Below are positions 1 through 56,692 of a stretch of 56,692 nucleotides of DNA, one piece after another; position 1 is the stretch's first letter, and every line of letters starts with the position of its first letter. A program made the position numbers and the translations under genes. Below the pieces are notes generated by a model that worked only from the letters and a program-made list of their open reading frames with translations, was not told the origin of the DNA and did no database searches. The DNA comes from a virus (lineage: Duplodnaviria; Caudoviricetes): positions 1 to 56,692 of the IMG/VR virus record IMGVR_UViG_3300050330_000084; one strand, 5' to 3'.

Positions 1-378
1 ATGCTCCACAGCCCGCGCACATACGAGACGCCTGACGAGATCAGGTCATTCGCTGGAACTCTCAGGAAAAGAGCAGTCGCAGGCCGCAATACGTTGCTAT
101 CGCCGGAAACGTCGATTCTGATAGCTCAGGCACTGGAAGCATATGCGCCGACGCCATCGCAACCGGTGCCGCACTCCCCTTCTGCGCGCTTCCTCATCGA
201 CGTATTCGACAGGGGCTCGGCCATCTATAGGCTGGATCGGCAGGGCGAGATTTCCGAAGTCGTCGCGTGGGCGCAAAGTACGCTTACCGCGAACGCGGCA
301 TTTGCCGTGCTGGTCAAGCAAAACCCGACAGAACGCTTCGCACAGAAGCGCAAGTCTTGGGTCGAACAAGAGAGTTAA
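1..378 (+). CDS. Hypothetical protein
   Basis: 125-aa ORF from ATG at base 1, protein-like composition. Confidence 0.55.
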   Translation: MLHSPRTYETPDEIRSFAGTLRKRAVAGRNTLLSPETSILIAQALEAYAPTPSQPVPHSPSARFLIDVFDRGSAIYRLDRQGEISEVVAWAQSTLTANAAFAVLVKQNPTERFAQKRKSWVEQES

Positions 379-414
379 GAGGGGAAAGGCTATGACCAAG
401 CAGGGCAACCCGCT

Positions 415-597
415 ATGAGCGACGATCCGATCAAGCTGCCGGAGGGCTTTGCACCGGTTGCGCCGGGCGGCGTGCAGGCGCACCGCTGCGAGCACGAGGG
501 CTGTGGCAAGTGGGGCGGATTTGGCTTCGCCAGACCCAGGCAGGCGCCTCACTGGTTTTGCTTCGGCCACCGCGCCGACGGCGAGCGCTACCTGTGA
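415..597 (+). CDS. Small Cys/His (putative zinc-binding) protein
   Basis: HRCEHEGCGKWGGFG...WFCFGH motif; GTGA overlap with next ORF. Confidence 0.6.
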   Translation: MSDDPIKLPEGFAPVAPGGVQAHRCEHEGCGKWGGFGFARPRQAPHWFCFGHRADGERYL

Positions 598-887
598 CCG
601 AGACCGCCGCAGATGCGCTCGATAGGCTTGAGCGTCTGATTGCCGACGTGCCCGAGCCCTACGAGATGACGCACACGGCCGCCCGGCGGCTGCTGATCCG
701 GGCGACCAGGGAGGCTCCGGCCTCGGCCGCCCTCTCGGTCGCGATCGACGAATTCCACGCCCACCTGCACTACATGACGCTCAACATGGAGCTGTACGGC
801 CGCGACCAGATCGCCCTTGCCGCTTATCAGGACAACTGCCGGGCGGCGCTTCGCACGGTCATGGCCATATGCAGGATGGTCAACTAG
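594..887 (+). CDS. Hypothetical protein
   Basis: GTG start overlapping upstream stop (GTGA); helical 97-aa product. Confidence 0.55.
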   Translation: MTETAADALDRLERLIADVPEPYEMTHTAARRLLIRATREAPASAALSVAIDEFHAHLHYMTLNMELYGRDQIALAAYQDNCRAALRTVMAICRMVN

Positions 888-898
888 CGGTAACGCAA

Positions 899-958
899 AA
901 AAATGCACTCATTGGTGCATTTTTCTATTGACGCATGCACCGATTGGTGCAATATAGA
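899..958 (+). promoter_or_regulatory. Sigma70-like promoter with two palindromic operators
   Basis: TGCACTCATTGGTGCA (904-919) and TGCACCGATTGGTGCA (936-951) flank TTGACG (928-933); AT-rich -10 region at about 951-958. Confidence 0.7.
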
Positions 959-1016
959 AACATCAACAACGAGTTGATGCCCGCGCCTCGGGGACCTCAG
1001 GGGCTGAGTGCCGAAG

Positions 1017-1289
1017 ATGATCAACCTCTCCGAAATCAAGGCTGAAGCAGAGAAGTTCGAAGGCGTATACAGCGCCTCCATCTGGAACGACCGCCGCGTG
1101 TACGTCAACTTCATCGGCGCTGATCGCGCCTTCGCAGGCTGCCGCAACCTCAAGGTCTACTACGACGCCAAGAGCGGCTGGCAGGTTGATGGCATCAAGG
1201 GCAACTATCCTTCCGAATTCATTCGTAATGCCCGCGCCTTCACCAACCACATCGGCCTGCGCAATTCACGCGGCGGCTCTGTGCTTTGA
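1017..1289 (+). CDS. Hypothetical phage protein
   Basis: First ORF after the promoter; strong GC3 codon bias. Confidence 0.65.
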   Translation: MINLSEIKAEAEKFEGVYSASIWNDRRVYVNFIGADRAFAGCRNLKVYYDAKSGWQVDGIKGNYPSEFIRNARAFTNHIGLRNSRGGSVL

Positions 1290-1301
1290 GAGGAGAGAAA
1301 A

Positions 1302-1541
1302 ATGACCAGCCATCCGAATCGCAGCAAGGTCCGCTACTTCAAGGTGTGCCCCAATGGGTACTCTAACCAGGTCCTCTATTTCCGTGTCCCTCTGGACAAG
1401 ATCGCTGAAGTCAATGCCTATTTCGCGCATTATGAGGACGACGTTGAGCGTGGTGGCTATTGCAACTGGACAGAGGACAGCGCCGCCAAGATTCCCGGCG
1501 TTGCCGTAAACTGGGAGGATCGGGCTCGTGTCAATTTCTAA
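1302..1541 (+). CDS. Hypothetical phage protein (MTSHPNRS N-terminus)
   Basis: GAGGAG RBS upstream; 79 aa. Confidence 0.7.
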   Translation: MTSHPNRSKVRYFKVCPNGYSNQVLYFRVPLDKIAEVNAYFAHYEDDVERGGYCNWTEDSAAKIPGVAVNWEDRARVNF

Positions 1542-1560
1542 ACCTGCGGGGAACGCTAAT

Positions 1561-1971
1561 ATGGGAAAGCACATCATTTTGACTGCCAAGATCCCCTGCG
1601 ACGATCCAGCGACCGACCTGACCGCCTCTCAGCGGGCGGCGATGATCAAATATGTCAACGCCGACGATGCGCATGCAGACTATCTTGCCGCCCTCGAACT
1701 GGATCGGATGATGCAGCTCGAAAACCTCGGTAGGATCGAGTACGACTCGCGGGAGTTTGTCGTCCTCGAGCCACCTCATGCCGTGCCCCAGGTCGAGACG
1801 CGCGGATACCTGCTCAGACACTCCCCATACGAGATCGGCCCCAGCTTGGATGTCGGGCCGCAGGAGCGCGCCAAGATCGTCGCGGCGCTTGGCGCTAAAG
1901 GGGACTGGTACGTCACCCGGTACGACAAAAAAAATACGTATAGGCGCGTTGACGGCTTCGAACCGGCATGA
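1561..1971 (+). CDS. Hypothetical protein
   Basis: ATG at 1561; ATGA-coupled to the HTH gene. Confidence 0.6.
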   Translation: MGKHIILTAKIPCDDPATDLTASQRAAMIKYVNADDAHADYLAALELDRMMQLENLGRIEYDSREFVVLEPPHAVPQVETRGYLLRHSPYEIGPSLDVGPQERAKIVAALGAKGDWYVTRYDKKNTYRRVDGFEPA

Positions 1972-2174
1972 CCGCGCAGGAATTTTCCTCATGGCGGCAA
2001 CAGATGGGCCTCAACCGCGTCCAGGCGGCCGATGCCCTTGGCGTTGGACGCAACCAGCCGCGACGCTACGAGGAGGGCCAGCCGATCCCGAAATATATCG
2101 CGCTGGCCTGCGCCGCCCTTGCGAAGGGTATAGGCCCATGGCCGGAGACACCGGGAGAACACCATGATGCCTGA
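1968..2174 (+). CDS. XRE/Cro-type HTH regulator
   Basis: FSSWRQQMGLNRVQAADALGVGRNQPRRYEEG..IPKYIALAC HTH signature. Confidence 0.85.
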   Translation: MTAQEFSSWRQQMGLNRVQAADALGVGRNQPRRYEEGQPIPKYIALACAALAKGIGPWPETPGEHHDA

Positions 2175-2733
2175 AAATCCGGCACTCAGCGTAGGTGCGC
2201 CATGGCCATACCCGATGCACCATGAGGGCCTCGGCATCGTGGCATCCATCGCGGCTGATGGGCTGGACCTGCTGCTATCGGTTACGATTGGCAACCCGAC
2301 AAGGCAGGAGATTGACGCCCTGCGATCGGGGCCGCTACGCGTCGGGCTTATGCCCTCACCACCACTGGTCTGGCTGGTGCTCTACGGCGACGGCATATCG
2401 TTCGACACGCCGTTCGCTCCGGGCCTCGCCGGCAGCGCCATGTCGCCGGAGCACCATGCAGCGGCTGCGAAGGCCGCTGAATGGGCGCCGAAAACCCGGC
2501 GCCTGCTCACTCTTGGCGTCGCCGACACATCGACCGGGCAAACGGTCGCCCTGCGTGCAATATCGTTGACACGTAAATGGTGGCAGGAATGGGCGGATTG
2601 CTGCGCGCAGGCAAGCGCCCCCATCACTCAGGCGCAATGGCAAGCCGCCCAGCAGCGCGATTACCAACGCTGGCCGAGCACAGACGCCCTGCTCAAGTCG
2701 TGTCGTATGGTAGAAAAGGCCGGGGCCGTGTAG
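2164..2733 (+). CDS. Hypothetical protein
   Basis: 189-aa ORF overlapping the HTH gene end; GGAG RBS. Confidence 0.6.
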   Translation: MMPENPALSVGAPWPYPMHHEGLGIVASIAADGLDLLLSVTIGNPTRQEIDALRSGPLRVGLMPSPPLVWLVLYGDGISFDTPFAPGLAGSAMSPEHHAAAAKAAEWAPKTRRLLTLGVADTSTGQTVALRAISLTRKWWQEWADCCAQASAPITQAQWQAAQQRDYQRWPSTDALLKSCRMVEKAGAV

Positions 2734-2847
2734 CCGCAGGCGATGGCTTGCGCGGCTGTCGCAAAAGGTCTTAAACCTTGGCCGTTCTAGTCGTCCCTCG
2801 GGGCGTGGGTCGCAACCAGTCTATCCGACGCAACGAGGGCGGGAAGC

Positions 2848-3105
2848 ATGCGACCACATAAATCTATCGGCGAACGAATGCGGCGCGCGAAGACGCTGGA
2901 CAAGCGCCGGGAGACCGCGATGGACTGGGCTGCGAGTTGGTACGCAGATCATCTGTCGGTCATTTACGAACTCGAAAAGGCTCTCCAGCACAGGGATGTT
3001 GCCTCCGCAGGTCGATATTGCGGGCAACTCAAAGTCCTACATGACAAGGCCCTGTCGGCCCTGCCGCGCGTCATAGATTCGCTGTCGGATGAGGATATCG
3101 CGTAG
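2848..3105 (+). CDS. Hypothetical protein
   Basis: 85-aa helical ORF with purine-rich upstream sequence. Confidence 0.55.
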   Translation: MRPHKSIGERMRRAKTLDKRRETAMDWAASWYADHLSVIYELEKALQHRDVASAGRYCGQLKVLHDKALSALPRVIDSLSDEDIA

Positions 3106-3114
3106 CCCGCAACA

Positions 3115-3375
3115 TCAGCGATGTTGTCGCTCGGCCAACACATCGACCTCTTTCGCGGCTGCCACAAATGCCTCTCGCGCCGCCGCAACCGTGCCGCCGC
3201 CCTCCATCGCGGCGAGGCACGCCTCCTTGGCGGCGAGTAGCGCTGGACCGCCGCCGCCCGGCCAGTCGTTGAGCAGCAACTCGGCCGCCTTACTGACCGA
3301 CGAAACGACATCAGCCTTGTAGTCGTGCGTGCCCAGGATCACACGCACCGGGCTTGCGAAATAGAGGTTCGGCAT
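3115..3375 (-). CDS. DUF982 family protein
   Basis: FASPVRV...SVSKAAELLLNDWP...AKEACLAAMEG..VAAAREAFVAAAKEVDVL pattern. Confidence 0.8.
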   Translation of the reverse strand: MPNLYFASPVRVILGTHDYKADVVSSVSKAAELLLNDWPGGGGPALLAAKEACLAAMEGGGTVAAAREAFVAAAKEVDVLAERQHR

Positions 3376-3484
3376 GGCCGGACTCAACTCGACCGGCGGC
3401 CAGAGGTTCCGGCTTGTGCATGATCCCGCTGCGTGATTTCATCGCCAACATGGGAGGCGGGGCTCGTCAGGAGGAGGCGAGACG

Positions 3485-3655
3485 ATGCAGTTGCATCAGA
3501 GAGGTGTCGATCTGCTCGTCAACGTTCTGGACGCTGCAGATCATATCGAGACATTGAGCCCCGAGGAAATCCGGCGCTTGCTCAAAGCGGTGGCCGATGT
3601 CATGGGCCAGATACTGGAGAGGGACGCGGCGCTGGCGCTGAAGAAGCCGCGATGA
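3485..3655 (+). CDS. Small hypothetical protein (56 aa, not in ORF track)
   Basis: GGAGGAGG RBS; MQLHQRGVDLLVNVLDAADHIETLSPEEIRRLLKAVADVMGQILERDAALALKKPR; ATGA-coupled to next gene. Confidence 0.65.
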   Translation: MQLHQRGVDLLVNVLDAADHIETLSPEEIRRLLKAVADVMGQILERDAALALKKPR

Positions 3656-3999
3656 GGGGTGCGCTTGTGACTCAGTTCGCAACGGTTTTTCTGTCAGGTG
3701 CCTTACTTGCCGTACTCTGTGGTCTGGTGCGTTTGGCTTTTAATCACCAAGAGCCATATCGAAAACTATTACTTCTGATGAATAGCGCGCTGTTCTTTGT
3801 TGGGGAAGCTTACCTGATTGGTCTGATTGGATACGTAATTGGATTACACAATGGGATAGCCCGATACGATTCGGACGCTGCAAATTCCATAAGTCTAAAT
3901 ATTTGGATGTTTTCGCCAAACATTATCATGGCGGCTTTTATACTAGTTTGTGCCGGCCTGTATTATATACCGAAGAAAATCGGCATGGGCGAAGATTAG
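3652..3999 (+). CDS. AT-rich membrane protein (about 3 TM)
   Basis: Three hydrophobic stretches; visibly lower GC than flanks. Confidence 0.6.
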   Translation: MRGALVTQFATVFLSGALLAVLCGLVRLAFNHQEPYRKLLLLMNSALFFVGEAYLIGLIGYVIGLHNGIARYDSDAANSISLNIWMFSPNIIMAAFILVCAGLYYIPKKIGMGED

Positions 4000-4254
4000 C
4001 TCGATGCATAGCCATGCTGCAACAGTGCAGGGCACCGCTATTTTCGCGCCGAAAATCATTGCGTTTTTCACAGCAAGCCAATCACAACAAGACATAACCA
4101 ACCCCCAATGGAAGCACAGCGATCATAAGAGTGAATCTGCTTGCGATCATGTCGCATTCGATCGAGTCTGAATTTCGCGGCACAACCACGCTCCGGTACA
4201 ACCGCAACGGTAGTGGCCTCCCCCGTCATCGCATGCCATGCTAAGGTGGCGCCC

Positions 4255-4500
4255 CTACGGCGTCGGCGGCGTCTGGAACCAGCCGATGATCTTCATGACG
4301 CTCTCGCCGAGCATGAGGATGCCGGCCAGAAGGCTCAGCACGGCGATGGCGAGCCACTTCGTGACCTTGCCGAAGCCGATGATGGCGCGGATGATCGGCA
4401 GGCCGGCCTTGATGGTCCGGGCGTCCTCCGGGCTAAGGCCGGACAGCAATTCCTTCGTTTCGTCGGGGAGATCATCGAAACGCTTGGCTGTCTCGCTCAT
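4255..4500 (-). CDS. Putative holin-like membrane protein
   Basis: 81 aa with C-terminal TM segment; last gene of the lysis cassette. Confidence 0.55.
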   Translation of the reverse strand: MSETAKRFDDLPDETKELLSGLSPEDARTIKAGLPIIRAIIGFGKVTKWLAIAVLSLLAGILMLGESVMKIIGWFQTPPTP

Positions 4501-4574
4501 AGCGGCCTCATGGCGGTGTAGATGACGATGGCGAGCAGGGCAGCGGCGCTGGCGTAGAGGCCGAGGTCGGTCAT
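4497..4574 (-). CDS. 25-aa single-TM peptide
   Basis: MTDLGLYASAAALLAIVIYTAMRPL; ATGA overlaps at both ends. Confidence 0.45.
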   Translation of the reverse strand: MTDLGLYASAAALLAIVIYTAMRPL

Positions 4575-4783
4575 TTCCAGCACCCCGCCTTCGCTCCAAA
4601 GAGGTTGTGCGCCGCAACCTGCTCAGCGAAGGGCCGGTCCTGCACGATGACGAATGCTCGCGTCTGTGCCGCCGGCGTCAACCGCTTCCAGCCGTCGCAC
4701 TCACTCGCAGGCGCCCGCGTCTGACACCCGGCCGCCAAGAGCACGACACAGGCCAGCGTCGTCCATGTTGCGAATCTGGTCAT
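4571..4783 (-). CDS. o-spanin (Rz1-like lipoprotein)
   Basis: Lipobox LAAG-C; overlaps the 3' end of the i-spanin gene in another frame. Confidence 0.75.
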   Translation of the reverse strand: MTRFATWTTLACVVLLAAGCQTRAPASECDGWKRLTPAAQTRAFVIVQDRPFAEQVAAHNLFGAKAGCWK

Positions 4784-4952
4784 CGGTCGCGTTCCTTTCG
4801 CGCAAGACTTCGACGGATCGGGTGAGGATGGCCTGCCGTTCGGATGCAGCGCCGGCGTGGTAGCCATCAAGCCACGCAGCCATGAGGAGGCCGGCGACGA
4901 ACAAGAGGCCCAGCAGCGCCCGCCCTATGGGCGAGAGGATGAAGGCAATCAT
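4701..4952 (-). CDS. i-spanin (Rz-like)
   Basis: N-terminal TM, coiled-coil-like body, C-terminal Cys pair; overlapped by a lipoprotein gene. Confidence 0.72.
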   Translation of the reverse strand: MIAFILSPIGRALLGLLFVAGLLMAAWLDGYHAGAASERQAILTRSVEVLRERNATDDQIRNMDDAGLCRALGGRVSDAGACE

Positions 4953-5290
4953 CAGTTCACCACGACGATTTTGTCCGGGTCGAATCGCGGCTGATAGATG
5001 CCGCACGTGACCTGCGGCCAATATGGCGTCCACGGCGTTTCCCACGGCTGGGGCTCGCGCCGATACGGCATTGGCTGGGGGATGACGACGGGATTGCCCG
5101 GCGCTGGAGCCGGTTGAGCGCCGGATACCCCCGGGCAGGTATCGACATGAGGCCCGTGGTGCTTCTGGCACGACGGGCAGAACCAAGCCTTGCGTTCCAT
5201 GTTCTTATCTCCTGAACGTCCACCAGATGAGCCAGTGCAGGCCACGGCACAAAGCGTGGCCAGCAAGCCGAGGATGATGGTGAACATCAC
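4952..5290 (-). CDS. Hypothetical protein with CxxC-HxPHxxxC motif (start may be ATG at 5200)
   Basis: WFCPSCQKHHGPHVDTCP and Pro-rich tail; AGGAG upstream of 5200, signal-like N-terminus if started at 5290. Confidence 0.55.
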   Translation of the reverse strand: MMFTIILGLLATLCAVACTGSSGGRSGDKNMERKAWFCPSCQKHHGPHVDTCPGVSGAQPAPAPGNPVVIPQPMPYRREPQPWETPWTPYWPQVTCGIYQPRFDPDKIVVVN

Positions 5291-5664
5291 GCTTCCCCTG
5301 CCCGGCGTTTCAGCGCCTCGTAGCTGTCGAGGCAGACTTCGTTGTCGCGGTAGAACAGCTTGCGGAGGCGCATGAAGTCCTCATGCTTCGCAGCTAAACG
5401 TCGTTGACGCCTGCGTTCTGCCCAATGGATGGCGCCGATGACGCCGGCATTGCCGAGCAACCAAAGGCCCGTAAGAACACCATAGACCTGCCAGTACCCC
5501 GGTAGCGGATACCAGGTCCCAACCGCGAGACGGGCTCCGATCTGGAGCGCCCCGATGAAGATGAACCCAGGGGCGAAGGCATACAGGATCGCAGCACAGA
5601 CGATACCGAAGCCTGCCATCATGGCGACGCCCGACATTGCCTTTCCGAGAGAGTGTCCGTCCAT
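5287..5664 (-). CDS. Membrane protein in lysis cassette (possible holin/antiholin)
   Basis: 2-3 TM segments and charged C-terminus; coupled to the endolysin stop. Confidence 0.55.
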   Translation of the reverse strand: MDGHSLGKAMSGVAMMAGFGIVCAAILYAFAPGFIFIGALQIGARLAVGTWYPLPGYWQVYGVLTGLWLLGNAGVIGAIHWAERRRQRRLAAKHEDFMRLRKLFYRDNEVCLDSYEALKRRAGEA

Positions 5665-6491
5665 CACGCCAGCCCTTCGCGAATGTCCTTGAATGCCCCG
5701 ATGATCTGCCGGCGCATCAGGATCAGGATCACCAGCATGACGATGGCCAGCCCGCCGATGGCAAGCACCGTCTGCCAGTCCGCCCCGAGCAGGCCGGCGA
5801 CGCCGACGCCACCCGAGCCGAAGATGCCGGTAATCCAGCCCCACAGGCTGGTCTTCTTCTTGACCTCGGCGTCGACGGTTTCGGGCACGGTCGGCACGTC
5901 TACCGGCACGGGCACCGTGACCTCGCGCACCGGCTGGCCTTCCGCGTGCCGGCGGCTGACCTCCGCCAGAGCCGCCTTGACCTGAGAGACAGACACGCCG
6001 GCATTCTGCCCGGCATAGTGGCCCTTCCCGTCCGGCTTGGGGATCGAGGCCCACTCCTGCGCCAGATTGCGCAACAGCGTGTCGAGTGCCAGGCGCCCGG
6101 ACAACCACTTGTCGATACCGCGCTGCCCTAGTAGGTAGCAGCCGAGGCGATCCTGCATCCCGGCATCGAAAAGCTCCTTGCCGGTGAGCCCGAGCTGTTC
6201 GCGGATGGTCCGGAGCGTGGTGCGGATGATCTGGTAGCGCCCCAGCGCCGAGGAGCGCAGCTTGTTCTTCGGATGCTGGAGCATCTTGGTCTGGAGCGCG
6301 TCGATCTGGAGCAGCGTCATGCCGACCAGATTCACGTCGCCGCCGGTGTAGGCTCCATATCCCAGCGTCTCGTTGTAGCCCCGGCCCTTATCCGTCCCCT
6401 CGGACTTGCCGATGAGATCGAGCATCGGGCGGTAGACGTAATACTTGTCGCGCGCAGCAGCAGTCGCCGCGCCGGTGGGCACGTTCGTCAT
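5664..6491 (-). CDS. Endolysin, lambda R-like lytic transglycosylase with C-terminal hydrophobic segments
   Basis: LDLIGKSEGT, SSALGRYQII, QEWASIP motifs typical of lambda-lysozyme-like enzymes. Confidence 0.85.
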   Translation of the reverse strand: MTNVPTGAATAAARDKYYVYRPMLDLIGKSEGTDKGRGYNETLGYGAYTGGDVNLVGMTLLQIDALQTKMLQHPKNKLRSSALGRYQIIRTTLRTIREQLGLTGKELFDAGMQDRLGCYLLGQRGIDKWLSGRLALDTLLRNLAQEWASIPKPDGKGHYAGQNAGVSVSQVKAALAEVSRRHAEGQPVREVTVPVPVDVPTVPETVDAEVKKKTSLWGWITGIFGSGGVGVAGLLGADWQTVLAIGGLAIVMLVILILMRRQIIGAFKDIREGLA

Positions 6492-6587
6492 GATGATGTC
6501 CTTTCGGTGGATGATGCCGGCAGCGCCGTTGACGCCGCGGAACGTGGCTGGCTAACTTTCCCGCCTTGCGTGAGGGAGGTCAGTCAC

Positions 6588-6701
6588 ATGCGTTACAATT
6601 GGGAGCGGGAACCCTATCCGTGGGAGAGGCACCCGACAGGCTGGATGATCGCAGCGGCGATTGTCGGGGCCTGCGCCATGGTGGCATGGCCGTTTATCTA
6701 G
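6588..6701 (+). CDS. 37-aa single-TM peptide
   Basis: GGGAGG RBS; TTGACG upstream; hydrophobic C-terminus. Confidence 0.5.
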   Translation: MRYNWEREPYPWERHPTGWMIAAAIVGACAMVAWPFI

Positions 6702-6708
6702 CGGCGGG

Positions 6709-6736
6709 TTGCCTCACAAAATTTGGCGGTTAATCT
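6709..6736 (+). promoter_or_regulatory. Putative sigma70 promoter of the structured RNA
   Basis: TTGCCT-N16-TAATCT; predicted start about 6742-6743 coincides with the base of the first hairpin. Confidence 0.55.
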
Positions 6737-6742
6737 AGTTGA

Positions 6743-7058
6743 GCTGCTCTCGGGGGATTTCGAGCAGCGCGCCCGGCCGTATGCTCGCCCCCCCCCCCCC
6801 GAGCAATCTCCTACGGCCGGGCGACCCTTGCAAAACCCAGCCAACAGCATAGGGTTGTGTCGCTGCCGCCCGCCTAGTGGCAGTAGCCCTGCCGCCGGTC
6901 GCATGCCACTCCAGACTGGCGGCCGGGCACTCAACCTTGAACCCGCCCGGCTACCGGCTACACTGAAGTTGCTGCCACAGACCTCCGGTAGCAGCCCGGC
7001 CGCACAGGCATATCCTCCTCGCTCACCCAGCGGCCGGGCATTTGCACTGTGGCAGCAA
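6743..7058 (+). ncRNA. Candidate multi-hairpin, pseudoknotted non-coding RNA
   Basis: Eight adjacent stems; 12-bp loop-to-tail pairing 6969-6980/7047-7058; G-U wobble pairs work only on the + strand; no convincing CDS. Confidence 0.65.
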
Positions 7059-7199
7059 GGCATGGCCGCGAGCATCGAGCCGTCCGCACTACCCTTGCGC
7101 GAATTTTTACCATTTGATCCAAAGTCCGTGGTATATGTTCCGCCGGAGGCGACGCTACACGGGCTTGGGGATGCACGTTTGCGAGTAGTTCAGGAGTTA

Positions 7200-7385
7200 G
7201 TGTTGGAGCAGATCGGCGACGATCTGTGCCTTGTGGTCAAGACGTCAGAAAGCCGTTTTCGCGGCATCCTTGGGGCCATCGATCCGGACATCATTCGTAG
7301 TTTGGGTGAGCGGGCAGCCGCCATCGCCGAAGCATATGAACGGCGTAATGGGATAGGCTTTAAGGCAAGTCTCTACGAAATCTGA
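7200..7385 (+). CDS. Small hypothetical protein (start uncertain: 7061, 7200 or 7203)
   Basis: AGGAG at 7192-7196; TGnTATATG extended -10-like sequence at 7129-7137. Confidence 0.45.
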   Translation: MLEQIGDDLCLVVKTSESRFRGILGAIDPDIIRSLGERAAAIAEAYERRNGIGFKASLYEI

Positions 7386-7581
7386 CGACGGCACACGGGC
7401 TTGCCGCATCACAGTTCGACCGCCCGCCATGGATCGTGTGCCAGCCAGCCGGCTCGGGATCAAGACGCGCCGTGGTGATGATGCCCGGCCCGACGTCGCG
7501 CGCGGTGTAGACCAGCCCTTCCGACGCTACCAGAGCGCTTGGGGTTGACTGACGTTTTGGCCGCTTTCGCGTTTTGCCCTA

Positions 7582-8208
7582 TTACCATCCCTGTTCGATG
7601 TCGATCAGGTCCAGCGCCGCGCCGTCCGCGGCGGCCTCGATCGCGTCCTTGAGCACCCAGCTATGGTCCATGCAGGCGGCGCCCCACGCTGCCATGGCAA
7701 GCAGCACGGCGAGCCCATCCGCAAAGGTCAGCGTGTAGGTGGCGTTGTCGGCCGTGCGGAACTTGGCGCCCTCGACCGCGCCGTCCTCGGCGGCAACGGC
7801 GGCGGAATAGCTCGCTTGGCTGACCAACCAGTTGGTTCGGTCTTCGACATTGCGGGTTTGCAGCACCTTGCCGGCCATGGCGCCGGACTGGACGGTGTAG
7901 CCGCCGGTCAGGATGGCGTCGAGCTTGGCGTTGACAGCCTCGCGCAGCGCGGCCTTGCGCTCGGCCAGCGTCATGTCGGCGATGGTCCACGTCACCACGA
8001 CGCGGTCTTCGTGGACCTCCCACGCGGCCATCGGGTCTTCGGCGGCCGTCTGCTGGATCGGATCATATTGCGGTTGCTCGCGCACGATCGGCAGCCAGCC
8101 GTCCTGTGCCAACCGCTCGTCGCTGACCGGGGAGCCGTCGTCGGTGCGCCAGTCAGGGCGCAGCCCGACGCGCACCACGACATCGTTTTCGACCTGGGCG
8201 TACATCAT
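7582..8208 (-). CDS. Tail fibre assembly-like protein (DUF4376-like C-terminus)
   Basis: P-YDPIQQ N-terminal part and LKDAIEAAAD..ALDLIDI..GW end; last gene of the fibre module. Confidence 0.65.
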   Translation of the reverse strand: MMYAQVENDVVVRVGLRPDWRTDDGSPVSDERLAQDGWLPIVREQPQYDPIQQTAAEDPMAAWEVHEDRVVVTWTIADMTLAERKAALREAVNAKLDAILTGGYTVQSGAMAGKVLQTRNVEDRTNWLVSQASYSAAVAAEDGAVEGAKFRTADNATYTLTFADGLAVLLAMAAWGAACMDHSWVLKDAIEAAADGAALDLIDIEQGW

Positions 8209-8945
8209 GAGCCGTAGACCTTTTTCCAGGTGCCGCCGTCACGCACATGCTGCTGCTGGACCGGCTTCCAGATGCCGCCGTCTCGCACCTGCAAGTCCTG
8301 CACCGGCTTCCAAAGCCCGCCATCCTTAACGTAGAGGTCGGTCTTCTTGGCGCGCGGGGCGGGATCGCCAGCTGTGCCGACCGAAATCCAGTTGAGATAC
8401 CAGGTGCCCGAACCTCCACCGGAGGTGGTTGAGGCGCCCCACAGCCAGTCGGAGGCGGTGAATGTGCCGGGAAAGGCGATCGACGCAGCCTCTCCAGCGG
8501 GCTCCACATCACCGAACTTCCAGCATTGCGCGTAAACGGTCGCCGTGCGCTTGCGCAGTCTGAGCCAGTACCATTCCGCATCCGATATGCTGAAGCCCAA
8601 AGACGGAGTAACTTCGTTCACGCTGTTGTGGAGGCCGATAAAGCTGTTGTTGCGAACGACGTAGGCATAAAGCGATGTCGAACCTCCACTTACGGCGAGA
8701 TAGGTCGTCGCGTTAATAATCGAAGCCAAACGCGCGAGGATCAGTATCTCGAAGTCGCTGCCAGCAAGACTGGTGATGTTGGTGTTTGGCACCACCGAGA
8801 AATCACCGCCATAAGGAGTGCCAGTGGTCACAACCTTGAGAGCCTGCGCGCCGATGACGACGGGCGAGGATACAAGGCTTGCCGATCCGCCGCCCCCATT
8901 TTGGAGCGGATTGCCGCCGGAGATATCGCTAACGTATTGAGCCAT
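8205..8945 (-). CDS. Putative receptor-binding/adhesin protein
   Basis: Beta-rich domain plus three C-terminal V(K/R)DGGxWKxV repeats; follows the fibre gene. Confidence 0.6.
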   Translation of the reverse strand: MAQYVSDISGGNPLQNGGGGSASLVSSPVVIGAQALKVVTTGTPYGGDFSVVPNTNITSLAGSDFEILILARLASIINATTYLAVSGGSTSLYAYVVRNNSFIGLHNSVNEVTPSLGFSISDAEWYWLRLRKRTATVYAQCWKFGDVEPAGEAASIAFPGTFTASDWLWGASTTSGGGSGTWYLNWISVGTAGDPAPRAKKTDLYVKDGGLWKPVQDLQVRDGGIWKPVQQQHVRDGGTWKKVYGS

Positions 8946-10369
8946 CAGATTTTGGCCCAGAAATCCCCGTCAGCGCCGCCCGAAGGATCAGACGTGCTGA
9001 TGGTGACGGCGCGCTGGCCCATCGTGCCGACGCCGGCAAAGCTGCGCACGTCCGCCGCCGACAGCTCCTGAAGCGCGCCGGTGCCGGCCGAGGTGCGGCC
9101 GAGCATGCGCGCCGTCGTCATGGTGAGGCCGGAGGTTGTGGCCGCGCCGCTCTTGGCTGCGGCTACCCATGACGCGCCATCATAGGTCTGGAGCACGCCA
9201 TCGGTCGTGTTGTAGATTACAAGACCAGTAGCAGGCGAAGAGATCGCATTGCGTTGCGTGGTGGTCATGCGAGGGGGTAGCAGGCCCTTCGCGGTGCTGC
9301 TGAGATCAAGCAGCGCCGATGCGGCGGGACTTGCCGTGCCGACGCCGACATTGCCGTTCGCCCCGATCCTCAGCCGCTCGTTGGCGGCGCCCGCCAGTCT
9401 GGACCGGAAAACCAGGGCGCCCGAATTGTCGGCGCCGTCGCGGACGGCACCGAAGGAGGCGATCTCGTTGTCCACGCCGGCATTGTCCCGGATAGAGAAA
9501 ACAAAAGCGCCGCCGAAGCCGTCGACCATGTCGCCCGTCGCGTAGTTCACGGTCAGCCGGTTGACCGTGCTGATCCCGTTGCCGCTCGTCGTCAGCCGCT
9601 CGAACAAGGCCAGCCCGGCTACGCTGCCCGAGACAGTAAGCGAGCCAATTACCGTCTGGTCTCCGGTAAACGTGTTGCTCTCGGAGAGTATGGCAGCGAC
9701 GCCGCCGTCCTTGATCAGCTTGCCGGTCGTACCGTCGAAGACGGCGACGTGGCCGTCCGCCACGCTGGACGGGCCGGAAACGTCGCCCGTGCCCGCGCCA
9801 TCCTCGCCCTGTGGAATTTCGAAGTCGAGCACGGCCGCATTCGAGGTGCCGACATTTGTGACGGTCGCCGGCTCCCCGGCCGCCACCGTGGTGACGGTCC
9901 CTATCGTGATCGTGGCAGCAGCACCATCATCGCCGTCATCTCCGTCCTCGCCGTTGAGAGACGCCAGCCATGCCGCCTGATCGCCGACGAAACCGTTGGC
10001 AACCGCAACCTGATAGGCCGATTTACCCTCGTCTCCTTTCAGGTCGACATAGCTCCCCCACGCGCCGCCCGGCTGACGGAATCGCAACTGCGTGCCAGAC
10101 CAGCCGTGCTCCGGTGCCGGCCCGCGGAGATCGACATAGACGCCCCAGGACCCATCGATCTGCTGGAACCGGAGTTGCGTCCCATCCCATTCGTGATCCG
10201 GCCTCGGCCCGACCTCGCCAGTGCCTCCGACCAGCGAGGCAAGCCAATCCTCGACAGTACCGACAAAGCCATTGTCGAGAGCGATCTGGTAGGCGGACTT
10301 GCCGGCCGGCCCCGAACGGGTGACCGATACCCCGGACGGCGGCCGTGGCGTGACTGATACGACGGTCAT
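8945..10369 (-). CDS. Tail fibre protein with collagen-like segments
   Basis: GKSAYQ(I/V)A..NGFVG repeats, VDLRGP, GNVGVGTASP, TISTSDPSGGADGDFW end. Confidence 0.85.
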   Translation of the reverse strand: MTVVSVTPRPPSGVSVTRSGPAGKSAYQIALDNGFVGTVEDWLASLVGGTGEVGPRPDHEWDGTQLRFQQIDGSWGVYVDLRGPAPEHGWSGTQLRFRQPGGAWGSYVDLKGDEGKSAYQVAVANGFVGDQAAWLASLNGEDGDDGDDGAAATITIGTVTTVAAGEPATVTNVGTSNAAVLDFEIPQGEDGAGTGDVSGPSSVADGHVAVFDGTTGKLIKDGGVAAILSESNTFTGDQTVIGSLTVSGSVAGLALFERLTTSGNGISTVNRLTVNYATGDMVDGFGGAFVFSIRDNAGVDNEIASFGAVRDGADNSGALVFRSRLAGAANERLRIGANGNVGVGTASPAASALLDLSSTAKGLLPPRMTTTQRNAISSPATGLVIYNTTDGVLQTYDGASWVAAAKSGAATTSGLTMTTARMLGRTSAGTGALQELSAADVRSFAGVGTMGQRAVTISTSDPSGGADGDFWAKI

Positions 10370-10746
10370 GTGCGGGTGATTCCTCGCCTGATCTCGATGG
10401 CGCCGCCTGCAATCGTGTCGCGGTTGCCGTCGGCATCTATCCACACGATGTCCCAGACGTATTCGCCAGGGACGATGAGGCGCATGGTGGTTTCCGGGAC
10501 GTTCCAGGAGACGACGCCGGTCGTTGCGCTCCCGGTGTCGCCCTGGTCCGGGGCGATTTCGAGCAAGCCGTTGTCCGTCGAGGCTGCCAGGATGATCGAC
10601 AGCCTGTCGGCCGTCTCGCGGATATGGGCGATGAAAGTGCTGCCGGTCAGATCGACGGGGCCGTCATCATCCTCGATGACGATGCCGTCCCGCCAGTCCT
10701 CGTTGGTCAAGACGAGATACTCGATCTCGGTATATTCGCTGCTCAT
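10366..10746 (-). CDS. Fibre adaptor (BppU-N-like)
   Basis: PVDLTG....HIR, YVWDIV...G....IAGG.IEIRRGITR pattern. Confidence 0.65.
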   Translation of the reverse strand: MSSEYTEIEYLVLTNEDWRDGIVIEDDDGPVDLTGSTFIAHIRETADRLSIILAASTDNGLLEIAPDQGDTGSATTGVVSWNVPETTMRLIVPGEYVWDIVWIDADGNRDTIAGGAIEIRRGITRT

Positions 10747-11756
10747 GCCCTGATCCCCATGGCCGCGAAACTGCCGCAGGAAATGTCCAGCCAGCCGCCA
10801 TATATGCCCACCTGTGTGGGCACCATGGCGTAGCCGCTGCTGGTTCCGAGGCCCGTCTGGCAAGCTTGGTTGCGTCCCCATGTGTAGAGACGGGACCTAC
10901 GCAGACCTGCGCCGAAATTGGTCTTGCCCATGGAGACTTTGGTCCAGCCGCTGAGGTCGCTGGCCAGTGTCGGTGTGGCGGTCGATCCGCTGTTCGTGCC
11001 GAGCCCGGTTTGATATTGGGAGTTGCTACCCCACGTATAGAGCATGCCGTCGCGGATGCCGGCGAAGGCGCCATCGCCATTGCACGCCGCGTCGGTCCAT
11101 CCAGTATCGGACCCGACTTGCGCCATCGTGGGAGGCGTATCCTCGCCCTCTCCCGTGCCGCTGTAGAGCAAACCGCCTTCCCGGATTGCAACGACGCCCA
11201 TGTCTGTCAGGCCATTGGCAGCGGAGACGTGGACCCAATCGGTGGCCGCTCCGATCTGGACCGGCGACCCGTCATATTCGGGGACGAAGTACAGCCGCCC
11301 CCCACGGATGCCGTAGACCCATTCCGAGCCGGCCGCGACCTTATCCCAGTCGCTGTTCGAGCCGACCTTCTTCGGCGTAAGAGAAACCTCATCGCCCCAG
11401 ACGTAGAGCGACCCATTTCGAATACCGGCAGCGCGCTCCGATCCTGCAGCGACATCGGTCCAGCCGGTATCCGTGCCGACCTGCACAAATCCGGTCGTTT
11501 GGCCCGCCCCTCCCCCGATGCCGATATTTGCCTTGAGGCCGGCTGCCCACAGTGTGCCGTCGGCTCGGATGGCATGTGCGATGCCCATGTGGCCGGTGAT
11601 GGAGGCCTTGCGCCAGCGGCGATAGGCGTCGAGCTGGGTCGGCACGGTGAAATTGGCAGTGCCGGCAACGCCGAGTTGGCCTCCATTGCTGTTGCCCCAG
11701 CCGAACAGCGGGCCGAACTCCGCGTCGCCCTGAAGAAGACGGGTTGGAAAGAGCAT
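10743..11756 (-). CDS. RCC1/BLIP-II repeat beta-propeller tail protein
   Basis: Repeated WGxNxxGQxG...PTQ.....W..VxAG units. Confidence 0.82.
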   Translation of the reverse strand: MLFPTRLLQGDAEFGPLFGWGNSNGGQLGVAGTANFTVPTQLDAYRRWRKASITGHMGIAHAIRADGTLWAAGLKANIGIGGGAGQTTGFVQVGTDTGWTDVAAGSERAAGIRNGSLYVWGDEVSLTPKKVGSNSDWDKVAAGSEWVYGIRGGRLYFVPEYDGSPVQIGAATDWVHVSAANGLTDMGVVAIREGGLLYSGTGEGEDTPPTMAQVGSDTGWTDAACNGDGAFAGIRDGMLYTWGSNSQYQTGLGTNSGSTATPTLASDLSGWTKVSMGKTNFGAGLRRSRLYTWGRNQACQTGLGTSSGYAMVPTQVGIYGGWLDISCGSFAAMGIRA

Positions 11757-12532
11757 TATTCAAAGCCCTTCGACATGGTGCAGATGATCGAGTTCGACGC
11801 CTCGACGAAGTAGGAGATGACGTCGATCACATCGGATCCGGTCGAGAGGGCCGGCAGCCCGCCGGGGAATTTCCACGCCGAGCCTTTCGCCGCGATCTGC
11901 CGATTGGAGTGCTTGAGGATGATCTGGCCCGATGCACCGGCCTTGGCGTTCGTCGGATTGGCAAGTGTGGGGTTGCCGCCGAGTTCGCAGACGAAGTTGA
12001 TGCCGTTGTTGAAGTTGAGGGTCAGCGTGGAAGCGTAGGCCACGGTGACCGGCGCATTTGCCGTATAGGCACGGCGCGCCGAGATATACTTGCTGACCGT
12101 GCCGACCCTGATTTCGCCGTCGCTCGCCTCGTCGGCGCCGATGTCGGACCGCAGGTTTTCCCGCGTGATGGCCTTGGTCTCGGAAAGCGACACGTCCCAG
12201 AACAGGAAGCGGTCGCCAGTCTCCAACGACGTATCGACCTGCGCGCCGAGGACCGTGCGGTGCAGGATGTGCAGGGCAAGCTGGTTCGGGGTCAGCGCAA
12301 ACCAGTTGCCGTTCACCGGATCGTAGCGCTTAAACTGCCGGACATCCTTGTGATACCAGAGCTTGGACCGGTTGCCGGCCGCCGGCGCCGTGTTCGAGAT
12401 CGTGACGTCGTAGAGCCCCATGTCGGCGAGGATGCGCTGCTCGTAGTCACGCGCATCGAGGGCGAGGTCGTCGGCGGGGTTGGCGCTGGTGGCGCAGACA
12501 AGCTTATGCGAGGCGGGGGAAAAAGCGGGCAT
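11756..12532 (-). CDS. Tail fibre-like protein
   Basis: TLANPTNAKAGASGQIIL...WKFPGG.PALST...DVISY C-terminal fibre domain. Confidence 0.7.
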   Translation of the reverse strand: MPAFSPASHKLVCATSANPADDLALDARDYEQRILADMGLYDVTISNTAPAAGNRSKLWYHKDVRQFKRYDPVNGNWFALTPNQLALHILHRTVLGAQVDTSLETGDRFLFWDVSLSETKAITRENLRSDIGADEASDGEIRVGTVSKYISARRAYTANAPVTVAYASTLTLNFNNGINFVCELGGNPTLANPTNAKAGASGQIILKHSNRQIAAKGSAWKFPGGLPALSTGSDVIDVISYFVEASNSIICTMSKGFE

Positions 12533-12544
12533 CGTCTGCGATCC

Positions 12545-13102
12545 TTATTCGGCGGTGAGGTCGGCGCCACGGTCGGCCGGGCCGATGGAGACGTCATTGC
12601 CAGCGACCGCGATCACCATGCCGCCGCCGTTGAGCAACTTGCGGAACTGGAGATTGGAGCCGGAGACCGAGGCGAACAGCTCGCCGGTGCCCGTGCCGAT
12701 GTTGGCACCGCCGGTGATGCCGCCGCCCTCCCCGCCGAGACCGGCCGTGAAGTCCTCGCGCGTCATCTTGACATGCTGTTCGCGGGAGGCGTCGTAGACG
12801 ACGATCAGGTCGTCGCTGGCGACGGATGCCTCGCTTTCCAGCCCCGGGATATTGAGCCTCAAGGTCCTGTCAGCGGTCAGGTCGCCGCCGCCGGTGATGC
12901 CCTCGGCCGTCTCGATCCTGCGCAGGCTCGGCACCATGTTTTCGATGCCGAGGCTGTTGATGGTCGACATGAGGGTCTGGAACAGCCAGTTGAACACGCC
13001 TGGCGTGACTGGACCGCAGCTAAAGCCCATACGGACTTCGGCATCCGACGGCGGGTCGATCAGGGCCTCGTCATCGGAGGCCCAGATAGGGTCGAACGTC
13101 AT
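12545..13102 (-). CDS. Tail fibre anchor protein
   Basis: FNWLFQ and GITGGGDLTADRTL motifs; follows the baseplate wedge gene. Confidence 0.7.
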   Translation of the reverse strand: MTFDPIWASDDEALIDPPSDAEVRMGFSCGPVTPGVFNWLFQTLMSTINSLGIENMVPSLRRIETAEGITGGGDLTADRTLRLNIPGLESEASVASDDLIVVYDASREQHVKMTREDFTAGLGGEGGGITGGANIGTGTGELFASVSGSNLQFRKLLNGGGMVIAVAGNDVSIGPADRGADLTAE

Positions 13103-13114
13103 TGATCGCCTCGC

Positions 13115-13807
13115 TTAGTTGAGAGTGATTTCCGACGGGAACACGCCGTCGCAGAAGCCGCCCCAGCCGCTGCCGCAGCCGAAGGCCGGGCCATTGCCGT
13201 GCCAGATTTCCAGCCGGATGCCCGGCGCCACGGGCAGCACCTGCTGGTAGAGATGAGCGATGGAAATCTCGATGCCGGTGAGCAGACGCCCGGCATAGAG
13301 GGCCACCTTGCCCGGCCCCTCCCGCAGGATGCAGGCGTCCTCGCCGAACACCTCACGGGCGCCCGCGGCAATCCCGTTGCGGGTATAGTCGCCCGTCAAG
13401 GTGATGATCCGCGCCTTGAGAAAGCCGCGGTACAGTTCGTCGTCGGTAAAGCAGAACTCGACATAGTCAGGGCCGTTGCCGCAGTCCCATTCCGCCTCGC
13501 AGAAGCCGCCGATCGGCACCGGCGGCGGGCCGCAGTCGCCGATACAGGCGAAGCCGAAGACCGGCCTGCGCTGCCCCTTGCAATGGCAGCGCGGCCAGCC
13601 CAGCACCTTGCCGAGGATGGTGAGCTGGTCCCCGACCGCCGTGTCGATGTCGAAATGCTCCAGCATCTCGCATGCCTGCCGGGCGACCGTGGCCATCTCC
13701 GTCAGGTAGGCGCGCGCCATCCCGAGCAGGTTCGGGCTTTCCCGCCATTGGGTCAGGACCCGGTCGATTCTCTCCTCGACCAGGTCCGGCACGTCACGGC
13801 AGACCAT
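13115..13807 (-). CDS. Baseplate wedge protein (DUF2612-like)
   Basis: TQWRESPNL, FDIDTAVGDQLTILG, DDELYRGFLKARI. Confidence 0.82.
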   Translation of the reverse strand: MVCRDVPDLVEERIDRVLTQWRESPNLLGMARAYLTEMATVARQACEMLEHFDIDTAVGDQLTILGKVLGWPRCHCKGQRRPVFGFACIGDCGPPPVPIGGFCEAEWDCGNGPDYVEFCFTDDELYRGFLKARIITLTGDYTRNGIAAGAREVFGEDACILREGPGKVALYAGRLLTGIEISIAHLYQQVLPVAPGIRLEIWHGNGPAFGCGSGWGGFCDGVFPSEITLN

Positions 13808-13808
13808 G

Positions 13809-14705
13809 TCAGACGTACCTCACCGAGAGGTACGGATTGATGATGACGGGGCGCTCGAACAGCGTCGTTTCGATCTCGTCCAGCACGATCAGGTCAGCGT
13901 TCCTGGCAATGCGGACGTCGACGATCTTCAGGTCGCCGATCCGCGCCGTCTCGGCCGCCACCCTATCTTTCGTCACGGTGTCGCCATTCCGGTAGCCGCA
14001 CTGGCCTGCGAAGGCGGCGAGCACGAAATCCTGTATGGTCCCGATCGAGGGCGGCGCGCAGTTGCAGCCGTCGGGGATATGCTGGACATCGATTTCGACG
14101 CGGATCGGGACGTCCGCCGGCCGAATGAACCGGACCCGTCGGCAATAGCCTTCCACCGTCACCGAGATTTCCGTGTTTCCGTAGAGCTCCACCCCGGGCA
14201 CCGAAAGCTGGTAGACGCGCTCGCCCACTTCATCGTCATCGCCGCCGACAACGGCATAGGCGACCGAGTGGGGCGGCATGCCCTTGACGCTCACCGCCGA
14301 GGTAGCATTCTCGATGGCGCTTGCCCACGTCACCCCGGCCAAGTCCTTCAGCCGCTCGATGTTGGCGGTCAGCTTGATGTCGGCCTGCCCGGTATTGGTG
14401 ATGCGCACGCGGAAAGCGGTATCTACCTCCTCGGCCCGGCGGATCATGCGGCGCAGCTTGGCCAGCATGTCGAGGCGCGGCCCTTCCGCCTGGTCGACGT
14501 CGAAGGACTGGTAGGTGTCCTCGACCACCTCCAGCGTCTCGCCGGTCACGTCGGCATAGAGCCCGTTCAGCAGGCCGAGCGGCGACTGCGAGGTCTGGAT
14601 CACGCCCGGGCCGAACAAGGCCACCATGGCGTCCTGTAGCTCGTCCAGGATGACCGGCAGCGGCTTGCGCGCAAAGCCGGTCGGGACAACGCCGTAGGTC
14701 GTCAT
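13809..14705 (-). CDS. Baseplate J-like protein
   Basis: YGVVPTGFARK, AEGPRLD, GMPPHSV..VVGGDD motifs; position. Confidence 0.82.
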   Translation of the reverse strand: MTTYGVVPTGFARKPLPVILDELQDAMVALFGPGVIQTSQSPLGLLNGLYADVTGETLEVVEDTYQSFDVDQAEGPRLDMLAKLRRMIRRAEEVDTAFRVRITNTGQADIKLTANIERLKDLAGVTWASAIENATSAVSVKGMPPHSVAYAVVGGDDDEVGERVYQLSVPGVELYGNTEISVTVEGYCRRVRFIRPADVPIRVEIDVQHIPDGCNCAPPSIGTIQDFVLAAFAGQCGYRNGDTVTKDRVAAETARIGDLKIVDVRIARNADLIVLDEIETTLFERPVIINPYLSVRYV

Positions 14706-15067
14706 ACGGCCACCTCCTTGTCATACTCGGTCAGCACCTCGACGCTGTGAATGTCGAGGTTGCGTTGATCGCGCAAGAACCGCACGGAGAAGGACGTGAT
14801 TTCCTCGACGCCATCGGTATCGAGGATTTCGGCCTTCACCACGGCTTCGGCCAATGCCGGATCGTAGGCGCGGCCGAGAAGCTGATCCAGCCACGGCACG
14901 CCGGCCTCGACGTCGAGAAACCACTCGCCGCGGTGCGTCATCAAGCGCTGGCGGACGTGCTGGCCCACGGCATGGGCATCGTGGACCGTGGCCAGATTTC
15001 CGTCCGGAGCCAGATAGACGTCATTGCTGACGGGATCGACCGCCAGTCCCACGCGGGCGAGCGTCAC
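14702..15067 (-). CDS. Baseplate wedge/sheath initiator
   Basis: QRLMTHRGEWFLDVEAGVPW...ILDTDGVEEI motif. Confidence 0.8.
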   Translation of the reverse strand: MTLARVGLAVDPVSNDVYLAPDGNLATVHDAHAVGQHVRQRLMTHRGEWFLDVEAGVPWLDQLLGRAYDPALAEAVVKAEILDTDGVEEITSFSVRFLRDQRNLDIHSVEVLTEYDKEVAV

Positions 15068-15726
15068 AGCTGCATCGCTCGCAGCTTGGCCGCGATCTCA
15101 GCATACTGTGCCTTGAACTGGAGCTCATGGCCCGACCCGGACGACGATCCGTGGTTGATCTGCAGTTGGTCCTGCGACAGCAGTTCGACCACGGTGGCCA
15201 ACAGATCGTAGATGTTGCCCTGGTTGCCCTCGATCTTGATCTTGCCGTCCTTCGATCCTCGGATGCCGTAGTCACCGTCCGGTGAAAACCGCATGTGGAC
15301 ATTGGCATTGTCGAAGTTCGGGATCGGATCGGTCAGGCTTTCGCCGCCGTCGAGATGGGCCTCCATGTCCGACAAGTTGAAGGAGCGGGCATCCGACGCC
15401 TCGCCGTCGTCCTCGTCGTGGTACTTTTCATTCGAGCGCATCATGGGCCGCAGCGTCACCTTGTCTCCGGCTTTCACGGGATATGTCAGGGCGCCGTTGC
15501 CGGCGCGAGCGAACCGAACCGGAACCTCCAACAACTCTGGCATGTCCACGGCCTTGCCGTTGTGGCGCGGCTTGTAGAGCGGCTGGATCGTCGCGGTTTG
15601 CGTCCTGGGATCGTACGACTTGATCTCGCCCGGAATCGGTCCCCACATCGCCTCGCGTTCGGACTGCGCCTGCTGGCCAACGACATCATGGCGCTTGTTG
15701 ACGGTCTTCCCAATATACCCAGGCAT
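15064..15726 (-). CDS. Baseplate spike (Gp138/gpV-like)
   Basis: PGEIKSYD..QTATIQP, LLEVPV, YPVKAGD, RSFNLSD. Confidence 0.82.
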   Translation of the reverse strand: MPGYIGKTVNKRHDVVGQQAQSEREAMWGPIPGEIKSYDPRTQTATIQPLYKPRHNGKAVDMPELLEVPVRFARAGNGALTYPVKAGDKVTLRPMMRSNEKYHDEDDGEASDARSFNLSDMEAHLDGGESLTDPIPNFDNANVHMRFSPDGDYGIRGSKDGKIKIEGNQGNIYDLLATVVELLSQDQLQINHGSSSGSGHELQFKAQYAEIAAKLRAMQL

Positions 15727-16613
15727 CAGCGCTTCTTTCCTTCGTCAACCTTGCCGCCTTTGATCGCCTCGCCGTGGACCGCGACCTTGAAGTCGCCGTC
15801 GCGATTGTTGCCGGAGAACGTCGCCTGGCTCACGCGGTATTCCCCGCCCTCGGCGTTCATTTCCAGCACGCCGCTTTCGATGCGCACGCGTCGGTTCGGC
15901 CTGATCTCAGGGTTGAGCAGGCATGACACCTTGACGCCATTGTCGGTGATGGTCGGCGTGTCGATCATGCCGGTTTCGGGTGTGATCAAGACGATGCCGC
16001 CGATGTAGCCATCCGACGGGATGACCTCCATCACGCCATTCTGCACAGACCAATAGAAGCCGCGACCCCGGCCGACCGTATCGAGTTCGCGGGTGCAGGT
16101 GCCGCACATCGAATAGGGGCGTTTGTACTTCGGCATGTCGTCCGGGAACTTCCATTCCCCGCGCCGGACGCCTTCCTTCTCAAGCTGCTTGTAGAGCTCT
16201 TCGACCACCTCCTTGACCTCGGTTCCCTTCGGGAAGGTCTTGGAGATTGTGGCGCGGCGGAAGGCCTTGTCGCCATCGCCGCAGGTCAGCGTGGTGATGA
16301 TGTCCACCCCGTCACGCTTGTGCTCGACGTCCCGCAACTGGCCCTTGAAGATGATGCCGACATTGCCGCCGCCCTCTGGCGGCATGTAGCCGGCCTCCAG
16401 GGTCACGTCGTCCCATTCCTTACCGACGGCGTTCCGATGGCCCTCGTTCAGGTTCCAGATCGAGATCGTGGCCGTGTTCTGGCTGCTTTCGATGCCCTTT
16501 GAGATGTCGAATTCGATCTTCATTTCGTGCTTGGCGATGCCGCCCGGATTGACGGTAATGCCACCGCCGCCGCCGGTCGCCGTGAATCTGACCTTGCGGA
16601 GGTATTGCCTCAT
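15726..16613 (-). CDS. Baseplate hub protein
   Basis: ATISIWNL, LEAGY, IFKGQ, CGDGD, WSVQNG, TGMIDTP motifs. Confidence 0.8.
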   Translation of the reverse strand: MRQYLRKVRFTATGGGGGITVNPGGIAKHEMKIEFDISKGIESSQNTATISIWNLNEGHRNAVGKEWDDVTLEAGYMPPEGGGNVGIIFKGQLRDVEHKRDGVDIITTLTCGDGDKAFRRATISKTFPKGTEVKEVVEELYKQLEKEGVRRGEWKFPDDMPKYKRPYSMCGTCTRELDTVGRGRGFYWSVQNGVMEVIPSDGYIGGIVLITPETGMIDTPTITDNGVKVSCLLNPEIRPNRRVRIESGVLEMNAEGGEYRVSQATFSGNNRDGDFKVAVHGEAIKGGKVDEGKKR

Positions 16614-16921
16614 GCCGCCAGTTCCTCTGGCATGGCGTGGAACAGCTTCACATTGCCATTAGGCAGGTCATCCCGCGTCGGATCAGACCCTGCCTTGACC
16701 GGCGCCGCGACAAGCACGCCGACCCCGAAGCCGAACGGCTCCAGTAGATCGACGCCGCAGACGATCCTGCGCCCGTGCAGGACGGGCAGATCGTCAATCG
16801 ACAGGTCGAGCGACCAACGATCTGTCGTGACGCTGTAGTGCAGCCTGAGCGTCACCCTGCGGTCGTTCAGGACCGTGGCGAACTGCTGATCGGCTTCGTC
16901 AGAGATTTCGAAGGTGATCAT
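16610..16921 (-). CDS. Baseplate plug-like protein
   Basis: QQFATVL, W..DL, GRRIVCGVDLL; position before the hub gene. Confidence 0.65.
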   Translation of the reverse strand: MITFEISDEADQQFATVLNDRRVTLRLHYSVTTDRWSLDLSIDDLPVLHGRRIVCGVDLLEPFGFGVGVLVAAPVKAGSDPTRDDLPNGNVKLFHAMPEELAA

Positions 16922-17484
16922 GAGCCAAACATCGACTTGAGAATGGACTGATCCCGTGGCGTCGCTGTCACGGCAGATGCGTCACCCTTCGCTATGGTGC
17001 CAGCGGAACGGTTAGCCGTTGCCGCATCTCCTGCACCGCCCTTGGTCGGCGTTGCCGCCTTCGTGCTCTTCGTTCCGCCGGGCTGACCGCCTTTCGACCC
17101 ACCATCCGTCGAGGCCGCCCGCGCCGTGCTCACGATGATCGCTTCCTGCACCTCAATCTTGGCGGAAAGGATCCTTGCGTGGGCGGCATCACGATCAGCC
17201 TCGATGCTCTTGATGAGCATGTTGCGATAGACGGTCAGGCCGGTGACCAGCGTGAACGGCACCCGGCTTTCCTGAAAGCGGACCAGCGCCGAGAAGGTCG
17301 CGGTGGCGTTGGCGTCGGCGATGTCCAGCGTGACCTTCTTTGGCATGACGTAGGCGTGGTCAGTGATCTTCGCCCCGGTCTCGATGGGGATTTCCGATAT
17401 CTCGATCTGGCTATCGTGCTTTTCGGTGAGGACGCACGAGATGGGCACGGTCCCGATGGCCCGCGACATGGCGATGACGGACAT
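16918..17484 (-). CDS. Dit-like/tail tube initiator protein
   Basis: EKH....SEIPIETGAKITDHA, PFTLVTGLTVYRNMLI; follows tape measure. Confidence 0.75.
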   Translation of the reverse strand: MSVIAMSRAIGTVPISCVLTEKHDSQIEISEIPIETGAKITDHAYVMPKKVTLDIADANATATFSALVRFQESRVPFTLVTGLTVYRNMLIKSIEADRDAAHARILSAKIEVQEAIIVSTARAASTDGGSKGGQPGGTKSTKAATPTKGGAGDAATANRSAGTIAKGDASAVTATPRDQSILKSMFGS

Positions 17485-17493
17485 GGCAAATCC

Positions 17494-19938
17494 CTAGAAT
17501 GCGGAGTCCACGGCCAGACGGCCGGCTTGCGGAACCGCCGCCTGCCCTACGGCCTGGCTGGTAGCCCTTGCGGCGGCGGCCGGCGCCTGGGATGCCTGCG
17601 TGACAGTCTGGTTCACCGTCGAGTTGACCGTCACCGGGAACTGCCGGTTGTCCTGGCGCGCATCGGTGACCGTAGCCTGCACCGCCTTCTCGGGCGTCAT
17701 CTTCGCCAGATTGGCGTTCATGTTCTCCAGCATGGCGCGGAGTTGATCCATGCCGCCAGCATTATTCCGCCCGGCTTCCTCCGAGATTGACGTTCGGCCG
17801 GGTCGCGCGTTCCCTTCCCGCTTTCCCCGCTCGGCGGCATAGGCTGCGACCCGATCCGCAGCCACTTGGGCGGCCGTCTCGAACGCGGAAACAGCCGCCC
17901 TGCCCGCAGACAGGATTTTCGTGGCAGGGTCGGCGGTCTTGGCCGGCGCCAAAGAAGCCACAGGCTTAGGAGGCGGCGCACCCTGCACGACAGGTGCCGG
18001 AGGCTGCCCAACGAGAGTCCCGACCTCGGCCCCGGCATCGGCGACCTGCTTGCGATCGTCGGCCTCGGCGAACCAGCCTTTTGCCCAGTCGGGCAGGAGC
18101 GATGCGAACCAGCTTTGAATGCTCCCTCCAACCGACATAAGTCCGTCGAGCAGGCTCCGGCCCAACCGTACCCCCACGTCGACAAGATCGATGTCGAACC
18201 AAGCTTTGACCGTATCGACAATCGACGTCCCCAGACCAACGAAAATGCCAAGGATCAGCTTGGCGATACCTTCGAACACGCCAAGGATGGCTTTGCCGAG
18301 CCGGCTCCAGTCCAGATTTACGAGCGTGTCGATGATGCCGAGGACAAGCGAAGCCAGAGCTTCGCCAAGGCCCTTCACTCCGAGGAGGATGCCAACGACA
18401 ATAGCGGCTCCGACCGGAATGACGTTCTGGCCGAGCATCTGGCCGATCGATCCCCAGTCGATCGCTCCGAATGCCTCCATCAAATTGAGCATCAACGATG
18501 GCCCAAGTGCCATCACGGCAGATGGGATGTCGTGAAGCCCGGCGACGACCGCGTTGGCGACCTGGGCGCCCAGGCCCAGCCAGTCGATGCTCGAAACCTC
18601 GGCCCATGCCGATGTGAGATATCCGGTTATGATCCCCGCGATGCCGGAGAAGCCAGACGTCAGAGCGTCCACGATGCCTCTCGACACGCCGGCCCAATCG
18701 GCGGACATGAAAGCGTCCCGGATACCGGAAATCGCATCTGCGACGCCGGGGAACAGGTCGCTAAGCCCATCCAGAAGATGCGGCCAAGCCTCGGAGACGT
18801 AGCTGACGAAATCGCCGATGTAGCTCTCGCCACCGGTCAGGTAGGCGAAGAAATCATCCAGCGCGAGGACAACACCTGCAACGATTGCCGTCATCGGCGC
18901 GAAAATCGCCAAGAGGACTCCGGCCAATGCGGCCAATCCCTGCCACTTCGAAAGATCGATGTCGCCGCCGCTGATCAACCGGAGGAAGTCGGCAATGACC
19001 TGCCCGACGCGGCCGCCGACCGCCTCTCCAATTTTGCCGATGGCCTTCGCCCACCGTTCCACTGCCTGTATCGCTCGGACAAACCCGTTGGAAATGGCCG
19101 TTGCCCAGCGATCCATCGTGCCATCTTTGGTCCAGCGCTCGACAGTGTCTTGGACGCCCTGCAGCTTACGGGTGATGTAGTCGTAATACCCGCTGTCTCC
19201 GACCTTCTTCAGAAACCCCGTCCATGCATCGCCGAGATTGGACAGGATGCCGCCCTGCGTCTTCGACAGCTTATCCATGGCGCCGTCGAAGCGACCGAAT
19301 ATCTCGGTGAGCGCCGCGATGATTTCCGGCCCGTTCTTGCGAACGGTCTTTGACATCTCCTTGCCGTTTTCGTTCCAATTGTAGGTGATCTTGTCACCTT
19401 GGACCTTGGCCTTGATCCCGAACTCCTTCAGGCGCTCGTTTTCGCCGGTGACGGCATCGGCGATAGCTTCAACGCCCTGCATCAAGCTCTTGCCCATACC
19501 CGCCGACGCATCGCCGACGCGCTTGAGCAGGCCGCTCATAGGGTCGAGGCCGTAGGCCCGCATTCGCACGAATGCTTCGGATACCTGGTTCAGATCGTAG
19601 GGCGTGGTGGCGGCGAAGTCCTGCACCCATGCCATAGACGTTTTTGCTTTGTCGGAACTGCCTTCGATCGTCGTCAGGACTGTTTCAAGGTTTTCGAACT
19701 GCTGGCCGACCTTCAGAACGTCGGACGGCATAGAGCCGATCGTATCGCCGATCTTATTGGCAAAGCCGACCGCCATCTGGCCCAAGAAGGTACCGATGGC
19801 CACCGACATCATGTTAATGCGGTTGGCGACCTTCTCCGCGCGTTGCTGGGCGCGGTCGAGCCCACGGTTGAAGCGGTCAAGCTCACCTTCGCCCTTTACA
19901 TCATAGCCGAGGATGGCGATTAATTCGTCGATGATCAT
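17494..19938 (-). CDS. Tape measure protein
   Basis: 814 aa; FAATTPY, GENERLKEFGI, SNLGDAW; periodic DW repeats. Confidence 0.92.
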   Translation of the reverse strand: MIIDELIAILGYDVKGEGELDRFNRGLDRAQQRAEKVANRINMMSVAIGTFLGQMAVGFANKIGDTIGSMPSDVLKVGQQFENLETVLTTIEGSSDKAKTSMAWVQDFAATTPYDLNQVSEAFVRMRAYGLDPMSGLLKRVGDASAGMGKSLMQGVEAIADAVTGENERLKEFGIKAKVQGDKITYNWNENGKEMSKTVRKNGPEIIAALTEIFGRFDGAMDKLSKTQGGILSNLGDAWTGFLKKVGDSGYYDYITRKLQGVQDTVERWTKDGTMDRWATAISNGFVRAIQAVERWAKAIGKIGEAVGGRVGQVIADFLRLISGGDIDLSKWQGLAALAGVLLAIFAPMTAIVAGVVLALDDFFAYLTGGESYIGDFVSYVSEAWPHLLDGLSDLFPGVADAISGIRDAFMSADWAGVSRGIVDALTSGFSGIAGIITGYLTSAWAEVSSIDWLGLGAQVANAVVAGLHDIPSAVMALGPSLMLNLMEAFGAIDWGSIGQMLGQNVIPVGAAIVVGILLGVKGLGEALASLVLGIIDTLVNLDWSRLGKAILGVFEGIAKLILGIFVGLGTSIVDTVKAWFDIDLVDVGVRLGRSLLDGLMSVGGSIQSWFASLLPDWAKGWFAEADDRKQVADAGAEVGTLVGQPPAPVVQGAPPPKPVASLAPAKTADPATKILSAGRAAVSAFETAAQVAADRVAAYAAERGKREGNARPGRTSISEEAGRNNAGGMDQLRAMLENMNANLAKMTPEKAVQATVTDARQDNRQFPVTVNSTVNQTVTQASQAPAAAARATSQAVGQAAVPQAGRLAVDSAF

Positions 19939-19958
19939 CCGGACGCTCGGGGTTGGGG

Positions 19959-20204
19959 ATGGGACAGAAGACCGCTCAAAGATATTGCCCGACTGAGCAA
20001 CGCCTTGTTCTTGGCGTGAAGCAGACGCCAAACCACATCCTGCACCTCTTGCTGACTATCGTGACAGGGGGGCTATGGCTGATCGTTTGGCTTGCCATGA
20101 TCATCATCAGAGCCGAAAGCAACTACCGTTGCCCCTCGTGCGGCGGCAAGACGGTTAGGCGGGCGCCGAAGGGTTTTGTCCAAGCCCCGCAATCTCACGC
20201 CTGA
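19959..20204 (+). CDS. Small membrane protein with zinc-ribbon half-sites (LITAF-like layout)
   Basis: CPTE...NHILHLLLTIVTGGLWLIVW...CPSCG. Confidence 0.65.
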   Translation: MGQKTAQRYCPTEQRLVLGVKQTPNHILHLLLTIVTGGLWLIVWLAMIIIRAESNYRCPSCGGKTVRRAPKGFVQAPQSHA

Positions 20205-20268
20205 ATAGCACTTACTCGACTCCCTCCCCTTCCAGTGCTTCAATGGCTTTGGGAGGATATGGGGGAAA

Positions 20269-20679
20269 ATGGGGTTTCGGTTCCGCCGATCCGTAAGGAT
20301 CGCGCCGGGTATTCGCATCAACTTCAATGCCAAGAGCACGAGTGTCCGAATTGGACCTCGCGGCCTTGGCTATACGTTCAGTTCGACCGGCAAGAAGCAC
20401 GTCACGGCCGGAATACCAGGAACCGGGCTATCCTTCACGCAAACGGTAGCGCCAGCCCGGAAAGCTGCCCGCGCCCTGCTTGACTGGAACCAAGACAAAC
20501 TGGCGACTGAAAGCGGCCTCGCCGCCTCGACGATCAAGCGGCTAGAGAACAGCGGCTTGGCGAAAGCCTCCCTTGAGAACGTTGACAAAATTTCCGAGGC
20601 CCTAGAGCGCGCGGGCATCGAGTTTTACAATCACGGCGAACCCGGCGTGCGCCTGCGCCGGCGAGAGGCCAGCGAATGA
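20269..20679 (+). CDS. DUF4236 domain fused to XRE-family HTH
   Basis: MGFRFRRSVRIAPGIRIN...GIPGTGLSF then AARALLDWNQDKLA..SGL..STIKRLE...ALERAGIEF. Confidence 0.75.
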   Translation: MGFRFRRSVRIAPGIRINFNAKSTSVRIGPRGLGYTFSSTGKKHVTAGIPGTGLSFTQTVAPARKAARALLDWNQDKLATESGLAASTIKRLENSGLAKASLENVDKISEALERAGIEFYNHGEPGVRLRRREASE

Positions 20680-21326
20680 GCCCGAGCCCTTTCCTTCTAC
20701 AACTCGCAATTTTGTTTCTACCCGGAGTGGTGTGGGCGCATTTGGATGCGAAGTTCGCAACAAAGGGCTCCCCGTCTCAGGTCGAGTTTCTGGCAAGATC
20801 GCTTTTTTTCGGACTGGTGAGCTACGCCGCAACCTATGTGCTTTTCGGTTTGCTCGGGCACCCTTTCGAGATGATTGACTTCAACCAGGTCAACGATCAC
20901 GCGGTAATCACCAAGCCTGTCGCAATTCAGATCATCTCCGCGACGGCAGTCGGATTTCTACTCTCTGTCATCTGGATGTACGGAGTTCGCTTCAAGTGGC
21001 TCACCCGCATCCTGCAAAAGATCGGGGCGACTCGCACCTATGGCGACGAGGACGTTTGGGACTTCACGCTCAATTCTCGAAGCGCGGTGTCCGAATATGT
21101 TCACTATCGCGATTTCGAGAACGAGATCGTTTACGCCGGCTGGATCTTGCTTTTCTCAGAGACCGAGAAACTGCGCGAACTGGTCCTCCGCGACGTTCAG
21201 GTCTTCGATTTCAACGGCTCCCTACTTTTTGAGCAGCCAAGGATATATATTGCAAGGAAGGCCGAAGGGATGCACCTAGAGTTCCCAGCGACCCAAGCGC
21301 AGATTGCGCCGGAGAAAGCGACATGA
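20676..21326 (+). CDS. Membrane protein (DUF6338-like)
   Basis: LFLPG, three TM segments, DVWDF, YAGWI, ELVLRDV. Confidence 0.65.
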   Translation: MSPSPFLLQLAILFLPGVVWAHLDAKFATKGSPSQVEFLARSLFFGLVSYAATYVLFGLLGHPFEMIDFNQVNDHAVITKPVAIQIISATAVGFLLSVIWMYGVRFKWLTRILQKIGATRTYGDEDVWDFTLNSRSAVSEYVHYRDFENEIVYAGWILLFSETEKLRELVLRDVQVFDFNGSLLFEQPRIYIARKAEGMHLEFPATQAQIAPEKAT

Positions 21327-21505
21327 GCGACAGCAACGCCCGCAGCACGGGTTCATACGAAAAGCGTGGCTACCTGACGGAAGGGTATGACCGCAAAGGC
21401 GGTATCAACCCGGCGACCTCCCGCGTCGTAACTCGCCCGCCGGCTCCTGCGCCGATGCACCCCCGCAAAGATCCAGCACCCTCCAAAACGCCGCCAAAGC
21501 GTTAG
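21323..21505 (+). CDS. Small basic Pro-rich protein
   Basis: ATGA-coupled to the upstream gene; 60 aa. Confidence 0.5.
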   Translation: MSDSNARSTGSYEKRGYLTEGYDRKGGINPATSRVVTRPPAPAPMHPRKDPAPSKTPPKR

Positions 21506-21549
21506 CTGCATAGACCTGCTCTCGATAAAGCCACGCTAGCCGAGGAATC

Positions 21550-22146
21550 TCAAGTTTGCCCAGTAGACCCGATGCCGTTTATCTTATCAAACAGGAACGT
21601 GATCGCGTAGATGCTCAAGAATGCGTAGTGAGCTACAAAGAATAGGACGCCGGCCAGCGCAACGCGCTTGATAGACACCATGTGATCTCCGGCAACGTAT
21701 GCGAAATTAACATTATCTATTATGATATAGAGAACAATAAACACCATGCCAATGGTGCAGAGATAGCCGAATAAAAGACTTGCGTACTGTCGTAAGGTCA
21801 GTGTCTCGAAAAAATATTCGTTCTCCCTATTGCTCCAAACTCTGATCTCGGCGTTTGTGCCTTTGAGCGGCTCATCCAACCCTTCCCGCTCAAACGTAGC
21901 GAATGCGCCCAACGCGGCTAGATGAAATGGAACGACGAAAACCATAAATTGGAAAATATTGGATGCAATTTTTCGCAAGAAGTCTGGGTCAAACGCGTCC
22001 GGGAATAGAAGCACAACGACAAAGATGGCTCCCGCAACAGCACATGGGAGCAAAAACTCATATACACGCTTCGACTTGAGGATCGGCTGGCTTCCGCGAA
22101 TGGCCAGGAAGCGCAGAGACGCTAAAAGCTCCCTTGCCCACCACAT
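21550..22146 (-). CDS. 4-TM membrane protein, candidate defence effector
   Basis: Four hydrophobic segments; FHLAALGAFATF and LTLRQYASLLFGYL; low GC. Confidence 0.7.
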   Translation of the reverse strand: MWWARELLASLRFLAIRGSQPILKSKRVYEFLLPCAVAGAIFVVVLLFPDAFDPDFLRKIASNIFQFMVFVVPFHLAALGAFATFEREGLDEPLKGTNAEIRVWSNRENEYFFETLTLRQYASLLFGYLCTIGMVFIVLYIIIDNVNFAYVAGDHMVSIKRVALAGVLFFVAHYAFLSIYAITFLFDKINGIGSTGQT

Positions 22147-22148
22147 GG

Positions 22149-23159
22149 CTATTTCCAGTGTTTTTCGGTGTGGAGGACGCTCTTAGCCGCCTTAATCACA
22201 GGCGCCTGGAATTTATCGTAGCACTCCAAGATTGTGCCGACCAATCCGTCAATCGGGACCGTCTTGCAATACCGCATGTCGGCGTCATCCAGCTTATCGA
22301 TGGCAATCGCCTTAGTATTGCTCATCGGTTGGCCGTCCTCATCCACGAGTTCCAAATTCAATGCTTCGAAGTCGATGCCGTCAAAAGTCTGCCGAACGTG
22401 GTCAATGAGTGCTCGCACTTTGCCGAAATCATTTGTTGGATTGATGCGTGCAGTCAGTTTGACGTCGAGATGTTCGATCTTAGGCTCGCCAGCCTCTCCC
22501 TTGAACTCTTTAGTGCCACGAACCAGCTTGAATCCACCGATCCTGCCTTCTTCGAGATCCTTCTTCAAACTAGCATTCGGCTGCGGGTTGAATGAAACCG
22601 TCGGGCGGTAGTCGATTGTTTCTGGCTTTTCCTTCGCGCTCCGTCGCTTCTTTTCCGCTACGAACTTTTCCGGATATTCCTTGGCGTACCGACCGAGGAG
22701 ATCAGCCATGAAACTCTTTGCTAAGGCCCTCCCGATCCCGCGCGTCCGTTCTACCGCCATCCGATAGCGCCCCTGATCGCTCCCTCCTACAATGGCTTGC
22801 TTCGAGATAATCAGATGTGATGAAGCCCCCGGCACATCACCCGGTTCGTCAGATTTTATCGGTTTCACTTTCCGCTTCTTTGGGTTCACGAAGCCGGGGA
22901 GACCCCTCCCTGGGTCGCCTCGCACCAAAAGGAGGGAGAAGTAGTCCGCACTATCTCCGAAATCAGAAATGTAGATCGCGTTTGATTCGTCTATCGACGC
23001 GTCCGCTTTCGCATTGGTCCCGACAATGAACGAGATTGCGTCACCCTTATCATAGTAGAATTTGCAAGCATCTATAAGGGTTTGAAGGTATACCTCCGCG
23101 TTCACCGCGGGGTAACGCCCCATGGACACCTTCATTAACTGAAAGACTTTGTCTGCCAT
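22149..23159 (-). CDS. Soluble hypothetical protein, partner of the 4-TM gene
   Basis: 336 aa, 2 bp from the TM gene, low GC. Confidence 0.7.
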   Translation of the reverse strand: MADKVFQLMKVSMGRYPAVNAEVYLQTLIDACKFYYDKGDAISFIVGTNAKADASIDESNAIYISDFGDSADYFSLLLVRGDPGRGLPGFVNPKKRKVKPIKSDEPGDVPGASSHLIISKQAIVGGSDQGRYRMAVERTRGIGRALAKSFMADLLGRYAKEYPEKFVAEKKRRSAKEKPETIDYRPTVSFNPQPNASLKKDLEEGRIGGFKLVRGTKEFKGEAGEPKIEHLDVKLTARINPTNDFGKVRALIDHVRQTFDGIDFEALNLELVDEDGQPMSNTKAIAIDKLDDADMRYCKTVPIDGLVGTILECYDKFQAPVIKAAKSVLHTEKHWK

Positions 23160-23257
23160 CGCCCTGCCCAACATTCCCCACCTCAATCAAAGCGGGCAAT
23201 CTCAGGAGAGTCGAGTCAAAATATCGCCCATGGCTATCTGAAAGAGCGTTAGGTCTG

Positions 23258-23498
23258 CTATTTCTGATCGGTAGCCTTCTCGGCTATCGCCGACCGCAGG
23301 TCGAGCGCCTCGTTGGCGTCGTAGACATCGACCAGCGTCACCCAGGTCTTGAGATCGCCAAGGGTGTAGATCGGCGGATCAGCTAGGATCGGGCGCCACA
23401 GCAGAAGGTTGAGGTTCGGCGCGATCCGCTCGACCTCCCGGTCGCTTAGGCCGCGACCGTCTTCGCGGGGCTGCCAGTCCCCCGCTCGCCGGAAAAAA
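23258..23498 (-). CDS. Tail assembly chaperone -1 frameshift extension (G-T-like)
   Basis: -1 frame open from the T6 run (GGTTTTTTCC, 23491-23500) to TAG at 23258: ...LWRPILADPPIYTLGDLKTWVTLVDVYDANEALD... Confidence 0.65.
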
Positions 23499-23880
23499 CC
23501 TCTGCGAACTGCTCCTGCAGAACGAAGGTGGCGACCGGGATGATATCGCCAAGTCGCCCGGTGAAATCGCCATCAAGGTCAACCTGATCGTAGGCGCCGC
23601 TGGGGCGCTTGATCATGGCGACCTGGACCACGTCTCGGACCAGATCAGTCGCATCGTCAGCCTTCATCCCGCCGATGATGTCGGACAGCGCGGAGATCGC
23701 TGCGGAATTCGCTTTCTCGCGGGCGTCTTGCTTGCCATCGCGGATACCGGCGAAGATTTCAGGGAGCCGGTCGATGGCCGGGCCGATGGCCTTGACCAGC
23801 CGCATCTGGAGCCGGATCGCTTCCGTCGCCAGCAGCGGCTCGACCTTGAAGGTGCGGTTGTTGATCTTCTTCTCAGCCAT
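23446..23880 (-). CDS. Tail assembly chaperone
   Basis: Position after tail tube; slippery run near the 3' end. Confidence 0.75.
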   Translation of the reverse strand: MAEKKINNRTFKVEPLLATEAIRLQMRLVKAIGPAIDRLPEIFAGIRDGKQDAREKANSAAISALSDIIGGMKADDATDLVRDVVQVAMIKRPSGAYDQVDLDGDFTGRLGDIIPVATFVLQEQFAEVFSGERGTGSPAKTVAA

Positions 23881-23888
23881 GGCTTACC

Positions 23889-24317
23889 TCAACCGTTCGG
23901 CGTCGCCGGCTCATATTCGCCGGTCCACAGCACCCATGCCCTGACAACGGCATTCTTGCCCTTGCTGTCCGTCGGCGCCTGCATGATGTAGCACTGGTCG
24001 GCCGTGCCGCCCTCGCCGCTGTCCTTGTCCATGAAATCGAAGGGGAAGGCCAACATGCGGCCGGCGCGCTGCTGCTTCCACTTCTCGACAAGCTGGCGAT
24101 GCGTCGGGCTGGTGTGCTTGATGCGGATCGTGATCTTCGCCGACTTGTCAGCCGACTGCGAAAAGATCGCAGAACCGTCGACACCGACGAGGCCGGTCCC
24201 GACATCGGCACCCTGATCGACGGTGATGGCATCGTCGCCGTCCCACATATCGCGGACCGTGAGGCCGTCGAGCGTCGCGGCCACGTTGAGGTAGGTGTAG
24301 GAGGATAGCTTTCCCAT
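23889..24317 (-). CDS. Tail tube protein (DUF3277-like)
   Basis: 142 aa after sheath; VGVDGS, ITIRIKHTSP, RAWVL. Confidence 0.8.
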   Translation of the reverse strand: MGKLSSYTYLNVAATLDGLTVRDMWDGDDAITVDQGADVGTGLVGVDGSAIFSQSADKSAKITIRIKHTSPTHRQLVEKWKQQRAGRMLAFPFDFMDKDSGEGGTADQCYIMQAPTDSKGKNAVVRAWVLWTGEYEPATPNG

Positions 24318-24330
24318 GGTGGCGGCTCCG

Positions 24331-25470
24331 TCAGAACGTCATCTGATAGTTGATCGTGGTGTAGTGAACGGCGCTCGAGTAGCGGAAGCGAACCGAAATC
24401 GCCGGGGCGATACGGGCCTTGCGCTGGCTTTCAGGGACGTCGAACACCGACGGCACGGTGATGACGACCGCCGGTTCGTAGGTGCCCGTGGCAGGGTTGA
24501 GGTCCTGGGCGACGATGCCGGCCCGGACGCCTTGGCGCATCACGGTGCGAGCCGCAGACGCGATCTGCTCCATGCCGGCATCCGTGTACGGGATACGGTC
24601 GTTGTTGAGCAGGATGCCAAGGGATTCTTCCTCTGTCCTGGCGATGATCCAGTCGGTGGCATGGATCTCGTCGATGAAAACGTTGGGCGTCAGAACCGTG
24701 CCCTCGGCGACGAAGTCCCGACCGCCGATGTCGATATAGGTGTTGGCCATGTGGCCGGCGGTCTTGGACTGCCCGAGTTGCGGCGTGAAGCCGGTGATGG
24801 CCTGGACGGCTGCAGAACCGAGGTTGACCGGGGCCACGCCCTTCAGACGCTTGAACTTCGCGGTGTACGCCGAACTCGCTTTATCGAAATTGCGGGTACC
24901 CAGCGACGCCGCGTACGCGAAGGCGCATTGCTCTGCGGCATCGGTGTGGTAGAACACGGCCGTGCGCTCCACGGTGCCCTTGTGGCGGGCGGAAATGCAG
25001 GTCGTGTTATTCTGGCTCTGATGGCCGGCGTCGTTGGAATCGATCATCGCCAGCTTGTTGCGCGCCTCAACCCACTGGATCAGGCCGTCAAGGGCCGCAT
25101 CGTCTCGCAGCGCCGTCTCGGGCGTTGCCCAGTACCAGTCCTGATCTGCGTCATAGAGCGCGTCGAGGTCGTTGATCAGGGCATCGTCATCATAGGCCGT
25201 GCCGCCGGTGAGCTGGCCGACCTTGACCTGGATCGGGCGCGGGTTCTGCGAGAACGCCGCGAGAGCAGCCTTGTAGAAATCGTCGGTGGAATCGAAGTCG
25301 GCGTCGACTTCCTCCATCGACCCATAGACCTTGGTGAGATTGCTCCCCAGGATTGAGGCTAGGCTCGTTGTCGTGAGGAACAGGGGCACGCCGAACCCGC
25401 GGCGGCTCGGGAATGCGTCGTTGCGCGACAGTGTCACGTTCACGACTCTCGAAAATGGTAGCTTTGCCAT
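24331..25470 (-). CDS. Tail sheath protein (DUF3383-like)
   Basis: RVVNV, FSQNPRP, TAKFKRLKGV, FIDEIHATDW, RIPYTDAG. Confidence 0.88.
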   Translation of the reverse strand: MAKLPFSRVVNVTLSRNDAFPSRRGFGVPLFLTTTSLASILGSNLTKVYGSMEEVDADFDSTDDFYKAALAAFSQNPRPIQVKVGQLTGGTAYDDDALINDLDALYDADQDWYWATPETALRDDAALDGLIQWVEARNKLAMIDSNDAGHQSQNNTTCISARHKGTVERTAVFYHTDAAEQCAFAYAASLGTRNFDKASSAYTAKFKRLKGVAPVNLGSAAVQAITGFTPQLGQSKTAGHMANTYIDIGGRDFVAEGTVLTPNVFIDEIHATDWIIARTEEESLGILLNNDRIPYTDAGMEQIASAARTVMRQGVRAGIVAQDLNPATGTYEPAVVITVPSVFDVPESQRKARIAPAISVRFRYSSAVHYTTINYQMTF

Positions 25471-25512
25471 ATCGTGTTCCTTAGTGTAACGTCCTTGTTT
25501 TCACAGGGAGAT

Positions 25513-26265
25513 ATGACGTTGAAGCCATACCAGTTGATCGACCCTGACGTTTTCTATGCAAAAGTTGACACGTCGCCGGGTCAGGGGCCGGACGGCGAAT
25601 GCTGGTTATGGACAGGGCACAGGGCCACGAGCGGGACAGGCCAGATCAGCACCACGCGAAGCGGCAAAACCTTCAATTTCAAGGCGCACCGCATGTCGCA
25701 CTGGTTGCGCTACGGCCGTTGTGATGAAGACCTATTTTGCATCCATGCTTGCGGTGAAGTTGCGTGCGTAAACCCGCGCCACCTCTACCTATCGACACGC
25801 AAGAAGGGCATCGAGCCTGCCAATATCATGCGGATGATCGACCGAACGCCGGGATTTGGTCCGAACGGGGACTGCTGGCGCTACACTGGCCACATATCCA
25901 AGAGCGGCTATGGGAGCTTTTCCAGCGAAGACGCCAAGACCTATCCCGCTCATAGATATCTGTTCGAACTCATTCACGGCGATCTGCCTGCCGATGTTTT
26001 CGTCTGCCACCGCTGCGACAACCGCGCTTGCGTAAATCCGGATCACCTGTTCCCCGGCACTCACGCCGACAACATGGCCGACCGGAATGTCAAGCGACGG
26101 CAGTCATTCGAACGCAAATGGTCGAAGATCACCGAGGCCGACGTGCGAGCGATCAAGTTCAATGACCACCGCAAGCATGACGAGATCGCCGCCAGCTACG
26201 GTATCAGTCGAACTACGGTCTCCTTCATCAAGAGCGGTAAACGCTGGGGCTACATTCGGCCCTAG
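25513..26265 (+). CDS. Free-standing tandem HNH homing endonuclease
   Basis: Two CW.(W/Y)TG...AHR...H.C...CVNP.HL units plus a C-terminal HTH; antisense to the late operon. Confidence 0.88.
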   Translation: MTLKPYQLIDPDVFYAKVDTSPGQGPDGECWLWTGHRATSGTGQISTTRSGKTFNFKAHRMSHWLRYGRCDEDLFCIHACGEVACVNPRHLYLSTRKKGIEPANIMRMIDRTPGFGPNGDCWRYTGHISKSGYGSFSSEDAKTYPAHRYLFELIHGDLPADVFVCHRCDNRACVNPDHLFPGTHADNMADRNVKRRQSFERKWSKITEADVRAIKFNDHRKHDEIAASYGISRTTVSFIKSGKRWGYIRP

Positions 26266-26747
26266 TGGGTCCGGTCGAAGTCGAACGGAGCCCTCTCGAT
26301 GACATCGACAAGGAAGCCGTCGCGGGTGAGGCCGCGCAGTGCCATTTTCATCTGCGCTCGCGGCTCCCACTTCTCGTTGACCAGCTCCGGCACGTTGCGG
26401 ACCTGGCTGCAATCGTGAATGACGAGCGCCGGAAACAGCGCCTCGTTTTTCTGCGCCAACTGGGCGGCCGAGCGGATCGGACGAAGGATGTCGGTCGGGT
26501 TAGGCCCGAAGGCATGGACCGAAAACCGCCACTCGGTTTCGATCGGCGGCGTGGCGGTTATGCCGGCCGTGTCCTCGTCGTATTCGATGTCCTGCGACCA
26601 TTCCCGGACGCGCACAGAGCCGGTGAAGTTGACCATCACGTACGGTAGCGCCGGCCGGTCCCCCTCCTGATACGCCTTGATTACGGTCAGGCCGGTGATA
26701 CCACTCAGCCAGCCGGCCAGCGCGGTGTGTACCTGATCGTCGGTCAT
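26262..26747 (-). CDS. Tail terminator/neck protein
   Basis: RPALPY motif; position before sheath. Confidence 0.7.
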   Translation of the reverse strand: MTDDQVHTALAGWLSGITGLTVIKAYQEGDRPALPYVMVNFTGSVRVREWSQDIEYDEDTAGITATPPIETEWRFSVHAFGPNPTDILRPIRSAAQLAQKNEALFPALVIHDCSQVRNVPELVNEKWEPRAQMKMALRGLTRDGFLVDVIERAPFDFDRTH

Positions 26748-27091
26748 GCCAGCAGCCCTATGGCCGCGCGCCAGAAACCGCCTTCCATGCGCGGCCAGAC
26801 GAACATGACGCGGAAGGACTGGCCACCATGGACGATGGTGTCATCCTTGCGGATTTCCGACCGCGACCACACCAGCCAGCGGGCTTCCTCTCGCAAGCCT
26901 TCGGGCAGGTCCATCAACTGCCGCCCTGATGCCGGCTGGACAGCGGCATGGATCGTGGTTGTGCTCGGCGCGCCCGGTATCCAATTGCCAAAGGTCGCCG
27001 ACCCCGGTGTCTGGTCATGATGACCGGAAGCCTTACGAGTGAGCGTGACGTTGACGGCCTCCCCGTCGATGGCCAGGGTAAGGTCGATCAT
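26744..27091 (-). CDS. Head closure/head-tail adaptor
   Basis: AVQPASGRQLMDLPEGLR motif. Confidence 0.7.
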   Translation of the reverse strand: MIDLTLAIDGEAVNVTLTRKASGHHDQTPGSATFGNWIPGAPSTTTIHAAVQPASGRQLMDLPEGLREEARWLVWSRSEIRKDDTIVHGGQSFRVMFVWPRMEGGFWRAAIGLLA

Positions 27092-27549
27092 TCGTCGATC
27101 TGCCATGTCACGGCCTGCCGCATGGCGCCGGTATCGATCAGCGGATTGCTGGAGCCCTTGAGCGCGATGGTAACCGGGCTGTTCGGCGGCGACGACAGGG
27201 ACGTGATCTCGCCCTGAATATCGCCCCGGGCCATGATGCCGAGCTTCGACAGGGTGGACTCCATCGAGGCGTCGCCGATCAATATCTTCCGGGCAGCCGT
27301 GGCCATTCCGTCACGATACTTACCCCTGTTGTCAGCCATCGCATTTTGCATAAACGGGCGTTCGGGAACTGGGCCGCCCCAGCCGCCACCGGAAGCGCCG
27401 CCGCGCGTCCCGAACTCGTTCCAGACGGCTTTCTCGATATTCGAGGCCGACGCCTTCGACTTCGGAAACCCGACCTTGACCTTGGACGGGCCGGCAATGC
27501 TCTTCGGCAGCACCTTGTGCCGCTTGCGCATGATCTTGGCGAACATCAC
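27088..27549 (-). CDS. Neck/tail completion protein
   Basis: VKVGF, NEFGT, PERPF, PPNSP.TI..KGS..PLIDTG.MR. Confidence 0.8.
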   Translation of the reverse strand: MMFAKIMRKRHKVLPKSIAGPSKVKVGFPKSKASASNIEKAVWNEFGTRGGASGGGWGGPVPERPFMQNAMADNRGKYRDGMATAARKILIGDASMESTLSKLGIMARGDIQGEITSLSSPPNSPVTIALKGSSNPLIDTGAMRQAVTWQIDE

Positions 27550-27929
27550 ACCACCGCCGCGGCCGGGAAATTGCGCCGCATCAACTCCGCGAACCTGCGC
27601 CCATACTCGGAAGCGCCGTAGCCGGAGCGCCCATACTCGGAAGCGCCGTAGCCGGCGAACTCGGTCTCCACGTCCCCGACCTTGCGGCGGCGCACGGGGC
27701 CGGTTGCCGCGCTACCCTGCCCCGACTGCGACCGCCCCGGCTCACCCTCCATCGCGAGCATGTGCGCCGCGAGGTAGAGCGTGGCCGGCTTGCGGTCACG
27801 CTCTATCCACGTCTCGCCGACCTGAGGAACGGCCTCGGCAAGGATCAGGCCCACCAGCGTGTCCGACACGGCGGCGAACTCCGGGAAGCGAGCCTTCAAG
27901 GCTGCGGCATCGGGTGGGGTATAGGGCAT
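27546..27929 (-). CDS. Head-tail connector (DUF4054-like)
   Basis: LKARFPEF, YLAAH, VGDV, YGRRF. Confidence 0.82.
   Translation of the reverse strand: MPYTPPDAAALKARFPEFAAVSDTLVGLILAEAVPQVGETWIERDRKPATLYLAAHMLAMEGEPGRSQSGQGSAATGPVRRRKVGDVETEFAGYGASEYGRSGYGASEYGRRFAELMRRNFPAAAVV
27597..27655. repeat. 30-bp-period tandem duplication inside the connector gene
   Basis: gcgcccatactcggaagcgccgtagccgg twice, encoding GYGASEYGR twice. Confidence 0.9.
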
Positions 27930-27932
27930 AGA

Positions 27933-28283
27933 TCACTCCGCCAGTTTGGCGTCGATTTTCTCGCGCAGCGTAGCGGCATCCCAGCCCATGAAAGGCTGCT
28001 TGCCGAACATCTCCTTGTACTGGTCACGGAGTGACGGCAGATCGCCTTCCTCCGATACAGGCTCAGGAGCCGGCGGGAGCGAGGCTGGTGCAGGTTGGGC
28101 AGGAAGTGCTACCTGCACTTCTTCCTCAGCCTCGATCACCTTGGCCGCCAGCCATGCCCGGACGACGGAATGGCCCTTGATGATCGACCAGCGCTCCACT
28201 TTCGTGGGAACCCCGGGTCGCAATACCGGCCCGCCAACCGGCAGGCCGAGTGGGCTGGTGTGACGGCTCGTGACGATAGCCAT
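27933..28283 (-). CDS. Hypothetical virion-associated protein
   Basis: After capsid gene; C-terminal LRDQYKEMFGKQP..GWDAATLREKI helical module. Confidence 0.65.
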   Translation of the reverse strand: MAIVTSRHTSPLGLPVGGPVLRPGVPTKVERWSIIKGHSVVRAWLAAKVIEAEEEVQVALPAQPAPASLPPAPEPVSEEGDLPSLRDQYKEMFGKQPFMGWDAATLREKIDAKLAE

Positions 28284-28285
28284 GA

Positions 28286-29218
28286 TTAGATCCCGTCGCG
28301 ATACTTGACCTCGGCAGGGCGGCGGATATCGAGGCCACCGAGGCGGAAGACGCCGGGCACGACCCAGCGCAGCGGCCCATCCCGATAGACAGGTAGGAAC
28401 CTGTGCGGCATCGGGATATGCAGCTTGAGCACCTGCGGATCGCGGCGATAGGCGACCATGCGGGCCGTCTGGCCGGCGCCGGCCGTCTCCAGGCCGCGCA
28501 CGCCGCGAATGGTCAACTCGCGGCCGGTCGTCGCCGTATAGGTGTTGTTCCTGCGCAGGAACTCCAGAATGGACGACGTGGTATCGCCCAGCCTGCGCGT
28601 TGCAAGCAGATTGAGCTTGGCGTTGGGAAGCAGGAGCGTATCCGCGATCGACGTGTAGAGGGTAGCTGTGGCCGTGGCCATGATCGCCTCGTTGACGTCG
28701 GCAAGGATGTCGTCCTCGGTGGTGCCGGTGCCTTCCCAGTCACCATTGACCGCGGACGCGGCGGTGACAGCGGAATGGTCGATAAGGCCCTTGAAGTTCT
28801 TGGTCGCATCGCCGCGCAGGGCGACACGATCCACCATTTCCTCGTAAGCGCGCCGCGCCGCCAGGGCGTCATCGGCCTGAAGATTGAGGCCGATCGTCAT
28901 GGCGGCGTTGACCTCTTCCCAGCCCCAGCCGTAGCCGATCGCAGCGGTATAGACCGTGGTCTTGAACTCGGACAGTTCGGTGCCGGCGATCGGGATGTCA
29001 TCCGAATTGCCGTTGATCCAGTCCGCTTTCCCGAACTTGTCCGAGCTGTAGTAGGTCACGGTCTGCGCGAAGGGGTTCGCGGACGTGTCCACCGGAATCA
29101 GGCTCGGATACTGGATGTCGGGATAGACGGTCTCGTTGACCTCGCGCTCGATGTGCGAGGTCTGCGACAGCACAAAGCCGGTCGCGGCCTGGGCGTCGAA
29201 AGTGACGTGCTGGTTCAT
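28286..29218 (-). CDS. Major capsid protein (DUF2184-like)
   Basis: 310 aa; YPSLIPV, DTLLLP, RMVAYRRDP, GGLDIRRP. Confidence 0.88.
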   Translation of the reverse strand: MNQHVTFDAQAATGFVLSQTSHIEREVNETVYPDIQYPSLIPVDTSANPFAQTVTYYSSDKFGKADWINGNSDDIPIAGTELSEFKTTVYTAAIGYGWGWEEVNAAMTIGLNLQADDALAARRAYEEMVDRVALRGDATKNFKGLIDHSAVTAASAVNGDWEGTGTTEDDILADVNEAIMATATATLYTSIADTLLLPNAKLNLLATRRLGDTTSSILEFLRRNNTYTATTGRELTIRGVRGLETAGAGQTARMVAYRRDPQVLKLHIPMPHRFLPVYRDGPLRWVVPGVFRLGGLDIRRPAEVKYRDGI

Positions 29219-29230
29219 GGTCAGGCCTCC

Positions 29231-29710
29231 TTAGCCCAGGCGAAGCTTCGCAAGGCCGGCCCCGGTAGCGGAGCTTTCCCAACGAGCATTCGGGATTGCG
29301 ATGATGCCGGCACCCACACCGGCAGTGCCGAGAACCCCGGTGGCGAGCGTGACGGTCACGTCCTCACCGGCCTTTACGGCGCCGGCAACTTCGACCCAGA
29401 TGACGCCCTTGCGCATGATGCGCGCGGACTCATACTGAGCGAACTTGTTGGGCGTTTCGGGCCGGACGGAGCGCTCGCGGACGGTGATGCCGAGGAACTT
29501 GTAGGCATCCATGTCCGCCGTATCGAGATCGGCGGTGCACTGGCCGTCCTTGGAGCCATCTGCGGCGGCTTCCTGCACCACGACGCCGAAGCCAATGCCT
29601 GCGGCGTCGGCAACGGTGCGCGAGATGAGCGTGGCCGGCTCCTCGTTTGCGATCATACCGGCGCGAGCCGCACCGATGTTTTCGCTGTAACTGGTCTGGA
29701 CTGCGGGCAT
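29231..29710 (-). CDS. Capsid decoration/cement protein
   Basis: VQTSY, IGFG, FLGITVR, RKGVIWV; between protease and capsid. Confidence 0.75.
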   Translation of the reverse strand: MPAVQTSYSENIGAARAGMIANEEPATLISRTVADAAGIGFGVVVQEAAADGSKDGQCTADLDTADMDAYKFLGITVRERSVRPETPNKFAQYESARIMRKGVIWVEVAGAVKAGEDVTVTLATGVLGTAGVGAGIIAIPNARWESSATGAGLAKLRLG

Positions 29711-29713
29711 GGG

Positions 29714-30886
29714 TTAGGCCTCCTTGTGCTTCCACGCATCAGCGAGGCGCTTTTCGTAGGCGGCCTGGCCGTTGTCGTTGGTGAGGGGAGCGCGGTCCTG
29801 CGACTGCAGGGCCTTACGAACCGGATCGGTGTCCTTGCTGAGAGCCTTGAACATGCCGGCGATTTCGTCGTCGGAGGCGTCCTTGACCATCTCGTCACCG
29901 AGGGACTTGGTGACCGCCGCCTTGCGGATTTCCGCGTCGGTGAGGCCATCGGTCTTGATGTCCTTGTCGATCGCCTTCGCCGCGGTGACGAGAGCGGCGC
30001 GGTCGGCCACCATCTTGTCGATGTCGGCCGGCTTCGGAGCCGCATCCTCCAGCTTCTTCTTGTCGGCCTTGAGGGTGCCGATCTGCTCATCCCTCTGGGC
30101 GAGTTCGACATTCTTCGCCTTGATGGCGTCGGCATGGTCCCGCTCAATATCGGCGAGTTTGGCCGCATGGACCTTCTCGGTGTCCACCAGCTTCGCTGCC
30201 GAGGACTCCAGATCCTTGAGCAACTTTTGAATGGCCTGGGCGCCCTGGTCGGTCGTTTGGACCGTCAGTCCGTCCACGACCACAGTCCTGAGTGCATCAC
30301 TCATTGTGATGTTCTCCTTGTCCATGGTTGGGGTGATCGGGGCGGCGCCCCACTTGCCCGCATCGTCACCGATGCGAACCTCGGAGCCGGCACGGCCGCG
30401 CTGCACGATGGCAACGTGGTTCGCCCGGATGTTCTTCTGGATGGCGTCGTAGGCCTCGCCATCGGCGGTCTGACCTGGCTCGAATGTGAGATCGCAGGTG
30501 TAGCCGGCACTGAGCTCGCGCTTGCCCTTCTCGATATCGGCTATAGCCGCCGCGTCGCTCACCATGAGAGGGACACGCACAAAGGAACCGTCGCGGGCGA
30601 TCTCGTCGGCGGTGTTGCCGACCGCGTGCTCTTTCCAGTTGTCGGCGGTGACCGGCTCATCCGGATGGTCGTTCGTCACCGGCCGGTGGGCAAAGCTCGC
30701 TAGCGTGTCGCGGCTGAACACCTCGGTATCGGGCCGATAGACGCGCACCACGGCCATCTCGGGCTTGCCGACCTCATAGCCGGCGTAGATCTGGATGCCA
30801 GTGCGGGCCACGCGGGCGTCGGCGACAAGGTAGCCGTCATCGCGCCGGCGGGTGCCAGCGATGCTCACTGCATCGGTGAATTTCAT
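29714..30886 (-). CDS. Prohead protease/scaffold (DUF2213-like)
   Basis: ARTGIQIY, PVTNDHP, ELSAGY, NHVAIV..GRAG plus coiled-coil C-terminus. Confidence 0.9.
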   Translation of the reverse strand: MKFTDAVSIAGTRRRDDGYLVADARVARTGIQIYAGYEVGKPEMAVVRVYRPDTEVFSRDTLASFAHRPVTNDHPDEPVTADNWKEHAVGNTADEIARDGSFVRVPLMVSDAAAIADIEKGKRELSAGYTCDLTFEPGQTADGEAYDAIQKNIRANHVAIVQRGRAGSEVRIGDDAGKWGAAPITPTMDKENITMSDALRTVVVDGLTVQTTDQGAQAIQKLLKDLESSAAKLVDTEKVHAAKLADIERDHADAIKAKNVELAQRDEQIGTLKADKKKLEDAAPKPADIDKMVADRAALVTAAKAIDKDIKTDGLTDAEIRKAAVTKSLGDEMVKDASDDEIAGMFKALSKDTDPVRKALQSQDRAPLTNDNGQAAYEKRLADAWKHKEA

Positions 30887-30899
30887 GATTCAGGCCCGG

Positions 30900-31037
30900 T
30901 CAGGAAATGGTCACGTTCGAGCGGGTGAACAGCACCGCGATCACGCCGATGATGACCTTGCCAGTGATGGACAAGAGGATCGCCGTGCCGATGAACGTCC
31001 AGAACGACGAAAAGACGAACTGAAGGATGTCGAGCAT
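30900..31037 (-). CDS. 45-aa membrane peptide
   Basis: MLDILQFVFSSFWTFIGTAILL...; TGATG-coupled to the upstream gene. Confidence 0.55.
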   Translation of the reverse strand: MLDILQFVFSSFWTFIGTAILLSITGKVIIGVIAVLFTRSNVTIS

Positions 31038-32227
31038 CACGGCCTCGCCAGCAGCATCACATCGCGGTCGGTCATCTCGATGACGTCGACGATCGGGAAA
31101 TGCGCCTCGACCTGCCGGCGCCACCACTCCCCGTCGCGCACCGTCATGTGGAGCGGCCTGCCCAGCAGCTTGGGCCCCATCTTGTCGGGCCGCGTGGCGA
31201 TGCGAAAATAGGCCGCCCGCTTCGTCAGCATGGCGATGTTGGCAAGCACAACCGGCACCTTCGCCTCCGGAATATGCTCCATCACATCCGTGCAAAAGCC
31301 GTAGTCGGCAGCCTCGACGGCATCCGGTATCTCCCACAGGCACGCTTCAACGAACGGCACATCGGCATGCTCCCGGGCATTCGGCGCGAAGTCGATGGCC
31401 AGCACGCGAAGGCCCCGATCCATGAACCACTTCGCGGCGCGGCAGGGACCGGCGCCGAAGTCGACCAGCGTTTCACCGGGCTTCATGCCGCAGATCAGGT
31501 ACGCGCGCTCGCATTCCAGCATGCCGGGCGACACCTTGCGGTATTCCGGCCTCTGCCAAACGGCGAGGTACTTCGCCCGCTCGGCGAGCGCGATGTCATC
31601 CATGGCAAGCAGTCCCTCGATGTCGGCGAACGGAAAGCACCGCAGTGCCGAACGCTCGTTGGTGTTGAGTACCAGCACGCCGGCCTGCTCCAGATCGGGA
31701 GCAAAACCCTCGAGCACCGGAATGAACTTGTTGCGCCGCTGCCCTTCCAGGGGCGGCAATTTGTGCTTGTCGTGCCAGTTGCCATCTCGCCACTGGTCGG
31801 GCGGCAGGTCGCGCATATCGAAGCCGAGCAGAACTATGACCCTGGCGCCCAGCAGATAGGCGAGGTTGATCGCGCTCGATCCACCGCACCACCCGCCCAG
31901 ACTGTCGGGCCAGTGCGACAGCCGACGCGGGCGGAACGTCATGAACTTCACGTCACAGCCAAGCGGCAGATGCGGCCGCTTCCGGCTGACCTTCCATGTC
32001 CCGGTGTGCAGATGCAGCCGATCATGGTTCCAATCGAGCCACCGGCTATCGGCCCAGAACAGCACGTCGCACCACGGCGCCAGATCGATACCGGCGTTGT
32101 TCACGCCGATCACCTTGCCACGCCCGCGCAGCCGCTCGACATCGAAGCCCTTGAGCGACGGGCCACCGCCGAGGATGAACGCCGCCTGACCGTCCCATTC
32201 ACCGGCGGGGATGGTCCACGGCGTCAC
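31037..32227 (-). CDS. Maf/MptE-like (DUF115-type) domain fused to class I SAM methyltransferase
   Basis: N-half ILGGGPSL, IGVNN, SSAINLAYLLGA..IVLLGFDM; C-half LVDFGAG, LAIDFA, FCTDVMEHIP, HMTV....WW. Confidence 0.8.
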   Translation of the reverse strand: MTPWTIPAGEWDGQAAFILGGGPSLKGFDVERLRGRGKVIGVNNAGIDLAPWCDVLFWADSRWLDWNHDRLHLHTGTWKVSRKRPHLPLGCDVKFMTFRPRRLSHWPDSLGGWCGGSSAINLAYLLGARVIVLLGFDMRDLPPDQWRDGNWHDKHKLPPLEGQRRNKFIPVLEGFAPDLEQAGVLVLNTNERSALRCFPFADIEGLLAMDDIALAERAKYLAVWQRPEYRKVSPGMLECERAYLICGMKPGETLVDFGAGPCRAAKWFMDRGLRVLAIDFAPNAREHADVPFVEACLWEIPDAVEAADYGFCTDVMEHIPEAKVPVVLANIAMLTKRAAYFRIATRPDKMGPKLLGRPLHMTVRDGEWWRRQVEAHFPIVDVIEMTDRDVMLLARP

Positions 32228-32376
32228 TTGCGACGAACTTTCCTCACCAGCGCCCGGCCGGCATCCTCGCTGGCCGTCTTCAGCACGAACCGCGCCGCCT
32301 TCACGGCCTCGGATGCTGACCTCGATGCTACGGCGCGTTTGATCGCCTCCAGGCGCTCTTGACAGCGGCAGGCCAT
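32224..32376 (-). CDS. Small basic protein (50 aa, not in ORF track)
   Basis: MACRCQERLEAIKRAV...; GTGA-coupled to the fusion gene. Confidence 0.45.
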   Translation of the reverse strand: MACRCQERLEAIKRAVASRSASEAVKAARFVLKTASEDAGRALVRKVRRK

Positions 32377-32391
32377 GGGCGTTCATCCTCT

Positions 32392-32628
32392 ATGATGACC
32401 GACGAGCAATATCAGAGCCTGCGACAGCTACTGTTGAACCTTGCCGTGCGCGTTGAGGAGCTGGAGCTTCACCTGAAGCGCCAGGACGATATCGCCACTC
32501 ACCGCCAACACCTGATCTATGAATGGTGCGCGCCGTTCGAATACAAGAACGCTGTCGAGAGCATGGATGTCGCTACATCGATCGACATTCCCGACGATCT
32601 CCGCAAATTCTTCCCCGATCAGAACTGA
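32392..32628 (+). CDS. Hypothetical protein antisense to the head operon
   Basis: 78-aa ORF filling the gap between late genes. Confidence 0.5.
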   Translation: MMTDEQYQSLRQLLLNLAVRVEELELHLKRQDDIATHRQHLIYEWCAPFEYKNAVESMDVATSIDIPDDLRKFFPDQN

Positions 32629-33425
32629 ACGATCCCGATGGCCACGCACCGACACATGATCGGCTGGCCGGGTGGCAACCCTTCCTCCGCGCCCGTCGGC
32701 TTGCCGTACTCGTAGACATTGCCGTCCAGTTCACGGTGCAGCGGGCGGACTCTCTCGTCATGAGCCGTCATCCAGCGATATTGCGTCACCCCAGCCTGCG
32801 TCTGCCGGCGGCGGTTCATGTCGCTGGTCAGTTTTGCTATTTGATCCCTTGCGACGACCTTGGCGCGGCGGTCGGAAAAGCCGAACTGGCGCGTCAATTC
32901 CTTCCGCAAATCCTTCGCCGGCGCGCCGTTGATGACGGCATTCGTCACCGCCGTCTGGATCCGCTTCACGGTGTCGTCACCGATGTTTTTGATCAGGCCG
33001 GCATTTCGAGCCGACGCAGTGTCGAGATACTCGGCAAGGTCTTCCTGCCGCACAACAGCGGATAGATCGACGCCCAGCGCCCGCTTCACCGTCGCCATGA
33101 AGGTTTCGGTATGGCGATTCGCCTCCAATCCGAGAATGCGCCGCACCGTGGCCGTAGCAACGGCGACAAGGCGGTTCTTGATACCTTCCAGTGTCTCGAA
33201 CTCATGCTCGCCCATGTCCCGTGTCATTGCCCTGCTGGCTGCGATCTCCCGTTCCGCCATCGGCACGATATGGGTTCGGACATGCGCCGCCATTTCCCGC
33301 AGCATGACGCGCAGCGCCTTCAGATAGGCCGTCTCGGCTCCAAGGCTGGCCTGAATGGGCGGGAGTGCCTGCGTGCTGCCCTTGCGGCGGTTTGGAGCCA
33401 GTTCAGCGAGGCGGTACCTGATCAC
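32619..33425 (-). CDS. Minor head morphogenesis protein (SPP1 gp7/Mu gpF family)
   Basis: ARDQIAKL, YRWMTAHDERVRPLH, PGQPIMCRC. Confidence 0.9.
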   Translation of the reverse strand: MIRYRLAELAPNRRKGSTQALPPIQASLGAETAYLKALRVMLREMAAHVRTHIVPMAEREIAASRAMTRDMGEHEFETLEGIKNRLVAVATATVRRILGLEANRHTETFMATVKRALGVDLSAVVRQEDLAEYLDTASARNAGLIKNIGDDTVKRIQTAVTNAVINGAPAKDLRKELTRQFGFSDRRAKVVARDQIAKLTSDMNRRRQTQAGVTQYRWMTAHDERVRPLHRELDGNVYEYGKPTGAEEGLPPGQPIMCRCVAIGIVQF

Positions 33426-34794
33426 CGCCCTGCCCCTTCGCCGCGGCCTCCAACCTCAACCGCTCGGCTTCGGCCTCCTGCTCGGCCTCCATCTCGTAAT
33501 CCGGCAGGCCGCCAGCCTCGTCGATTGCCTGCTCAAGGCCGGGCATGATCGAGTTCTCGACCAGCATGTTGGCGCCCGAGTTGGCCAGCGCCTCGGGCGG
33601 GAACAGGCCCGTATCGTTCAAGGTCTTGATCGTCTCGGCATTGGTCTTGCCGATGTCGGCCCGTTCTTTGTCGCTGATCTGCCAAAGCGAGGACCAGATG
33701 TAATGGACCTCAGGCGGCCGGGCGCCGAGCGCGGAACGGATGATTGCCTCATCCATTCGGTACATGGCCGGCGTCATCTCGATTTCCTGCATGGCTGCGA
33801 TGCGATCATAGTAATTTCGCAGGTCTGCCTCGCCCGTCGAGTTCAGCCCACCAGGCGACGTGCCGAGCAGGCGGGTGAGCGGGATATCCGCGGCGCCGGC
33901 CGCAATCTGAAAGAAGCGGTCTATCACTTCCGGCAGGTTTGCGAAGCTCGTCGACTTGCTCTCGTACTCCTCCTCCTTGTCGAGCATAAGCGTGCCGTTC
34001 ACACCCTTACCCACGTTGGCGAGCGTGTACCGATGAAGGATCCTTTGCTCGTATTCCGGATCGCTCAAGCTCGCCATGAAGTCCGGCACACGGATGATGT
34101 CTACCTTGGCCTCAAACACCAGCGAGGCGATGTTGCCTGCCGTGCTGTCGGCATTCTTGATTGCATCAAGGGTGGAGGTCAGGACGCTGTCCCCCCAACC
34201 TTGGTGAATGTTCATTTCCTCATCCGCGGCCGGCGCACCGTGGAAGATTACGAGCCGCGAAGGATGGATGCCAACCGGGCGACCGTCTTTCCCGGCGAGT
34301 GTGAACATTGACGGCTTATCGTAGAATTCCGATTCCGGGTCGCGCTCAACCTCGCCGGCGGACAGTTTCCGCCGCGTGACGACGGTCAGGTACTTGATGC
34401 CACCAGCCTTCACCTTCTCTACGTCTAGAGGCTGGCTGGGGTCAGCATCCCCTGTTCCGATCATGATCGCAGCGCCGCCCCAAAGGCGGGCCTTGGTGCG
34501 CGCGTCCAGCACCTTGCCGCGCACGTTGAGCCGCTTTTCTTCGGCCTCTATCGCCGTGATCTGATCGGCCTGGGCCTGCCAGTTCCGCCACTTCCTACAG
34601 CTATCGAGTGCCGGGATTTCGATGATCTTCCTAGGCAGCCATGACCCGCGATAGGCGTTTAGCAACTGCTGATCGTCGAGAACGATCTGCCCATAGACCG
34701 AATGCGTGGCCTTATCCCGGTCGGTGCCCATGCGGGAGACGAGGTTGGTCAACCCGTCGCCGAATCGGCGGGCGATATCGATCACCGCTCCCAT
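33403..34794 (-). CDS. Portal protein (DUF1073-like)
   Basis: YRGSWLPRKII..PA.D, ARLWGGA, AADIPLTRLLGTSPGGLNSTGE.D..NYYD. Confidence 0.9.
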   Translation of the reverse strand: MGAVIDIARRFGDGLTNLVSRMGTDRDKATHSVYGQIVLDDQQLLNAYRGSWLPRKIIEIPALDSCRKWRNWQAQADQITAIEAEEKRLNVRGKVLDARTKARLWGGAAIMIGTGDADPSQPLDVEKVKAGGIKYLTVVTRRKLSAGEVERDPESEFYDKPSMFTLAGKDGRPVGIHPSRLVIFHGAPAADEEMNIHQGWGDSVLTSTLDAIKNADSTAGNIASLVFEAKVDIIRVPDFMASLSDPEYEQRILHRYTLANVGKGVNGTLMLDKEEEYESKSTSFANLPEVIDRFFQIAAGAADIPLTRLLGTSPGGLNSTGEADLRNYYDRIAAMQEIEMTPAMYRMDEAIIRSALGARPPEVHYIWSSLWQISDKERADIGKTNAETIKTLNDTGLFPPEALANSGANMLVENSIMPGLEQAIDEAGGLPDYEMEAEQEAEAERLRLEAAAKGQGGDQVPPR

Positions 34795-34802
34795 GTCGGC
34801 TC

Positions 34803-36329
34803 CTACAGGTTATCGAGTGTGAAGGTCGACCCAAGCGCCAGCTCGTTCAGCGCGTCGGCGAAGGCGTCGACCTGGTCATCATGCTGCGCATTCGGGAACG
34901 AGCACAGCTCATCGAGGAACACCTCGTTCCATGCTCCCCGCAGCAGCTTCACGTTGCCATTTTCGGCCTGCGCCGATGCTGGCTTCGCGCGGGTTGCCTT
35001 ATCGCCAGTGGGCCGCACCACACTCACGCTGTATCCGGCCAGCAGCTTCACCTTCGTGGCGGCATCGGCCTTGCCTGCGGCGCCCGGGTCCTCGGGCATC
35101 CTGATCCGCACTTCAAGCCCATCCTGGCTCGCGGCGTTCTTCAGGTTCTTCTCGACGTCCGCTGGCGACCAGCGATCGCGCCGAACGTCCTCGACGTAGA
35201 AGACACCGCCGATATGGGCCATCTTCAGCCCGACGGTCCAGTCCGGCTGCTTCCCCGGCTTCTGCTTCGACGCCGCGAAGTCCCAAGCCCTGCATCGCTT
35301 CGCCCCCGCCGGCACAGCGTCGACGATCTCGAAGTCCCCGCGCTGGAACATGCCGCCAGATCGCGGTGTCGGACGCTGCTGATACTGCCCCGAATAGGCG
35401 TAGGAGCCCTTCGCCTTCTTGAGGCGTTCGATCTCCGTCGCCGGGAACCTTTCCGGGAATAGAAGCTCCCCTTCTTCGGTTCTCGGGTCCTCGAAAAACA
35501 GTTCGCCCTTGACGTAGGTGCGGCAGGCGCGTTCCGGATCGAACTCCATCGGCAGGTTGAGGTGGACAAACCCGATATCGAGTTCCAGCGCCACCGCGGC
35601 TACATCCTGTTCATGCAGCCTCTGCATGATGATGACGATGGCCGATGTGGTCACATCGTTCAGGCGGTCGGAAATGCCCTCTCGGAAGATACGGACGGTG
35701 GTTGCACGTTCAGTCTCGCTCTCTGCCGTTTCCGTCGAGTGCGGATCATCTATTTTGACGCGGTCGCCGCGGCCACCCGTCATCGAGCTGAACGGCCGAG
35801 CCTCGCTGAAACCGCTGCCGGTGTTCTCGAACTTGCCCTTCGCGTTCTGATCATCTCGAAGCTTAAGCGGCCAAAGGGTCTGAAACTTCTCGCTTTCGAC
35901 CAGACGGCGAAGCTTGACATTGTCGCGCAGCACGTTTGGCTGGCTGTACGACGTCGCCAGCACCTGGATATCAGGCCGTCCGCAAGGTCCCCACTCCCAG
36001 GCGGTCCAGAAGACCAGGAGGAGAGACTTCATCATCCCGGGCGGCACGGTCATCAGCAGGAACTGGATCAACCCCTCGGTAACGGCCGTCAGATGGCGGC
36101 ACATCGCCAGGAGCGCCCAGCCGAATTTCAGGTCCTTCTTTGGTTCCAGGATAGGCCAGAATTCTTCGATGAACCCAGCGAGCGTCTGACACTTCGCCCT
36201 GATCTTCTCGGCGTCTCGGGCTACCCGCTCCCGTTCGGCCTCAGCTTTCCGCCTCGCCCTCTCCGCCCTGATCTCCGCCAGCGAGGGCAAGCGGACCGAG
36301 GATGTTTTCGAGACGATCGAGTTCATCAT
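34803..36329 (-). CDS. terL: Terminase large subunit
   Basis: PPGMMKS Walker A variant, IDDP, QYQQRP, WDFAAS, HDDQVDA. Confidence 0.93.
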   Translation of the reverse strand: MMNSIVSKTSSVRLPSLAEIRAERARRKAEAERERVARDAEKIRAKCQTLAGFIEEFWPILEPKKDLKFGWALLAMCRHLTAVTEGLIQFLLMTVPPGMMKSLLLVFWTAWEWGPCGRPDIQVLATSYSQPNVLRDNVKLRRLVESEKFQTLWPLKLRDDQNAKGKFENTGSGFSEARPFSSMTGGRGDRVKIDDPHSTETAESETERATTVRIFREGISDRLNDVTTSAIVIIMQRLHEQDVAAVALELDIGFVHLNLPMEFDPERACRTYVKGELFFEDPRTEEGELLFPERFPATEIERLKKAKGSYAYSGQYQQRPTPRSGGMFQRGDFEIVDAVPAGAKRCRAWDFAASKQKPGKQPDWTVGLKMAHIGGVFYVEDVRRDRWSPADVEKNLKNAASQDGLEVRIRMPEDPGAAGKADAATKVKLLAGYSVSVVRPTGDKATRAKPASAQAENGNVKLLRGAWNEVFLDELCSFPNAQHDDQVDAFADALNELALGSTFTLDNL

Positions 36330-36609
36330 CGCTCAGCTTGGACAGGTCATAGGTGCCGATATTGCCGGAGTGCTCCACCGCCTGCCGAGGCTTGCCATAC
36401 GCGCGGTCAAGCAAGGCGTTGGCCGCCGCGACTCGGGCGCTTTCGCTCTCACCCTTCTTGGCAACATCGACGAGCACTTGCAGCGCCGTAGCGGTGTGTT
36501 TCTGCGCGAGTTCCGAAAGCGTGGCTTTCGCCTGCTTCGTGGCCCGCGACCGCGCTCCTGATGGCCTTCCAGCGCCGGGGCGTGGGCCTCCGCGCGATTT
36601 GCCTGCCAT
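36241..36609 (-). CDS. terS: Terminase small subunit
   Basis: RGGPRPGAGRP, LLDRAYGKP, DLSKLSDDEL; directly upstream of terL. Confidence 0.78.
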   Translation of the reverse strand: MAGKSRGGPRPGAGRPSGARSRATKQAKATLSELAQKHTATALQVLVDVAKKGESESARVAAANALLDRAYGKPRQAVEHSGNIGTYDLSKLSDDELDRLENILGPLALAGGDQGGEGEAES

Positions 36610-36676
36610 GGTTTGATTTCCGTTTGATTTCCGGCGGCGAATTCAAAGCCTCGTCCGCCCGCCGTTCCTGATAGGG

Positions 36677-36774
36677 TGCGAGGCGGCAGACTGCGGCAGG
36701 ATTTGAACCTGCATATGCCGCTCACCTTGGCGAGCGCTGCGTCTACCAGTTCCGCTACGCTTCACCGCCTCGCA
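36677..36774 (-). ncRNA. tRNA-like element (pseudo-tRNA) enclosed in a long stem
   Basis: Minus strand has D-arm-like TAGCGGAACTGGTAGACGC and perfect T-arm GCAGG-TTCAAAT-CCTGC, but an aberrant anticodon loop, broken acceptor stem and no CCA. Confidence 0.6.
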
Positions 36775-36955
36775 TTTCGATATCGGTATGCCGATATCGG
36801 CCTGTTGCCGTCATGGACGGCGAATTGAATGGGCGCTCCGGCTTGCCTCAGGGTAGCGCACCCGTGTCGGCTGCCGGGGAGCATTCTCGTCTTGTAGGGC
36901 GCGACCCATCTCCTAACGAGAATGCTGCCCAACTCTATCCGCTCTCGCGGAAACT

Positions 36956-37621
36956 CTAAGCCGTCTGCCTCTGGCGCTCAGCCTTACGCTTCGCCATTTT
37001 GCGGCGATGCTCGTTTCGCTTGTTGGACCAGTCGAAATTGTCTTCTCCGGCTTGAGCTGAAAGCCAGTACGGCTCCGCTCGCCATGCGTCTCCGATCCTG
37101 GCGTCAACATGGCCGATTTCGTGGGGGTCGAGCAACCCCTCAACGGAACCGTTTCTGTAATTCTGCACATCGCTGCGAACCAGATGTGCACGAATTGACG
37201 CTATGGCGGCGTTTTTCCGCTTACGCCCAGTCTTTTCAGAGATGCCGGCGCGGCGGCACCAGTCTGTGAAGAACATGCGGCGGCAGTTCGCCATGCACTC
37301 CACCCAGCCCGCGAGAGCGGCGCGGTGGCCTTCGTTTTCAACCAGCGCGTACCAGCCCACGGCCTCCTCCGCTTCGGAGACGGAGCGGGGATCATCGGGA
37401 ATGGCCGAGAAGAACCTCTCGCGGTGTGTGGCGTGAGCATCGGCATCTTCCTTTCGCAGCATATCCCGTTCGCCTGGCTTCTTCCCCCAACCATTCATAT
37501 CCGCTTGGGAATGGACATAGGGGAGCTGCTGCGCCCTCAGATGCATTGGCCCGACGTAGTTGCCGTGATCGGCAATCTCAGCCGCCAGGATCAGCCGTTC
37601 GGTGATTTCCAGTTCGGTCAT
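36956..37621 (-). CDS. Putative late transcription regulator
   Basis: Last early gene before terS; C-terminal HTH-like WCRRAGISEKTGRKRKNAAI. Confidence 0.5.
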   Translation of the reverse strand: MTELEITERLILAAEIADHGNYVGPMHLRAQQLPYVHSQADMNGWGKKPGERDMLRKEDADAHATHRERFFSAIPDDPRSVSEAEEAVGWYALVENEGHRAALAGWVECMANCRRMFFTDWCRRAGISEKTGRKRKNAAIASIRAHLVRSDVQNYRNGSVEGLLDPHEIGHVDARIGDAWRAEPYWLSAQAGEDNFDWSNKRNEHRRKMAKRKAERQRQTA

Positions 37622-38055
37622 TGGCCGCGCTCCAATGGCAATTCGGGTTGAGGTGCGTCGAACCTCTCATATAGGTGGCGGTTCACCGCGCCGGCGAGCG
37701 CGGCCCTCTGGTTCACGATGCCGCTCAATCGCTGCTGGATTTCCCATTGGCGCTTCCCGACCGGCACATTGTCCCACACCTCGAACCATGCTTCTGGATC
37801 AGCCTGCAGCTCATCCCAATACGCCCGGACAAGATCGCTCGCGGCCCAGAGGCCTGTTTCATCGATCAAGGCCTTGTTGTTCGACGTCTCGACAAGCGTC
37901 CTCAGCACCCATCGGGCATGATCCTCTCCGTATCGGCGGATAATGCGCAGGATCGTCTTCACGGCCCGCGTCTGGCCGATCTCGGGATATCGATGTGCGG
38001 GGATGATCTCGACACCGAATTCGTCGCACAGGGCTTGGACACGGGGATCGATCAT
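37618..38055 (-). CDS. Hypothetical phage protein
   Basis: Coupled ORF in the early operon. Confidence 0.7.
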   Translation of the reverse strand: MIDPRVQALCDEFGVEIIPAHRYPEIGQTRAVKTILRIIRRYGEDHARWVLRTLVETSNNKALIDETGLWAASDLVRAYWDELQADPEAWFEVWDNVPVGKRQWEIQQRLSGIVNQRAALAGAVNRHLYERFDAPQPELPLERGQ

Positions 38056-38237
38056 ACGGCCACCCGCTTTCGCTTCTGCCTGATCTCGCCCACGATCTTC
38101 TCAATGGTCGTCACGCGATACCCGCACTTGTTGCATTCCTTCCGCCTACGGATGCCGCCGTGGCAAGGCCGGCTATCCACGGTGAGCAGCTTGCCCTTGC
38201 CGCAGGCAACACAGTGCAACCCGACGGGCTTGCTCAT
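38052..38237 (-). CDS. NrdR-like zinc-ribbon protein
   Basis: CVACG..TVDSR...IRRRKECNKCGYRVTTIE. Confidence 0.8.
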   Translation of the reverse strand: MSKPVGLHCVACGKGKLLTVDSRPCHGGIRRRKECNKCGYRVTTIEKIVGEIRQKRKRVAV

Positions 38238-38614
38238 TTCAGCCCTCGCTTCCGCAGAGCGTGCAGAATGGTCGTGTGATCACGGTGGAATGCCTTGCCG
38301 AGTTGGCCCAAGGACATCGTCGGCCGCGCCTTGTGCACCTCCACGATGGCATCCATCCGGGCCGTCACGATGTTCTTGAACCGGGACGCGCCGACGATGT
38401 CCTGATAGGTCAGCCCATGCCTCGCGGCGACGTCATTGATGATCTCACGGACGGGCGACACGAAGGCGATAACCGTGCTTTCTGGCTCAGTCTCGGCCAC
38501 TGGCGCGGACTTCGGCAAAGTGGCCATTCTCTCCGCTTCAAGCCTTGCCGCGCGCTCCGCAGCTATTCTACGGATGCCAGCTTCGGTAAAGCGGCCATAG
38601 GCGGCGATGGTCAT
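38234..38614 (-). CDS. DnaA C-terminal-like HTH protein
   Basis: SLGQLGKAFHRDHTTILHALRK matches the DnaA domain IV signature. Confidence 0.8.
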   Translation of the reverse strand: MTIAAYGRFTEAGIRRIAAERAARLEAERMATLPKSAPVAETEPESTVIAFVSPVREIINDVAARHGLTYQDIVGASRFKNIVTARMDAIVEVHKARPTMSLGQLGKAFHRDHTTILHALRKRGLK

Positions 38615-38772
38615 GCCCGGGCCCTCCTGATTGAATTGCCACTGGTGATCATGACGAACCCGTCCTCGAACTCGACGCGGATGGAGTTCATGACCTTGGC
38701 GCGGGCGGTGACGGCGCAGCACTGGCCTTTGCGTCCCTGACGGTTCCAGAAGTACACGTAGGGATAGGTCAT
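38611..38772 (-). CDS. Small hypothetical protein (53 aa, not in ORF track)
   Basis: MTYPYVYFWNRQGRKGQCC...; ATGA overlaps at both ends. Confidence 0.6.
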   Translation of the reverse strand: MTYPYVYFWNRQGRKGQCCAVTARAKVMNSIRVEFEDGFVMITSGNSIRRARA

Positions 38773-39098
38773 GCGCGCTCGCGCTCCTTGGCGCCGGCTA
38801 GCATGGCCGTGAAAATCGAAATGTCGGTCTTTCGAGGCTGAAGCGGACGGAAGCGACGAGCGCCAAAGCGTGGTTCACCAGCCGCCCACGGCTTGAAAGT
38901 GATACGAGGGTTTCTGATCTCGCGAAGCCGGACGTAGACCTTGCCATCCTCTTGTGCCACGCCGATTTCGCGGATGGTGTAGATTCTACCCGGCTCAGGC
39001 AGGCGACATCCCTTCGCAACGACAGCCGCGGCGTGACGAGGCCATTCAATGTCTAGGCACACGACCTTCATTCCAACGTGCCAATCGAGGTAGCTCAT
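38769..39098 (-). CDS. Hypothetical phage protein
   Basis: VGMKVVC...GRIYTIREI...RFRPL; coupled ORF. Confidence 0.7.
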   Translation of the reverse strand: MSYLDWHVGMKVVCLDIEWPRHAAAVVAKGCRLPEPGRIYTIREIGVAQEDGKVYVRLREIRNPRITFKPWAAGEPRFGARRFRPLQPRKTDISIFTAMLAGAKERERA

Positions 39099-39451
39099 GC
39101 CCGCGCCCTCCGTCCGAGCCGCTTCACTTCGATCTCCCTGCCATTGACGAATAGCCGAGATGGACCGGCAGCGCCGAACACACGCTCGCGTTCGGCCACT
39201 GCCTCAGCTTTCTTCTGCCGGCGCCAATCATCGATGCTGCCCAGCGGTTCCGGCTCCAGTTCGATAATGTGGGCTGGCGCACGCGATGCCTCGTCCAGTT
39301 CGACAAGTCGATCAGCCGCAGTCTTCGCAGCCGTAGCGCTAGGGAAATCCATGTTGCGCATGAACCACCACCGCTCCGTCGGTGATCGGCGAAACTCAGG
39401 GCGGTATTTCTCGCCGCAGGAGGCGATACGGTATTCGAGTATGCCGGTCAT
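39095..39451 (-). CDS. Hypothetical protein
   Basis: Coupled ORF after dnaB. Confidence 0.6.
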   Translation of the reverse strand: MTGILEYRIASCGEKYRPEFRRSPTERWWFMRNMDFPSATAAKTAADRLVELDEASRAPAHIIELEPEPLGSIDDWRRQKKAEAVAERERVFGAAGPSRLFVNGREIEVKRLGRRARA

Positions 39452-40921
39452 TCACATGAACCCTTCGAATGCGGGAGGCATGTCCTCGACGCCTGACGAG
39501 AAGCGCGTGAACTCGGCCTCGAACCTGATTTCCTGAGAGGTGCCGGACTCGCCACGCCGGCGCTTGTGGTTGATGAGCCAGGCTTTGCCGGTGACATCGG
39601 CGAGCTTCTCGATAAGCTCTTGCTTCCTGGTCTTGTCGCCACGCTCGATGGCAGCTTGCGAAAGCCGCTCCGGTGCCATCGTGGGGATCAGTTCCTTGTA
39701 CAGCGGCTCCGGTCGGTAGAGGCTGAACCACACGTCGAGGTTCTGCTTGACACTCCCGCCGCCGTAGGCATCGCCCATAATCGGGCGGATGGAACCGCCT
39801 GACGCGAACCGCTTCTTCCATTCGTCGTTGCGCTGGATCAGGATGACGATGGCGACGTTCAGCGCCTTCGCGATCGCCTTGAGGCCGCGGTACAACGCAT
39901 TGATCCGCTCAGCGAACAGTTCACCCGCCTTGCCCGGCAACTGGATCATTTTCGCATGATCGATCATGACCAGATCCAGCCCAGTCGACTTCTTCATAGC
40001 CTCGATGCGAATGCGAATGTCCGAAAGGCTGCAGTCGGAGAACGGGACGATATCGAACGGGATATCAATGGATCGGGAAAGCTCGGCCTCGATGTCCGCC
40101 TGCTCCTTACTGTTCAGCGTGAACGCATCGAGGCGGCCGAGAGAAATACCGGAGGCCTGTGCCGCAGCTTGGAGAGCCGCTTCCTCTTCCGTGATTTCGA
40201 TCGAGAAGAACGCGGCTTTGTAGCCGGCGAGCGCGGCATGGCGGACCTGCTGGAGCGAGAAGGACGTTTTCCCGCCGCCCGAATCCGACATGAAGCCTAT
40301 CAGGTTGCCGCGGCGGATATCGCCGGCAATCGCGGTGATCTCAGGCAGGAACCAGGAAATAAGCGCCGAAGCGTCCTCGCTGGCTTTCTGGACGCGCTCG
40401 ATGGCCTTAGGCAACAGCACGCCATACTTCAACGACGCGGCCCGCTCGTTGCCTTCCTGAGCGATCTCGGTGAGCCTGTCCGCCGTCGCCGTGATGATTT
40501 TTTCCGGCGTCATATCCACCGGCATGTTGAGTGCGAGCGCCTCTAGGTCACGGGCTGCGCTGATCAGGCGGTTCCGAGCCCACATTTCAATGATTGCCCG
40601 GCCGTAGTCGTAGGCACCTGAGATCGTTACAGCACCAGCAACCAGCCTGACGACGTATTCGAACATGGTCTGCTCGCCCACCATCAGTTCGGGCAGGTAG
40701 GGCTTGATGGTGATCGGGTTCACCGCCCTGCCCTCGGCGATCATTGTGCCCATGATCTCGTAAAGATTAGCGTGAATCGGCTCATGGAAGTGGGTTGGCT
40801 TGAGGAAGCCGGCGACACGCCAGTAGGCGTCGCCGGAATGCAGGATGGAACCGAGTAAGGCCTGTTCGGCCTCGATGGCATCGGGCAGCGCGGGCCGGAA
40901 GTCGCGGGAATGAGCGTTCAT
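39452..40921 (-). CDS. dnaB: Replicative DNA helicase, DnaB family
   Basis: LPDAIEAEQALLG N-domain, GGGKTS Walker A, FFSIE, MIDH, LKAIAKALNV. Confidence 0.88.
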   Translation of the reverse strand: MNAHSRDFRPALPDAIEAEQALLGSILHSGDAYWRVAGFLKPTHFHEPIHANLYEIMGTMIAEGRAVNPITIKPYLPELMVGEQTMFEYVVRLVAGAVTISGAYDYGRAIIEMWARNRLISAARDLEALALNMPVDMTPEKIITATADRLTEIAQEGNERAASLKYGVLLPKAIERVQKASEDASALISWFLPEITAIAGDIRRGNLIGFMSDSGGGKTSFSLQQVRHAALAGYKAAFFSIEITEEEAALQAAAQASGISLGRLDAFTLNSKEQADIEAELSRSIDIPFDIVPFSDCSLSDIRIRIEAMKKSTGLDLVMIDHAKMIQLPGKAGELFAERINALYRGLKAIAKALNVAIVILIQRNDEWKKRFASGGSIRPIMGDAYGGGSVKQNLDVWFSLYRPEPLYKELIPTMAPERLSQAAIERGDKTRKQELIEKLADVTGKAWLINHKRRRGESGTSQEIRFEAEFTRFSSGVEDMPPAFEGFM

Positions 40922-40986
40922 GCCACGATCCTCGCTTGAAACGACGAACGCTCTACGCTTCGATAGGAATTGGGGGCGATTCCACC

Positions 40987-41793
40987 ATGAGCTACGGCTT
41001 TGAAGTCGGCCGAACCTATAACCGGCGCCAGGACATTCACGCTCGCTTTGGCGGGCAGCAGCAGGGCGGGATTATCACGCCGAAAGCTCAGCCGGTCGTC
41101 ATAATCATCACCGGAGAAGATGGGCTCACGCACGGCTATGCCGACCGCTCCTTGCCCGACGGCACATTCGAATATTTCGGCGAAGGCCAGATCGGCGACA
41201 TGCAGTGGGTCCGCGGCAATCGTGCTATTCGCGATCATTCTCTGGACGGCAAGTCGCTTCTTCTGTTTCGGAAGACGAGCGAGGGCCTCAGGTTCATTAA
41301 CGAGATGGTCTACTCGGCGCATCACATCGAGCGTGCGCCGGACAGTAAGGGCACAGAGCGCGACGCGATCGTGTTTGAGCTTCGGCAGCTGGAGGCAGTT
41401 GGCGCCGCGGTTGACAACGCAACGCCGGACACCAGTAACACTCTTTCTGAGTTGCGCCGACGCGCATTCGAGGCCGCGGGCGTCCGACCTCCGAAGCCTG
41501 GGAGCAAGCCCCGAACCATCTACCAACGAGCCGCTGACGTCCGAGACTATGTCCTGGCGCGCGCGGTCGGTCTTTGCGAAGGGTGCGGAGCGCCGGCGCC
41601 GTTCAAACGGCCGGATGGATCGCCCTATCTCGAACCGCACCACATCCGCCGGGTGAGTGATGGCGGGCCGGATGATCCTCGCTTCGTGATTGCGCTTTGC
41701 CCGAATTGTCACCGGCGGGTTCATGCCGGAGCCGATGGGTCGGCCTATAACGCAACGCTCTTGGCTCGGATGAAAACAATCGAGCCAGGATGA
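40987..41793 (+). CDS. SRA-like plus McrA-type HNH endonuclease (putative type IV restriction)
   Basis: GGQQQGGI...GYAD...FEYFGEGQIGDM...GN.AIRDH N-domain; CEGC...YLEPHH...GGPDD...ALCPNCH. Confidence 0.78.
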   Translation: MSYGFEVGRTYNRRQDIHARFGGQQQGGIITPKAQPVVIIITGEDGLTHGYADRSLPDGTFEYFGEGQIGDMQWVRGNRAIRDHSLDGKSLLLFRKTSEGLRFINEMVYSAHHIERAPDSKGTERDAIVFELRQLEAVGAAVDNATPDTSNTLSELRRRAFEAAGVRPPKPGSKPRTIYQRAADVRDYVLARAVGLCEGCGAPAPFKRPDGSPYLEPHHIRRVSDGGPDDPRFVIALCPNCHRRVHAGADGSAYNATLLARMKTIEPG

Positions 41794-41910
41794 GTGCTGT
41801 CCCTGGTCTTGACGCCAGAGCCCCTCAAACACATATCGATCTCGGGTGTTGGCCGCTGTCGGTCTACGCCTAACCCGAAACGCCAAAACTCGTTCGACTT
41901 GGAGGATCTG

Positions 41911-42213
41911 ATGAACGATCGGATTTTCGACAGCCCCGTATTCGTCAAGAACGGGAACACTCTCATCCAGGAGATTGCGTGCCTCGAAGACGCACTGGAA
42001 TTTCTCTACGAATGGCCAAAGAAGCGCCGCGGGCCGATCTACGAGACCGCGCTTCGCGCCTGCCAGCGCGCGTTCGACAGCGACTATCCGTTGTCCGCTG
42101 CCAGGCAGGCATTCGCTGGCTTTGCGAAGTCGGTGAGAATCCTTGAGGACATCTCCACACCCATGCCGTGGGTGACCGCAAAAGCAGGTCAGGGCGGCGG
42201 CGTAACGGCTTAG
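41911..42213 (+). CDS. DUF982 family protein
   Basis: FDSPVFV, ALEFLYEWP, ALRAC, ARQAFAGFAK. Confidence 0.8.
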   Translation: MNDRIFDSPVFVKNGNTLIQEIACLEDALEFLYEWPKKRRGPIYETALRACQRAFDSDYPLSAARQAFAGFAKSVRILEDISTPMPWVTAKAGQGGGVTA

Positions 42214-42234
42214 GAAGAGACGTGGGAGGTTCCG

Positions 42235-42516
42235 ATGCTTTCTCAGCCTTTTGAAAAGCCGGTCTGCGTATGGGTTGGACTTGGTTTCCCGCGCCAGATC
42301 AATTCCGTCGTAGATGCCTACCAGTTCGCGATGGACTATTGCGGCAACAGTCCTGAGCAAAGGGCGGCGATCCGTGCTTGCAAGGCAGCGTTGACCGGCG
42401 AAGTCGATGCCGAGACGGCCCGCAGCATTTTCGTCGCCTTTGCCAAGAAAAAGGGCCTCATGGTCGATGACTGGGTACCCCCGCCTATAAAGGGCGAGCG
42501 GCGCCCCCATGTCTGA
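42235..42516 (+). CDS. DUF982 family protein
   Basis: FEKPVCVWVGLGFPRQI, ACKAALTGEVDAETARSIFVAFA. Confidence 0.8.
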   Translation: MLSQPFEKPVCVWVGLGFPRQINSVVDAYQFAMDYCGNSPEQRAAIRACKAALTGEVDAETARSIFVAFAKKKGLMVDDWVPPPIKGERRPHV

Positions 42517-42536
42517 TCTACGCAGGGCGGTCGTTC

Positions 42537-43103
42537 TCATGCGGCCGCCCTCGCCTGCATCATCCGATACGTCTGCGTCGTCGCCCCATAGAGCGCGATG
42601 CACACAGCCTCGGCCTGATCGTCGTTCTTCACCGGAATGCGAAGCATCTGGCAGGACTCCTTGGCCTTCCGCTTCGCGTCTTCCCGGCCAAGGTTTCCGT
42701 TCTTCAGGATCGCCGCGCGCCATGTCTTCGGCTGCACCGGCTCATAGGCGATGCGCCGGGCCCGAGCGGCATGGCGGATATGACCCTGAATATCGCGAAG
42801 GATGAGCTGGTCTGCGTTCACCGTCATCGGCGGCGCTTTCGTCGGGCCAACAAGGTCTTCCCTGCCCTGCTTGACGAACGAGCGAATGACTTCGGCCGCC
42901 GCTTCCCAGATCACGAACTGAGGCTTGTGCGCCCGGAACAACTTCTCGATCTCGTCGCAAAAGATCGCGGTCTTCTCCTCGGTCGACATGTGTGTTGTCG
43001 GGCGAGCCGTGAACGATCCGATAAGCATCGAGGAATGCGACGGCGGCTCGAACAGGCACCAGCCGGTACGGGCGATACTCTGATCGAAGGCGAGGATGAG
43101 CAT
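42537..43103 (-). CDS. RuvC-like Holliday junction resolvase
   Basis: ILAFDQSIARTGW, VIWE, KTWR, DDQAEA. Confidence 0.75.
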   Translation of the reverse strand: MLILAFDQSIARTGWCLFEPPSHSSMLIGSFTARPTTHMSTEEKTAIFCDEIEKLFRAHKPQFVIWEAAAEVIRSFVKQGREDLVGPTKAPPMTVNADQLILRDIQGHIRHAARARRIAYEPVQPKTWRAAILKNGNLGREDAKRKAKESCQMLRIPVKNDDQAEAVCIALYGATTQTYRMMQARAAA

Positions 43104-44095
43104 CAGGCGGCGACCTCCGCCGGCTCGGCTGCCGTGAAAATGTCCTCCTGCACTGGCGGCGCGAGGTTCTCCCCGAACTTCGCGGCCGCGAGATTGCGAA
43201 CGGCCTGGCGGAAGTAGCTCGCCTTCAGTTCGGCGCCGATGCCCTTCCGTCCCTTCGTCACCGCCGACCAGACTTCGGAGCCGACGCCCATGAACGGGGT
43301 CAGCACCGTTTCGTCAGGGTTGCTGCGCATCTGAATTGCGCGGTCGATCACGTCGAGTTGGAGCGGATGGACGTGCTTTTCGTCGTCCTGATCCTTGGCC
43401 TCGACGTAGGGCAGCACCCGGCCCATGCGGATATCGTCCCATATCGAGGACGCGTAGCGCCTCCAGATCCAGTGCGAGAACTTGTTCTGTTTCTGGTCGC
43501 CCTCGAAACCTCGAATGCGGCGGACCTCGACGGGCATCTTGCTATCGTCGCCGGCATACTCGAGGAAGCCCGTCGGATGCGACACAGGGATCGGGTTTTC
43601 GCCGCGCCTGCGGAAGATAATGAGATAGTCGGCCGACGCGACGCCGCATTTCGTGCTGTCGTCTACGGCGGTCTTGTGCGCCAAATTCTTTTGCATGGTC
43701 CGATTGCGGACCCACAGCGGCTCTTTCCAGATCGCGTGACGACAGATGAAGTCGAAGCCCATGCGCTGGTGCAGGCGGATGATATCGCCGGGGAAATCGA
43801 TGTAGGCGTCGGACCCTGTGTTGCCGGTGGGCACGTCCATGCAATGAACGGCCGAACAGCGGCCGGGCAACGTCACTCGGGCGATCTCGCGCACCACGTA
43901 CTCATAATGCTGGAAGAACTGGTCGTAGTCCCTGCAGTTCGACAGGTCGCGTTCGTCGCTGGAATAGTTGTAGAGGCCGCCGAAGGGCGGGGAATAGACC
44001 GACATATGCACCGAGCGATCGGGCAGGCCCTGCATCACGTCGATGCAGTCGCCGTGGTACAGCGCGTAGGTATCGGTGATCACTTGGCTCGACAT
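43103..44095 (-). CDS. DNA methyltransferase, N4-C/N6-A beta class
   Basis: YHGDC, SPPF catalytic motif preceding TPFMGVGSE. Confidence 0.9.
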   Translation of the reverse strand: MSSQVITDTYALYHGDCIDVMQGLPDRSVHMSVYSPPFGGLYNYSSDERDLSNCRDYDQFFQHYEYVVREIARVTLPGRCSAVHCMDVPTGNTGSDAYIDFPGDIIRLHQRMGFDFICRHAIWKEPLWVRNRTMQKNLAHKTAVDDSTKCGVASADYLIIFRRRGENPIPVSHPTGFLEYAGDDSKMPVEVRRIRGFEGDQKQNKFSHWIWRRYASSIWDDIRMGRVLPYVEAKDQDDEKHVHPLQLDVIDRAIQMRSNPDETVLTPFMGVGSEVWSAVTKGRKGIGAELKASYFRQAVRNLAAAKFGENLAPPVQEDIFTAAEPAEVAA

Positions 44096-44634
44096 TGATC
44101 GCCGCTCCTGCGCTTTTCGTTGACGATGTGGTTTATGAGGCAAAGGCTGACGCCGTAGCGTTCGGCCAAATCCCGTTGCGTGGTTCTACCGGATCGATAG
44201 ACGGCGCGGATATCCGCTTCCGTGTCAGGAGCCAGCCGGCGACGTTTCGGCTTTCCGATGTCATCGGTGCCGTGGACAATTCTGTCGGCTTGATTTTGCG
44301 ACGGCGTTCCCCACGACAAATTTGAGAGCGCGTTGTTTTTGGTATGCCGATCGGGGAAATGCCGCCCTTCCATCCCTTGCGGACATGGCCCAACGAAAGC
44401 CGCCAACACGAGGCGATGCACCAAGAAATTCTTGTACTGGCCATCACGGCTCAAACTGACGGAACAATAGTGCCCGTCGAATTTCTGGACCAATATGCGC
44501 TCTCGAACCGACCGGCGGCCTCCCCTGCCAACAACGTCAATATTCAGTTGTCGGGCGACAGATCGAACGCGTCCCAAATCCGAAACTTCATAAAGCCCCT
44601 CATAGCCGGGGACCGGCTTCCACGCCTGAATCAT
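44080..44634 (-). CDS. NUMOD4-HNH homing endonuclease
   Basis: WKPVPGYEGLYEVSDLGRVRS, VHRLV..AF, NNALSNL.W. Confidence 0.9.
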   Translation of the reverse strand: MIQAWKPVPGYEGLYEVSDLGRVRSVARQLNIDVVGRGGRRSVRERILVQKFDGHYCSVSLSRDGQYKNFLVHRLVLAAFVGPCPQGMEGRHFPDRHTKNNALSNLSWGTPSQNQADRIVHGTDDIGKPKRRRLAPDTEADIRAVYRSGRTTQRDLAERYGVSLCLINHIVNEKRRSGDQCRAK

Positions 44635-46016
44635 GCAGCGGCCTCCAACCACTTCGGAATATTGATCGGTCCAGACGACGCGCGTGACGGATTGACCGCC
44701 ATCTCGTTGCACATCGAACTGATAAGGTTGGAGAACATGGCTTCGGCCTGTTCGGCCTTGCGCTGGCGGTTCTCGATGATCTTGCGCTCGCCCTCGGTCA
44801 TCACCGAGTCGACAATGACCTCTTGCGTCTGGCCGAAGCGCCAGCACCGGCGAACGCCTTGGTAGTACTGCTCATAGGAGTGCGACGGAAAATCCACGAC
44901 ATGGGCGCAGTGCTGGAAATTCAACCCGAGGGCCGCGATCCTTGCCTTCGTGACCAGCACCCGAAAACCTCCGTCAACGAAGTCCATGAGGCGGCCTTCC
45001 TTGACATCATCGGACTGCGATCCGGAAACCTGCTTCGCACCGGGAATGATGCGCTCGAGCAAATCGGCTTCTTCGTTGAACTGGCACCAGACGATTGCCG
45101 GACGGTCGTGGGTGGCGAGTTCCGCGGCGCGCTCGCACCGTATCTTGATTGTGCGCTTCTTCTCGTCTCGCTGTTCCGGCAGGGTCGACGCCGGCAGGTT
45201 GAACAGCATGCCGTTCGGAAGGCTGTCGGCCTCGACCAGATGTTGGTTTTCGACCAGTGGCGGGAGAATGAAGCGGCCATCATCAAAGCCAAGATCGGAT
45301 GGCCGGCGCATGGCCCGTGCCCATGAACACACCCAACGCCAGAACGGCAGTTCGGCATGGCCCTTGAAACGCCACTTCGGAGCCTCGCCATACATACGGC
45401 GCGTGGCGCTGTTGTTCTGATCATTCCGGAAGAACCGGTTGAGCATGTCCATGTAGCCGAGATAGCCGAGGGCCTCGGATGACGTGCCAAGCTCGATGTA
45501 ATCGTTCGGCGCCGCGGTCGCCGTCGCCAACAGGCGGTACGGCACCTTGCGCATGAATTCGGTGATTTCCGCCTTGCGCGCGCCATCGAAGGATTTGAGG
45601 ATTGAGCTTTCGTCACAGACGACGCCGGCGAAATCGGCCGGGTTGAATGTAGCCAGACGCTCATAGTTCGTGACGACGATCTTGGATGCCACCGATCCAT
45701 CGGAAGATCGTGATGCTTCGATATCGAACTTGGCGGCCTCGCGGACAATCTGCGCGGCTACGGCGAGCGGTGCGGCCACCAGCACCGGGCGATTGGTATG
45801 CTCGACAACGTTCTGCGCCCAGGTCAGGAACTGGACCGTCTTGCCAAGGCCGCAATCCTCAAACAGCGCAGCCCTGCCCTTGCTGACTGCATAATCGACC
45901 ATCGACTGCTGGAAATCGAAAAGCTCGGCCGGCATGAACGTCGGCTCGAAACCGCTGTCAGCGCCTTCGTGAACCTTGGCGTCCAAGAATTGCCGATAGT
46001 CGGGATGGATGCTCAT
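44631..46016 (-). CDS. SNF2-like SF2 helicase
   Basis: LFDFQ, GLGKT, DESS, TATAAPND, GLNFQHC, RCWRFGQ. Confidence 0.9.
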   Translation of the reverse strand: MSIHPDYRQFLDAKVHEGADSGFEPTFMPAELFDFQQSMVDYAVSKGRAALFEDCGLGKTVQFLTWAQNVVEHTNRPVLVAAPLAVAAQIVREAAKFDIEASRSSDGSVASKIVVTNYERLATFNPADFAGVVCDESSILKSFDGARKAEITEFMRKVPYRLLATATAAPNDYIELGTSSEALGYLGYMDMLNRFFRNDQNNSATRRMYGEAPKWRFKGHAELPFWRWVCSWARAMRRPSDLGFDDGRFILPPLVENQHLVEADSLPNGMLFNLPASTLPEQRDEKKRTIKIRCERAAELATHDRPAIVWCQFNEEADLLERIIPGAKQVSGSQSDDVKEGRLMDFVDGGFRVLVTKARIAALGLNFQHCAHVVDFPSHSYEQYYQGVRRCWRFGQTQEVIVDSVMTEGERKIIENRQRKAEQAEAMFSNLISSMCNEMAVNPSRASSGPINIPKWLEAAA

Positions 46017-46110
46017 CTCACCACCGTCATGAACAGGACGAAGGCGTATGCTCCAGTGATCACGAGACCCCAGAGGCACGATGCAGCAAGGAGCTGGCGC
46101 ATATGCGGCT

Positions 46111-46674
46111 TCATTCCGCTGCCTCGGCAAAGGGATCGTCGGCGTCGTGGCCGGAGATCAGTTCATCCTTGGCATCGTCGGCCGCAACGGCCTTCTTCTC
46201 CAGCGCGGACGCGAGATCGGCCATGCGGCGTTCGTTGCCCGCGTGCCACGCATCGAGCCACGCCTGCCCGGCCGCGCTGGCGCCATCGTAGGGAGGCGTC
46301 GGGTCTTTGCCGCGGTAGCCGGCTGCCTCGCCTTCCCTCGCCGCACGATCTTCCAGCGGTTCAAGTCCGACGTCGAACATGTCAGCCTGAAACTGGATCG
46401 GCAGGGCAAACCACGACGCAATCTCTGCCTCGCGCTTCAAGCGATCGGTCAGAATGGTGTCGTCCTCGACCTCGGCGCACTTGAGCATGAAATCGATATC
46501 GGAAAGGACGATCTGGTCAGCCTTGGCCAGTTTCCGAAGCCGCTTGTATTCAGTCTGCTCGGCCTCGACCTTGGCCTTCTGCGCCGCGATCTTGTGGTAG
46601 TGATCGAACTTGAGTGCCTTCCATTCGGCCGGCGTCAGTTCGCCGCTGTTATGTCCTGTGTCTGCCATGCTCAT
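46111..46674 (-). CDS. GapR-like protein with C-terminal extension
   Basis: GHNS N-terminus, coiled coil with AKAD; resemblance only. Confidence 0.45.
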   Translation of the reverse strand: MSMADTGHNSGELTPAEWKALKFDHYHKIAAQKAKVEAEQTEYKRLRKLAKADQIVLSDIDFMLKCAEVEDDTILTDRLKREAEIASWFALPIQFQADMFDVGLEPLEDRAAREGEAAGYRGKDPTPPYDGASAAGQAWLDAWHAGNERRMADLASALEKKAVAADDAKDELISGHDADDPFAEAAE

Positions 46675-46684
46675 CTCCTTTGGA

Positions 46685-46888
46685 TCACCACGCCCCGGCG
46701 CGATGGATTTGTTGGGGTTCACGCATCGCCATTCCGGCAGCATCGAAGACGAAGGCAGCGACGATCAGGACAGCCATGGCCACCATTGCGGCGCAGAAGA
46801 CCTTGTGACGCCCTCTATGCCTTGCCCTTTCAATCCCGAGCAGCATTCGTTCCCACGCTCTGACGAGCGCGCTCGCTATCAACCGCAT
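46685..46888 (-). CDS. Small membrane protein
   Basis: 67 aa with one TM segment. Confidence 0.45.
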   Translation of the reverse strand: MRLIASALVRAWERMLLGIERARHRGRHKVFCAAMVAMAVLIVAAFVFDAAGMAMREPQQIHRAGAW

Positions 46889-47252
46889 GTCTTTGTGCTT
46901 TCAGTTTCAGGCGCTCGGCCCGATAGGCTTCAATTGCATCGTCGTTGCGCTGGCAGGCGTCCTCGTAGGCAACCATGAGGCCAAGCAGCGCGGAGCCGCT
47001 GACGTCCTTCATGTCTTCCCAACGCTGCCAGATGCGTTTGGCGATGGTGGTTTCAATCCCGGCGTCTTTCGCCGCCCGGTCGCGGGCCGCCGACCACGTG
47101 TCGTGCCGGCCCCTGTGTTTCGTCCACGCAAGCCCGTGAAGCCAGAACTCGGCCTTCTCGGGCGTGGACATTCCTTCTGTGTCGGAAAGGGCACGCATTA
47201 CGCTCAACCTGTCATCTCTCGTGTCGTTTTTGACACATCTGGTGTCGGACAT
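46830..47252 (-). CDS. Hypothetical DNA-binding protein
   Basis: GGAG RBS; HTH-like ARDRAAKDAGIETTIAKRIW. Confidence 0.55.
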   Translation of the reverse strand: MSDTRCVKNDTRDDRLSVMRALSDTEGMSTPEKAEFWLHGLAWTKHRGRHDTWSAARDRAAKDAGIETTIAKRIWQRWEDMKDVSGSALLGLMVAYEDACQRNDDAIEAYRAERLKLKAQRHAVDSERARQSVGTNAARD

Positions 47253-47594
47253 AGAACATCTCCACGGCTATTCTCGAACCGTGGAAAGACGGTCGGCATC
47301 TCCGGCCACAAAGGAAGAAAAGGGATATCCCGTGGATCGAACACACCGCCGCCAAGCACAGCGTCCGATCCAGTTGGAGTTGTTCGAGAGAACCCGGCTT
47401 CCGCCGGCAAATGACGATTGCCCATTTTCAGCACCCCGCCCGTCGCGCGGCGTCTTCTGCGGTCAATTCGATGGAGTGGCGGGCATGGAGAAGCGCGAAA
47501 GCGTCTTTCTCAGCCTTGCGGATGCGATCGCGAGAAGCGGCCCCGGCTATTAGGATGCCGACGGCAACAGCGATCATGTGAGTGATGACCGCCG

Positions 47595-47831
47595 TCATGC
47601 CGACGCTCCCTGGATCGCTCGGGGATGATGCTCGACACGCGGCGCGACATATCCCGTCGCGCTGATTTCCTCGATCAGGCGCTCGATCTCATCGGGCTCG
47701 ACGCGAAACCCGGAACCGATGAATGCGCCACATATCTGATCGATGGACATCCCGGAACGCGCGAAGCGGTAGAGCCGGTCGATGTCCTCAATGGACCATT
47801 TGAGATTGAGACGCTGACGCTGTGTTTTCAT
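47595..47831 (-). CDS. Hypothetical protein
   Basis: Coupled ORF; WS.EDI..L. Confidence 0.55.
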   Translation of the reverse strand: MKTQRQRLNLKWSIEDIDRLYRFARSGMSIDQICGAFIGSGFRVEPDEIERLIEEISATGYVAPRVEHHPRAIQGASA

Positions 47832-48301
47832 GCCGCGCCTCGCAGGATCGGCGTCTTGCCTTCAACGGCCCGGAACTTGTCGGCACAGCGATAAACCTCG
47901 GCCCAGGTGACCTTCCTCGGCCGGCCGTGTGCTGTCCGCATGAATGGCTGGTTGCTGGAGACGGTGAGGATGACGCCGTGCTTTTCGAGATAGACCTTGA
48001 GGCTCAGGTAGTCGGTCGAAAAGCCCTGCTCGAACCGGCGGGGACCGCCATTGCGCTTGAGCCAGTCCGCGATAAGCAGGTTGTCATTGGTGACGACACA
48101 GAGTTTGGGCCTTTCGACGGGGAGCGCTGGAGCCTCCGTCTTCGGACCCGGCTTGCCGCGGGTCGTCACGCCGAGCGCCTTGACCCGCTTGCGAACGGAA
48201 TTGCTGTGCCTGCCGAGATGCTCGGATATCTCGTTGATCGAGCATCCACGCGCAGCCATGGCGCGGGTCGTGGTATCCTCTTGCTTCGTGAAGCGAGCCA
48301 T
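47828..48301 (-). CDS. HTH-containing hypothetical protein
   Basis: GCSINEISEHLGRHSNSVRKRVKALG. Confidence 0.65.
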   Translation of the reverse strand: MARFTKQEDTTTRAMAARGCSINEISEHLGRHSNSVRKRVKALGVTTRGKPGPKTEAPALPVERPKLCVVTNDNLLIADWLKRNGGPRRFEQGFSTDYLSLKVYLEKHGVILTVSSNQPFMRTAHGRPRKVTWAEVYRCADKFRAVEGKTPILRGAA

Positions 48302-49680
48302 CAGGCAGCCCTCGCCTTGATCTGCGCGTCGCGGCATTTCCAGCACAGGGCAGATGTTTGAAACTTGATCCGGCAACTGTCCGGGCTCAGGCAGCCCGGC
48401 TTGGGAGAAGTGACGGCATCTCCCGATTTGGCGTTGCTTCCGGGCATGGCGCCCTGCCCCGCCGCCAGAGCATCGGGAGTTGGTGTGCTCGGTTGGCCGT
48501 CGGCAACCGCCGGATTCGCGGGGCAATGAAGGGCGGCCGAGGCGCCCGGGGAGGAGGAAGGCGCCTCGGCCCTACCTACCTGTCGGGAGGAGGAGACAGG
48601 CAGATCGGAAATTTCGGCCGTGGCAGATGGGCGGGGGGCTTGGGGATCAGCCACGGCCACGGACGGCGACGGTTCAACGCCAGCGGCGTTCTCAGGTCGG
48701 GCCGTGCCCTTCACCTCGGAGAATGCGTCGCCGTCCGGTGGGGAAAATTGTGCCCGTTTAGCGTCCGGGCCAGACGTAGTCCACTCTACAAAATTATCGC
48801 TATTCCGGGTTTCAACCTGCCCGGACAGTGCATCGAAAGGTTGGCCTGCGTGACCTGCGCGCTTCGCGCTGCCATCTACATCGTTGCCTCCTGCGTTGGC
48901 ACCGTCGCTGCCCATATCTCGGGGAGCGTGCCCGGCGGTCTTCTGCTCCGGTGCTGGGGAATTGATGAAAGCGCGGACTTCTTCCCGCTCTGCTTCGCTC
49001 GCCTCATTCCAGAGAGCCAGGATTTCGGCGACGATGGTCCGCGAAGGGGTGGTGACCTCGGCAGCGATTTCCGGCTCAGAAGCCTTGGAAATGATGGGCT
49101 CCGGGGTGGTGGCATCAGTCGCCAAGTTTTCCATGACAACTGCCGGCTTCGCCTTCGCGACCTTCTGCGTGTAGACCGTGCCGCCGCGCTCGACCTCTAC
49201 CTCGGCGGGTCTATCTGGCAACGTTGCCAGATGCTCGGCCCTGATCTTCTGGACGTAGGTGTGCGAGACATTGGCCGTCGTCGCGATCCAGCGCTCCGGT
49301 TTGGCGGCCCATTCCGCATCGTTCAGCAGCGTCATGACAGCCCGGCGCTTGTCGTCGCGGGTGCGCCGCAAGCCGTGCGTCTCATTGGCACCGACGCTGT
49401 GCAGGATTGCATCGCGACGGGTGCCCTGGCGAATATCGGCGGCGACCTTCGCCTTGCCTGCCTTCTGATAGGCATGGAAGCGATGGAAGCCATCGGCCAG
49501 CCAGTGCTTCTTGCCGTCGTAGAACACGACAATCGGCGGGAATGTCGCGCCGGCCTTGATCGCCTCGGCGTAGTCATCGACCACATGCTGATTGAGCGTG
49601 GCGCGGGACTGGGTGCCGCCGTCGATCTGGATGACGTCGAGGGAAAGGCCGTGATCTTCGGAGGAGCCGACGCGGATCAT
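48301..49680 (-). CDS. ParB-like N-terminal domain protein with low-complexity tail
   Basis: TQSR, FPPIVV, LADGFHR, N..HGL, then HTH and a long Ala/Pro/Ser region. Confidence 0.8.
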   Translation of the reverse strand: MIRVGSSEDHGLSLDVIQIDGGTQSRATLNQHVVDDYAEAIKAGATFPPIVVFYDGKKHWLADGFHRFHAYQKAGKAKVAADIRQGTRRDAILHSVGANETHGLRRTRDDKRRAVMTLLNDAEWAAKPERWIATTANVSHTYVQKIRAEHLATLPDRPAEVEVERGGTVYTQKVAKAKPAVVMENLATDATTPEPIISKASEPEIAAEVTTPSRTIVAEILALWNEASEAEREEVRAFINSPAPEQKTAGHAPRDMGSDGANAGGNDVDGSAKRAGHAGQPFDALSGQVETRNSDNFVEWTTSGPDAKRAQFSPPDGDAFSEVKGTARPENAAGVEPSPSVAVADPQAPRPSATAEISDLPVSSSRQVGRAEAPSSSPGASAALHCPANPAVADGQPSTPTPDALAAGQGAMPGSNAKSGDAVTSPKPGCLSPDSCRIKFQTSALCWKCRDAQIKARAA

Positions 49681-49994
49681 GCGACAACTCCCTTCGTTGC
49701 CTTCCGACGGAAGCCTGCGCGCTGCGCGGCGACCCGGACGTATGCCGGATGGACATTGAAGCGATGGGCAATTGATGAAGACTGCTCGCCGGCCATGTAT
49801 GCCGCGATCATCTCCATGCGACGTTCGCGGGTGAGCGTGTGGGTGCGGCGGTTCCACGTGCGGCGCTTCGGCCAACGCCCGACCTTTTTGGCTTCACGGG
49901 CGATTGATGCCGCTGCTTCCTCGCCGAGCAACAAGGCCGCAGATTGGTATGCGGAATGAAACTCATCTGGAACCCATGCCGGAACGTTGCTCAT
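49677..49994 (-). CDS. HTH-containing hypothetical protein
   Basis: Coupled to cro; SSSIAHRFNVHPAYV. Confidence 0.6.
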   Translation of the reverse strand: MSNVPAWVPDEFHSAYQSAALLLGEEAAASIAREAKKVGRWPKRRTWNRRTHTLTRERRMEMIAAYMAGEQSSSIAHRFNVHPAYVRVAAQRAGFRRKATKGVVA

Positions 49995-50242
49995 GCCGCT
50001 TCTCCAGAGGTGGGGACGGCTTCGAGAAATTCAGCTGGCGACAGGATGACGTCGTTGTCTCGAGCCCAAGCAAGAAGAGACTTGGCATCTTCCGGTGGGA
50101 TAAAACCGCCCGTGCCGCCACGTTCCTTCGGATACATCCAACGGTACACGCGAGACACGTGCTTGCCGGTGACCTCGGACACCTTTTCGATGCCGATTTT
50201 GGCGATGACTGATTTAGCTGGGTCAAGGTGCTTGTCGCTCAT
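49991..50242 (-). CDS. cro: Cro-like repressor
   Basis: VSEVTGKHVSRVYRW..PKERGGTGG.IP; divergent from cI. Confidence 0.8.
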   Translation of the reverse strand: MSDKHLDPAKSVIAKIGIEKVSEVTGKHVSRVYRWMYPKERGGTGGFIPPEDAKSLLAWARDNDVILSPAEFLEAVPTSGEAA

Positions 50243-50252
50243 AAGCGCAATA

Positions 50253-50325
50253 TTTGCGATTATCGCGATTTTAAGTCAAGCGTTTTTTGCGATAATCGCG
50301 ATGGATAATTTTGCGCTTTTCGCGA
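50253..50325. promoter_or_regulatory. OR-like operator triplet and divergent promoters
   Basis: TTTGCGATTATCGCGA (50253-68), TTTGCGATAATCGCGA (50286-301), TTTGCGCTTTTCGCGA (50310-25); TTGACT on the minus strand at 50274-79. Confidence 0.85.
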
Positions 50326-50332
50326 ATGTGCC

Positions 50333-51280
50333 GTGATGGACGATCCGCAGCGCGAAATTAAGCAGTGGCTGGCTGACAAACTTACCCACGGTGTGGCGGT
50401 AAAGGTTACCGCCGCCACTGGCATAAGCGGTGACAAACTTTCGCGCTCAAAAGAGCTGGAATCCACGGACCCAAAGAAGCGGCGCCAAATTCCACTGACC
50501 GAGCTCAAATTGTTGGCCCGGTACTTCCACGAATTACCTCCCGGCTTTGAGAGGATGCGGGATTGGCTTAGGTCAGGTCTTGATGATTCCTCCGATTCTG
50601 GAATTCAGTCACCGCTCGCTGGAGCGATCCACCAAGCGAGGCGACGGCGCGGTTCATCCATCCGCGATGTCGCAGAGGCAATGAATATCCACGTAGATGA
50701 CGTGATCGACTGGGAGGATGGAACATCTGAGCCGACAGAAGATCAGCTAGCGCAGGTTTCGGAGTTCCTGCACGTCGATCCGACCGCACTTTTGAGCGGG
50801 CGGGTGATTGCGATCGGCGACGAAGAACTAGGCGACGCCACATTCATCTCAGGGGAGATACCCCGGTACTCAGGCCCTCGCGACGTCGAGAGGCTCGGCG
50901 TTGTGGCAGCCGGCGACGATGGCGACTTCGAGTTCAACGGCAAGGTGGCGGAATACATGCCGCGGCCCAAGGGCTTGGCTGGTCGACCGGGTGTCTTCGC
51001 TCTCGAAATCATCAGCGAAAGCATGTACCCGGCCTACCGGAAATTCGATCCGATCTACTGCGACAGGCAGGAGCCCCAGATCGGCGATGACGTCGTGATC
51101 GAAACGTTCCCAGAGCCAGGCGCGACCGTAGGGAAAGCCTTCGTCAAACGCCTCAAGGTCAGAACCAAGAACGCGATCGTCGTTGAGCAGTTCAACCCTC
51201 CGAGGGACATCACGTTCGACCCATACGCGATCAAGCACCTCTGGCGCGTCGTGCCATATAAAGAGCTTCACGGTCTCTGA
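50333..51280 (+). CDS. cI: CI-like repressor (HTH plus S24 peptidase)
   Basis: XRE HTH, VAAG cleavage site, ESMYP serine and FVKRL lysine. Confidence 0.9.
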   Translation: MMDDPQREIKQWLADKLTHGVAVKVTAATGISGDKLSRSKELESTDPKKRRQIPLTELKLLARYFHELPPGFERMRDWLRSGLDDSSDSGIQSPLAGAIHQARRRRGSSIRDVAEAMNIHVDDVIDWEDGTSEPTEDQLAQVSEFLHVDPTALLSGRVIAIGDEELGDATFISGEIPRYSGPRDVERLGVVAAGDDGDFEFNGKVAEYMPRPKGLAGRPGVFALEIISESMYPAYRKFDPIYCDRQEPQIGDDVVIETFPEPGATVGKAFVKRLKVRTKNAIVVEQFNPPRDITFDPYAIKHLWRVVPYKELHGL

Positions 51281-51539
51281 TGCCCTGCGCCTCGGCCCTC
51301 TCTCTATCGAGCTCGCGAGCGAATACCGCGCGGACGGTGATGTTTCTGTCGGGGTCGCCAGTCTCGCGACAGCCCTGGCAATACAGCCGGACCGACACAT
51401 CTGACAAACGGGTTGCGTCACCGATGCCGAAGCGTCGTAGCTCCGATGGTTTTTTCAGCCGCGTGCGGCCGCAATTCACGCATTCCAATGTTAGGGAGAG
51501 AACCTGGGATACAACCGCTTCTTTGCCTGGGAAACTCAT
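51231..51539 (-). CDS. Zinc-binding hypothetical protein
   Basis: CVNCG...CQGC; convergent with cI. Confidence 0.55.
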   Translation of the reverse strand: MSFPGKEAVVSQVLSLTLECVNCGRTRLKKPSELRRFGIGDATRLSDVSVRLYCQGCRETGDPDRNITVRAVFARELDRERAEAQGIRDREALYMARRARGA

Positions 51540-51716
51540 TACGACCGCCCTGCCTGCCCTTTCTTATGTGCGACATCCTGACTCACTTGCGAGAACACAT
51601 CAAGAACAAACTTGGGCGCGGGGTGATTCGTCGCAGGGGTGGATGGAAGCGGCTGCTAGGGCGTAAAAAGGATGTAGTCTGAAATCGGCAGGGGTGCCGA
51701 AGGAGCGGAGGGGATC

Positions 51717-52775
51717 ATGAGTGTGGAGGAAAAACTCAGAGTACTGTCGGACAAGATCAAGACCCATTCGAGCGCGATGCTCACCGAGGAGGCGGTCAAG
51801 ACGGCGGTCGTCCTGCCCTTCCTCGCAGCACTGGATTACGACGTTTTCAACCCCGGCGAGGTCATCCCCGAGTTCTGCGCCGATGCCGTCGGCAAGAAGG
51901 GCGAGAAAGTCGACTACGCCATCAAGATCGACGGCGAAATCCGCATCCTGATCGAATGCAAGCCGATCACGACCACGCTCGAAAAGGTGCATCTTGCGCA
52001 ACTATTTCGGTATTTCTCGGTCACGAACGCCAAGTTCGCCATCCTGACCAACGGCAGAACTTTCCACTTCCATACCGACCTGGTGGCACCGAACAAGCTC
52101 GATGACAGGCCATTCCTGACTTTCGACCTGTCGGACCTGCAGGGTCAGTTGACGGTCGAGCTTAAGAAATTCGCCAAGAGCGAATTCAACGTCGACGGTA
52201 TCCTCCAGTCGGCACACCGGCTGAAATACACGTCTGCGATCAAGAAAGAGATCGGCAACCTGATGGAAGACCCGCCCGAGGAATTCGTGCGGCTGGTCAC
52301 CAATGGCCTGTATTCCGGCCGCTTCACGGCTCAGGTCAAAGAGCAGTTCACCCCCATCGTCAAGGCAGCGTTCAAGGAGATCATCCGGGAATCGGTTCAG
52401 TCCAGGCTATCGACGGCACTTGCAGAGACCGAGGAAGCCGAGATCGGGCATGATCCGGTCCAGCCAGAGGACGAGGTTGTAACGACCGACGAGGAGCGGG
52501 AGGGGTTCATGATCATCCGGGCCATTGTCCGCGACATCCTCAAGCCGTCTCGTGTCGTTATGCGGGATCAGAAGAGCTATTGCGGCATTCTGGTCGACAA
52601 CAACAACCGCAAGCCGCTGGCGCGCCTCTGGTTCAATCGCAGCGTGAAGTACATCGGCCTGTTCGACGGGGAGAAAGAGGAGAGGGTCAAAATCGACACG
52701 CTTGACGAGATCTATGACTGCGCTGACCGGCTCCGCGATACGGCACGAACATACGCGGAAGTGCCGGCCCAATAG
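51717..52775 (+). CDS. Stand-alone HsdR-N-like PD-(D/E)XK nuclease
   Basis: EEAVK, EVIPE, VDYAI, IECK, QLFRYF, ILTNG; no helicase domain. Confidence 0.82.
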   Translation: MSVEEKLRVLSDKIKTHSSAMLTEEAVKTAVVLPFLAALDYDVFNPGEVIPEFCADAVGKKGEKVDYAIKIDGEIRILIECKPITTTLEKVHLAQLFRYFSVTNAKFAILTNGRTFHFHTDLVAPNKLDDRPFLTFDLSDLQGQLTVELKKFAKSEFNVDGILQSAHRLKYTSAIKKEIGNLMEDPPEEFVRLVTNGLYSGRFTAQVKEQFTPIVKAAFKEIIRESVQSRLSTALAETEEAEIGHDPVQPEDEVVTTDEEREGFMIIRAIVRDILKPSRVVMRDQKSYCGILVDNNNRKPLARLWFNRSVKYIGLFDGEKEERVKIDTLDEIYDCADRLRDTARTYAEVPAQ

Positions 52776-52792
52776 CCTTGGGAGGGGCTGGG

Positions 52793-52930
52793 ATGAATAA
52801 AATCATTTTCGCGGTCGCCATAGCGGCCTTGATGCCTGTTCTGATGGCATCGAGTTGCGACTGGCCGTGTAAGAAGGGCCAGAGGTGCGGTCACGCCTGC
52901 ATTTCCAAGCTTGACACCTGCCATAAATAG
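52793..52930 (+). CDS. Small Cys-rich putative lipoprotein (45 aa, not in ORF track)
   Basis: GGAGG RBS; MNKIIFAVAIAALMPVLMASS-CDWPCKKGQRCGHACISKLDTCHK. Confidence 0.6.
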   Translation: MNKIIFAVAIAALMPVLMASSCDWPCKKGQRCGHACISKLDTCHK

Positions 52931-52992
52931 TTGCGCGGAGGGCATGGGGATGGCGCGAAAACAAGATGTGATCGGCGGAACAAATTCACCGC

Positions 52993-53021
52993 TTGTCAAT
53001 TTGTAGCCTGTAGGCTACGAA
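52993..53021 (+). promoter_or_regulatory. TA promoter with palindromic operator
   Basis: TTGTCA-N17-TACGAA enclosing GTAGCCT-GT-AGGCTAC (53003-53018). Confidence 0.65.
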
Positions 53022-53324
53022 ATGGCCGTGATCGAGGTCCGAGAGACCGAGGCATACTCCGACTGGTACATATCGCTAAGCGACATTCAGGCGAAGGCAC
53101 GCATTCTTACGCGTGTCCGACGGTTGTCGCTCGGGAATATGGGCGATGTCGCGCCGGTCGGCAGTGGGGTAAGCGAGTTGAGAATACACTACGGCCCAGG
53201 CTATCGGGTCTATTTCGTCAAGCGTGGCGCTGCCGTCGTGATCCTTCTGGGCGGTGGCGATAAGAGTTCTCAGAAGGATGATATCGCCGCCGCGATCGCG
53301 CTGGCGAAGAAGCTGAGGGAGTGA
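53022..53324 (+). CDS. Type II toxin, RelE/ParE superfamily (addiction module killer)
   Basis: GNMGD..PVG.GVSELRIHYGPGYRVYF, LLGGGDKSSQ. Confidence 0.92.
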   Translation: MAVIEVRETEAYSDWYISLSDIQAKARILTRVRRLSLGNMGDVAPVGSGVSELRIHYGPGYRVYFVKRGAAVVILLGGGDKSSQKDDIAAAIALAKKLRE

Positions 53325-53329
53325 CTTCC

Positions 53330-53644
53330 ATGGCTATAAAAACAAAACCCTGGGACGCATCCGAACACCTTGATAGCGAAGAGATGATCTTCGCATACAT
53401 GAACGCCGCCCTTGAAGACGGCGATCCTGCCCTCGTGGCGGCCGCACTCGGCGACATTGCACGCGCTCGCGGCATGACCCAGATCGCCAAGGCCGCCGGC
53501 GTATCGCGAGAAAGCCTTTACAAGGCATTGCGCGTCGGCGGGAACCCCGAGTTCGCTACCATCATGAAAGTCATGAGGGCGATGGGGCTGCACATGACGA
53601 TCGAGCCAACCGAAAAGAAGCCTGAGGATTGCGAAGCGGCATGA
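53330..53644 (+). CDS. HTH antitoxin (addiction module antidote)
   Basis: WDASEHL, ALGDIARARGMTQIA..AGVSRESLYKAL...GNP.F.T. Confidence 0.92.
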   Translation: MAIKTKPWDASEHLDSEEMIFAYMNAALEDGDPALVAAALGDIARARGMTQIAKAAGVSRESLYKALRVGGNPEFATIMKVMRAMGLHMTIEPTEKKPEDCEAA

Positions 53645-53850
53645 CCTCCGGCCGCGAGCGCTTCATCCAGCAGCTTGAAGACGCCGCCGACAGCATCGGC
53701 GACATTCCGCGGCACGAGCTGCAGGTGCTCCTACGCCGGGCCGCGCTGAGGTTGCGCAATATCGATCGACCGCCACTCCCCGACGATGACAATTGGACAC
53801 CGGTGTTCAAACCGAAATGGTTTGATGGCGACCCGAATGGTGCAGCATGA
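53641..53850 (+). CDS. Hypothetical protein
   Basis: LEDAAD.I...ELQVLLRRAALRLRN; ATGA-coupled. Confidence 0.65.
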   Translation: MTSGRERFIQQLEDAADSIGDIPRHELQVLLRRAALRLRNIDRPPLPDDDNWTPVFKPKWFDGDPNGAA

Positions 53851-54092
53851 TTGACCGCGACCCGCGCATCGATGCCGTAGCCGCCAGCGATCTTTCGTCG
53901 GCAGCAATCCTCGCTGCCGTGATCGGCACGCTGGGCGCGAAGGGTATCCTGTCCGACGGCGAGGTGCGCGAAGTCTACGAGCAAGCGCTCTACCTCTTGG
54001 AATCGCACCAAGGCAGCGAGCCCGAGGTCAAACCGATCTATGAGGCCGCGCGGGAGATCATCGAAGCGCAGTTGCGGCCGGATCAAGACTGA
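53847..54092 (+). CDS. Hypothetical protein
   Basis: ATGA-coupled helical 81-aa ORF. Confidence 0.65.
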   Translation: MIDRDPRIDAVAASDLSSAAILAAVIGTLGAKGILSDGEVREVYEQALYLLESHQGSEPEVKPIYEAAREIIEAQLRPDQD

Positions 54093-54139
54093 AGGGACTT
54101 TGCCGCGGGGGCGGCTGTACCAAGCTGGGGAGCGAGGGA

Positions 54140-54961
54140 ATGGGGGAGCTTGTAGACGGCGACGATGGTCTGCCGGTCGAGGAAGTTGGAGCATGGGCCA
54201 GGGACAAGATAGCCTCGCTATGCAAATACATTTCGATCTCACGCGGCGTCAGAGCCAAGTGGATTGGTAATGGCAAGGCCGGCGCCACCTACATCGACCT
54301 ATTCTGCGGCCCTGGCCGCGCAAAGGTCCGTCGGACGGGCGAGTTCATCGAAGGAAGTTGCGTCGCGGCGTGGAACGAAAGCGTCCGGACGAAGACACCG
54401 TTCAGTTCTGTTTTCATCGCAGACGCCGACCCCAAGCGTCTCGAATACGCATCGGAAAGACTAAGAAGGCTCGGCGCCCCTGTCGAGGCATTTCATGGCG
54501 AAGCGGTCGATACCGCCAAGTTGATCAGAGCAAAGCTCGACCCTTATGGGCTGCATTTCGCCTTTGTCGATCCATACAATCTTGGAGCTTTCGACTTCTC
54601 TGTGATCGAAACGCTGTCCAAGCGGAAGCGTATCGACATGATGGTTCACATCAGCAAAATGGACCTGCAGCGGAACACATGGCTGAACGTCCAGGCGCAA
54701 GAATCGGCATTTGATAAGTTCGTTCCAGGCTGGCGATCCGTGGTCGATCTCAACCAACCATTCACGGCGATCCGGCGCGCAGTTTTCGATCTCTGGAAGA
54801 ACAAGGTCGTTAAGCTTGGCATGGCCGCTTCAACCGATATGCAACTGATTACCGGTAGCCGCGGCCAGCACCTATATTGGTTGACGCTGGCCGCTCGGCA
54901 TAAACTCGCGCTTGCCTTCTGGAAGGCTGCCACCGACAGCGGGCAAGGCGAGTTATTCTAG
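54140..54961 (+). CDS. tcmP: Three-Cys-motif partner protein (methyltransferase-like)
   Basis: VGAWARDK, YIDLFCGPG, EGS, FAFVDPY; adjacent to a DUF5131 gene. Confidence 0.85.
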   Translation: MGELVDGDDGLPVEEVGAWARDKIASLCKYISISRGVRAKWIGNGKAGATYIDLFCGPGRAKVRRTGEFIEGSCVAAWNESVRTKTPFSSVFIADADPKRLEYASERLRRLGAPVEAFHGEAVDTAKLIRAKLDPYGLHFAFVDPYNLGAFDFSVIETLSKRKRIDMMVHISKMDLQRNTWLNVQAQESAFDKFVPGWRSVVDLNQPFTAIRRAVFDLWKNKVVKLGMAASTDMQLITGSRGQHLYWLTLAARHKLALAFWKAATDSGQGELF

Positions 54962-55701
54962 ATCGCCGCCGGCATCTCGTCGTAGGTCCTGCCGTTGAGC
55001 AGCCGGCCAGTCGCCTTCTTGTTCCTGCCGCCCCACTGTTTGAAAAAAAATGCCGTGCCAGCCGCGCGGCACATGCGCTCGATCTCATCGACCCATGTCG
55101 GATCCATAGGACGAGCCTTCGGCCCGCTCTCACCTCCGACGATCGCCCAATGAATGTCCTTGAGGCTGGCGCCGGCAATCGAACCGATCAGCGGTTCGAA
55201 AGAAATGAACCGGATCGCGGCCGGAACCTGCCGAAGTTCGTCGATGCGGTGAAGGACACGGCCGTCCTCAACGCTGGTCCCGAGCCAGACATTCGGCAGC
55301 TTCGGCAGAGCGGGAACGATCTCGACCATGCGGTCGGGCCGCTTCGTCAAAATCTGGTAGGTGTGCCGCGGCGTCTCGGCCATGACCTTCCAGACATCGG
55401 CAATGAAGTCCGGTGGCACGTCCGAGTGAAACAGGTCCGACATCGAGTTCACGAAAACCCGCCGCGGCTTCGACCAAGTTGCCGGAATCGATAGGGATTT
55501 CCGATCAAGGTAGATCTTACCGGTCCATTTCGCCCGACCGCCAGATTTGCGTGTGAGGCCGTTGTATTTCTCGACGCCCATCGCTTCGAGCCGCGCCGCC
55601 ATGCGCATCGCGTAGCAGTTTGTGCAGCCGGCGGTCAGGACTGTGCAGCCCGCAACTGGGTTCCACGTCGCGTCAGTCCATTCGATCGTTGTCTCTGCCA
55701 T
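54958..55701 (-). CDS. DUF5131 (phage Gp37/Gp68) radical-SAM-like protein
   Basis: IEWTDATWNPVAGC...GCTNCYA, FVNSMSDLFH, ILTKRP, SFEPL, VGGESG, FFFKQWGG. Confidence 0.92.
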   Translation of the reverse strand: MAETTIEWTDATWNPVAGCTVLTAGCTNCYAMRMAARLEAMGVEKYNGLTRKSGGRAKWTGKIYLDRKSLSIPATWSKPRRVFVNSMSDLFHSDVPPDFIADVWKVMAETPRHTYQILTKRPDRMVEIVPALPKLPNVWLGTSVEDGRVLHRIDELRQVPAAIRFISFEPLIGSIAGASLKDIHWAIVGGESGPKARPMDPTWVDEIERMCRAAGTAFFFKQWGGRNKKATGRLLNGRTYDEMPAAI

Positions 55702-55999
55702 AGGATAATCCTCCTACCTTTCCATCATGGTTAATCTGAGACGAATGAAGCTTCGGTAAAAGTCTCTGAAGGTTGTGAGAGGGAGGGTTCCGGCCAAAGC
55801 TTCCCCCTACCCCATGACCGGAGCCACGAGGCCGGGGAAACCATGGCCGGTGTCCTGAAGGCCGGAGCCGGGATGGGACACGCGCCAGGACGCCTCTCGG
55901 CAATCCGCCCTCACTTTCAGGCAGCACGGTAGGACTTTCGCTTCCCGCGCCTGCGGCTTCACCTGCACCGGAGTTGCACCGGGTCGCCGCTTCAAACTC

Positions 56000-56031
56000 A
56001 AGCCCCGGTTCACCGTCGGGGCTTTTCTTTT
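56000..56031 (+). terminator. Rho-independent terminator
   Basis: AAGCCCCGG-N7-TCGGGGCTT followed by TTCTTTT. Confidence 0.8.
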
Positions 56032-56061
56032 GCGCCATCGCTGCATGGCCGTCAAATTAAT

Positions 56062-56114
56062 TTTGCGATAATCGCGATTTCCTACTTGACACTTTTTGCG
56101 ATTATCGCGAATAT
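56062..56114 (+). promoter_or_regulatory. OL-like operators and pL-like promoter
   Basis: TTTGCGATAATCGCGA (56062-77) and TTTGCGATTATCGCGA (56095-110) around TTGACA (56086-91). Confidence 0.85.
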
Positions 56115-56203
56115 CTCCCCATACCCACCACGAAGAAGCCCTCGGGCCGATCTGGCGAGACACCACCCCGGCCCGGCCGGGAGCAAGGGAAGGGAGAGGA
56201 CAG

Positions 56204-56692
56204 ATGGCCGCGAAGGCAAGGAAGCAGGAAGCCCAGACCGAGACGGTCATCCGTGGCCTCAAAGGGTTCGACCCGGATTGGAAATGCTACGGCGGCTTCC
56301 ATTACGAGGTCGGCAAGACCTACGAAGCCAAGGGGGACGCCGACGTCTGCCACAACGGCTTCCACGCCTGCGACGGCTCGCCATTCGACGTGTGGGGTTA
56401 TTTCGGCCCGGTTGGCGACGATGGACGCTTCAACCGCTTCGCTGAAACTGTCTCGTCCGGCAAGATCAGCCGCAAGACCGACGATAGCGACAGCAAGTTC
56501 GCGGCCACAAAGATCACCATTGAGGCCGAAGTAAAGTTCCCCGAGTTTCTTCGGCGCGGCATTTCCTGGCTGATTGAGAATACCAAGGGCAAGGACAACA
56601 ACAGCGGCGACAACGCCCGGATCGGCTCCAGCGGCTACTACGCCCAGATCGGCTCCAGCGGCGACAACGCCCGGATCGGCTCCAGCGGCGAC
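56204..56692 (+). CDS. Early phage protein with C-terminal repeats (truncated by window end)
   Basis: KGFD....C.GF.YEVGKTY...C.NGFHAC..P.DV..YF; no stop before the window end. Confidence 0.8.
   Translation, partial: MAAKARKQEAQTETVIRGLKGFDPDWKCYGGFHYEVGKTYEAKGDADVCHNGFHACDGSPFDVWGYFGPVGDDGRFNRFAETVSSGKISRKTDDSDSKFAATKITIEAEVKFPEFLRRGISWLIENTKGKDNNSGDNARIGSSGYYAQIGSSGDNARIGSSGD
56603..56692 (+). repeat. 27-bp coding tandem repeat (SGDNARIGS)
   Basis: agcggc(g/t)ac(a/t)acgccc(g/a)gatcggctcc at least three times. Confidence 0.9.

What the first reader, a model, noticed from the sequence alone, without database searches (positions are those of the whole stretch)
6709..7058. Promoter-linked eight-hairpin pseudoknotted RNA with loops antisense to ribosome-binding sites and start codons
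Seen: TTGCCT-N16-TAATCT puts a start at about 6743, where back-to-back stems begin: 6743-6768, 6770-6823, about 6834-6856, 6862-6884, 6891-6923, 6922-6951, 6950-6992 and 6994-7039. Several stems reuse GCCCGGC/GCCGGGC. Loop 6969-6980 (TTGCTGCCACAG) pairs perfectly with 7047-7058, forming a pseudoknot, next to a TGCAAA/TTTGCA closing helix. G-U pairs in two stems favour the + strand. Each loop differs, yet reverse complements read like translation starts: GAGGAGGATATGCC (7007-7020), TGGAGTGGCATGC (6901-6913), GGAGATTGCTC (6801-6811), TCAAGGTTGAGTG (6928-6940). Established: alphaproteobacterial cuckoo/alpha-r14 sRNAs carry anti-SD CCUCCUCCC loops, but those are near-identical. Inference: a modular multi-guide translational repressor (scaffold plus variable loops) made by the lysogen against genes of competing phages or the host. 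I saw no extended target for these loops among this phage's gene starts.
Basis: partly seen in the sequence, partly recalled or inferred. Interest (0 to 1): 0.8.

Follow-up and report, generated by a model that had tools for sequence, protein, structure and literature searches.

The report
Hairpin stack behind a prophage moron
A 350-base run of GC-rich hairpins in a rhizobial-type prophage is real and evolves by swapping hairpin modules, but it looks more like the structured tail of a tiny membrane-protein gene than a multi-guide regulatory RNA.

Summary
The hairpins are real. The + strand of 6743-7060 folds far better than shuffles (z -4.96) and the 12-nt perfect long-range complement exists. 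Not all eight stems can coexist, because H5, H6 and H7 share arms.

The array lies in a 1.1-kb + strand insert between the minus-strand tail-fibre-assembly-like gene and the endolysin. It follows a 37-aa membrane-type ORF (6588-6701) and precedes a 68-aa ORF (true start about 7179).

Two metagenome relatives, L011 and L012, keep both flanks at 89-94% identity but carry fewer hairpins. Their loops are mosaics of shared pieces. The GCCCGGCCGC/GCGGCCGGGC stems stay perfect, with two or three compensatory changes.

The "-10" box is a duplicate of the 37-aa ORF's last codons.

- No Rfam family matches, although a true cuckoo-type element at 48531-48612 is detected the same way.
- The strand bias in anti-SD words is explained by C-richness.
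- No loop pairs with phage gene starts better than shuffled loops.

Best reading: a recombination-shuffled 3'UTR and terminator stack of a moron. A trans-acting anti-SD RNA is not excluded.

The parts
5664..6491 (-). Endolysin gene (left neighbour, late operon)
   Evidence: PHROG phrog_90 endolysin, E 1.2e-21. Relatives are in rhizobiophages.
6529..6557 (+). Promoter-like TTGACG-N17-CTAACT in front of the 37-aa ORF
   Evidence: Read from the sequence. Identical hexamers in L011 and L012. Not called by the strict scan. RNA-library contigs begin 6570-6581. This is an inference.
6588..6701 (+). 37-aa ORF: charged N-terminus plus one hydrophobic stretch, with a GGGAGG ribosome site 9 nt upstream
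   Evidence: 97% and 95% identical in L011 and L012. Substitutions are 3 synonymous and 2 conservative. No Pfam or PHROG hit.
6709..6736 (+).
   Evidence: Present and kept in L011, but absent in L012. 6724-6738 is an 87% direct repeat of 6687-6701, the end of the 37-aa ORF (D4). Not called by the scan.
6743..6768 (+). H1, 7-bp stem
   Evidence: Kept in L011, absent in L012.
6770..6823 (+). H2, an A-type hairpin (12-bp GCCCGGCCG stem) with an inner stem around a C12 loop
   Evidence: (I4). Pair 6780/6813 is U-A here and C-G in L011.
6830..6860 (+). H3, a weak hairpin
   Evidence: -8.3 kcal/mol on both strands. L011 has a different small hairpin at this place.
6862..6884 (+). H4, a B-type hairpin (GCUGCC/GGCAGU) with 2 G-U pairs
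   Evidence: In L011 both G-U pairs are G-C. 6861-6929 also occurs in a DNA contig of run X2 with other flanks.
6886..6928 (+). H5, an A-type hairpin, 14 bp with one mismatch
   Evidence: (I3). Its arms recur as the terminal hairpin arms of L012.
6922..6951 (+). H6. It shares its 5' arm with the 3' arm of H5.
   Evidence: Lies in the window-specific segment.
6950..6992 (+). H7, 8-bp stem. Its loop holds 6969-6980.
   Evidence: Displaced by the 12-bp long-range helix in the MFE.
6994..7045 (+). H8, the terminal A-type hairpin (10 bp, loop with UCCUCCUC), followed by AUUUGC. A terminator candidate.
   Evidence: (I10). The 3' arm plus ATTTGC is kept in L011 and L012. Not called by the terminator scan.
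6930..7040 (+). 111-nt segment present only in the window, bounded by the 11-nt direct repeat GCGGCCGGGCA (6919-6929 and 7030-7040)
   Evidence: D7. L011 and L012 lack it.
6969..6980 (+). 5' arm of the 12-bp perfect long-range helix
   Evidence: I5. Absent from L011 and L012.
7047..7058 (+). 3' arm of the 12-bp helix. It lies in the conserved 3' flank.
   Evidence: I5. L011 and L012 read TTGTGACAGCAA here.
7179..7385 (+). 68-aa ORF (TTG start, GGGGA 7 nt upstream). The longer 107-aa reading from 7062 is probably not translated.
   Evidence: Homologues P0003-P0005 start at this point. L013 has the same layout. Codons 1-39 show about 8 replacements against 2 silent changes between the window and L012.
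7582..8208 (-). DUF4376 tail-fibre-assembly-like gene (right neighbour, late operon)
   Evidence: Pfam PF14301, E 8.2e-17.

Best explanation
The array is the non-coding, highly structured tail of a small + strand moron cassette. The cassette sits antisense inside the late operon, between the tail-fibre and lysis genes.

Transcription starts at a promoter in front of the 37-aa membrane-type ORF (TTGACG-N17-CTAACT, 6529-6557) and runs through the ORF into the hairpins. It mostly ends at the last GCCCGGCCGC hairpin followed by AUUUGC.

The hairpins act in cis in two ways. They stop and insulate + strand transcription so that it does not run on into the separately promoted 68-aa gene and the tail genes. 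They also protect the 3' end of the short mRNA.

The units are paralogues of two stem types: A (GCCCGGCCG.../...CGGCCGGGC) and B (GCUGCC/GGCAGC). They multiply, delete and exchange loop pieces by recombination or template switching between the repeated stems. That is why close relatives carry about 3, 5 or 8 of them.

Shown: the structure, the mosaic evolution, stem maintenance, the gene layout, and the lack of family membership. Inferred: the promoter, the transcript ends, termination and stabilisation.
For: 1. Layout. The 1.1-kb insert lies between minus-strand late genes. In Rhizobium phage RHph_X2_24, a rhizobiophage that shares only the endolysin relative, the lysozyme gene starts 18 nt after the preceding structural gene, with no insert.
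2. The cassette of 37-aa ORF, array and 68-aa ORF recurs in L011 and L012. There it sits next to a different lysis-side gene, with no tblastn hit to this endolysin. Similarity starts at that gene's start codon.
3. Flanks are 89-94% identical (5' flank to L012 93.8%, 3' flanks 91.1% and 89.1%; the window-L011 5' block, which runs on into the array, is 84.8%). The array holds 324 nt in the window against 121 nt in L012, and L011 lacks about 6896-6985.
4. Loops are mosaics. The L011 terminal loop ends with the 3' half of the window's H2 (19 of 20 nt). The L012 terminal hairpin combines the window's H5 arms with 13 nt of the H2 loop. The window-only 111 nt is bounded by an 11-nt direct repeat.
5. 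A-type stems remain perfect at 10-12 bp in all three loci. Compensatory changes are U-A to C-G at 6780/6813, and A-U (L011) to C-G (L012) at the 11th pair of the terminal stem.
6. All three arrays fold better than shuffles on the + strand: z -4.96, -4.57 and -3.54.
7. Contigs from three RNA libraries of three studies cover the 37-aa ORF from 6570-6581 and continue into L012-type array sequence. One runs 124 nt on, to about the terminal hairpin. A DNA contig runs across 6570-6581. The tool rates this kind of pattern a weak hint.
8. The 220-aa + ORF across the array has no family and is not kept in L012.
Against: - No strand-specific RNA data exist. The RNA-library contigs cannot show strand and may be DNA carry-over. 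They are of the L012 type, not the window type.
- The terminal hairpin has only three U in its tail, and the terminator scan does not call it.
- Neither promoter passes the consensus scan.
- Eight hairpins are far more than termination needs.
- The marked C excess on the + strand is not explained by a plain terminator. C is 40% and G 28%, and the GC skew of -0.18 lies in the lowest 0.5% of 316-nt windows.
- Comparative evidence rests on three loci only.
Confidence: 0.45

Rival explanations
1. The array is a source of trans-acting small RNAs processed from the 3'UTR, whose C-rich loops pair with Shine-Dalgarno regions. This would work like the CcsR/cuckoo RNAs, which are cut by RNase E from the 3'UTR of a small ORF's mRNA.
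For: - The layout is the same: a small ORF followed by tandem hairpins. CcsR1-4 are four homologous sRNAs of two hairpins each, co-transcribed with the 71-aa ccaF1 gene (PMC8034643, passages read).
- Anti-SD core words occur 8, 6 and 4 times on the + strand against 0, 0 and 2 on the - strand in the three arrays.
- Every variant keeps C-rich loops although their sequences differ: C12 and UCCUCCUC in the window, CCCUCC and CUCUCCCACC in L011, CCCUCCC and C8 in L012.
- In Rhizobiaceae genomes the same GCCCGGCCG stem often carries a (A/U)UCCCCCUCC loop followed by a U-tract, in sRNA-like conserved elements. These show weak ar7 similarity.
- This prophage also carries a cuckoo-type element elsewhere.
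Against: - The word excess is explained by dinucleotide composition: shuffles reach it in 59/300, 9/300 and 41/300.
- No loop pairs with this phage's gene starts better than shuffled loops. The best cases are L5 at -24.2 against -20.6 +/- 2.0, and L8 at -30.3 against -27.5 +/- 2.8.
- There is no Rfam match even at E up to 10.
- Loops are not conserved as seeds would be.
- The 37-aa ORF is not DUF1127.
Confidence: 0.2
2. The array is a DNA-level by-product with no RNA function. GC-rich palindromes pile up at a module boundary where phages recombine, made by template switching and unequal exchange and kept because they are harmless. Alternatively they are REP/BIME-like elements of the host.
For: - Mosaic exchange of half-hairpins and direct-repeat-bounded indels.
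- The perfect 12-nt inverted copy is window-specific, as expected of a recent template switch.
- At least three array variants occur in one metagenome run. Window 6861-6929 sits there in a contig with other flanks.
- A 38-nt 89% match lies in the opposite orientation relative to the local genes in genome G164.
- Half of the stems are more stable on the minus strand.
Against: - No second copy in the 56.7-kb provirus.
- No array-length match in 400 sampled Rhizobiaceae genomes: 12 of 400 had only 27-51-nt matches, and only 2 candidates per genome were scored.
- A single decent copy in G164, where 22 of 22 candidates were scored.
- The 9+9 stem pattern occurs at most 8 times per genome, in 58 of 201 genomes, far below REP copy numbers.
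- The consistent + strand C excess in all three variants and the compensatory changes suggest selection on one strand.
Confidence: 0.2
3. One reading: an independent RNA started at about 6743 from TTGCCT-N16-TAATCT, folding into eight hairpins plus a pseudoknot and acting as a multi-guide repressor of rival phage or host genes.
For: The box and H1 are kept in L011. The scaffold-plus-variable-loop pattern is real. The structure is significant on the + strand.
Against: - The box and H1 are absent in L012, the variant type seen in the RNA libraries.
- The -10 box is a duplicate of the ORF's end (D4).
- No promoter is called.
- The pseudoknot partner is absent in both relatives.
- The hairpins overlap each other.
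- No targets were found.
Confidence: 0.05
4. The structure serves the minus strand. It makes the untranslated 1.1-kb stretch of the late transcript G-rich and tightly folded, so that Rho cannot load and lysis genes are still reached. The C-rich + strand would conversely favour Rho-dependent ending of antisense transcripts.
For: - The late genes on both sides are on the minus strand.
- By reading the sequence after each stem on the minus strand, I saw no stem followed by a U-tract there. The terminator scan's single site in 6300-7700 is on the + strand.
- The strong C over G skew on + equals G over C on -.
- The minus strand has the lower absolute MFE.
Against: - The minus-strand z-score is weak in the window (-1.37).
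- The G-U pairs of H4 and H5 favour the + strand.
- The endolysin may have its own promoter.
- This is pure inference, with no test available here.
Confidence: 0.07

Closest known systems
CcsR / cuckoo / ar14 sRNAs of Alphaproteobacteria (Rfam RF02791, RF02344)
   Same: Tandem GC-rich hairpins in modular, variable numbers, with C-rich anti-SD-like loops, lying behind a small ORF whose 3'UTR they form (PMC4615179 and PMC8034643, passages read).
   Different: - Cuckoo RNAs keep the loop (CCUCCUCCC) and vary the stems. Here the stems are kept and the loops vary.
- The array holds no exact CCUCCUCCC, only CCTCCTCGC at 7014-7022.
- No covariance-model match at E up to 10.
- The upstream ORF is not DUF1127.
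ar7 (RF02342) and similar rhizobial sRNAs with a terminator hairpin that carries a CCCCCUC loop
   Same: The same GCCCGGCCG/CGGCCGGGC stem with a C-rich loop and a U-containing tail is found in Rhizobiaceae chromosomes.
   Different: Those are single conserved elements with a clear U-tract and conserved 5' parts. The array shares only the stem design. There is no ar7 match in the array.
REP/BIME clusters (RIME in rhizobia)
   Same: Extragenic GC-rich palindromes in mosaic clusters of variable unit number between genes. Such clusters are known to stabilise upstream mRNA and attenuate read-through (from my own knowledge; only the listing was seen).
   Different: No dispersed copies were found in the provirus or in the genomes searched. 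The host genome is not available.
Phage morons (promoter, gene and terminator units inserted between genes of an operon)
   Same: A small gene unit in opposite orientation between tail and lysis genes, and absent from Rhizobium phage RHph_X2_24, which shares only the endolysin relative. It has its own promoter-like box and a terminal hairpin.
   Different: One terminator is usual. Here 3 to 8 paralogous hairpins follow the gene and are reshuffled among close relatives.

Membership tests
Cuckoo / CcsR / ar14 | 2-4 adjacent hairpins, each loop carrying CCUCCUCCC (PMC4615179) | tested here: not met
   0 exact copies in 6743-7058 and one 1-mismatch copy at 7014-7022. The loops all differ.
Cuckoo / CcsR / ar14 | Match to the Rfam covariance models | tested here: not met
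   No hit at gathering score, nor at E up to 10 in 6400-7400, L011 or L012. Positive control: 48531-48612 gives CcsR1 at 36.5 bits, E 1.9e-7, and ar14 at 34.9 bits.
Cuckoo / CcsR (CIN1 subgroup) | Adjacent DUF1127 ORF | tested here: not met
   The 37-aa ORF and the 107-aa reading have no Pfam hit at E up to 0.01.
Cuckoo / CcsR | Co-transcription with the upstream small ORF and processing into stable sRNAs | tested here: inconclusive
   RNA-library contigs join the ORF to L012-type array sequence. Strand, RNA origin and processing cannot be seen in contigs.
REP / BIME / RIME | Many dispersed copies in the host genome | tested here: inconclusive
   - No second copy in the provirus.
- No array-length match in 400 Rhizobiaceae genomes (2 candidates scored per genome).
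- One copy in G164.
- Stem pattern at most 8 per genome.
- The host genome itself is not held.
REP / BIME / RIME | Short GC-rich extragenic palindromes in mosaic clusters | tested here: met
REP / BIME / RIME | Association with a RAYT (REP-associated tyrosine transposase) | not tested
   No host genome; not searched in the window.
Intrinsic terminator | GC-rich stem directly followed by a U-tract | tested here: inconclusive
   H8 is a 10-bp GC stem followed by AUUUGC, kept in all three loci. The scan needs a loop of 3-8 nt and at least 5 T in 8, and does not call it.
Phage moron | Extra gene unit with its own signals between genes that are adjacent in related phages | tested here: met
   In RHph_X2_24 the lysozyme gene starts 18 nt after the preceding structural gene, with no insert. 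The cassette recurs next to a different lysis-side gene in L011 and L012.
Protein-coding region | Conserved open frame with family or purifying selection | tested here: not met
   The 220-aa + ORF has no Pfam or PHROG hit. In L012 the frame starts only at the ATG equivalent to 7062. Indels of 1, 2 and 203 nt break any frame.

The most novel reading that the evidence does not exclude
The array is a prophage-borne relative in design, not in sequence, of the CcsR/cuckoo system. A lysogen-expressed mRNA for a 37-aa membrane peptide would carry a 3'UTR that is processed into several hairpin sRNAs. Their C-rich loops are reshuffled by recombination between constant GCCCGGCCG stems. Closely related phages would therefore carry different sets of anti-SD-type seeds, a cassette-like, fast-evolving repertoire of translational repressors.
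Probability: 0.15. Interest if true: 0.65.

Novelty: new member of a known kind. Interest (0 to 1): 0.3.

Why it matters
If the cis reading holds, this is a clear example of how moron cassettes in temperate phages carry and reshuffle terminator-type hairpins at module borders. That helps with annotation: the 107-aa and 220-aa ORFs should not be called. It is not surprising.

It would matter more if the C-rich loops prove to be seeds. Constant stems with exchangeable loops behind a small ORF would be a new way to diversify regulatory RNAs in prophages of Alphaproteobacteria. The locus offers three natural variants to test this.

Tried and rejected
- **Rfam.** The whole window at gathering score gave 0 hits. 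6400-7400 at E up to 10 gave only Xoo8 at 11.1 bits, E 1.7. L011 and L013 gave 0. L012 gave only weak miRNA-type noise.
- **blastn of the array** against phages and plasmids found no match.
- **Endolysin relatives.** Nine viral contigs (L002-L010) were compared. None holds the insert; the best blastn hit was 26 nt at E 0.044.
- **Viral-contig scans** for the 12-bp helix pair and for the 3' anchor gave 0 hits each. The 107-aa protein found no relative in viral contigs or genome contigs.
- **Genome-contig scan** for GCCCGGCCGC-N12-42-GCGGCCGGGC returned generic hairpins of high-GC bacteria, mostly actinomycetes. It says nothing about this element.
- **68-aa protein profile in 400 Rhizobiaceae genomes.** 3 of 400 had hits and only one was plausible (G010). 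There the gene follows a chromosomal gene without any array. The 68-aa protein against phages gave no match.
- **Coding reading of the array.** Rejected.
- **Loop against gene-start duplex test.** No signal. It used crude gene calls: 165 candidates, surely with false ones.
- **GCCCGGC cluster at 13185-13310.** It lies in a coding region and is not a second array.
- **Read laying.** No contig of the four runs covered 6714-6860 or 6936-7009. This is a lack of cover only and proves nothing.
- **The search of earlier findings.** Four notes exist on other parts of this window and none bears on this region. No look-alike by sequence.
- **RIME literature.** Only the search listing was seen. No paper was read, so the REP/RIME comparison rests on my own knowledge.
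- **Supplements of papers** were not opened. Lists of cuckoo candidates in the supplements of PMC4615179 might bear on the element at 48.5 kb.
Full report
**Setting.** The window is a complete IMG/VR provirus record of 56,692 bases, and no host genome is held. Around the finding, the minus strand carries late genes:
- a tail-fibre gene at 8945-10444;
- a 246-aa gene at 8205-8945;
- a DUF4376 tail-fibre-assembly-like gene at 7582-8208 (Pfam E 8.2e-17);
- after a 1,090-base gap, an endolysin at 5664-6491 (phrog_90, E 1.2e-21);
- a spanin-like gene.

The gap 6492-7581 is read on the + strand. It holds a 37-aa ORF (6588-6701, GGGAGG ribosome site, one hydrophobic stretch), the hairpin array (6743-7058), and an ORF listed as 107 aa (7062-7385). 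Endolysin relatives occur in Sinorhizobium and Rhizobium phages. In one of them, RHph_X2_24, the lysozyme gene starts 18 nt after the preceding structural gene. The 1.1-kb + strand unit is therefore an insert of the moron type.

- Each of the eight stems folds locally.
- The + strand of 6743-7060 folds at -152.9 kcal/mol against -127.1 +/- 5.2 for shuffles (z -4.96, 0 of 100 as good).
- The heptamers GCCCGGC and GCCGGGC occur 3 of 25 and 3 of 17 times in these 316 bases.
- 6969-6980 and 7047-7058 are perfectly complementary over 12 nt.

There are caveats. H5/H6 and H6/H7 share bases, so the eight stems are alternatives. The MFE uses the 12-bp helix in place of H7, so there is no demonstrated pseudoknot. 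The minus strand folds to -161.3 but with z only -1.37. H4 and H5 favour the + strand through G-U pairs, whereas H2, H6, H7 and H8 are more stable on the minus strand. The promoter scan calls nothing in 6300-7700.

**Known families.** No Rfam family reaches its threshold in the window. At E up to 10 the region gives only noise, and so do the two relatives. This negative is meaningful because the same kind of scan detects a cuckoo-type element elsewhere in the window. At 48531-48612 on the minus strand, two hairpins each carry an exact CCUCCUCCC loop, scoring CcsR1 36.5 bits (E 1.9e-7) and ar14 34.9 bits.

The cuckoo family is defined by 2-4 adjacent hairpins that all carry CCUCCUCCC while the stems vary (PMC4615179, passages). 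The array shows the reverse: constant stems and variable loops, with no exact motif. It is therefore not a member.

**Relatives.** blastn against phages and plasmids found nothing. Nine viral contigs with a related endolysin lack the insert. The 107-aa protein has five database relatives. A metagenome scan gave four loci.

L011 (97% protein identity) and L012 (90%) hold the whole cassette. Their flanks match the window as follows:
- the window-L011 5' block, which runs on into the array (6492-6895), is 84.8% identical;
- the L011 3' flank is 91.1% identical;
- the L012 5' flank is 93.8% identical;
- the L012 3' flank is 89.1% identical.

The array differs in size. L011 lacks about 6896-6985. 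In both relatives the gene on the lysis side is unrelated to the window's endolysin (no tblastn hit), and similarity begins at its start codon. The cassette thus travels as a unit at the border between the tail and lysis modules.

**How the array evolves.** The hairpins fall into two paralogous stem types. Type A is GCCCGGCCG(C)/(G)CGGCCGGGC, seen in H2, H5 and H8. Type B is GCUGCC/GGCAG, seen in H4 and the long-range helix. Pieces are exchanged between them:
- The last 20 nt of L011's terminal hairpin equal the 3' half of the window's H2 (19 of 20).
- L012's terminal hairpin has the arms of the window's H5 and 13 nt of the H2 loop.
- The window-only 111 nt (6930-7040) is bounded by the 11-nt direct repeat GCGGCCGGGCA (D7).
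- The 12-nt inverted copy at 6969-6980 exists only in the window.
- One metagenome run holds at least three variants, including a contig with 6861-6929 between other flanks.

Despite this turnover, A-type stems stay perfect at 10-12 bp. I count these stem changes:
- U-A to C-G at 6780/6813, window against L011.
- A-U in L011 against C-G in L012 at the 11th pair of the terminal stem; the window has A.A there.
- C...G in the window against U...A in L012 between the B-type 5' arm and the 3' flank. L011 breaks this one with C...A.
- Two G-U pairs of H4 are G-C in L011.

With three sequences this is suggestive only. Palindrome-copying mechanisms would also keep the arms complementary.

**Strand asymmetry and the anti-SD idea.** The + strand of the array is 40% C and 28% G. 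Its GC skew of -0.18 lies in the lowest 0.5% of 316-nt windows. L012 shows -0.16 and L011 -0.09.

The words CTCC and CCTC occur 8, 6 and 4 times on the + strand against 0, 0 and 2 on the minus strand. Dinucleotide shuffles of the + strand reach these counts in 59, 9 and 41 of 300 trials.

A duplex test of eight loops against 165 crudely called gene starts of the phage found none better than shuffled loops by more than about 1.8 sd.

The design itself is not foreign to rhizobia. In 58 of 201 sampled Rhizobiaceae genomes the same 9+9 stem occurs, at most 8 times per genome. By my own reading of the listed matches, roughly a dozen or more carry loops such as AUCCCCCUCC. Three of these lie in a conserved sRNA-like element with a U-tract and weak ar7 similarity (18.9 bits).

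**Transcription.** It is identical in L011 and L012, although the strict scan does not call it.

Contigs from three RNA libraries of three studies cover the 37-aa ORF. They begin at 6580, 6581 and 6570 and continue into L012-type array sequence for 124, 50 and 18 nt. A DNA contig crosses 6570-6581. The tool rates such coincident ends a weak hint. Contigs show no strand, and DNA carry-over is possible. The longest contig would end near L012's terminal hairpin, which fits one short transcript made of the ORF and the array.

**The downstream gene.** The downstream gene is probably 68 aa. Shorter homologues start there and L013 has the same GGGGAG-N7-start layout. Codons 1-39 of the 107-aa reading differ between the window and L012 by about 8 replacements and 2 silent changes. 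A distant chromosomal homologue in G010 has no array, so the array belongs with the 37-aa ORF and not with this gene.

**Verdict.**
- Most likely (0.45): the array is the structured 3'UTR and terminator stack of a lysogen-type moron gene. It acts in cis and evolves by recombination between its own repeated stems.
- A CcsR-like set of 3'UTR-derived anti-SD sRNAs (0.2; PMC8034643, passages) remains open. So do a function-less recombination by-product or REP-like element (0.2) and a minus-strand anti-Rho role (0.07).

The finding is a real and tidy structure, but of modest interest until RNA data exist.

Noticed in passing
window 48531-48612 (- strand): A cuckoo-type element: two adjacent hairpins, each with an exact CCUCCUCCC loop. 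It scores CcsR1 (RF02791) 36.5 bits, E 1.9e-7, and ar14 34.9 bits, both below gathering score. Fold z is -4.34. It lies inside the 3' part of a long minus-strand ORF (48301-49875). This may be a prophage-borne anti-SD sRNA.
   Followed up: partly
window 7062-7385: The 107-aa ORF is probably over-extended. The conserved protein is 68 aa from TTG 7179 and has no Pfam or PHROG family. It has few relatives: 5 in 5.8 billion clusters, 3 of 400 Rhizobiaceae genomes, and one in a Mesorhizobium MAG by the source's own name.
   Followed up: partly
window 6588-6701: A 37-aa ORF with a strong ribosome site and one hydrophobic stretch. It is nearly invariant in L011 and L012 and present in contigs of three RNA libraries. 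It could be a small membrane peptide of a moron (exclusion factor or type I toxin-like). It was too short for the database search tools.
   Followed up: partly
L011 1-140 and L012 1-163: The cassette sits next to a lysis-side gene unrelated to the window's endolysin, with the junction of similarity exactly at that gene's start codon. By recall, its N-terminus reads like a GH108-type lysozyme; this was not tested.
   Followed up: no
L171 1501-1528, L173 1501-1532, L174 1501-1532 (genomes G122, G067, G185): A conserved sRNA-like element in Rhizobiaceae chromosomes. It reads GGUUCCCUGCCCCGUCC, then a small hairpin, then a GCCCGGCCG stem with an AUCCCCCUCC loop and CUUGUUUU. No Rfam hit at gathering score; weak ar7 similarity at 18.9 bits.
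   Followed up: partly
L135 1501-1538 (G164:C12:55009-55046): A 38-nt 89% match to window 6863-6900, in the 80-nt spacer between a dehydrogenase-like gene and a small ORF. By recall the small ORF looks like DUF1127; this was not tested. The match is in opposite orientation to those genes and is a single copy in that genome.
   Followed up: partly
window 5664-6491: The endolysin carries a C-terminal hydrophobic tail of two hydrophobic stretches after residue 215. Several phage relatives match only residues 10-216.
   Followed up: no
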